IMG/VR virus record: IMGVR_UViG_3300014914_000026
Span: 1-30,061 of that record
Strand: one strand, 5' to 3'
Length of the DNA: 30,061 bases
Below, in pieces: positions 1 through 30,061 of the stretch (position 1 is the first letter of the stretch; every line of letters starts with the position of its first letter). Below the pieces are notes generated by a model. It was given only the letters and a program-made list of their open reading frames with translations. It was not told the DNA's origin and ran no database searches. The position numbers were made by a program, and so were the translations under genes.

Positions 1-123
1 AGCGGATCAGAATGCCTCAAAATACTCGGAGCCATAGACAGAATACTAAGCCTTTTTCCCACAAAGCCATAAGCACCCAACACCAAAAGGCTTAAATACA
101 CCAAACAACACAAAATTTTTTCG
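1..123. repeat. Left inverted terminal repeat (123 bp)
   Basis: Bases 1-123 are the exact reverse complement of 29939-30061; identity ends after ...caaaattttttcg. Confidence 0.97.
83..102 (+). promoter_or_regulatory. Archaeal BRE/TATA promoter inside the left ITR
   Basis: ccaaaaggCTTAAATAcacc with TATA at 92-98, about 37 nt before the ATG at 135; near-identical copy at 18493-18512. Confidence 0.7.
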
Positions 124-134
124 AGGGAAGGGTC

Positions 135-605
135 ATGGAGACGAGTGTGGAGGTAGTAGTTCGAGTGAAGATCAAGGATAAGGTGATGGAGCTTACACTA
201 AGCGAGGCTAAGAAGCTCAGAGATGAGCTATTGAAGATTATACCCCTCGAAGGGGAAAAAATAACCAGAATACCAAGAGCATTTCCAAGAGCGAGTCAAA
301 GTTGTGCTAATAAGCTCTTGGAGGTCATGGAGCCTGACAAGGAATACACGGCTGATGAACTAAAGGAGAAGGTGGGATACTGTAGAAGCGTAGTATATGC
401 TACTTTAAGGATGCTGACAAGCGAAGGTAAGATTAAGATAAGGCGTAAGGGGAATAGATTTTTGTATTCTTTGAGAACCCTTATTTTTTCTCCTGAGCAT
501 AATCTTGATAAGATAGGCTCCATAAATATGGAAGAGATGAGAAGTAAATATGAGGCTCTTAGGAGAGAGAAGGAGAAGGAGAGAATATTGAGGAGGGAGT
601 GGTGA
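135..605 (+). CDS. Winged-helix DNA-binding protein
   Basis: YTADELKEKVGYCRSVVYATLRMLTSEGKIKIRRKGNRFLYSL is an HTH-plus-wing pattern. Confidence 0.75.
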   Translation: METSVEVVVRVKIKDKVMELTLSEAKKLRDELLKIIPLEGEKITRIPRAFPRASQSCANKLLEVMEPDKEYTADELKEKVGYCRSVVYATLRMLTSEGKIKIRRKGNRFLYSLRTLIFSPEHNLDKIGSINMEEMRSKYEALRREKEKERILRREW

Positions 606-606
606 G

Positions 607-825
607 ATGGCTAAGCCTCTGAGGTTTGATGGTAGTGAGCCTGAGTGTTTTGGGTGTTGTGATTTGATGTCTATGGAGGAGTATAAGGCTAAGTGTGAGA
701 AGTGTCCTTATAGAGAGGACTGTGAGAGATGGTCTAATATACTTAGTGGTTCTATGATGCTTAATTTTGATGATGATTATACAGAGGAGGATGATGAATG
801 GTGGGACTGGGATGATGAAATATGA
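607..825 (+). CDS. Small Cys-rich protein with acidic C-terminus
   Basis: CFGCC...CEKC...C motif and D/E/W-rich tail; GGAG/GGTGA RBS; ATGA overlap with the next gene. Confidence 0.7.
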   Translation: MAKPLRFDGSEPECFGCCDLMSMEEYKAKCEKCPYREDCERWSNILSGSMMLNFDDDYTEEDDEWWDWDDEI

Positions 826-1193
826 AGGCTGAAATATATCTCGGTAAGTATCTCAGAGAGAATTGTTTAGGAGCATCTATGGATTTGAATCAGAGCAAGC
901 TGTTTGTTGTTTATCCTTATATAGGTTATTCAACTGATGAAAAAGTCGTGGAAAAAGGAGAAGACTACATAATATTGAGAATCAAAAGTATAGATAGCGT
1001 AGAGCCTGATAAAATTGTTTTAGGTATTGAGGATGATAATTTCTGGCCAGTAATCATTAGACTTAACCAAGATGAGGTTAAGAAGTTAATTAAGGCTTTA
1101 AATGATTGTCTTAAAGCTTTAGAGAAAGGAATAGAAAAATTAGAAGGTCAAATATATGTCAGAATAGGAGATAGTGGAGGTAATAAGGTATGA
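822..1193 (+). CDS. Hypothetical protein
   Basis: 123-aa ORF coupled by ATGA overlaps at both ends. Confidence 0.7.
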   Translation: MKAEIYLGKYLRENCLGASMDLNQSKLFVVYPYIGYSTDEKVVEKGEDYIILRIKSIDSVEPDKIVLGIEDDNFWPVIIRLNQDEVKKLIKALNDCLKALEKGIEKLEGQIYVRIGDSGGNKV

Positions 1194-1729
1194 TTAGAAA
1201 TTTAAAGAAGACTGTAAAGGATAAGTTATCTTCTATTATAATTTTCGTTAGGGGTGAAGAGGAAAAGAAAGGAGAGATTATTTTGAGGAAGGGGACTAAG
1301 ATAACATGCCCAAATTGTAGTGTTGTAATTGCTGTTGCTAAGAGAGATATAAGAAGTGGTGAAACTATTGATTCTGAGAATGTAAAATGGTTAATAAAGC
1401 AATTTAGAAGAGGTGATGAGTTGAGTTGTCCTTTGTGTTCTGCTCCAGTTGGATTAGATTTGGGATTTAAGAGTAAAGAAGGTGAGAAGGTATATGTTGG
1501 GTCTATTATACACACTTCTGAGGGATGGGTTCCAAAGCCTGTTTATGAATTGATGAAGAGTAAGGTTGATTCTGCTGTTAGGAGAAATATAAGAATATCG
1601 AGGAGGCATAGACCTCTTAGTAGTTTTAAGGGTAAGGGTTTGAGAAAGTTGGCAAGTAGAAGTAAGAGGACGAGGGTTTATGAGAGGAGGGCGGGTTTTG
1701 ATTGGAGGAAGAGGATTGAGGAGGATTAG
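1190..1729 (+). CDS. Zn-finger protein with basic C-terminal tail
   Basis: CPNC...CPLC pair; R/K-rich C-terminus. Confidence 0.7.
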   Translation: MIRNLKKTVKDKLSSIIIFVRGEEEKKGEIILRKGTKITCPNCSVVIAVAKRDIRSGETIDSENVKWLIKQFRRGDELSCPLCSAPVGLDLGFKSKEGEKVYVGSIIHTSEGWVPKPVYELMKSKVDSAVRRNIRISRRHRPLSSFKGKGLRKLASRSKRTRVYERRAGFDWRKRIEED

Positions 1730-1730
1730 C

Positions 1731-1807
1731 GGGTCAGTAGCTCAGTCAGGTAGAGCGTCGGGCTTTTAACCCGAAGGGCGGGGGTTCAAATCCCCCCTGA
1801 CCCGCCA
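1731..1807 (+). tRNA. trnK: tRNA-Lys (anticodon UUU), intron-less, CCA encoded
   Basis: Acceptor GGGTCAG/CTGACCC; D arm GCTC/GAGC; anticodon arm TCGGG-CTTTTAA-CCCGA (TTT at 1765-1767); T arm GGGGG-TTCAAAT-CCCCC; discriminator G then CCA. Confidence 0.95.
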
Positions 1808-1818
1808 AGGTGGTGGTA

Positions 1819-1959
1819 ATGGGTTGGGTTATACCCTTTATGTTCTTGAGTTTTGGTTTGTATGGCTTTTTATATGTTGTTTTTAAGTGTCTTTTTTCTC
1901 CTGAGAGTTGTGAGGAGATAGGTAATCATTCTTGGTTTCTTGAGAAGTGTTCTGAATGA
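1819..1959 (+). CDS. Small single-TM membrane protein (46 aa, not in ORF track)
   Basis: Manual translation MGWVIPFMFLSFGLYGFLYVVFKCLFSPESCEEIGNHSWFLEKCSE; GGTGGTGG RBS right after the tRNA; overlaps the convergent 1883-2086 ORF. Confidence 0.45.
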   Translation: MGWVIPFMFLSFGLYGFLYVVFKCLFSPESCEEIGNHSWFLEKCSE

Positions 1960-2086
1960 GGGTCTGCTGTTTTATTGGTTTAGGGTTTTTTATAATGGAG
2001 CCACAGCATATACATTGGTATCCTTTTACATTGTCATAGTATATGAGGGTTCTTGGTTTTTTACATATTGGACAGTAGGCGATCAT
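1883..2086 (-). CDS. Zn-ribbon protein
   Basis: CPIC...CICC; ATGA-coupled to the upstream wHTH gene. Confidence 0.65.
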   Translation of the reverse strand: MIAYCPICKKPRTLIYYDNVKGYQCICCGSIIKNPKPIKQQTLIQNTSQETKNDYLSPHNSQEKKDT

Positions 2087-2343
2087 AGTAGGTCTGCGTT
2101 TTTGAGTAGTTGTTTTGCTATGTCTGATAGTTTATACATTCCATGTCCTCCTTTCTTTAGAAGACCAAGATGATACATTTTTAGCATCATGTTTCTTACT
2201 GTATTTATGTTTTTGTTTAATGTGCTTGCCACTCTGCTGGGAGTAGCATATCCCAAGGGAGAGTCTAAAGATATTTGATGAATTGTGAGGAGGTATTCGG
2301 CTCTCTCAGGTGTAAGGAGACTTTGAGGGATGGTTTGGCTCAT
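2083..2343 (-). CDS. Winged-helix DNA-binding protein
   Basis: ATPSRVASTLNKNINTVRNMMLKMYHLGLLKKGGHGMYKLS; TATA-like TTTATAAA about 35 nt upstream. Confidence 0.75.
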   Translation of the reverse strand: MSQTIPQSLLTPERAEYLLTIHQISLDSPLGYATPSRVASTLNKNINTVRNMMLKMYHLGLLKKGGHGMYKLSDIAKQLLKNADLL

Positions 2344-2432
2344 GGCTCATCGACCCAAATCTATTTTAGTTTATGGGAATTTATAAATGTTGTGTAAAGT
2401 TTATTAAGGGCTATAGGCATCTTACAGATGAG

Positions 2433-2630
2433 ATGGAGGCGAGAGATTATATAGCTTTGATGATTCTTGGGGGGTGCTTCGTCTTAGTGGGGTTGAGTAA
2501 GGTCGGTTGGGATGATGTGATCCCTGTCATCTCGGTGATTATGGGCTATTACTTTGGGTATGTTGTGGGCTTAGTTAAGGGCTTTTTATTGAAAAGGGGC
2601 ATAAAAGAGGAGGATTTTGAGGAGGACTAG
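2433..2630 (+). CDS. Small two-TM membrane protein with charged tail (holin-like topology)
   Basis: Start reassigned to MEARDY (ATG 2433) downstream of TATA-like aagtttattaa; two hydrophobic segments then KRGIKEEDFEED. Confidence 0.6.
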   Translation: MEARDYIALMILGGCFVLVGLSKVGWDDVIPVISVIMGYYFGYVVGLVKGFLLKRGIKEEDFEED

Positions 2631-2837
2631 TCCCACTATAACTCCGCTACAGAACTCCGCTATGTCTCCGCTTGTCTCTTCGTAGGCTTCTCCATTCATT
2701 AGGTCTAAGATTTGCTTTAGGATGAAGAGAGCCGAGAGGAGAATAGTGTAGCCTAAACCTCCAAAGATTGTTGATAGCAGTCCAAGTAGGAAGTGGCATA
2801 TACTACCGATGTCAAGACCTACCTTTGTCGCCTTCAT
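2586..2837 (-). CDS. Small multi-TM membrane protein
   Basis: Probable start MKATKVGLD; hydrophobic helices around H-F-L-L-G and E-E-T-S-G-D motifs; directly follows the protease gene. Confidence 0.6.
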   Translation of the reverse strand: MKATKVGLDIGSICHFLLGLLSTIFGGLGYTILLSALFILKQILDLMNGEAYEETSGDIAEFCSGVIVGLVLLKILLFYAPFQ

Positions 2838-3603
2838 ATTTCCATCTAAGTCTTTCAAGTATTCCCATCCTACTTAAAGGTTTAACCCTCTTTCTCCAAG
2901 CTCTCCTTATAGCTTCATATTTTTCTCTTGTTTCTTTGAGCTTCCTCCCCAATTTTAGGTATTCTTTTATACCCATAGATTCACTTCCTCCTATCCATTC
3001 ATAGTAATGTGTATTATTGAATTTGACCCATGCGTGATATCTTAGTTCATTCATGTTCCACCAGTTGGTTTCTGGGTCTATTTCTGGATATTCCTCTGGG
3101 ACTTCATCAAGGGTGCTTTCCACCAGATACCACTTGTCTGATTCTGGGTCGTGAACTATAGGCCATGCGTGTCCGCCTAATATTTTGTCTCCTTTGTATA
3201 GGTATCCGAGACATTGATAGGCTTCTACTCCTATTATTAGGCATCCTCCTACTATGGCTATACTTGAGCCGTCGCAATCTCCTACTAATGTTGCTACTAC
3301 TTCACTTACTTTGTCCCAGTAGTCCGCTGTTAGAGTCCAGCATCTCTTATATTTTCCGAAGTATGCGTTATATGTATGTTTATCATCTGGAAGACCCATT
3401 CTGAAAGGATATTCTACCCTTTCTATGACTTTACGTGCTACTTGTCTCCATGTGGTTAATCCACCGAAGAACTCTTGACATATTTCTGAGTCTATATCAA
3501 GAAGTTCATTTAATTTGAATTTCCAGAATCTTTTAGCCTCTACTTTATCACCAACTTCTTTAGCACCTTTGAAAATTGGAAATTCAGTTTCTTTCCAAGT
3601 CAT
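2812..3603 (-). CDS. Transglutaminase-like (papain-fold) cysteine protease
   Basis: GDCDG (Cys), GGHAW (His) and WYLVEST (acidic residue) in the order typical of transglutaminase-like/BTLCP proteins; GGTGA RBS. Confidence 0.75.
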   Translation of the reverse strand: MTWKETEFPIFKGAKEVGDKVEAKRFWKFKLNELLDIDSEICQEFFGGLTTWRQVARKVIERVEYPFRMGLPDDKHTYNAYFGKYKRCWTLTADYWDKVSEVVATLVGDCDGSSIAIVGGCLIIGVEAYQCLGYLYKGDKILGGHAWPIVHDPESDKWYLVESTLDEVPEEYPEIDPETNWWNMNELRYHAWVKFNNTHYYEWIGGSESMGIKEYLKLGRKLKETREKYEAIRRAWRKRVKPLSRMGILERLRWKYEGDKGRS

Positions 3604-3619
3604 ATACCATCACCACTTA

Positions 3620-4327
3620 TTACATGCTTGTATAGTAGATTATATATACAGCTCCATCTCCTCCTTTCCCTCCATCACCACCACCTGCGTATAGGCTACC
3701 TCCTCCACCTCCACCTCCTGCTCCTGGAGATGAACCAGGTTCTCCTGATTCGCCTTTATCTCCTGTAACAGTCGATCCTCCATCTCCTCCAGATGCTATA
3801 TTGTTGGGTGTGTCAGCTCCTTTTCCTCCCTTGGTGTTCCCTGTTTCTCCTGAACTTCCAGATAGCATCGATATTTCTGAGTTTATAGCATATCCTGAAG
3901 GTGATCCTCCACCACCACCTGCTCCTGCTCCACCACTATTTGCTTTACCTCCTCCACCTCCTGAGCCTCCTCCTGCTGTAAGCCCAAAAGCAGTTGTATC
4001 TCCCCCTGCTGAACCTGGAGAGCCATTTTCATCTACAGCTCCTCCACTTCCTCCACTACCTCCTGCTCCTACTGTTATTGAATATGAAGAACCTGGAGTT
4101 ACTGGAATTCCTCTCGCTATTATAACCGCTCCTGAACCTCCTCCTCCACCACTACTTCCCGCAGATGAAGAACCTCCTCCACCTCCACCTCCTCCACCGC
4201 CTCCTCCAACTATTATTACATCGATTACATGAACGTCTTGTGGTGCTACCCATGTGTATGTTCCAGGTGTTGTAAAGGCATCTACCTTCTTTTTTATTGT
4301 AAACTTGATTGGATGTATTAGGCTCAT
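3620..4327 (-). CDS. Glycine-rich virion/tail-fibre-type protein
   Basis: FTTPGTYTWVAP...VIIVGGGGGGG...VTPGSSYSITVGAGG...GGDGAVYI matches the glycine-rich domain of phage tail proteins. Confidence 0.8.
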   Translation of the reverse strand: MSLIHPIKFTIKKKVDAFTTPGTYTWVAPQDVHVIDVIIVGGGGGGGGGGGGSSSAGSSGGGGGSGAVIIARGIPVTPGSSYSITVGAGGSGGSGGAVDENGSPGSAGGDTTAFGLTAGGGSGGGGGKANSGGAGAGGGGGSPSGYAINSEISMLSGSSGETGNTKGGKGADTPNNIASGGDGGSTVTGDKGESGEPGSSPGAGGGGGGGSLYAGGGDGGKGGDGAVYIIYYTSM

Positions 4328-4331
4328 ATTT

Positions 4332-4700
4332 TTATATCACCTCCATTACTTGTAGTATGAATAAGTATGGGAATGACCTTGGAGTTCCTGCTGTTTGAGT
4401 TATTGTTACTCTGAATTTTGCGTCGTAGGAGCATGTTATAGCAGGAATTCTGACTATAGGTATAGTTTGAGAGCCAGTAAATTTGAGTTCATCTGTTTTT
4501 CTTTGATTTGTTCCATCGACAGCAATATAGGTTCTTATTATAACTTCGTCTCCCTCTGCCATATTGCTTAGGTCTATTTGCCCCTCTATAATGTAGTCAT
4601 CAGACTGGTCTTCTAAGTTAATTATGTCTGTCTCCGTGTTAAGAGATTCTAAAGTAAGTGTTCCCTTGTATCTCTCTTTTCGTGCTATTCTAACTGGCAT
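4332..4700 (-). CDS. Putative beta-sandwich structural protein
   Basis: 122 aa with alternating beta-strand pattern; co-transcribed with fibre-type genes; GGTGG RBS. Confidence 0.55.
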   Translation of the reverse strand: MPVRIARKERYKGTLTLESLNTETDIINLEDQSDDYIIEGQIDLSNMAEGDEVIIRTYIAVDGTNQRKTDELKFTGSQTIPIVRIPAITCSYDAKFRVTITQTAGTPRSFPYLFILQVMEVI

Positions 4701-4710
4701 ATTTGTCCAC

Positions 4711-5292
4711 CTATCTTGTGAACTGGATGTAGTATCTTATTGTGAGAGTGTCTCCAGCGTCCCAGTCTATTGGGACTGCTGAGAATACTTTTCTTGCGAG
4801 TAGGTCTCCTCCTGCTGATGCGTTGAATACTCCTGCTTCTGATATGTTCATTGTTCCTGAGAGTCCATCTGCTGAAGAGAATGTTGCTTCAAGTTTAGCT
4901 GTGTCTCCTGATACTGATGTGGTCTCCTGTGATACAGTAGCGGATTTTCTTATGATTTCAGCCTCCAATTCAGTATCAGTTACCGCTTCGGATGTGGTTC
5001 CTGAGCCTATGCCAAGGTATCCGAATTTATCTTCTGTCAATCCAGCGAAGACTAGTCTTACTATACATGCTAGACCTACATTTGTGATTACGTTTTTCCT
5101 CCAGTATTCTAAGTCTATAAGTTTGGCTGGGAAGCTTGAGAAGGGACAGTCTCCAGCATCATCATCGATTAGTGGATTGGGTCTTAGGATTCTTCTTGGG
5201 GGTGCTCCTATGTGGTATTTAACTTTTCCATCTTTATCTTTGACTATGATTTCCACATATCCACTTATCTTACCGAAGTCCTTTGCGGACAT
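4711..5292 (-). CDS. Phage tail-fibre/collar N-terminal-domain-like protein
   Basis: Start reassigned to MSAKDF (GGAGGT RBS). NVITNVG...LGIGSGTT...DTELEAE..RK...EAGVFNA...LLARKVF...DTLTIRY resembles the tail-fibre anchoring domain of tailed phages (P2 gpH N-terminus/DUF3751-like). Confidence 0.65.
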   Translation of the reverse strand: MSAKDFGKISGYVEIIVKDKDGKVKYHIGAPPRRILRPNPLIDDDAGDCPFSSFPAKLIDLEYWRKNVITNVGLACIVRLVFAGLTEDKFGYLGIGSGTTSEAVTDTELEAEIIRKSATVSQETTSVSGDTAKLEATFSSADGLSGTMNISEAGVFNASAGGDLLARKVFSAVPIDWDAGDTLTIRYYIQFTR

Positions 5293-5367
5293 ACCTCCTC
5301 TATAAATGTGAGGAGAGGAGGGATTATTTATAAGTTTTGGAATTGATTTAATGGGGTTGGAAGAACT

Positions 5368-8300
5368 GTGGGTTGGCTTAGTGGATGGCAATATAGAAAA
5401 AGCCATGAAATAGAAGGCTCTACTGCTGGTGCGGTTACAGATTATCAGATAGGTATTAAAGTTTATAGAAGCACAGGGACAGATGGAACTGAAACAGAGA
5501 GTCTAATAACATGGGGTGTTGTATATGTTGGAACTAAATGTAGAGAAGATTTTGGAGACATAAGATTCACAGCAGATGATGGTGAAACCCTCTTAGACTA
5601 TTACATGGAGGAATATGAGTATGGTTCTTGGGCTAAATTCTGGGTGAAGATACCTTCTATACCTGCTAGTCCTGACTCTGTTACTATATATGTTTATTAT
5701 GGAAACTCTGATGCGACATATTCAGGAAGTGGAGAAGATACTTTCCAATTCTATGAAGATTTTGAAGATGGAACTTTGGGTTCTACACCTCCAGGCTGGA
5801 CTGTAGAAGGAAGTAGTGGAGACTATTTCCATGTGGATGACACTCATGTAAAGCAGGGTAGCAAAAGCGGTAAGTTACATGAAGATGGTGATGGAGAAGA
5901 ACTATCAGTTAAAGCTCATAAACATGAGACATCTACTGGTGGAGGAGCGGTTGTCCATGCCTGGATGATATTCAGCGGAGATAGGTCTGCCATAGCAGGA
6001 CTGGAACCTGGAGGATCAACCTCAGATTACTATGCCTCATACCTCCTATGTAGAGATGACAAAGACGACTGGAGACGTAACTCTGGTGGAACATTTTACA
6101 CGATTACAGAGTTCTCGGCTCCTTCAGACTTGGTGTGGTATAGACTGGAGATTTATCATCGCCCATCAGATGGTAAAGTTAAATATGTAAAGGATAGAAC
6201 CGAGGAATCAGATTGGGTTGATCCAAGAAGCTCTTGGAGTGAGATAGATGGAGTCCTTTTAAAAAGCCACTATAGGTATCCTGCTGACTCATGGTGGGAT
6301 CAAATCTATATTAGAAAGTATATAGACCCTGAGCCTAGTCATGGTTCCTGGGGAAGTGAGGAAACCTCTGGAGTATCTTATGTTCAGGAAATAACTGATG
6401 TAGGAAAAGTAGGAGATGCGTTATCAAGGGGAATAATTGATGTGGAAAAAGATTCGGGAAAGAGTGTAGATAGCTTAGTTCGTATTGTTGCTTTTCATAA
6501 AAGTGTTGTTGATATTGGTAAAGGTGTTGATAGTTTGAGTAAGTTTGTGGAATATTATAGAAGTTATATGGATGTGGGGAAAGGTTTAGATTCACTTAGT
6601 CTTACTGTTAATTATGTTAGGAGTTTTATTGATGTGAGTAAAGGATTAGATTACATTAGTATGTTTAGAGAAGTGTATAGAGATGTTATGGATAGAGTTT
6701 ATGGTGAGTTTTGGTTATCGACTTTTAGAGGAAAATCATTTTATGAAACTGTGAAAAGTGTTGATTTCATATCTAAGGATTATGATGGAAGACTAAGAGA
6801 TTCTGTTTTAGGTATAGATACTATTGGAAGAGATTTTGAGAAAGTCTATATTGATTATGGAATGGTCGCTGATTTTATCTCTAAAAGACCTCTTAAAAGT
6901 TTGGTTGATAGCTCTTTAGCTGTTGATTATTTTGAGAAGGTTGTAGAGTTTGTTAGAACGCTTTTTGATACTGGGGTTTCATCAGATTATCTTAAGAAGG
7001 AAATTGGAAAGTTAGCTAAAGATGTTGGAAAGACTGTTGATTATGTGGAGAAAACTCCAGCTAAGGTGTTAGTTGATACAAGTAGGATAATTGATTGGTA
7101 TAGTAAGTTTGCCTCTAAAATATTTTTCGATACATTTATTTCATTAGATTATCTTAGGAAAACTCCTGCTAAAAAGGTTGTTGATGTTGGGAAGGTTTCA
7201 GATTGGTATTGTAAGCTGGTTTCAGAATCCTTAATTGACACTTGTAAAGGTGTTGATTGGTATAGTAAAACTTCAACATTCTACAGAAGCTTTACAGATA
7301 TAGGCAAAACTGTAGATTACATAGAAAAAATGTCCATGAAGGCTCTCCTTGATATTGTTAAAAACATTGATTGGTTTACTAAGACTGCTATATTCTACAG
7401 GAACTTGTATGAGTTTGTAAATACCTCTGATTATTTAGCTAAAGATGTGCTTAGAAGTTTCCTTGATTATGCTGTTGGTGAGTTTTTGATTTCAAGTCTT
7501 CGTGGTAAGACCTTCAGGGAGACAATTAGAACTTTTGATTATCTATATAGAAACATTCTAAAAGTTTATGTTGATATTGGTAGAGCTTCTGATTACTTGA
7601 GAAAAGATAGAACCAAACCCATAAGTGATGTCTTTAAGGTTTTGGATTATGTTAAAAAGGAATCATTAAAATGTTTTGTTGATATAGGGAGGTCAGTTGA
7701 TTTCTTGTATAAAGAGTTCTTGAAAAGGACTTTTGATTCTGTGAGCGTTACTGATTGGTTTTTAAAGTTTGCTGTGAAGTTGTTTAGGGATGTTGTTTTA
7801 GGAAGGGATTGGTCTCTTAGAGATTCGCTTAAAGTCTTGTTGGAATTATGTAAAGGTTTAGACTATTTGAGTAGAGACACCACTAAGAGCTATTTGGATT
7901 ATAGTATATGTTCAGATTTTGTTTTGTTAGATATTGTGAAGTCCTTAGTTGAAGTTAGTAGAAGCTTTGACTATACCAGTAAAAGTATTCTTAGGAATTT
8001 CATTGATTATGCTTATGGTGAGCATTTCTTATCGACATTAAAGGGAAAGGAACTTAAAGATTATGTGAAAGTTTTTGATATTCTAAGTAGGGATTACTTG
8101 AAACTATTTTTTGACTTAATGAAGGGTGTTGATTTTATATATAAAGATTATGGCAAGAGGTTTGAGGAGTCCATTATAGGTGTAGATTTTGTTGAGAAAG
8201 GTTTTGGAATAAGACTTGAAGAGACAACAAAAGTGTATGAAAAAATTAATAGAGATATTTTGAAGAGCCTAATAGATTTGGGTAGGTCTCTTGAGCTATT

Positions 8301-8952
8301 TTACAAGGATGTGATTAAGAGTGTAATTGAGTATGTTAGTATATCAGATTACCTTAGTAAGGGTATTTCTAGAATTTTTGAGTTTGAAGCTCCTGTAGTT
8401 GGATATGTCTATCATATAAGAGGTAAGGGTTTCTATGAGACTGTAGGTGTTTCGGATAGAAGTATGATAGATGTAAACAAAAGATTTGTGGAATCTTTGA
8501 AACTTATTGAGAAAATGGCTAAGGATTATTCAACTTTGATAGATTTGGAAGTTTTGGGGAAAGGATTTACATCTAAGGATGTTACAAGTTCAATTATTGA
8601 GTTTGGAAGGGTATTAGAGCCTATTTTTAGTAGAGATATTTTAAGAGCTTTTAAGGAGTGGATTATTGTAAGAGATAAATACTGGAGAAAGATCATTGTT
8701 ACACTTGTAGATTATATACTGGATACTGGTGGAGTGGCAAGAGGTGTATCGAGACCTCTTAGGGATAAGGGTAAGGGAGTAGATGTTTTGACTAAAGTGG
8801 CTTATACGCTTGCTGGTCAAGATGTTAGAAGAGTTTACTGGCATAAGGTTTGGGGGGATATTATAGAGCCATCTGACCATAACTTAAATATAGAGGCTTG
8901 TAAAGTTATTCTTGAGGCGATGAAAAGAGTTAAAGATAAGTTGGGTGAATAG
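5368..8952 (+). CDS. Large adhesin/fibre protein: N-terminal DUF2341, lectin-like beta domain, long 18-20-aa repeat stalk
   Basis: WLSGWQYRK...DFGDIRFT..DG.TLLDY..E...FWVKIPSIPA...IYVYYGN is the DUF2341 pattern; aa ~335-1150 are D-x-G-K-x-x-D-(Y/W/F)-x-x-K repeats. Confidence 0.75.
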   Translation: MGWLSGWQYRKSHEIEGSTAGAVTDYQIGIKVYRSTGTDGTETESLITWGVVYVGTKCREDFGDIRFTADDGETLLDYYMEEYEYGSWAKFWVKIPSIPASPDSVTIYVYYGNSDATYSGSGEDTFQFYEDFEDGTLGSTPPGWTVEGSSGDYFHVDDTHVKQGSKSGKLHEDGDGEELSVKAHKHETSTGGGAVVHAWMIFSGDRSAIAGLEPGGSTSDYYASYLLCRDDKDDWRRNSGGTFYTITEFSAPSDLVWYRLEIYHRPSDGKVKYVKDRTEESDWVDPRSSWSEIDGVLLKSHYRYPADSWWDQIYIRKYIDPEPSHGSWGSEETSGVSYVQEITDVGKVGDALSRGIIDVEKDSGKSVDSLVRIVAFHKSVVDIGKGVDSLSKFVEYYRSYMDVGKGLDSLSLTVNYVRSFIDVSKGLDYISMFREVYRDVMDRVYGEFWLSTFRGKSFYETVKSVDFISKDYDGRLRDSVLGIDTIGRDFEKVYIDYGMVADFISKRPLKSLVDSSLAVDYFEKVVEFVRTLFDTGVSSDYLKKEIGKLAKDVGKTVDYVEKTPAKVLVDTSRIIDWYSKFASKIFFDTFISLDYLRKTPAKKVVDVGKVSDWYCKLVSESLIDTCKGVDWYSKTSTFYRSFTDIGKTVDYIEKMSMKALLDIVKNIDWFTKTAIFYRNLYEFVNTSDYLAKDVLRSFLDYAVGEFLISSLRGKTFRETIRTFDYLYRNILKVYVDIGRASDYLRKDRTKPISDVFKVLDYVKKESLKCFVDIGRSVDFLYKEFLKRTFDSVSVTDWFLKFAVKLFRDVVLGRDWSLRDSLKVLLELCKGLDYLSRDTTKSYLDYSICSDFVLLDIVKSLVEVSRSFDYTSKSILRNFIDYAYGEHFLSTLKGKELKDYVKVFDILSRDYLKLFFDLMKGVDFIYKDYGKRFEESIIGVDFVEKGFGIRLEETTKVYEKINRDILKSLIDLGRSLELFYKDVIKSVIEYVSISDYLSKGISRIFEFEAPVVGYVYHIRGKGFYETVGVSDRSMIDVNKRFVESLKLIEKMAKDYSTLIDLEVLGKGFTSKDVTSSIIEFGRVLEPIFSRDILRAFKEWIIVRDKYWRKIIVTLVDYILDTGGVARGVSRPLRDKGKGVDVLTKVAYTLAGQDVRRVYWHKVWGDIIEPSDHNLNIEACKVILEAMKRVKDKLGE

Positions 8953-8954
8953 GG

Positions 8955-9089
8955 ATGAAGGATTTAATTGCTAAGTTGATGTTGCTATATTTATATGCTA
9001 AACCAGAGGGAAGTCGAAGTTGGCTTCATTTAAAGTTTGGTGTTAAGAAGATATTAGAGGTGTTAGAGAAGGATGGGAAGCTTGAGTGA
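8955..9089 (+). CDS. Small hypothetical protein (44 aa, not in ORF track)
   Basis: MKDLIAKLMLLYLYAKPEGSRSWLHLKFGVKKILEVLEKDGKLE fills the gap between co-oriented genes; GGGTGA RBS. Confidence 0.5.
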   Translation: MKDLIAKLMLLYLYAKPEGSRSWLHLKFGVKKILEVLEKDGKLE

Positions 9090-9414
9090 AAAGATAAGCA
9101 ATCTGGAGGATTTGATTTCAAAGATGGAGTATGTAGAGGAAGGAGACTATGTATTTGCCAAGCATATTAATAATTTAAATGAAGCAAGTAAAATTGTTTT
9201 AGATTTCTGTAAGGAGGCTTATGATAAGTATAAGGAGAAGACTGGGGAGACTTTAGATGATGTAGAATTATGGCTTTATTTAGCTGAGAATAGAATTAAT
9301 ATGATGCGTTCTGTTAAGTATGGTGATATTGTTTTGACTAAAGATCATAACTTGATTATTGATAGTTTAAAGCCTTTGGAATTGGTTTTGAGAAGGCTTG
9401 AACAAAAACTTTAG
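9073..9414 (+). CDS. Helical protein with two GDxVxxxxxN motifs (putative fibre adaptor)
   Basis: EGDYVFAKHINNL and YGDIVLTKDHNLI resemble WGDIIEPSDHNLN at the end of the 1194-aa protein. Confidence 0.6.
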   Translation: MGSLSEKISNLEDLISKMEYVEEGDYVFAKHINNLNEASKIVLDFCKEAYDKYKEKTGETLDDVELWLYLAENRINMMRSVKYGDIVLTKDHNLIIDSLKPLELVLRRLEQKL

Positions 9415-10493
9415 AGGTATATTTTGACTACATCTCTTAATTTTTCACCTATTTTGTCCCAAGTTAAGTTGGGTCTTATGAATTTTTCTATGTGTTCCTT
9501 TACTTTTGCTTTGTATTCTTCATAATTGTTGAAGATTTCTATAGTTCTATCTACTGCTTTATCAATTATCATTTCAACCCCATATCCTATATGAATTGGA
9601 TTTGATGGTAAGACTTTATCGCTCTTTTTTGAGGGAATTAATGACCATTCAGGCATGTATTCCTCCCATGCTCCACCTTTTGCTCCTATTACTGGAACCC
9701 CTCTTGTTAGTGCTTCCATAGGTGGATGTTCCCACCCTCCTCCTCTTGATGTTAATGCGTATAGATCGCATAGATCGAAGAGTTCCATTTTTTGTTGTTC
9801 TGTAAGCCATCCAGATAATACTCTTCCTTCCATTTGGTATTTGGGTTTTCCTTTTTTGTATTCGATTGTTTCTGGGAAGTATCCTACAGCGTTTGCTGAT
9901 TTTACTACAAGTAGAACATTATTGTATTCTTTAAGTAGAGCTTGATAGTATCTTAGTAGTATGTCAAGTCCTTTCCTATATGGGCTATGAACTATGAAGC
10001 TTAGTATTAGTTTTAGGTTTCTTCGTTCCTTGAGTTTTGCTAAATGTTCAAATAGATTTGGAGGTTGTTTAGGGGCATCTATCCATTGTTCATCTATTCC
10101 ATGAGGTATTACATGAACTGGTTTTTTAACTCCTGATTTTATGTATGTTTCCTTAGATTTTTTGGATGGAACTATGAAGGCTTTTGCGTATTTAGTTAAT
10201 TTTACTGCGTATGGTGATAGTCTATCTGTATCTGCTACATCTACTCCTATTAATCCTGATGACCGACTAACTTTCTGTGCTAGTCTTTTTTCTAATTTTT
10301 GGAATAGGTAGAAGTATGGTTGTATTATTATTAGAGGTCTTGTGGTCATTGATATGTAAGGAAATGCTAGTTCATCTATTAGTTCTATTCTATAGTATTT
10401 TTTGAGTTGTTCATAATGTTTCATTCCAATTACATTAAAGCTAACTTTGTGATAAAAGGGAAACACATACCAAATTGATGTCGCTCTCATCAT
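9411..10493 (-). CDS. GT-B (GT4-like) glycosyltransferase
   Basis: IVPS..S, VIPHGID, RKGLDILL, SRGGGWEHPPMEALTRGVPVI. Confidence 0.9.
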   Translation of the reverse strand: MMRATSIWYVFPFYHKVSFNVIGMKHYEQLKKYYRIELIDELAFPYISMTTRPLIIIQPYFYLFQKLEKRLAQKVSRSSGLIGVDVADTDRLSPYAVKLTKYAKAFIVPSKKSKETYIKSGVKKPVHVIPHGIDEQWIDAPKQPPNLFEHLAKLKERRNLKLILSFIVHSPYRKGLDILLRYYQALLKEYNNVLLVVKSANAVGYFPETIEYKKGKPKYQMEGRVLSGWLTEQQKMELFDLCDLYALTSRGGGWEHPPMEALTRGVPVIGAKGGAWEEYMPEWSLIPSKKSDKVLPSNPIHIGYGVEMIIDKAVDRTIEIFNNYEEYKAKVKEHIEKFIRPNLTWDKIGEKLRDVVKIYL

Positions 10494-10828
10494 AGTCTTA
10501 TGGCATACCAGTATATTTTAACGTTATCGCTTCCAGATGGAGGAGGCGATGAATAATGAACTATTATCTCTGTGTCGGTTACTTCGTAATGGCTATATCC
10601 TGAAGCGTCTTGACTTCCAGCCCCAATTATAGCGATAGTGGGTTTGGCTGATAAGCCGTGTGGAATATGAAACTCTGTTTTGGCTCCATCTCCTGAGAAT
10701 ACTGCTAATCCACCATTTCTCTCTATTGGTGCTCTCTTATCAAGCTCCTCTAAAGCATCTACTACTGCGTTCCATTCCTCTGGTGTCAATATTTCAGTTC
10801 CTTTATATGTTAGACCCCACTTACTCAT
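10490..10828 (-). CDS. Small fibre-tip/H-lectin-like structural protein
   Basis: N-terminal GTEILTPEEWNAVVDAL; C-terminal SGDG..TEF.IPHGL...P...IYWYA beta domain typical of fibre tips. Confidence 0.6.
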   Translation of the reverse strand: MSKWGLTYKGTEILTPEEWNAVVDALEELDKRAPIERNGGLAVFSGDGAKTEFHIPHGLSAKPTIAIIGAGSQDASGYSHYEVTDTEIIVHYSSPPPSGSDNVKIYWYAIRL

Positions 10829-10833
10829 ATTTT

Positions 10834-10986
10834 CTACCTCCTCCTAAGTGGTCTTGGAGTTAAAGGTTGAGGTGATGATGTTCCTCCTACTTGTTGAGGT
10901 TGTATTTTTATATTTTGTGAGATTGATTTCTCTATCTCTTTTAGGGTTTGTATGAAGTTTTCAATGTGTTTATCCTTCTGGGACAT
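10834..10986 (-). CDS. Small hypothetical protein (50 aa, not in ORF track)
   Basis: MSQKDKHIENFIQTLKEIEKSISQNIKIQPQQVGGTSSPQPLTPRPLRRR fills the operon gap exactly. Confidence 0.55.
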   Translation of the reverse strand: MSQKDKHIENFIQTLKEIEKSISQNIKIQPQQVGGTSSPQPLTPRPLRRR

Positions 10987-10989
10987 TCT

Positions 10990-13900
10990 CTACATCCCCC
11001 TTTGTCTTCTTGCTAAGTATCTTGCTCTTCTCATTCCTCCTATGGCTTTATAGAACATTATCTCATAATCATCAAGACCCCATTCTTTAAGTGCTTCAAG
11101 TTCTTTGACAAACTCTTCTTCTGTTATTATTCCACTTGCGAAGTCTGATAGTAGCTCAGTTATGTATCTTCTGACTTCATCCATTATTGGTTTGAGCCTT
11201 ATGAACTGCTCCCACATTGCCTTCAGGACATTCTTTGTTTCTTCATCTACTGGTAGAGCGTCAATCATCTTGTATAATTGTCCGAGGGCGTATGACCTTG
11301 CTTGTGGTGAATACTCTGATAGCATCACCATTCTATCTACATCGCCTACCAGTTCTCTAAAGGCTCTATAGTGTCTTTCGTATCTTGAGGATGTCAGCAT
11401 TAGTTCTAGTTCTTTGTCTGTGTATCCGAAGTTCTTTAGCTGGTTTAGTATCTTTTTGTAGTCGTCTTCTGTTATTATGAAGTAAACATATAGGTCTTCT
11501 GCTCTTGAAATCATCTTCTTTACTTCGTCCATTATGGGTCTGAGGTCTATGTATTCAGCCCATATTGGTTGCCACTTCTCAGGTATCCTTTTAGCTTTGA
11601 CTACATCATCAAAGTATTCTCTTGCTTTTGGTATGTATTCTGATATTGTTGCGAGCATAGATGGTGTGGGTATGTATTCTCTCATTGATTGTCTTGCTTG
11701 AAGTATCATTTCTTCGAGTTCTACTCTTAGTTTCAGTATCTCCATTTCTTTATCTGTGAAGTTTATCATTTCCATGTATTCCTTAATCTTGCTTTCTATG
11801 TCCTCTGGTATCTTTATGTAGATTAAGGCTCTTCTGTAGGTGGTTAGAAGGCTCTTAATATCGTCAGCAATCGGCCTTATTTCGATATATTGCTTCCAAA
11901 TGGGCTTCCATTCATCTGGGACTAGTCTCTCGGTTAGGGCTTTGTCGATTAGGTCTTCCTTGATTACAAGGTATTCAGAGAGGGTGGCAAGCTGAGTTGG
12001 GGTGGGGATGTATTCCCTTATCGCTATGTTTACCATTCGGTCTAGAACTCCCTTTATGAACTCCTTTTCATAGTCTGTTAGTTTGGCTTTTTCTCCAACA
12101 TAATCTGCGAGTGCTTCTACATCCTCCCTTTTTACTACTCCAGTTGTAACTCTATACATCACATATCCAAGCCATCTTTGTGTCCAATACCTGACTCTTC
12201 TTATTGTGTAGATGTCTCTCCAGATGTTTAAGGAGTTTATGTATGCTGAGTAGTATTCCTCCACGAAGGCAAGTTTAAGTTCATCTGGTAGTTTTACTCC
12301 TGTTATTTTTTCATAATCCTTTGCGAAGAACTCATTTATTTTTTCGATTATGCCTGTTAGCTTCTCTTTGAACTCTTCATAGTTTTGTATGATGAATTCT
12401 GAATAGCCTCTGCTAAGGTCTCTTACTGTGTCTCTTAGTATGTCTAATGCTCTATCCATTAAGGCTCTAAGTTCAAGTAGTTTCCTTTCTGGAGGTAGAT
12501 ACATAACTGGATAGTTTACCCATCCAGTAACCCATTTGTTTTCTGAGGTGTCGAAGTATGAAACTTTGAAGCTTGCTGTTATGAAACCTGCGAGTAGTTT
12601 TTCAAGAGCGTTTATATTCCAAAAGCCTTCTTTGAATAGGTTGATGAATCCAGTCCTTAGTAGTGTTCTTTCATCTACTAAGGTGTTTATAGTTTCTGCT
12701 ACTGCTGTTAGAGGAACCCAATCTGGATGGAGACCTGTTGCCTGTAGGGTTCTTGAGAATAGTGATAGGTCGAGCTTTATTTCTGAGCTTGCTGATGGCT
12801 CTATTAGTTTCTCTCTAAAGGCTGATACTGGGGAAGTTATCTTGACTCCCCTTTCAGATAATATATTGTAGAGACCCCATCGGGTCATCCATCGCTGATC
12901 AATCTTTGTGGGTATGTCTGCGAGGGTATCTATCACTATAAGGTTGTCCGATGTGAAGCCTTTAATCCATGAGAATCTGGCATAGTCATGCCATTTCATG
13001 TAGGTCTTAAGAGCATCAAATAGCTTTGAGTATTTGAAGTTAAGTTCTATTGGTGCTATTGGTGTGAAGGCTCCTATTGTTTGTGCTACTTTCTCTAATG
13101 CTCTTCTCTCAGAGTCGGATATTGAGACCCATAGCATACCGCTTATACCTCTTGATATGAAGCTCCAGAGTCTTTCTGGGGAGGCGTATCTGAAGTGTAG
13201 GAGGTAGTAGAGATAGGCTATGTCTGGAATCATGCCTTGGGTTTGTATTGCCTTAGTAAAGTCTTCAAGTGAGTAGAATAGGTCTCTAACCATCATTCTA
13301 CATAGCTCTGAGGATGTGGGGAGCTTATGGACTAGACTCAAGGGTATGTTTCTGAATGTTCCGAATCTGTCTTTGACTTTGATCCACATATCTGGTGTGT
13401 ATTTGAAGAACCAGTCTAAAGTTACATCAGAATGTCCATAGATTGATAGGAAGAATTTTGCGATTTTGAGGATTTCCTTATACCTTTCTGTTGGTTTAAC
13501 TTCTCTGATTACACCTGTTGTTGGGTCTTTCTGTATTATGTAAGCCATGTTCCTTCTCAGGAACTCTATTATCTCATCATCTCTGGGAGCTATTATTGGG
13601 AGAACATTTCTCAACCAGTAGTTTATGAGCCTTCCAATAGGTCTTGTCAGCCATATAGCATATCCATATATCATACCTCGCCCTAGTTCATCCATCCATC
13701 TTCCAATATTAGTTGCGAATGTGTATAGTGAAGCCCCTATAATCTTTGATATGTCGATTTCAGTCTCATAGCCTATACCGAGAGGCTTTAGACTGATTTT
13801 ATGTTTCCATCCAAGTTCACCTATAGACCTTGCTACACCTCTCATTACCCATTGAGCCATTCTGAGGGGTATTTGAGCATAGAAGGGTATCCATGATACA

Positions 13901-15564
13901 GTCATGGCGTATATGCTACCTGTTGTAATAGCTTTCTTAACATAGTCTATTTTGAAGTATTCTGGGGTAGCCATTTGTTCTGCCTTAAGTATTTCCTCAT
14001 ATTTCTGTATTAGAAATTCATGTGTTTGTGATGCTATGGATTCTGGTAGTGGTTTAAGATAGTGCTCTGCTAATGGCTGTATAGCTTTACCTGACTTTTC
14101 CATTACTTGTATTGTTGAGTCCCAAAATTCCTTTGTTATTTCTGATATTATATTTGCCACACCTTTTTGTATATTTTGAAGTGAATCCCAGAAGAACTTG
14201 AGGAGATTCTGAAGACCTGATACTAATGCCTCTGACAGAGTTTTTATTTCTCCCCAGAATATATTGAATATTGATTTAAGGTTCACTCTTATCTCAGCAA
14301 ATATTTGGGGACTCATCCAAATTGATGGTAGAGAAGTTAGGGGAGTTGTAATGTATTCATTGAACCATTCTGGGAACCACGTTGGGAAGTTCATTATTGC
14401 GTTTACGAATCCTTGTGTGGTTTGGGCTAGTGAGTTAAAGCCTTTTGTTACATTGTCGATTATTTCTTTGAGTCCCTCCTGGAAGGGCTTTATTATACCT
14501 TCATTTATTGAATCAAATAATGGCTGTATTGTTGTAGCCCATGCTTTTTCTATTATATTGCTGTATATTGCTGGTGCTTCTTCTTTAAGGTTTACTAAGT
14601 ATTGAATGAATCCTGTTATGGTCTCTCCTATTTGTGATATTCCCATAATGGCTGTTACTATTCCTTCTGTTATTTGTGGGATACTTTCTAACCATCCTCT
14701 AAAGGTTTCAGTTATTGGTTCCATAAGGCTTTGTAATGTTGTGAATATTTGAGTTATTCCATTTATTATTGTGTCTGGTATTGTCGTTATTAGATTTATG
14801 ATGGGCTGTATTGCTTCGATTATAGAGTCAGGTATTGTTGATAGAAAATCTGTAACATTTGATATTAGTGATTCTATGCCAGATATACCTTTTTGTATCA
14901 TATCTGTAAGAGATTTTCCAAGTTTTTCTGTTAATGATTCGAGACTGCTGAATACTCCACTTATTGCTTCACCTATGTTGGTAATATAGTCAGATATTGA
15001 TGAAATAGCCTTTTGAATAACATTATTTAAGCTTTCTCCTAATGCCTGGAGATTATCTATAAGTCCTTGAGCAAGTTTACTTAAGCTATCAAATACACTA
15101 TTTAGACTGTCAAGAAGACTTGATGCGAGGTCTTTTAGTCCTTCAAATTGTTCTGAAACCCATTTAATGGCATCATATATAGGGTCTAGAACTACTGGTG
15201 CTATTTTTTGGACTTCACTCCAGATGTTTGTTATTGTAGAGTTTATAGTGTTTAAGATTGGTTTTATTGCTGTTTCAATGAAGGTTTCTATGCCAGATAT
15301 TATCCATGAGGCTATTGAACTAAGAATATCTGCGAACCAGTCTTTTAGTTGTCCAATTGGATCAACTATTCCTCCTACACCTGAAACTATTAGGTCTAAA
15401 TCTATTTCTTCTATTGTATATATGTCGGTTACTGTGATTGATAACGATTCCTTTTTTGGGAGATTAAGAGTAATCTGAGGTGGATTTGAGATGAGTATGT
15501 CGGATAGGATTTGGGCTGTTTTCTTTATCTCCTTGGGGTCTAACTCCTCCCTGATGGAGGACAT
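10990..15564 (-). CDS. Large minor virion protein (rudivirus terminal-fibre-like) with amphipathic helical N-terminal repeats
   Basis: 1524 aa, all-helical; C-terminal repeats REYIPTP..LAT.SEY...W..Y...RPI.D; size and position in the structural operon match the largest rudiviral virion protein. Confidence 0.6.
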   Translation of the reverse strand: MSSIREELDPKEIKKTAQILSDILISNPPQITLNLPKKESLSITVTDIYTIEEIDLDLIVSGVGGIVDPIGQLKDWFADILSSIASWIISGIETFIETAIKPILNTINSTITNIWSEVQKIAPVVLDPIYDAIKWVSEQFEGLKDLASSLLDSLNSVFDSLSKLAQGLIDNLQALGESLNNVIQKAISSISDYITNIGEAISGVFSSLESLTEKLGKSLTDMIQKGISGIESLISNVTDFLSTIPDSIIEAIQPIINLITTIPDTIINGITQIFTTLQSLMEPITETFRGWLESIPQITEGIVTAIMGISQIGETITGFIQYLVNLKEEAPAIYSNIIEKAWATTIQPLFDSINEGIIKPFQEGLKEIIDNVTKGFNSLAQTTQGFVNAIMNFPTWFPEWFNEYITTPLTSLPSIWMSPQIFAEIRVNLKSIFNIFWGEIKTLSEALVSGLQNLLKFFWDSLQNIQKGVANIISEITKEFWDSTIQVMEKSGKAIQPLAEHYLKPLPESIASQTHEFLIQKYEEILKAEQMATPEYFKIDYVKKAITTGSIYAMTVSWIPFYAQIPLRMAQWVMRGVARSIGELGWKHKISLKPLGIGYETEIDISKIIGASLYTFATNIGRWMDELGRGMIYGYAIWLTRPIGRLINYWLRNVLPIIAPRDDEIIEFLRRNMAYIIQKDPTTGVIREVKPTERYKEILKIAKFFLSIYGHSDVTLDWFFKYTPDMWIKVKDRFGTFRNIPLSLVHKLPTSSELCRMMVRDLFYSLEDFTKAIQTQGMIPDIAYLYYLLHFRYASPERLWSFISRGISGMLWVSISDSERRALEKVAQTIGAFTPIAPIELNFKYSKLFDALKTYMKWHDYARFSWIKGFTSDNLIVIDTLADIPTKIDQRWMTRWGLYNILSERGVKITSPVSAFREKLIEPSASSEIKLDLSLFSRTLQATGLHPDWVPLTAVAETINTLVDERTLLRTGFINLFKEGFWNINALEKLLAGFITASFKVSYFDTSENKWVTGWVNYPVMYLPPERKLLELRALMDRALDILRDTVRDLSRGYSEFIIQNYEEFKEKLTGIIEKINEFFAKDYEKITGVKLPDELKLAFVEEYYSAYINSLNIWRDIYTIRRVRYWTQRWLGYVMYRVTTGVVKREDVEALADYVGEKAKLTDYEKEFIKGVLDRMVNIAIREYIPTPTQLATLSEYLVIKEDLIDKALTERLVPDEWKPIWKQYIEIRPIADDIKSLLTTYRRALIYIKIPEDIESKIKEYMEMINFTDKEMEILKLRVELEEMILQARQSMREYIPTPSMLATISEYIPKAREYFDDVVKAKRIPEKWQPIWAEYIDLRPIMDEVKKMISRAEDLYVYFIITEDDYKKILNQLKNFGYTDKELELMLTSSRYERHYRAFRELVGDVDRMVMLSEYSPQARSYALGQLYKMIDALPVDEETKNVLKAMWEQFIRLKPIMDEVRRYITELLSDFASGIITEEEFVKELEALKEWGLDDYEIMFYKAIGGMRRARYLARRQRGM

Positions 15565-15839
15565 TAGGTTATCAGCCTCCTTACTTCCTCTATGCCATAA
15601 GCGAATTCTATCATTTTAAGTTTTGTTATTTCTATTTTAAGTTTGTTTTCAAGCTCTTTGAGACTTCTAACTGAGAGGGAATATGGTTTTCCTCTCATGC
15701 CTCTGTAGTGGATGGATACTACAACGTGATACCATTCCTCACCTGTTATAAGTCTAGATTTTAAAATCTCTAAAACTTCTACCAGTTCTCCGTCTATCTT
15801 TAAGAAAAATGGGGGTATTTGAAGAGTTGCCTTGGACAT
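15564..15839 (-). CDS. Hypothetical protein
   Basis: 91-aa ORF; TAATG coupling to the large virion gene. Confidence 0.7.
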   Translation of the reverse strand: MSKATLQIPPFFLKIDGELVEVLEILKSRLITGEEWYHVVVSIHYRGMRGKPYSLSVRSLKELENKLKIEITKLKMIEFAYGIEEVRRLIT

Positions 15840-15852
15840 GGCCTTCTACCCT

Positions 15853-16155
15853 TCACTCAATATAGCTTGTTGATCTCTCCTGAGATAACTTTTCCATGAC
15901 CTGTCTTAATTTCTTTACGGTCTTGAATAGCTCCTTGCTCTTGAGGGCGAGAGGACACTTCATTATCTTGGAGCAGTCGCAGGTGGAATACTCGAAGCTT
16001 AACTCATGGGTCTTCAGCAATAGCTCTTGAATTATTGTGGTTAGTTGCTCTCTGACATCTTCAGGTATCTCTATAGGGATAGTGCCAGGCGTAGGCGTCG
16101 GAGCTTCACCCTCTTCCCTAACCTTACTTTTTCTTCTTGAAGTCTTTGGAGCCAT
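15853..16155 (-). CDS. Hypothetical helical protein with CxC-x4-C motif
   Basis: 100 aa; own TATA (AAGGTTTAAATA at 16193-16204, minus strand). Confidence 0.7.
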   Translation of the reverse strand: MAPKTSRRKSKVREEGEAPTPTPGTIPIEIPEDVREQLTTIIQELLLKTHELSFEYSTCDCSKIMKCPLALKSKELFKTVKKLRQVMEKLSQERSTSYIE

Positions 16156-17387
16156 AATCTCATACCCCCATATAGGTTTAGGAGCGTTTGTCTATTTAAA
16201 CCTTGAGCTTCCCAATGGTTGAGCCACCATTCTTTGAATTGATCCTCGGTCATCGTTTTCCAGGCTTTGAATCCCCATCTGTGTCTTTTAGCTCTCCATG
16301 AGATTAATTGTAGAACTGCGTTTTTGTATTGTCTTATCCTTATTGGGTTGGATTCCTCTGGAGGTATTCTTGTTTCAACCCATTTCTCAACTATTCTTCT
16401 TTGTTGATGTAAAAGAGCATATTGATTTGTTCTATCACTTTTGTGAGGGTTTATCATTTCCTCTGGTTTATTATAGTTTGAATATGCGAAGGTTGTTAAT
16501 ATTAGTGAGTTTTTTATTATGTTCATCTTTTCTATTAGTGCTTTTAGGAATGGTGGATTCTTTTTGTCATCGATTAATTTATAGATTGATTTCTTAGGTA
16601 GAAGAAGACCATATCCCAGAGGAGTTACACCGAGAATGAATCCAAATTGTAGATGATCAAGGGTGCTAAATTTGATGTCAAGTATATTTCTCTGAGCATC
16701 CATGAAGGGTATTTTAGCAAGGTCGCCTTCAACATCTGATAGTCTGCTTTTACCTAATACTCCCAAACCAAGAACGAAGGCTTGAGATTGTGCTGAAAAT
16801 AGCATCATTAATCTATTGAATATGTTGTCGTCGGTTACTTCTATCATTTCAAGGTAATCCGCTATTTGCTCCATTGTCTTGATCCAGCTTTCATCTGGTT
16901 TTCTTAAAAGTCTAAGTCTGTGGAAAGTTGCTCTTAGGAATTCTCTTGCCACTATAGGGTCATATAGCCCTCTTGCGTATGGAGTAATACCGTAGATGGC
17001 TTTTTCTCCTCTTCCTATGAGTAAATCTTCTTGGAATTCTTCCTTGAAGTTTTCTATAATGTATTCTTTGAAGTCTGTCATCCACATATACAATCTCTCG
17101 AAGTGTATTGGTTTGAATTTTCCCCATATACCCTGGAGTAATTCATCAAAGTTGGGGAGTTCAAATTCAAAACCAATATTGTATGGTTCATAGTCTATTG
17201 GAAGAATGTTGTAGAGTAGTCCAAGTCCAAGTTGCGATAAGTCAAAGGGTGAAAGATATAACCATACATATTCTGCGAAGTATGGGTCAATGTCAAGTAG
17301 TCTTTGAAAGGTTAGAGAGATAGCACTATCTGATAGAGTTTTGGCGTGATACTTCTTTTTTATGTCTGAAATTCTCCTTTCTCTCAT
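16071..17387 (-). CDS. Putative minor virion protein
   Basis: 438-aa ORF in the capsid/GT operon; repeated G(I/V)TP(Y/L) motifs; role inferred from context only. Confidence 0.5.
   Translation of the reverse strand: MRERRISDIKKKYHAKTLSDSAISLTFQRLLDIDPYFAEYVWLYLSPFDLSQLGLGLLYNILPIDYEPYNIGFEFELPNFDELLQGIWGKFKPIHFERLYMWMTDFKEYIIENFKEEFQEDLLIGRGEKAIYGITPYARGLYDPIVAREFLRATFHRLRLLRKPDESWIKTMEQIADYLEMIEVTDDNIFNRLMMLFSAQSQAFVLGLGVLGKSRLSDVEGDLAKIPFMDAQRNILDIKFSTLDHLQFGFILGVTPLGYGLLLPKKSIYKLIDDKKNPPFLKALIEKMNIIKNSLILTTFAYSNYNKPEEMINPHKSDRTNQYALLHQQRRIVEKWVETRIPPEESNPIRIRQYKNAVLQLISWRAKRHRWGFKAWKTMTEDQFKEWWLNHWEAQGLNRQTLLNLYGGMRLWLQRLQEEKVRLGKRVKLRRLRLALSL
16193..16204 (-). promoter_or_regulatory. BRE/TATA promoter for 15853-16155
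   Basis: AAGGTTTAAATA 38 nt upstream of the ATG; identical 12-mer at 22110-22121. Confidence 0.6.
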
Positions 17388-17388
17388 G

Positions 17389-18435
17389 TTAATCTCTCCA
17401 GAATTTAAGGAATTGGAGGTATATTTTCTTTACGTCGAAGCTTTCAGCATGTTTTATAAGTTCTTTTTTTCTGGCTTCGTATTCTTGTCTGTTTTTGGTG
17501 TATAATTCGTAGGCATTTAAAATTTGATCAGCCATTTCTTTTGGATTGTATTCGTGAATGAGGTATAGTATTCCATCTCCAAGGTCTTTATATTGTTCAT
17601 CTTGGATTGATACTGGATAGTTTAGTTTGGGGTGAGCTATCTCTGTTAGGGGTTCATATTTTGGGTATATTACTGGAATTCCGAAGGCTTGGGCTTCAAG
17701 GACTGGTAAGCCAAATCCCTCGCATAGACTGGGCTGGATATAGAAGTCTAATGCTCCTATAAGTGAGAGTATTTCTTCTCTTGCCAGTTTTCCGAATCTT
17801 GTTAGAATTAGGGTGTTTTCAACATCAAAGAAGGCGTTTTTACCTGTTGCGTTTGTGAAGATGACGAATCCTATGTCTTTAGTTTTGCTATTAACTATTT
17901 CTATTGCCTGTGAAAGTCTATCAAGCCCTTTTCTTGGATGACCTGATGCTACTGTTCCGAATATCACTTTTTTATTGAGTTTATCTTTAATCATTTGTTT
18001 TTGGTCTGGTATTAGCTTCTTTGAGAATTCTATCATATCCATGTTTACTCCATGTGGAACCATGCCTATTACTTTTAGTCCTACTCTCTTAAGCATTTTT
18101 GTTGTGAATTTACTATTGGATATGAAGTAGCATCCTTGTTTTATCCATTTTGAGATTAGATGTTGTTTGGGTTCTCCCTCTACAGTTGTGTATATTAGTG
18201 TTGGTATGTTTAGGAGGTTGTATTCTCTTGCGAGTAGGAACCAGCTATGTGCGTATAATGGGTCGCATGTTATGAATATTATTGCTCTTTGAAATAGGTT
18301 TGGTGCTTCATGTTCTGATACCATGTAGTCTTTGAAGTATATTTTGAGTCCTGCTTTTTTAAATGCGTATGCTATATCTTGACCTACTGTTTTTAGAGAT
18401 GGGGCATAACTTGTTATAATTCCATAGCGAGTCAT
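17389..18435 (-). CDS. GT4 glycosyltransferase
   Basis: NSKFT, VPHGVN, RKGLD, PSLCEGFGLPVLEAQAFGIPVI (E-x7-E). Confidence 0.93.
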   Translation of the reverse strand: MTRYGIITSYAPSLKTVGQDIAYAFKKAGLKIYFKDYMVSEHEAPNLFQRAIIFITCDPLYAHSWFLLAREYNLLNIPTLIYTTVEGEPKQHLISKWIKQGCYFISNSKFTTKMLKRVGLKVIGMVPHGVNMDMIEFSKKLIPDQKQMIKDKLNKKVIFGTVASGHPRKGLDRLSQAIEIVNSKTKDIGFVIFTNATGKNAFFDVENTLILTRFGKLAREEILSLIGALDFYIQPSLCEGFGLPVLEAQAFGIPVIYPKYEPLTEIAHPKLNYPVSIQDEQYKDLGDGILYLIHEYNPKEMADQILNAYELYTKNRQEYEARKKELIKHAESFDVKKIYLQFLKFWRD

Positions 18436-18492
18436 GGCTATATGGAGTTAGGGTAATAAGGAAATTTAAGGGTTTCAGGTTGGAGGACTAGT

Positions 18493-18512
18493 CCAAAAGG
18501 CTTATATAGACC
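18493..18512 (+). promoter_or_regulatory. BRE/TATA promoter of the TopoVIA-like gene
   Basis: ccaaaaggcttatatagacc, 18/20 identical to the ITR promoter; preceded by the palindrome GGACTAGTCC. Confidence 0.7.
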
Positions 18513-18543
18513 TTTGTGTATTGTTATAGATGGAGGTGGATGG

Positions 18544-19536
18544 ATGAGGGGGAATAGGGAAGCTATCCTAACGGAGGTCGATAATGCTATAAGGCTCTTT
18601 GGTGCTCAGGGTGTAAAGCCTACATTGAGAACTTTGTTCTACTATCTGGTTAGCAAGAATATCATACCTAACACCAGATCAGCATATAAGAGGCTGTCAA
18701 GGATTCTGGTTAAGGCGAGAAAGGAGGGGAGATATGCCTGGGATTTCCTTGAGGATAAGACAAGGGTGGTTCTCGGATACCGATCAGACCATAGATTTAG
18801 CGATGATGTCTTAGAAGACTTTGAGGAGAGATTAAAGTATAAGCTTGAGAGCATAGACATAAGTGAGATACTTAGTGAGCTATTTGACTGGATGATGCCT
18901 ACAATAGATGTTGAAATGTGGGCGGAGCAACCTATTATACCAGAGATATGGATAGAGAAGGAGGCTTTGTCTTCGACGATATATAATTGGACAAGAGACT
19001 TGAAGGTGAGAATAAGAGTCAATCGTGGTTACAGTAGTTGGACATTCATATACAACAATGTTGAAGACTTGAAGACTACACTATTGAGGCATGACAAGGT
19101 GGTTATACTATATCTTGGAGACTTAGACCCAAGCGGAGTGGATATTCAGAGATTTCTTGAGGAAGCCTTAGAATACTTTGGACTTGACAGAGAGAAGGTT
19201 GAGTTAAGGAGGGTTGCTGTTACACCAGAGCAAGTTGAGGAGTTTGATCTACCTCCAAGACCAGAGGATGCGGAGACTTTAGCTAAGTTACAGAGAGATA
19301 CAAGAAGTAAGAGCTATACTTATGACTATATAGTAGAGCTTGATAGCTTAGTTGCCTATGTTCCAGAGGAGTTTAGAAACATAGTTAGAAGTGCTATCTA
19401 TGACTGCTGGGATAAAGATATATACAACAAACTTAAAGACAGAGCTAAGGAGCTAAGCAATAAAGCTTTCAAGCTTTTAGTAGATTATAAGGAGAAGGCG
19501 AGAGAAAAGATATTGAATATGTTAAGAGAGGAGTGA
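18544..19536 (+). CDS. Stand-alone Spo11/TopoVI-A-like protein (5Y-CAP + TOPRIM; Mini-A-like)
   Basis: TLRTLFYYL (candidate catalytic Tyr), EIWIEK, RGYSS, YLGDLDPSGVDI (DxD), ELDSL; start reassigned to MRGNRE after a GGAGGTGG RBS. Confidence 0.8.
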   Translation: MRGNREAILTEVDNAIRLFGAQGVKPTLRTLFYYLVSKNIIPNTRSAYKRLSRILVKARKEGRYAWDFLEDKTRVVLGYRSDHRFSDDVLEDFEERLKYKLESIDISEILSELFDWMMPTIDVEMWAEQPIIPEIWIEKEALSSTIYNWTRDLKVRIRVNRGYSSWTFIYNNVEDLKTTLLRHDKVVILYLGDLDPSGVDIQRFLEEALEYFGLDREKVELRRVAVTPEQVEEFDLPPRPEDAETLAKLQRDTRSKSYTYDYIVELDSLVAYVPEEFRNIVRSAIYDCWDKDIYNKLKDRAKELSNKAFKLLVDYKEKAREKILNMLREE

Positions 19537-19547
19537 AAAACCAATTA

Positions 19548-19565
19548 TTTTTTTATATAAAAAAA
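19548..19565. terminator. Bidirectional oligo-T terminator
   Basis: TTTTTTT-ATAT-AAAAAAA perfect palindrome between two convergent genes. Confidence 0.7.
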
Positions 19566-19587
19566 CTGGGTTCTCTAAGGGTTTTTC

Positions 19588-19612
19588 TATGTGGAAGAGG
19601 TATCAGGCAAAG
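19588..19612. repeat. 25-bp inverted-repeat arm in the capsid 3'UTR (partner at 19942-19966)
   Basis: tatgtggaagaggtatcaggcaaag versus reverse complement of ctttgcctgatacttcttccacata: 24/25. Confidence 0.92.
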
Positions 19613-19617
19613 GATGT

Positions 19618-19992
19618 TTAGTATGGCATCACCCAGCCTGCGATGACCTGTATAATCTCATCGCAGACTGAGGGATCGAGGCCATAGGCGTTCACATAGT
19701 AGCTCTTGAGACCAGAGCTGATCTTCTTGCCAGCATCACCCTTCTGGCGGACTATATGCCTCAGAAGGGCGAGGCCGAAGGCGAGGTAGGTCGCCCTCAT
19801 ACCACCAGTAATGCCATACTCATCGAGGATCGGCCTCACCAAGTCCCTGGCGGTGGCAACCATGTTTAGACCTTCCTGTGCTCTATCGACGGCGATGCTC
19901 TGGACATCCGTGAACCTAGTCCCTATGACGGTGGGGTTGAACTTTGCCTGATACTTCTTCCACATATCCAGACCAGTCTTATAGAGTGGCAT
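19618..19992 (-). CDS. Major capsid protein, SIRV2/Adnaviria fold
   Basis: KYQAKFNPTV...ILDEYGITGGMRATYLAFGL...GLKSYYVNAYGLDPSV..II.VI.G aligns by eye with rudivirus MCP (KWQAKF..NPTV...LTQYGITGPNRAIYQGFGL...GLKGYYISAFNANPQV); GGAGGTGA RBS. Confidence 0.92.
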   Translation of the reverse strand: MPLYKTGLDMWKKYQAKFNPTVIGTRFTDVQSIAVDRAQEGLNMVATARDLVRPILDEYGITGGMRATYLAFGLALLRHIVRQKGDAGKKISSGLKSYYVNAYGLDPSVCDEIIQVIAGWVMPY

Positions 19993-20070
19993 CTCTCATC
20001 TTCACCTCCAAATCCTATTCTGTGAAATGAAGGATGCTCTTTAAATATAAGGAATTTACTTAAAATAAAT

Positions 20071-20670
20071 TTGAGGAGTGTGATGATGAAGCCTGAGGAT
20101 GAAATGGTTAAAATGAATGAATCTTCAAATACGCTTGAAACTCCAGATAAAGTTAGATTTGACAATATTAACATTCATAGTCTTGAAGATTGGATTGATT
20201 ACAGTATAAAGTGGAGGGCTTATAGGGATGTAGTGGATTATATACAGAGAGTTCTTGAGATTACTAATAGGTATTTTGAGTGGAGGATTCGTGAGGTTAT
20301 AAAGAATGGGATTATTGTTGATTATAATAGGTATGTGAAAGTTGATAGCTATAAGGTTACTTTAACTATTGAGGTCTGTATCCATGAGGATACTGTTGAG
20401 GAGTTGGCTAAGTTCTATAAGTTCCTTAAAAGTAGGATTGAAAGTCAGAGAAGACTTAAGAGAGGTAGGCTTAGAGGCTCTGAGTTCAAGTTTGTAGCTG
20501 ATGAGGAGATAGAGTCGCCTGTGGAGAGGGCTTTGAGGGAGAGTGAAGAGGAGCTTGATAGGGTGGAGGAGGAGGCTGAGGAAAAAACAGATAAGGGAAA
20601 TTGGTATAAGTTAATCCCAGTAGGGGAGTCTCATGGAGAGGAGAGAGACGCTTCCGAGGATGATGGTTAA
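20071..20670 (+). CDS. Hypothetical protein with acidic C-terminus
   Basis: About 195-aa ORF divergent from the MCP; start probably at one of the ATGs near 20083-20104. Confidence 0.65.
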   Translation: MRSVMMKPEDEMVKMNESSNTLETPDKVRFDNINIHSLEDWIDYSIKWRAYRDVVDYIQRVLEITNRYFEWRIREVIKNGIIVDYNRYVKVDSYKVTLTIEVCIHEDTVEELAKFYKFLKSRIESQRRLKRGRLRGSEFKFVADEEIESPVERALRESEEELDRVEEEAEEKTDKGNWYKLIPVGESHGEERDASEDDG

Positions 20671-20800
20671 TAGGCTTGAGATTGTTATTCCCAGTAGAAT
20701 CTGGGAGCGGTTAGAGAAGATTGAAAAGAAGGCTGGGATTAGGAAGGAAGATATTTTAATGAGGGCTTTAATCAAGGTTATAGAGGAGTTTGAGGGTTAG
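20633..20800 (+). CDS. Ribbon-helix-helix protein (55 aa, not in ORF track)
   Basis: RLEIVIPSRIWERLEKIEKKAGIRKEDILMRALIKVIEE is an RHH pattern. Confidence 0.7.
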   Translation: MERRETLPRMMVNRLEIVIPSRIWERLEKIEKKAGIRKEDILMRALIKVIEEFEG

Positions 20801-20802
20801 CC

Positions 20803-21114
20803 ATGAGCCTCCAGAGGAAGATTATGACTCTTATCGCTCCTATACCTGATCCGACTACAAGAATGGATGTAGCTTCCACTATAAATTATCTGTTTAGCGT
20901 CTATAATACTGGGGTAGTTAATGATGATGAAGTCAAGGATGCTTTATTTGAGGTTTGTAGGGATGTCTTGGAGGCTACTAATCCTGATTTAGGGATGGAG
21001 GAGATTAGGAAGAGAGCGGAGACTTTGGCTAAGGAATTTATGAGTGCTTTTAAGTTGGAGAGTTCTGTGCGGAGGATGATGAGTAGATTTAGGGGTAGAT
21101 TTATGCCTCTTTAG
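20803..21114 (+). CDS. Helical hypothetical protein
   Basis: 103-aa ORF 2 nt after the RHH stop. Confidence 0.7.
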   Translation: MSLQRKIMTLIAPIPDPTTRMDVASTINYLFSVYNTGVVNDDEVKDALFEVCRDVLEATNPDLGMEEIRKRAETLAKEFMSAFKLESSVRRMMSRFRGRFMPL

Positions 21115-21292
21115 ATTTCTTTAGTTTTACTATTGCCTTTATGATTATGTAGAGTAGGATGGATAATATAGTTGGGACTATGATTAGACCTATGATGGGG
21201 AGGAGAACTAGTCCAAACCATCCGAGTTTTATGAGTGGGTATATGAATAGTAGGTAGAGGATGGCGTATATGATGTTTGGGATGTTTATCAT
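21101..21292 (-). CDS. Small two-TM membrane protein
   Basis: Almost entirely hydrophobic with a basic tail; GAGGTG RBS. Confidence 0.6.
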   Translation of the reverse strand: MINIPNIIYAILYLLFIYPLIKLGWFGLVLLPIIGLIIVPTILSILLYIIIKAIVKLKKSKEA

Positions 21293-21296
21293 TTTG

Positions 21297-21608
21297 TTAC
21301 ACCTCTATGAAGGTGTATCTTCCTTTTCTCTTTATAAATACTTTGGTTTTTACTGTGTATTGTCCCTTGAATTGGGCTAAGTCTTTGAATTTTTCTTTTA
21401 GTTTTGAGAGGTCTCTTGGAGCTTCCCTATAGCCCTTAACTTGGACTAACCAGATTTCTTTTGTATCTGGAAAGAAGGCAATGAGGTCTGCTGGGGTTCG
21501 ACTTCTTGAGCTTCTTATGACAAGGTTTGCTCCAAGTTTTTTAAGGTCGTCTTTGGCTCTTAGTTCTATTATGTATCCTTTTTGGTATGATGTTCTTTTT
21601 GGTGTCAT
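21297..21608 (-). CDS. hjc: Archaeal Holliday-junction resolvase (PD-(D/E)xK)
   Basis: KGY..E......L...G..VIRS..S..PADLIA......LVQVK. Confidence 0.85.
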   Translation of the reverse strand: MTPKRTSYQKGYIIELRAKDDLKKLGANLVIRSSRSRTPADLIAFFPDTKEIWLVQVKGYREAPRDLSKLKEKFKDLAQFKGQYTVKTKVFIKRKGRYTFIEV

Positions 21609-21609
21609 T

Positions 21610-22077
21610 TTATCTTCCCTCTGTTCTTACGTATTTTACTGTGGCTATTCCAAGTGCTCCGAGGGTTCTCATTAGTATGTAGTATGCTAACTTTTGCTTG
21701 GTTTTGAGGTAGTATTTTGAGATGTAGATTTTTTGGTTGTGTAGGTCAAACCATATTGGTATTCTTCCTTTTGTTCTTGAGTATTTACATTTTCCGTGTT
21801 TGTCGTAGCGTGGTTGGGTTAGTATGTAGAGGATTTTGTTGCCTACTTTCTTTTTGCCTATGTAGAATTGTCTGTTGGGGAATCGCTTGTTTAGATTGTT
21901 TGCGTAGTTTATGAGGTCTTGGAGGGTTATTCTTTTGGAGTTTGGCTTGGGGACTAGTCTGAATATTTGGGTGTATCTACCCATTTGACCCTTTCCCTTG
22001 ATCTCTGGGGTGAAGTCAGCCCAGAGTTCGAGGAGGGTGATGCTTCGGTTCTTGCCGTAGGGGATTATCAGCACCAT
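21610..22077 (-). CDS. Basic hypothetical protein (possible nucleic-acid binding)
   Basis: 155 aa, K/R/Y-rich, own TATA at 22110-22121. Confidence 0.65.
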   Translation of the reverse strand: MVLIIPYGKNRSITLLELWADFTPEIKGKGQMGRYTQIFRLVPKPNSKRITLQDLINYANNLNKRFPNRQFYIGKKKVGNKILYILTQPRYDKHGKCKYSRTKGRIPIWFDLHNQKIYISKYYLKTKQKLAYYILMRTLGALGIATVKYVRTEGR

Positions 22078-22109
22078 TGTAGTCCCATGTAGATTTTTGT
22101 AGATGGGGA

Positions 22110-22121
22110 TATTTAAACCTT
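22110..22121 (-). promoter_or_regulatory. BRE/TATA promoter
   Basis: AAGGTTTAAATA 33 nt upstream of the ATG at 22077. Confidence 0.6.
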
Positions 22122-22135
22122 ATGGTGCTATGGAA

Positions 22136-22981
22136 CTAAAATGAGGGAATTAACTCAATCCACTCTGGCTCCTTATCGATGTAGTCTGGGAGAGCTTTGT
22201 AGAAGTCGAGGAGGGAGCATCCCCACCACCAGTTGTGGAATAGACCCTGATACCAGGGTCTTCCCTGTTTTATGTTGTTTAGGCAGAAGTAAAACCAATG
22301 GGTGGCTACTTGTTCTTTGAATTGCCTTAATGATATGGTTTTTGGGATGTATAACCAATGTGGTTCTGATAGAGCAAGCATGTAGTAATCTTTTGCCAGA
22401 TAGCTTTGGATTCTCTGTCTTGAGCCTTTTATTGGGAATCCTCTTTCTTCGTGATGTTCTATTACCATGATTGGTTTACATTTTTGGATTAGACCGTATG
22501 CTCCATATATGACGTTCTCTTCATGTCCTTCAACATCTATTTTTATTACATGACATTCGTCTATTAGGTCATCTAACCTCCAGACTGGGACTTCTATGGC
22601 TTCTTCTTTTTGGTCTGTTTTTACAAGGTGGCTTTGTGCTCCTTGTTGTATTAGGTAACCTGTTCCTGTGAAGTTTGATACTGCTGTTTCCATTATTTCT
22701 ATGTTTTCAATTTCATTTAGGGCTATGTTTAGTTTTAATACTGCTATGTTTGATGGGTCTGGTTCTATGGCTATGACTTCTTTATAGTATTTTGCCATTC
22801 TAATGGCATACATTCCATCACATGCTCCTACATCTACAAAGATTTTGTTTGGTGAGGCTACTTGTTTTAGTGTTTCTATTACTGTGAGTTCATGCGGTCT
22901 TAGGGGGTCGAGGTCTGAGGGGGTGGGATTATCTGTGGGTATAGCCCATTTAAATCCATCCCAGCTTTTACGGATTTTCAT
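22136..22981 (-). CDS. FkbM-family SAM methyltransferase
   Basis: FVDVGACDG, VIAIEPDP, RLDD, IKIDVEGHE..V..G, IEHH. Confidence 0.9.
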   Translation of the reverse strand: MKIRKSWDGFKWAIPTDNPTPSDLDPLRPHELTVIETLKQVASPNKIFVDVGACDGMYAIRMAKYYKEVIAIEPDPSNIAVLKLNIALNEIENIEIMETAVSNFTGTGYLIQQGAQSHLVKTDQKEEAIEVPVWRLDDLIDECHVIKIDVEGHEENVIYGAYGLIQKCKPIMVIEHHEERGFPIKGSRQRIQSYLAKDYYMLALSEPHWLYIPKTISLRQFKEQVATHWFYFCLNNIKQGRPWYQGLFHNWWWGCSLLDFYKALPDYIDKEPEWIELIPSF

Positions 22982-23677
22982 CTATATCTCCACCACAGTA
23001 TAGGGTATGAGTCTTACTTCATATTCGTTGCGGTTGGGTGGGTGAGAGAAGATAGGTGGGTCTTGGGGTCTAAGTGGCTCTCCTAAGCCTTCTCCGTGAT
23101 CCGAGGTGATTATGACTTTACCCTTGAGAAGTGGGAGTATTTGTTTTACGTGGCTTAATACCAGTTTTAGGTTGTCTTCGTAGGCTTTTAGTAGTATGCC
23201 TTTTTTCTTTGCTTCTTTCATTTTCATTATTTTCCATTCGTCTGATGTCATTTTCTTTGGTTTGTCTCTGTAGTATATTGGGATGTCGAGTTTTGTTTTT
23301 CCTATGTAGGGATGGTGTGGTTGTAGGAACCATAGTATTTTTGTTTTGAAGGGTTTTAGTCGGTGTCTATGGTTTTTGATGTAGTTTGTTATGTATTGTG
23401 GGGGTGAAGTTGATAGGTAATAGTCGAATCCTACATCTATTGTTTTTGTGAATTTGTCTTTTCTTAGGAGTGGGAAGGGGTGTCCTGTTACTATTGCTGA
23501 CATGGGGAATTTAGGCATTTTATTGAGGGTTCCTAATGTATTTGATGCGAGGCTTATTCTTGGCTCTACAGGGGATAAGTCCCAGAGTTTTTTGAAGTAA
23601 TCATATCTACAGGCGTCTAAGATTATAAGCCAGTCGCATGGTTCTGAATAGTTTATTGTTGGGATTTGAGAGTTCAT
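22982..23677 (-). CDS. Alkaline-phosphatase/sulfatase-superfamily enzyme
   Basis: IILDACRYD, SNT (candidate Thr nucleophile), QPHHPY, AYEDNL, ITSDHGE, SHP. Confidence 0.8.
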   Translation of the reverse strand: MNSQIPTINYSEPCDWLIILDACRYDYFKKLWDLSPVEPRISLASNTLGTLNKMPKFPMSAIVTGHPFPLLRKDKFTKTIDVGFDYYLSTSPPQYITNYIKNHRHRLKPFKTKILWFLQPHHPYIGKTKLDIPIYYRDKPKKMTSDEWKIMKMKEAKKKGILLKAYEDNLKLVLSHVKQILPLLKGKVIITSDHGEGLGEPLRPQDPPIFSHPPNRNEYEVRLIPYTVVEI

Positions 23678-23686
23678 TTTTGCTTG

Positions 23687-23965
23687 TTATAGTTTTTCTG
23701 TTCTCTTGAGTAGGATGAGTATGCCTTCGTTTGCCCTTTTTACGCCGTCGCTGACTTCACTTAGATGGTTTCTCATTTCATCTATTCCTTTTTTGATCTT
23801 TTCTAAACATTCGGTTGTTTGATTTAGTCTATCTACCATCATTGAAAGAAGTAGGATGTCGAGACCTTTTGGATCATTCTTTTTTATCTCTAAATAGCTT
23901 TTGACAATTTGTGCTACGCTTGGGGCTACATTCCCCAATATTTCGGCTATACCCTCAAGGCTCAT
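23687..23965 (-). CDS. Coiled-coil hypothetical protein
   Basis: 92 aa, helical/heptad pattern. Confidence 0.6.
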   Translation of the reverse strand: MSLEGIAEILGNVAPSVAQIVKSYLEIKKNDPKGLDILLLSMMVDRLNQTTECLEKIKKGIDEMRNHLSEVSDGVKRANEGILILLKRTEKL

Positions 23966-23984
23966 GGTCTCAGCCCTATGCTCA

Positions 23985-24533
23985 TTATTTAGAAGCCCTT
24001 TTAAAGCTTTTATCCATGCTGGATAGAAGGGTGGGTTGTTGTGGTTTTAGGGAGGTGGGGAAGAATAAACCTCTTTTGGGGCTGAAGATTAGTCCTTGCT
24101 CTTTAAGTTTTCTTACGGCTCTGGTTATGGTTTCTGTTTTTGCCTCTACTGGATACATGGTTCTGAAGCCTTTAACTATTTGTTCATAGCTTATTGGGTG
24201 TCCCCATCTTTTACATAGTGTTATTATGGTTTTATAGACTAGTTTTTCTATTCCTTTTAGGTGTTTTGATAGTTCTTGGTAGTCTATCATTGAGGTGTCT
24301 ATTTTTTCTCTTAGGGTGTCTTCGAGTAGTTGTATTCTTTGTCTTTGTTTGTCTATTATTTTCATGTATTGTGCTACTTGGTTTTGGAGGAATCGTATGA
24401 ATTCGTCTTTGCTATGGGGTATGTTGGGGGGTTGTTTGTCGAAGGGTATTAATAGGTATTTTTGATGGCATTTTGGACATATCAGGAAGTTCTGGGTTTG
24501 GGCTAATGGTTCTTTACAGTTTGGACAGCTCAT
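23985..24533 (-). CDS. Zn-ribbon + coiled-coil + wHTH protein
   Basis: CPNC...CPKC; ETITRAVRKLKEQGLIFSPKRGLF. Confidence 0.75.
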   Translation of the reverse strand: MSCPNCKEPLAQTQNFLICPKCHQKYLLIPFDKQPPNIPHSKDEFIRFLQNQVAQYMKIIDKQRQRIQLLEDTLREKIDTSMIDYQELSKHLKGIEKLVYKTIITLCKRWGHPISYEQIVKGFRTMYPVEAKTETITRAVRKLKEQGLIFSPKRGLFFPTSLKPQQPTLLSSMDKSFKRASK

Positions 24534-24685
24534 ATTTCTTCACCGTTTAGACATATATTGGAGTTTAGCATGGGGCATTTTTTCCCTGTTATGTCGTTTT
24601 GCTCTAAGCATATTATTTTGTTGTCTTTTATTGCTACTTTAACGTATCTCTCTTTATATTTACACCACATATAGATGTCTCTCAT
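24530..24685 (-). CDS. Small Cys-containing protein (51 aa, not in ORF track)
   Basis: MRDIYMWCKYKERYVKVAIKDNKIICLEQNDITGKKCPMLNSNICLNGEEI; GAGG RBS; ATGA overlap with the next gene. Confidence 0.55.
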   Translation of the reverse strand: MRDIYMWCKYKERYVKVAIKDNKIICLEQNDITGKKCPMLNSNICLNGEEI

Positions 24686-24691
24686 GCTTTT

Positions 24692-24952
24692 CTATTCCTC
24701 CTTTGATTTTATTCCTTTTTTGAGGCAATGGTATTCTTGTAGTAGTCTGTTGTATCTTTTGTTCCAGTAGTCGAGTGTTTCATTTATCTCTCTTATTAGG
24801 CTCTCTATGTCATCTATGCTTATAAAGTGAGTGTTTACTTCTCCGTATGTTATAAGGTATTCGTTTAGACATTCGTCGCAGAGGGGGTCTATGTGAGTTA
24901 TGTCGAGAACTAACCATTTTGCTTGTTTTTGATGACAGTTTGAGCATAGCAT
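24692..24952 (-). CDS. Zn-finger + coiled-coil protein
   Basis: CSNC...CDEC followed by heptads; GGAGG RBS. Confidence 0.7.
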   Translation of the reverse strand: MLCSNCHQKQAKWLVLDITHIDPLCDECLNEYLITYGEVNTHFISIDDIESLIREINETLDYWNKRYNRLLQEYHCLKKGIKSKEE

Positions 24953-24955
24953 TTT

Positions 24956-25126
24956 TTATTCCTCCAGTTCATCTTTATGCCTCTCAAGGTATTCTTTTAG
25001 AGCCTCTGTTATAACGATGTGTAGCTTCTTTGTTGGTGATATATATCGCTTTTTGATGAGTTCCCATAGCTTAACGTAGATGTCGTAGGGGATGGGGACA
25101 TGGATTTTAATCTTCCTTTCTTTCAT
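24956..25126 (-). CDS. Ribbon-helix-helix protein (56 aa, not in ORF track)
   Basis: KIHVPIPYDIYVKLWELIKKR...LHIVITEALKEYLE; promoter taaggcttataaa at 25158-25170. Confidence 0.7.
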   Translation of the reverse strand: MKERKIKIHVPIPYDIYVKLWELIKKRYISPTKKLHIVITEALKEYLERHKDELEE

Positions 25127-25153
25127 CTCGCATCGTTGTATTATAGTGGTTTT

Positions 25154-25170
25154 GGGGTTTATAAGCCTTA
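25154..25170 (-). promoter_or_regulatory. BRE/TATA promoter
   Basis: taaggCTTATAAAcccc, same AAGGCTTA core as the ITR promoter, about 30 nt upstream of ATG 25126. Confidence 0.6.
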
Positions 25171-25237
25171 TGTTGATGGGGGCTTTTGAGCTTGGGGGGG
25201 AAAAGCCATATATTGGAGTCCGCCTAAGAAATTATCG

Positions 25238-25816
25238 ATGAGCATAGAGAAGGCGAAGATGGATGTCATTGACTTCCTCATATCAGCTCTTAGGGATTCT
25301 ATTGAAGAGTTAAATAACGCTATAGGGAGACTCGAAGATATGATAGAGAAAACCAAACCCCAAAATAGGACTAGTCCTTCTCCCGAAACTCCTCAGCCGA
25401 TGTCTGGGCGTAATATCGAAGAGAAGATGACTGAGACCAGAACCGAGGAGGCTGAGGAGCGGGAAGAGATCATCCCTCCCGAAACCTCCCAACCAAGGAT
25501 TAGTCCTCTTGCGGAGGAGCCTATGACTGAGACAAGGCATTATGAGGTTGGGGGGCGGGAGAGGGATTATTGGGAGTGTGAGGAGAAGATGATCCTGTTT
25601 AGAGTTTTGGATTACATTAATAAGAACCAGTTTGCTTCTATCTCTGATATAACAAGAAACTTCTTTGATTTGAATAGGAATTGGTTGGCTGGTTTTTTGA
25701 GTGGTTTGTATGCTTGTGGGCTTGTTGCTTTGAGAGGGACTGCCACTCATAAGTTGTATTCTTTGACTTTGGAGGGAATTGATTATTTAAAGAGGATGAA
25801 GGGGGTGGAAGATTGA
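25238..25816 (+). CDS. Coiled-coil + repeated linker + C-terminal wHTH protein
   Basis: N-terminal heptads; two PET.QP...MTETR units; ASISDITR...WLAGFLSGL...GLV......KLYSLT.EG. Confidence 0.7.
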   Translation: MSIEKAKMDVIDFLISALRDSIEELNNAIGRLEDMIEKTKPQNRTSPSPETPQPMSGRNIEEKMTETRTEEAEEREEIIPPETSQPRISPLAEEPMTETRHYEVGGRERDYWECEEKMILFRVLDYINKNQFASISDITRNFFDLNRNWLAGFLSGLYACGLVALRGTATHKLYSLTLEGIDYLKRMKGVED

Positions 25817-25923
25817 GAGGAGTCTTATTTTGGCTTTTTTTGGATGCCATTTTGATTTTGCTTATGATTTATTTAATTTGTAGCTTATTTAGAAGAGGTA
25901 AGTTTAAGTAAGGGTGGTTTTTT

Positions 25924-26178
25924 ATGGGTAGCATGTATTTTAATGTTAAAAGGAGGAGTATCTTGATTTTTGATGAGAAGACTGGGCGTTTACAATTTTT
26001 AAGGGGTGTTTTAAAGAGTGCTGAGAGGGATGAGTGTATAATTAGGGTTGTTTTGGAGCTTTATTTTATTGATGAGGAAGCAAGTAAGAAGGCTCTTGAA
26101 TATTTGAAGAGGAATCTTGAGAAGTGGTGTGGGGTTTCCCTAAGACCTCCTGAAGCCACCTCTCATAATTCTGAATGA
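25924..26178 (+). CDS. Hypothetical protein
   Basis: 84-aa ORF with GGGTGG RBS. Confidence 0.55.
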   Translation: MGSMYFNVKRRSILIFDEKTGRLQFLRGVLKSAERDECIIRVVLELYFIDEEASKKALEYLKRNLEKWCGVSLRPPEATSHNSE

Positions 26179-26344
26179 CTTTATCCGCTTCTTTTAGTAG
26201 GTCTATGTATAGGGGGTTGGGTGCTTTACATTGAGGACACTTTATTAGTCTTCTGGAATAGACAGCCCTACATCTGGGACATGCTATGAGGTAGAGTAGT
26301 TCCCATGCGGTTTTGAACTCCTCGTTGTCTGAAATCGTCTTCAT
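26066..26344 (-). CDS. Zn-ribbon protein
   Basis: CPRC...CPQC; TATATATA upstream; overlaps the convergent ORF. Confidence 0.6.
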   Translation of the reverse strand: MKTISDNEEFKTAWELLYLIACPRCRAVYSRRLIKCPQCKAPNPLYIDLLKEADKVIQNYERWLQEVLGKPHTTSQDSSSNIQEPSYLLPHQ

Positions 26345-26390
26345 TTTTCCATGTCTGGTTAATGATCACTTTGTATATATATGTTTCTAT

Positions 26391-27008
26391 TTAGAGTTGA
26401 AAGGGTGCTAAGGCGTATATTCTGGTTCTTCTCCCACCCTTATGGGAGCTTGGTTTTGTTCTGACCAGTCGGACTAATTTCTTTTCGATTAGTTGATGAA
26501 TGATTCGATGGGCTGTTGAGTAGGGAATTCCAGTTTTATTGGAAATGTCCTCAATTGAGGCTTCTTTAAGCTCTATGAGGGTTTTTATAACTTTTCTAAT
26601 GTTTGGCCTGAAGAGGAGTTTGAAGACATAGGCTATGTCGCTTGGAGAGTATTTTTCAAAAATTAATAATAGGGTTGAGATTAGAGTTGGGTCGATTGGA
26701 CTGTATATGACATAGTTTTGTGGTTGCTCTCTGACATTTTTTATTGTCAGTTCAGTTGGGTAGTATTTATACTTCTCTCTATGACCAATTATGATTTTTT
26801 CTCTCCATAGTTCACCTTTCTCAACAAGGTAGTTTAGGACTCCTGAAAGTGTTGATTTGGTTACTCTGATTTTATTAATTTTTAATGCTGTCAGTATTTC
26901 GTTGAAGGTGCGTCCTTCCTTTCCCCAGTCTGAGGTCATTAAAGTTCTTATGGCATCTGATACTGTATTATTTGGAGAAATAATGGGGTATATGTTTTGT
27001 TCCTCCAT
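26391..27008 (-). CDS. Tandem double-wHTH transcription regulator
   Basis: RTFNEI...KSTLSGVLNYLVEKGEL and ASIEDISNKTGIPYSTAHRIIHQLIEKKLV...GGRRTRIY. Confidence 0.8.
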   Translation of the reverse strand: MEEQNIYPIISPNNTVSDAIRTLMTSDWGKEGRTFNEILTALKINKIRVTKSTLSGVLNYLVEKGELWREKIIIGHREKYKYYPTELTIKNVREQPQNYVIYSPIDPTLISTLLLIFEKYSPSDIAYVFKLLFRPNIRKVIKTLIELKEASIEDISNKTGIPYSTAHRIIHQLIEKKLVRLVRTKPSSHKGGRRTRIYALAPFQL

Positions 27009-27011
27009 GTT

Positions 27012-27221
27012 TTACACCTTGTAGAATTTTCCGTCTTTCTCTTCTACTAAGCCAGCTAATCTGAATTGCTTTATGTATTCTTTGACTCTCCTTGGAGACA
27101 GCCCTATCTTCCATCCTGCGAGTGCTTCCAGTTTCTCCAGGGTGATTCCGTCTTTAGGTATGAGGTCTAAGAGCATCCGCATATACACCTGTCTTATCCG
27201 TGCTCCTCCCTTGGCGGACAT
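27012..27221 (-). CDS. Small wHTH protein
   Basis: Start reassigned to MSAKGG; GLSPRRVKEYIKQFRLAGLVEEKDGKFY; TATA-like TTTATATA about 30 nt upstream. Confidence 0.7.
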   Translation of the reverse strand: MSAKGGARIRQVYMRMLLDLIPKDGITLEKLEALAGWKIGLSPRRVKEYIKQFRLAGLVEEKDGKFYKV

Positions 27222-27285
27222 CCCATGAGTTGTGGGGGAGTGAGAGTATATAAATGTAACTGTGAGTGTGTGTAAGAGTCCCCTG

Positions 27286-27346
27286 TATAATATATTATAT
27301 ACCCAAGTTTTGTAATACAATAAAAGGTTATTGTAATACAAAACTT
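27286..27346. promoter_or_regulatory. AT-rich palindromic element (operator or replication-site candidate)
   Basis: Palindrome TATAATATATTATA (27286-27299); 18-bp inverted repeat 27305-27322/27329-27346 (17/18) containing two TTGTAATACAA boxes 21 bp apart. Confidence 0.6.
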
Positions 27347-27391
27347 CGTTCATTCAAATTTATGGGGGGACACTTATACACATATTCATAC

Positions 27392-27856
27392 TTATACACA
27401 CTTTCTCGCAATTCTGTAGGTCTCCAAGTCGTCGATTATAAGCTTCACACCATGATTGTTTAACCATTTGACAACTCTTAAAGATACTTCATGGGTGAGT
27501 TTCTTATCTTTTATTTCTTTATTCACTTCGTGAACTATTGTAGTCCATCTTACTCTCTTTTCAGGTATTCCTCTCCAATATGTAACTTTGACTTTCTTTA
27601 ATAATCTCTTCCCAATTTGAGCTATAAGGACTCTTAAGCCTCTCCTGTTCCAATCAATATATTCAACTAAAGATGTCTGCTCCTTAAACAACCCATGATT
27701 CTTTAGAAATTCTCTTATGGCTTTTAGAATTACATCTGTTCTACTGGTTTTATTAAGTTCAGCATAGTAATCCAAAGCAGAGATAAGATACAATTCTTCC
27801 AAAGGGACTTTAAATGTTATAACTCTCCAGCTATCATATTTCCTTGGGCGAGGCAT
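27392..27856 (-). CDS. RHH-domain regulator with extra C-terminal domain
   Basis: VITFKVPLEELYLISALDYYAELNKTSRTDVILKAIREFL; GAGGTGA RBS. Confidence 0.8.
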   Translation of the reverse strand: MPRPRKYDSWRVITFKVPLEELYLISALDYYAELNKTSRTDVILKAIREFLKNHGLFKEQTSLVEYIDWNRRGLRVLIAQIGKRLLKKVKVTYWRGIPEKRVRWTTIVHEVNKEIKDKKLTHEVSLRVVKWLNNHGVKLIIDDLETYRIARKCV

Positions 27857-27861
27857 CTATT

Positions 27862-27978
27862 CCTCACCTCTTCCTCCACTAAGCTAATCAGAACAAAGCC
27901 CTTATAAAAGTTTAGAGGGGCTAGGGAGGAAGAGGTGAGGGAGATCGGATTTCCTATACTTTTACTAGCCCCTCTAAA
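27862..27978. repeat. Two interleaved perfect inverted repeats (16 bp and 14 bp)
   Basis: cctcacctcttcctcc 27862-27877 / ggaggaagaggtgagg 27925-27940; tttagaggggctag 27911-27924 / ctagcccctctaaa 27965-27978. Confidence 0.9.
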
Positions 27979-28080
27979 TTGACATCTGTAGTGATGAATA
28001 TAAATGTTACTCAAAGAAGGTGTCATAAGCCTTAAATACATCCTATCGGGAGAATAGAACGAATGGAGGTGTAGAGATAT

Positions 28081-28251
28081 ATGCCATGCCCCTTCATGCT
28101 TATCTGTAAACAAAAGGTGGATTTTGAGAAATACCGCAAATATTGTAGCTCTATGACAGGAAAATATAGATTATGCCCCGAATATGAAAAACTATCATCT
28201 GAATATAAAACACCAAGGGAATGGAATGAGCTAATCAGCGGGAGGGAGTAA
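28081..28251 (+). CDS. Small 4-Cys protein (56 aa, not in ORF track)
   Basis: MPCPFMLICKQKVDFEKYRKYCSSMTGKYRLCPEYEKLSSEYKTPREWNELISGRE; GGAGGTG RBS; cttaaata TATA at ~28031; T-run after the stop. Confidence 0.7.
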   Translation: MPCPFMLICKQKVDFEKYRKYCSSMTGKYRLCPEYEKLSSEYKTPREWNELISGRE

Positions 28252-28343
28252 CCCGCCACTTCCCTTTTTTTAGAGAGGTGTTAGGGGCTATAGGCGTAAG
28301 ACTTATATATGTGCTGTTCCCTAACACCTATTGGGTGATAAAA

Positions 28344-28766
28344 GTGGAAGAAGTGGTTGAGGCTCTTCCCCGACATTATGCTGTTTTGAGGAATAGGGTA
28401 ATAGAATCCCTAAATGAGGCCATAGAATCCCTAACACAGATAGACGCAGAGATGGAAAAGATAAACAAGCAAATTGAGGACTTGTCCTCCAACATCCGCT
28501 ACGGCTACCTCGAATACAAGTGGGTTCTAAACAAGATAAAGCAGAAGTATTGGTATTGGTATCTCAGAAAGAGGGAAAACGGAAAGCTAAGGAGCATCTA
28601 TATCGGCAAACACATCCCAAAACACCTAATAGAAGGAATAAACAACAGGAGACAACTAGAATCACTAGCAAAAAGGCTTGAAGAACTCGACGAAGAAAAA
28701 GAAAGAAAAATCCAGCATATATACAACGCTATAAGGGAGCTTCAAAAAGCTTCCATCACCCTCTAA
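28344..28766 (+). CDS. Coiled-coil protein with a three-stranded DNA-binding-like module
   Basis: GYLEYKWV...YWYWYLRKRENGKLRSIYIGK flanked by heptads; start reassigned to GTG 28344 (GGGTGA RBS, TATA at ~28303). Confidence 0.65.
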   Translation: MEEVVEALPRHYAVLRNRVIESLNEAIESLTQIDAEMEKINKQIEDLSSNIRYGYLEYKWVLNKIKQKYWYWYLRKRENGKLRSIYIGKHIPKHLIEGINNRRQLESLAKRLEELDEEKERKIQHIYNAIRELQKASITL

Positions 28767-28842
28767 TTTTTTAAACTCTCTTCTCTCAACCACAAAAAAT
28801 ATAAATAATTTCTCAAAAAACATTCAAGGGGTGGAAAAGGGG

Positions 28843-29085
28843 ATGTCCTATAACCTGGTTCCCGTAGATGGAATACCCAAGAGAAGAGTTCAGCGGAGAA
28901 GCAAGTATGACGACATCATCGACGACTTCCTAAACCAGAACCTAAAGTATGCCAGACTTGACATCGATGCCACCAACCTTGATTATATCAGAACACAGAT
29001 ATACAAGCGAATCAAGGCGAGAGGTCTAACCGACCACATTAAGATAGTTAGGAGAGGTAGTAACCTCTATCTGGTAAGACTTTAA
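28843..29085 (+). CDS. Small basic hypothetical protein (possible DNA binding)
   Basis: RSKYDDIIDDFL...YIRTQIYKRIKARGL...LYLVR; followed by a T-run. Confidence 0.65.
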   Translation: MSYNLVPVDGIPKRRVQRRSKYDDIIDDFLNQNLKYARLDIDATNLDYIRTQIYKRIKARGLTDHIKIVRRGSNLYLVRL

Positions 29086-29100
29086 AATCCCCAATTTTTT

Positions 29101-29412
29101 TTATGAAAAGAAGGGAAGTATATCTTCAGATAAATCTATCTCCAGGATTTTAATTAGCGGTATTATCATCCCCTCTCTTCTACCGAATTCATAGGCTGTT
29201 TTGATGATCCTGCCAGCATTAGCCTCCCCTATCACAGACAGCAACACTCCCTTATCAGTCTCTATGAATACCCAGCAACTAAGAATTCTCTGAGACAATA
29301 TAAATCTCTCATTCTCCTCGCTAAAGACTTTCTCGCCATCACTATGCCTAAAAGCCAAAATATACTCAACCAACTCTCTTACCTTCTCCTTTAAACTCTC
29401 TTCTGACATCAA
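29101..29412 (-). CDS. Hypothetical protein
   Basis: 103 aa; GGAGGTG RBS; coupled to the upstream gene. Confidence 0.65.
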   Translation of the reverse strand: MMSEESLKEKVRELVEYILAFRHSDGEKVFSEENERFILSQRILSCWVFIETDKGVLLSVIGEANAGRIIKTAYEFGRREGMIIPLIKILEIDLSEDILPFFS

Positions 29413-29774
29413 AGCACCTCCGCTAGTTCATCCACTATCCAGTATCCCTCAAACACTTTGAAATCCTCCTTTTTCAGTTTTTCTACAATATTCTCAAACA
29501 ATGATTTGATCTCATTCTGCTTCTTCTCGTCTGAATCGATAAAAATTCTTTGACCTAAATCTCTTTTCCACATTACTATGCTATCAGGAAAACCATCGTA
29601 TGTAGTATCCATAATTCCTGTAACTATCAGGAACTTATGTCCAATATAATGTCTATGTTCACCCTCTCCGTATGGAACACCCATGTTTATTATGCTTACA
29701 CCTACTGGATAGAACTTCTTAGCCAGCTTTATGAAATCCTCAAGTTTAAGAACTCTAAATACTGGCTGAATCAT
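29409..29774 (-). CDS. Hypothetical protein
   Basis: 121 aa; GAGGTGGGAGG RBS. Confidence 0.7.
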   Translation of the reverse strand: MIQPVFRVLKLEDFIKLAKKFYPVGVSIINMGVPYGEGEHRHYIGHKFLIVTGIMDTTYDGFPDSIVMWKRDLGQRIFIDSDEKKQNEIKSLFENIVEKLKKEDFKVFEGYWIVDELAEVL

Positions 29775-29929
29775 CCTCCCACCTCTTCACAGCCTTCAAT
29801 TAAATAATGGTAGTATATTGTTATATCATTTTTCTTCTCATCTTTCAGCATCTTCATTAAAGTTTTTACGATCCTACGGTATGGTAGTGGTCTATCGCTA
29901 GTTATATTAATTTCAAGCCTATATGCCAT
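29771..29929 (-). CDS. Small hypothetical protein (52 aa, not in ORF track), first gene from the right ITR promoter
   Basis: MAYRLEINITSDRPLPYRRIVKTLMKMLKDEKKNDITIYYHYLIEGCEEVGG; ATG 133 nt from the right end; ATGA overlap with the next gene. Confidence 0.65.
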   Translation of the reverse strand: MAYRLEINITSDRPLPYRRIVKTLMKMLKDEKKNDITIYYHYLIEGCEEVGG

Positions 29930-29938
29930 GTCTATCCC

Positions 29939-30061
29939 CGAAAAAATTTTGTGTTGTTTGGTGTATTTAAGCCTTTTGGTGTTGGGTGCTTATGGCTTTG
30001 TGGGAAAAAGGCTTAGTATTCTGTCTATGGCTCCGAGTATTTTGAGGCATTCTGATCCGCT
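29939..30061. repeat. Right inverted terminal repeat (123 bp)
   Basis: Exact reverse complement of 1-123. Confidence 0.97.

What the first reader, a model, noticed from the sequence alone, without database searches (positions are those of the whole stretch)
27856..28005. Interleaved 14-bp and 16-bp perfect stems (H-type pseudoknot topology) covering the RBS of the RHH regulator
Seen: on the minus strand the order is A (27978-27965), B (27940-27925), A' (27924-27911), B' (27877-27862), then 5 nt to the ATG. B' contains the RBS GAGGTGA, and B and A' abut with no spacer, the coaxial geometry of an H-type pseudoknot. Both stems exceed one helical turn, so they are probably mutually exclusive. A TATA-like element (cttataaaag, 27901-27910) lies between A' and B', and another (catttatattc on minus, ~27995-28005) upstream of A. 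Inference: a long transcript forms an anti-RBS/anti-anti-RBS switch while a short one from the inner promoter has a free RBS. Alternatively the inner TATA fires both ways and makes a + strand small RNA that begins with the same 16-nt leader (decoy). Either would be an undescribed genetic switch.
Basis: partly seen in the sequence, partly recalled or inferred. Interest (0 to 1): 0.8.

Follow-up and report, generated by a model that had tools for sequence, protein, structure and literature searches.

The report
Interleaved repeats at viral regulator promoter
Two perfect, interleaved inverted repeats sit on the promoter and ribosome-binding site of a repressor-like gene in an orphan rod-shaped archaeal virus; they are far beyond chance and most likely repressor binding sites, but an RNA-leader switch is not excluded.

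Summary
The 16/16 repeat (27862-77 / 27925-40) and the 14/14 repeat (27911-24 / 27965-78) are the only inverted repeats of 13 nt or more within 200 nt in the 30-kb genome, and they interleave as described.

The window is a complete linear genome with 126-bp terminal repeats, from a divergent rudivirus-like archaeal virus.

By position, A' abuts the inner TATA, where the BRE (TFB-recognition element) lies. B' starts at the inner promoter's predicted start site and carries the Shine-Dalgarno (SD) sequence. A covers the predicted start site of an outer promoter-like motif.

The A-box core occurs a third time, without a partner, beside another TATA in the same intergenic region.

The only relative (32% identical regulator, 1-kb contig) keeps the inner promoter. 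It has an ~8-nt leader and no B-like repeat.

The two stems share no nucleotides, so this is not a classical anti/anti-anti-RBS toggle. The proposed plus-strand decoy RNA does not fit TATA-to-start spacing.

Best reading (about 0.4): a compound operator for autoregulation of the ribbon-helix-helix (RHH) regulator operon. Main rival (about 0.3): a long leader from the outer promoter whose B-B' helix hides the SD. No covariation test is possible and no transcript data exist.

The parts
27965..27978 (-). Arm A (reads TTTAGAGGGGCTAG on the minus strand). It covers the predicted start site of the outer promoter-like motif.
   Evidence: start-site position inferred from the TATA spacing calibrated on the wHTH leaderless promoter
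27925..27940 (-). Arm B, pyrimidine-rich on the minus strand and complementary to the SD-containing B'. It lies at about -61 to -46 of the inner promoter.
27911..27924 (-). Arm A'. It directly abuts the inner TATA and so occupies the BRE position.
27902..27909 (-). Inner TATA box (TTTTATAA on the minus strand). It is homologous in position to the RHH-gene TATA of the relative L007. On the plus strand it also reads as a promoter-like AAGCCCTTATAAA.
27862..27877 (-). Arm B' (GGAGGAAGAGGTGAGG). It starts at about +1 to +3 of the inner promoter and contains the SD GAGGTGA (27870-27864), 5 nt before the ATG.
27996..28007 (-). Outer promoter-like motif (ACATTTATAT plus two bases), an exact 10-mer copy of the wHTH gene's promoter at 27248-27257.
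27392..27856 (-). 154-aa RHH-like regulator, first gene of an operon of three DNA-binding proteins (RHH, a 69-aa wHTH protein, and a 205-aa TrmB/MarR-like wHTH protein).
28281..28290 (+). Third A-box-like copy (TTAGGGGCTA; the core AGGGGCTA occurs only three times in the genome, all in this intergenic region).
28276..28329 (+). An 11-nt perfect inverted repeat (28276-86 / 28319-29) bracketing a TATA at 28303-28310 of the 162-aa gene. Both arms lie upstream of that gene's predicted start site.
   Evidence: By count alone this repeat is compatible with chance.
28023..28042 (+). Promoter motif of the virus's recurrent type (also present in both terminal repeats and at 18493-18512), placed to drive the divergent 56-aa Cys-rich gene (28081-28251).

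Best explanation
The four arms are double-stranded-DNA operator boxes of a compound control region for the RHH-wHTH-wHTH regulator operon. One box type (B) sits on the transcription start and leader of the homologous, proximal promoter, with a second inverted copy 63 bp upstream. The other box type (A) sits on the BRE next to the proximal TATA, with an inverted copy 54 bp upstream on the start site of a second, distal promoter. Virus-encoded regulators would occupy these boxes; the likeliest candidates are the RHH protein itself and one of the two wHTH proteins of the operon. Occupied boxes would exclude TBP/TFB (the TATA-binding protein and transcription factor B) and RNA polymerase. The repressors possibly bridge the paired boxes so that the TATA is held in a small loop. 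The result would be negative autoregulation of both promoters. Shown here: the repeats, their positions relative to TATA elements, and the third A-box. Inferred: start sites, protein binding and looping.
For: 1. A' abuts the inner TATA. B' begins at the start site predicted from the same-motif leaderless wHTH promoter (36 nt from motif start to ATG). A covers the predicted outer start site.
2. The inner promoter aligns with the RHH promoter of the only relative, so it is the ancestral, working promoter. B therefore lies upstream of that promoter, outside its transcript.
3. The A-box core AGGGGCTA occurs three times in 30 kb, all within this 421-bp region. The third copy has no complementary partner and lies 12 nt from another TATA. 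About 0.013 extra copies are expected in a region this size.
4. The full 14-bp A complementarity extends 4-7 bp beyond the predicted outer start site. RNA pairing does not explain this.
5. Centre-to-centre spacings of 63 and 54 bp are close to 6 and 5 helical turns (sequence; inference).
6. The same module carries other classic operator-like features. There are two exact 11-bp palindromes 21 bp apart. There is also an inverted repeat with one arm on the RHH stop codon and the other just upstream of the wHTH TATA. That repeat recurs at the same relative positions, with a different sequence, in the relative (13/13 perfect). In the relative a T6 terminator lies between its arms.
7. Precedent: archaeal viral and plasmid RHH proteins (SvtR, AvtR, F55, pRN1 ORF56) bind repeats in their own promoters, with F55 sites overlapping the BRE and the start site (PMC5569661, PMC3869888). 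Inverted repeats overlapping the BRE have been proposed as repressor sites in other archaeal viruses (PMC11065993).
Against: Known RHH operators are short, with contiguous or near-contiguous subsites. Here each arm is a 14-16-bp non-palindromic box and the partners are 40-47 bp apart. Perfect 16/16 and 14/14 identity is more than protein recognition normally requires, and fits base-pairing selection or a recent origin better. No other A or B boxes occur elsewhere in the genome. No binding data exist. The AlphaFold model of the regulator was unusable (pLDDT 39), so nothing supports a tetramerising or looping domain. The third inverted repeat (11 nt) is within chance expectation by count. The outer promoter probably does produce an RNA containing B and B', so an RNA effect may coexist.
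Confidence: 0.4

Rival explanations
1. RNA leader control. The outer promoter makes a leader of about 115-120 nt in which B pairs with B' and buries the Shine-Dalgarno sequence of the RHH gene. The inner promoter makes a leader of about 21-23 nt with a free SD. A-A' adds a 5'-proximal helix. It could stack coaxially on B-B' as an H-type pseudoknot, or protect the 5' end.
For: The outer motif is an exact copy of a bona fide leaderless promoter, and the motif class is enriched (10 matches against 4.5 expected). No T-run of 5 or more lies between it and the gene. B-B' is stable at host-like temperatures: -30.5, -12.7 and -8.0 kcal/mol at 37, 75 and 85 C. The short transcript has only a weak local hairpin, -3.2 kcal/mol at 75 C. 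The loops of 24 and 33 nt are long enough for a pseudoknot. A rough Dirks-Pierce estimate puts the pseudoknot about level in energy with the nested minimum-free-energy (MFE) fold (the estimate is inference). All 30 pairs are Watson-Crick. Zero spacing between B and A' suits coaxial stacking.
Against: The stems share no bases, so there is no alternative-pairing switch. The predicted outer start site removes 4-7 nt of A. The only relative has no leader structure. A third, unpaired A-box lies next to another TATA. Structured 5' leaders are not an established regulatory mode in Sulfolobales-type hosts, where most mRNAs are leaderless (established knowledge). There is no Rfam match; only sub-threshold miRNA-hairpin hits appear. 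The z-score of the minus-strand fold is modest at -2.2.
Confidence: 0.3
2. By-product of replication errors, namely two fold-back template switches or inverted micro-duplications, with no selected function.
For: The arms are perfect and have sharp boundaries. B' spans the junction between sequence conserved with the relative and a 17-nt stretch that only this virus has, so B looks like a copy of the leader. The feature is not shared by the relative or by SMRV1 or SIRV2.
Against: It needs two independent events in 117 bp, because the order b' then a' is not what a single fold-back copy would give. The arms land on the BRE, the start site and the SD rather than at random. The sequence is identical in four assemblies from different runs, although these may be one strain.
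Confidence: 0.1
3. A structure in single-stranded DNA, such as a displaced strand during rudivirus-type replication. It would serve as a priming, origin or recombination signal, or as a site-specific inversion switch of the TATA-bearing 47-bp segment.
For: Rudiviruses replicate through extensive single-stranded intermediates (established knowledge). The pRN1 origin is a stem-loop with a 58-nt loop (PMC3869888). The plus strand folds slightly better than the minus strand, -45.3 against -41.7 kcal/mol for the same window. The interleaved order b-a-b'-a' is formally that of engineered double-inverted recombination switches.
Against: The plus strand's G and T richness explains the strand asymmetry. 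The cumulative GC-skew maximum is at about 27.0 kb, not at the element, and the purine-skew minimum at 27880 simply marks the switch in gene orientation. Segments of 40-47 bp are too short for known invertases. All four assemblies have one orientation. No recombinase gene lies nearby.
Confidence: 0.07

Closest known systems
Autoregulatory operators of archaeal viral and plasmid RHH repressors (SSV1 F55, SIRV1 SvtR, AFV6 AvtR, pRN1 ORF56/CopG)
   Same: An RHH-like gene lies directly downstream. Repeated boxes overlap the BRE and the start site of its own promoter. There are multiple sites in one control region (PMC5569661, PMC3869888). The N-terminus matches ORF56 weakly.
   Different: Known sites are imperfect 16-22-bp inverted repeats or 8-11-bp tandem repeats with adjacent subsites. 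Here two different perfect boxes have partners 40-47 bp apart and are interleaved. The protein is 154 aa with an uncharacterised C-terminal half.
Aca2-type dual control of anti-CRISPR operons (HTH repressor binding a promoter inverted repeat and hairpins in the 5' UTR)
   Same: A small virus-encoded regulator sits in a control region where inverted repeats lie both on the promoter and on the RBS-containing leader (PMC13551039).
   Different: It is a bacterial phage system with an HTH protein rather than an RHH protein. Its short local hairpins are not long-range interleaved stems. No anti-defence gene has been identified here.
H-type RNA pseudoknots and anti-SD sequestering leaders (for example bacterial translational operators and RNA thermometers)
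   Same: The order is S1-S2-S1'-S2' with zero nucleotides between S2 and S1'. One stem covers the SD.
   Different: The stems are 14 and 16 bp, against the usual 3-8 bp. The loops contain a working TATA box. There is no family match, no covariation and no evidence for the transcript.
Repressor-mediated DNA loops that enclose a promoter (gal, ara and lac type)
   Same: Paired identical sites flank a core promoter at integral helical turns (63 and 54 bp).
   Different: Those systems are bacterial and their loops are usually 90 bp or more. No such loop has been described for an archaeal virus. Looping here is pure inference.

Membership tests
RHH-repressor autoregulatory operator | An RHH-fold DNA-binding protein is encoded by the regulated gene | tested here: met
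   phrog_876 E=1.3e-5. PDB 2k9i ORF56 E=0.0065 over residues 3-58. No Pfam hit, so support is weak but consistent.
RHH-repressor autoregulatory operator | Repeated boxes overlap the core promoter elements (BRE, TATA, start site) of the gene | tested here: met
   A' abuts the TATA and B' begins at the predicted start site. Start sites are inferred, not measured.
RHH-repressor autoregulatory operator | Subsites are adjacent, within one or two helical turns, so that dimers bind cooperatively | tested here: not met
   The partner arms are 40 and 47 bp apart, and each arm lacks internal dyad symmetry.
RHH-repressor autoregulatory operator | The protein binds the boxes specifically | not testable with these tools
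   Needs gel-shift or footprinting experiments.
H-type RNA pseudoknot / anti-SD leader | Interleaved stems with loops long enough to span them | tested here: met
   The order is A, B, A', B' with loops of 24, 0 and 33 nt.
H-type RNA pseudoknot / anti-SD leader | All four arms lie in one transcript | tested here: inconclusive
   The outer promoter-like motif is credible, but its predicted start site lies 4-7 nt inside A. No transcript data exist.
H-type RNA pseudoknot / anti-SD leader | The pairing is conserved or covaries in relatives | tested here: not met
   Only one relative exists among 1.8 billion representative proteins. Its leader is about 8 nt with no B-like repeat. Three other assemblies are identical, so they carry no information.
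Alternative-pairing riboswitch-like toggle (anti / anti-anti RBS) | The competing helices share nucleotides | tested here: not met
   A/A' and B/B' occupy disjoint positions.
Curated RNA families (Rfam 15) | A match at gathering score | tested here: not met
   Only miRNA-hairpin chance hits at 24.5 bits or less, against thresholds of 49-230.
Invertible promoter switch | Both orientations are present in populations, with a recombinase nearby and a segment long enough to invert | tested here: not met
   Four assemblies share one orientation. The segments are 40-47 bp. No recombinase gene is adjacent.
MITE / mobile-element insertion | Other copies elsewhere, with terminal repeats flanked by a target duplication | tested here: not met
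   No other A or B copy within 1 mismatch in the genome. No match in the phage or plasmid collections.

The most novel reading that the evidence does not exclude
The repeats act as nucleic-acid structure. In a long leader RNA from the outer promoter, a 16-bp anti-SD helix stacked on a 5'-proximal helix would form a giant H-type pseudoknot that sets translation of the viral RHH regulator. The regulator might recognise the same sequences both as DNA boxes and as RNA helices, as Aca2 does. This would be the first structured-leader translational switch described for a virus of hyperthermophilic Thermoproteota.
Probability: 0.2. Interest if true: 0.75.

Novelty: new variant of a known kind. Interest (0 to 1): 0.42.

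Why it matters
Transcription control in archaeal viruses is known from only a handful of regulators. None of them has a control region built from two interleaved, perfect, long-spaced repeat pairs placed on the BRE, the start site and the SD.

If these are operators, the region offers a compact natural test bed for repression, and possibly DNA looping, at a TBP/TFB promoter at high temperature. If it is an RNA structure, it would be a rare example of leader-based translational control in a lineage thought to rely mostly on leaderless mRNAs.

The present weight is limited. The element is known from one viral lineage and nothing about it has been measured.

Tried and rejected
**Searches for relatives that found nothing useful**
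- Nucleotide searches of 26000-30061 against the phage and plasmid collections found nothing.
- Protein-anchored scans of IMG/VR with the RHH, 205-aa and 162-aa proteins, and with a wHTH alignment, returned only the window itself. So did one JGI metagenome scan.
- Word-based searches of 5.8 billion proteins with the RHH and wHTH proteins gave only self and one relative.
- A full HMMER search of 1.84 billion representatives gave one full-length relative (P0002) and one N-terminal-only hit (P0003). P0003 sits in a non-comparable context as an internal gene of a different operon.

**Tests that gave no information**
- Covariation could not be tested. The three other assemblies carrying the gene are 100% identical over the intergenic region.
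- The AlphaFold2 model of the regulator had pLDDT 39, so no fold search was attempted.
- No Rfam family matched.

**Ideas dropped**
- Strand asymmetry: mismatches flanking or inside the repeats are G-T on the plus strand. I dropped this because the plus strand is generally G- and T-rich.
- Replication origin: the GC-skew maximum is at about 27.0 kb, and the purine-skew minimum only marks the switch in gene orientation.
- A general rudivirus trait: SMRV1 has no perfect inverted repeat of 11 nt or more within 200 nt, and SIRV2 has only AT-rich ones.
- Weak candidate equivalents of the A repeat in L007 (8-nt 1-8/47-54, and about 10 nt with 2 mismatches) are not above chance.
- No pseudoknot-aware folding program was available. 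Only a rough energy estimate was made.

Full report
**What the window is**

The 30,061-bp window is a whole contig, IMGVR_UViG_3300014914_000026. It has 126-bp inverted terminal repeats. Its 124-aa protein is 35-40% identical to rudivirus major coat proteins and carries Pfam Sulf_coat_C. It also has glycosyltransferases, an FkbM-type methyltransferase and large DUF2341-type fibre proteins. It is therefore the complete linear genome of a divergent rudivirus-like virus of a thermoacidophilic archaeon. No nucleotide-level relatives exist in the phage or plasmid collections.

**Checking the observation**

Both repeats are exactly as described: 27862-77/27925-40 (16/16) and 27911-24/27965-78 (14/14). 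They are interleaved, with B and A' abutting.

- They are the only inverted repeats of 13 nt or more within 200 nt in the genome.
- Dinucleotide shuffles give 0.04 14-mer inverted-repeat seeds per genome, against 4 observed.
- B' contains GAGGTGA and ends 5 nt before the ATG of a 154-aa protein.
- That protein's N-terminus is weakly RHH-like: phrog_876 E=1.3e-5 and pRN1 ORF56 E=0.0065.
- The gene heads an operon with two wHTH proteins.

**Promoter anatomy**

Upstream regions of this virus's genes and the repeat families show its own promoter types.

- The motif ACATTTATAT occurs exactly twice. One copy, at 27257-27248, lies 36 nt from the ATG (27221) of the 69-aa wHTH gene and is therefore a leaderless promoter.
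- Carrying the 36-nt spacing over places the outer start site at about 27971-27974, which is 4-7 nt inside arm A.
- The inner TATA (27909-27902) aligns with the TATA of the only relative's RHH gene.
- The same calibration puts the inner start site at 27876-27879, the first bases of B'.
- A' occupies the BRE position directly upstream of that TATA. B lies further upstream, at about -61 to -46.
- On the plus strand the inner TATA also reads as a promoter-like AAGCCCTTATAAA. B begins only 15 nt after it, so a plus-strand start site would fall inside B, and no start codon follows. This argues against the 'decoy RNA with the same leader' idea.

**Relatives**

Exhaustive searches found one full-length homologue of the regulator, P0002, at 32% identity. 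It lies on a 1,058-bp metagenome contig, L007.

- Synteny is kept: RHH, then a wHTH protein 68% identical to the window's, then the N-terminus of a small Cys-rich protein matching the window's ORF at 28081-28251.
- L007's RHH gene has its TATA 30 nt from the ATG. It has no SD and no repeat complementary to its leader.
- Relative to L007, the window has 17 extra leader nucleotides that supply the SD. B' spans the junction, so B looks like a derived copy of the leader.
- Three further assemblies carrying the identical protein are 100% identical across the intergenic region.
- Covariation therefore cannot be assessed.

**Evidence for a DNA-level role**

- The A-box core AGGGGCTA occurs three times in the genome, all in this 421-bp region. 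The third copy (28283-28290) has no partner and lies 12 nt from another TATA at 28303-28310.
- The 14-bp A complementarity extends past the predicted outer start site.
- The arm centres are 63 and 54 bp apart, close to 6 and 5 helical turns.
- The adjacent RHH-wHTH spacer has two exact 11-bp palindromes 21 bp apart.
- That spacer also has an inverted repeat with one arm on the RHH stop codon and the other 11 nt upstream of the wHTH TATA.
- L007 has a perfect 13-nt repeat at the same relative positions with a different sequence, separated by a T6 terminator.
- Literature precedent comes from F55, SvtR, AvtR and ORF56 binding their own promoters (PMC5569661, PMC3869888). BRE-overlapping inverted repeats have also been proposed as repressor sites in other archaeal viruses (PMC11065993).

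**Evidence for an RNA-level role**

- The outer promoter is credible, and no strong terminator lies between it and the gene.
- B-B' alone is worth -30.5, -12.7 and -8.0 kcal/mol at 37, 75 and 85 C. A-A' is worth -21.5, -8.0 and -4.5.
- The short transcript's SD is nearly free at 75 C.
- From the duplex energies and a standard pseudoknot penalty, I estimate the pseudoknot to be about level in energy with the nested MFE fold of -48.9 kcal/mol.
- Against this, the two helices share no bases, so there is no toggle. The minus-strand z-score is only -2.2, and Rfam has nothing.

**Verdict**

The feature is real and clearly non-random, and it sits on the control elements of a regulator gene.

| Reading | Probability |
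|---|---|
| Compound operator | about 0.4 |
| SD-sequestering long leader | about 0.3 |
| Mutational by-product | about 0.1 |
| Single-stranded DNA, replication or inversion signal | about 0.07 |

A dual DNA and RNA mechanism of the Aca2 kind (PMC13551039) remains possible.

The decisive experiments are start-site mapping, footprinting, and double-arm compensatory mutants in a reporter.

Noticed in passing
window 19588-19612 and 19942-19966: A 25-nt inverted repeat (24/25) brackets the major coat protein gene (19618-19992, minus strand). One arm lies in codons about 9-17 and the other 6 nt after the stop codon. In the mRNA this would close almost the whole coding sequence in a panhandle. It is far beyond chance for this genome.
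   Followed up: partly
window 27310-27320 and 27331-27341: Two exact copies of the 11-bp palindrome TTGTAATACAA lie 21 bp apart, between the RHH stop codon and the wHTH promoter. They have the look of a classic dimer operator pair, and they also fold as a 17-bp hairpin. No other copy occurs in the genome.
   Followed up: partly
window 27266-27276 / 27391-27401; L007 554-566 / 658-670 and 540-553 / 689-702: In both viruses an inverted repeat links the RHH stop-codon region with the sequence just upstream of the wHTH TATA. The window's is 10/11 and L007's is 13/13 perfect plus a 14-nt 93% outer pair. The sequences differ, so position is conserved with compensated changes.
   Followed up: partly
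window 27012-27353 and 28278-28766: Two ORF starts are probably too far upstream. By homology with L007's 73-aa protein, the 113-aa ORF most likely starts at the ATG at 27221 (69 aa) behind its own leaderless promoter. The 162-aa ORF probably starts at the in-frame GTG at 28335, just after a TATA at 28303-28310.
   Followed up: partly
window 28081-28251 (+); L007 1015-1058: An uncalled 56-aa Cys-rich ORF (MPCPF...C...) has a good SD and promoter. Its N-terminus is conserved in the relative's contig, though in a different position relative to the operon. It is likely a real small gene, possibly zinc-binding.
   Followed up: no
window 1-126 / 29936-30061; 83-102, 18493-18512, 28023-28042, 29960-29979: The 126-bp inverted terminal repeats (99%) show that the contig is a complete linear genome. 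A 20-nt promoter-like motif (CCAAAAGGCTTAAATACACC type) recurs in both terminal repeats and before two internal genes. It may be an early-gene regulatory sequence of the kind described for rudiviruses (PMC11065993).
   Followed up: no
window 3620-4327 (-): A 235-aa ORF is built from CCTCC-type repeats on the plus strand, with 19 of the family's 26 degenerate 27-nt copies inside it. This implies a Gly-rich, low-complexity protein next to a transglutaminase-like gene.
   Followed up: no
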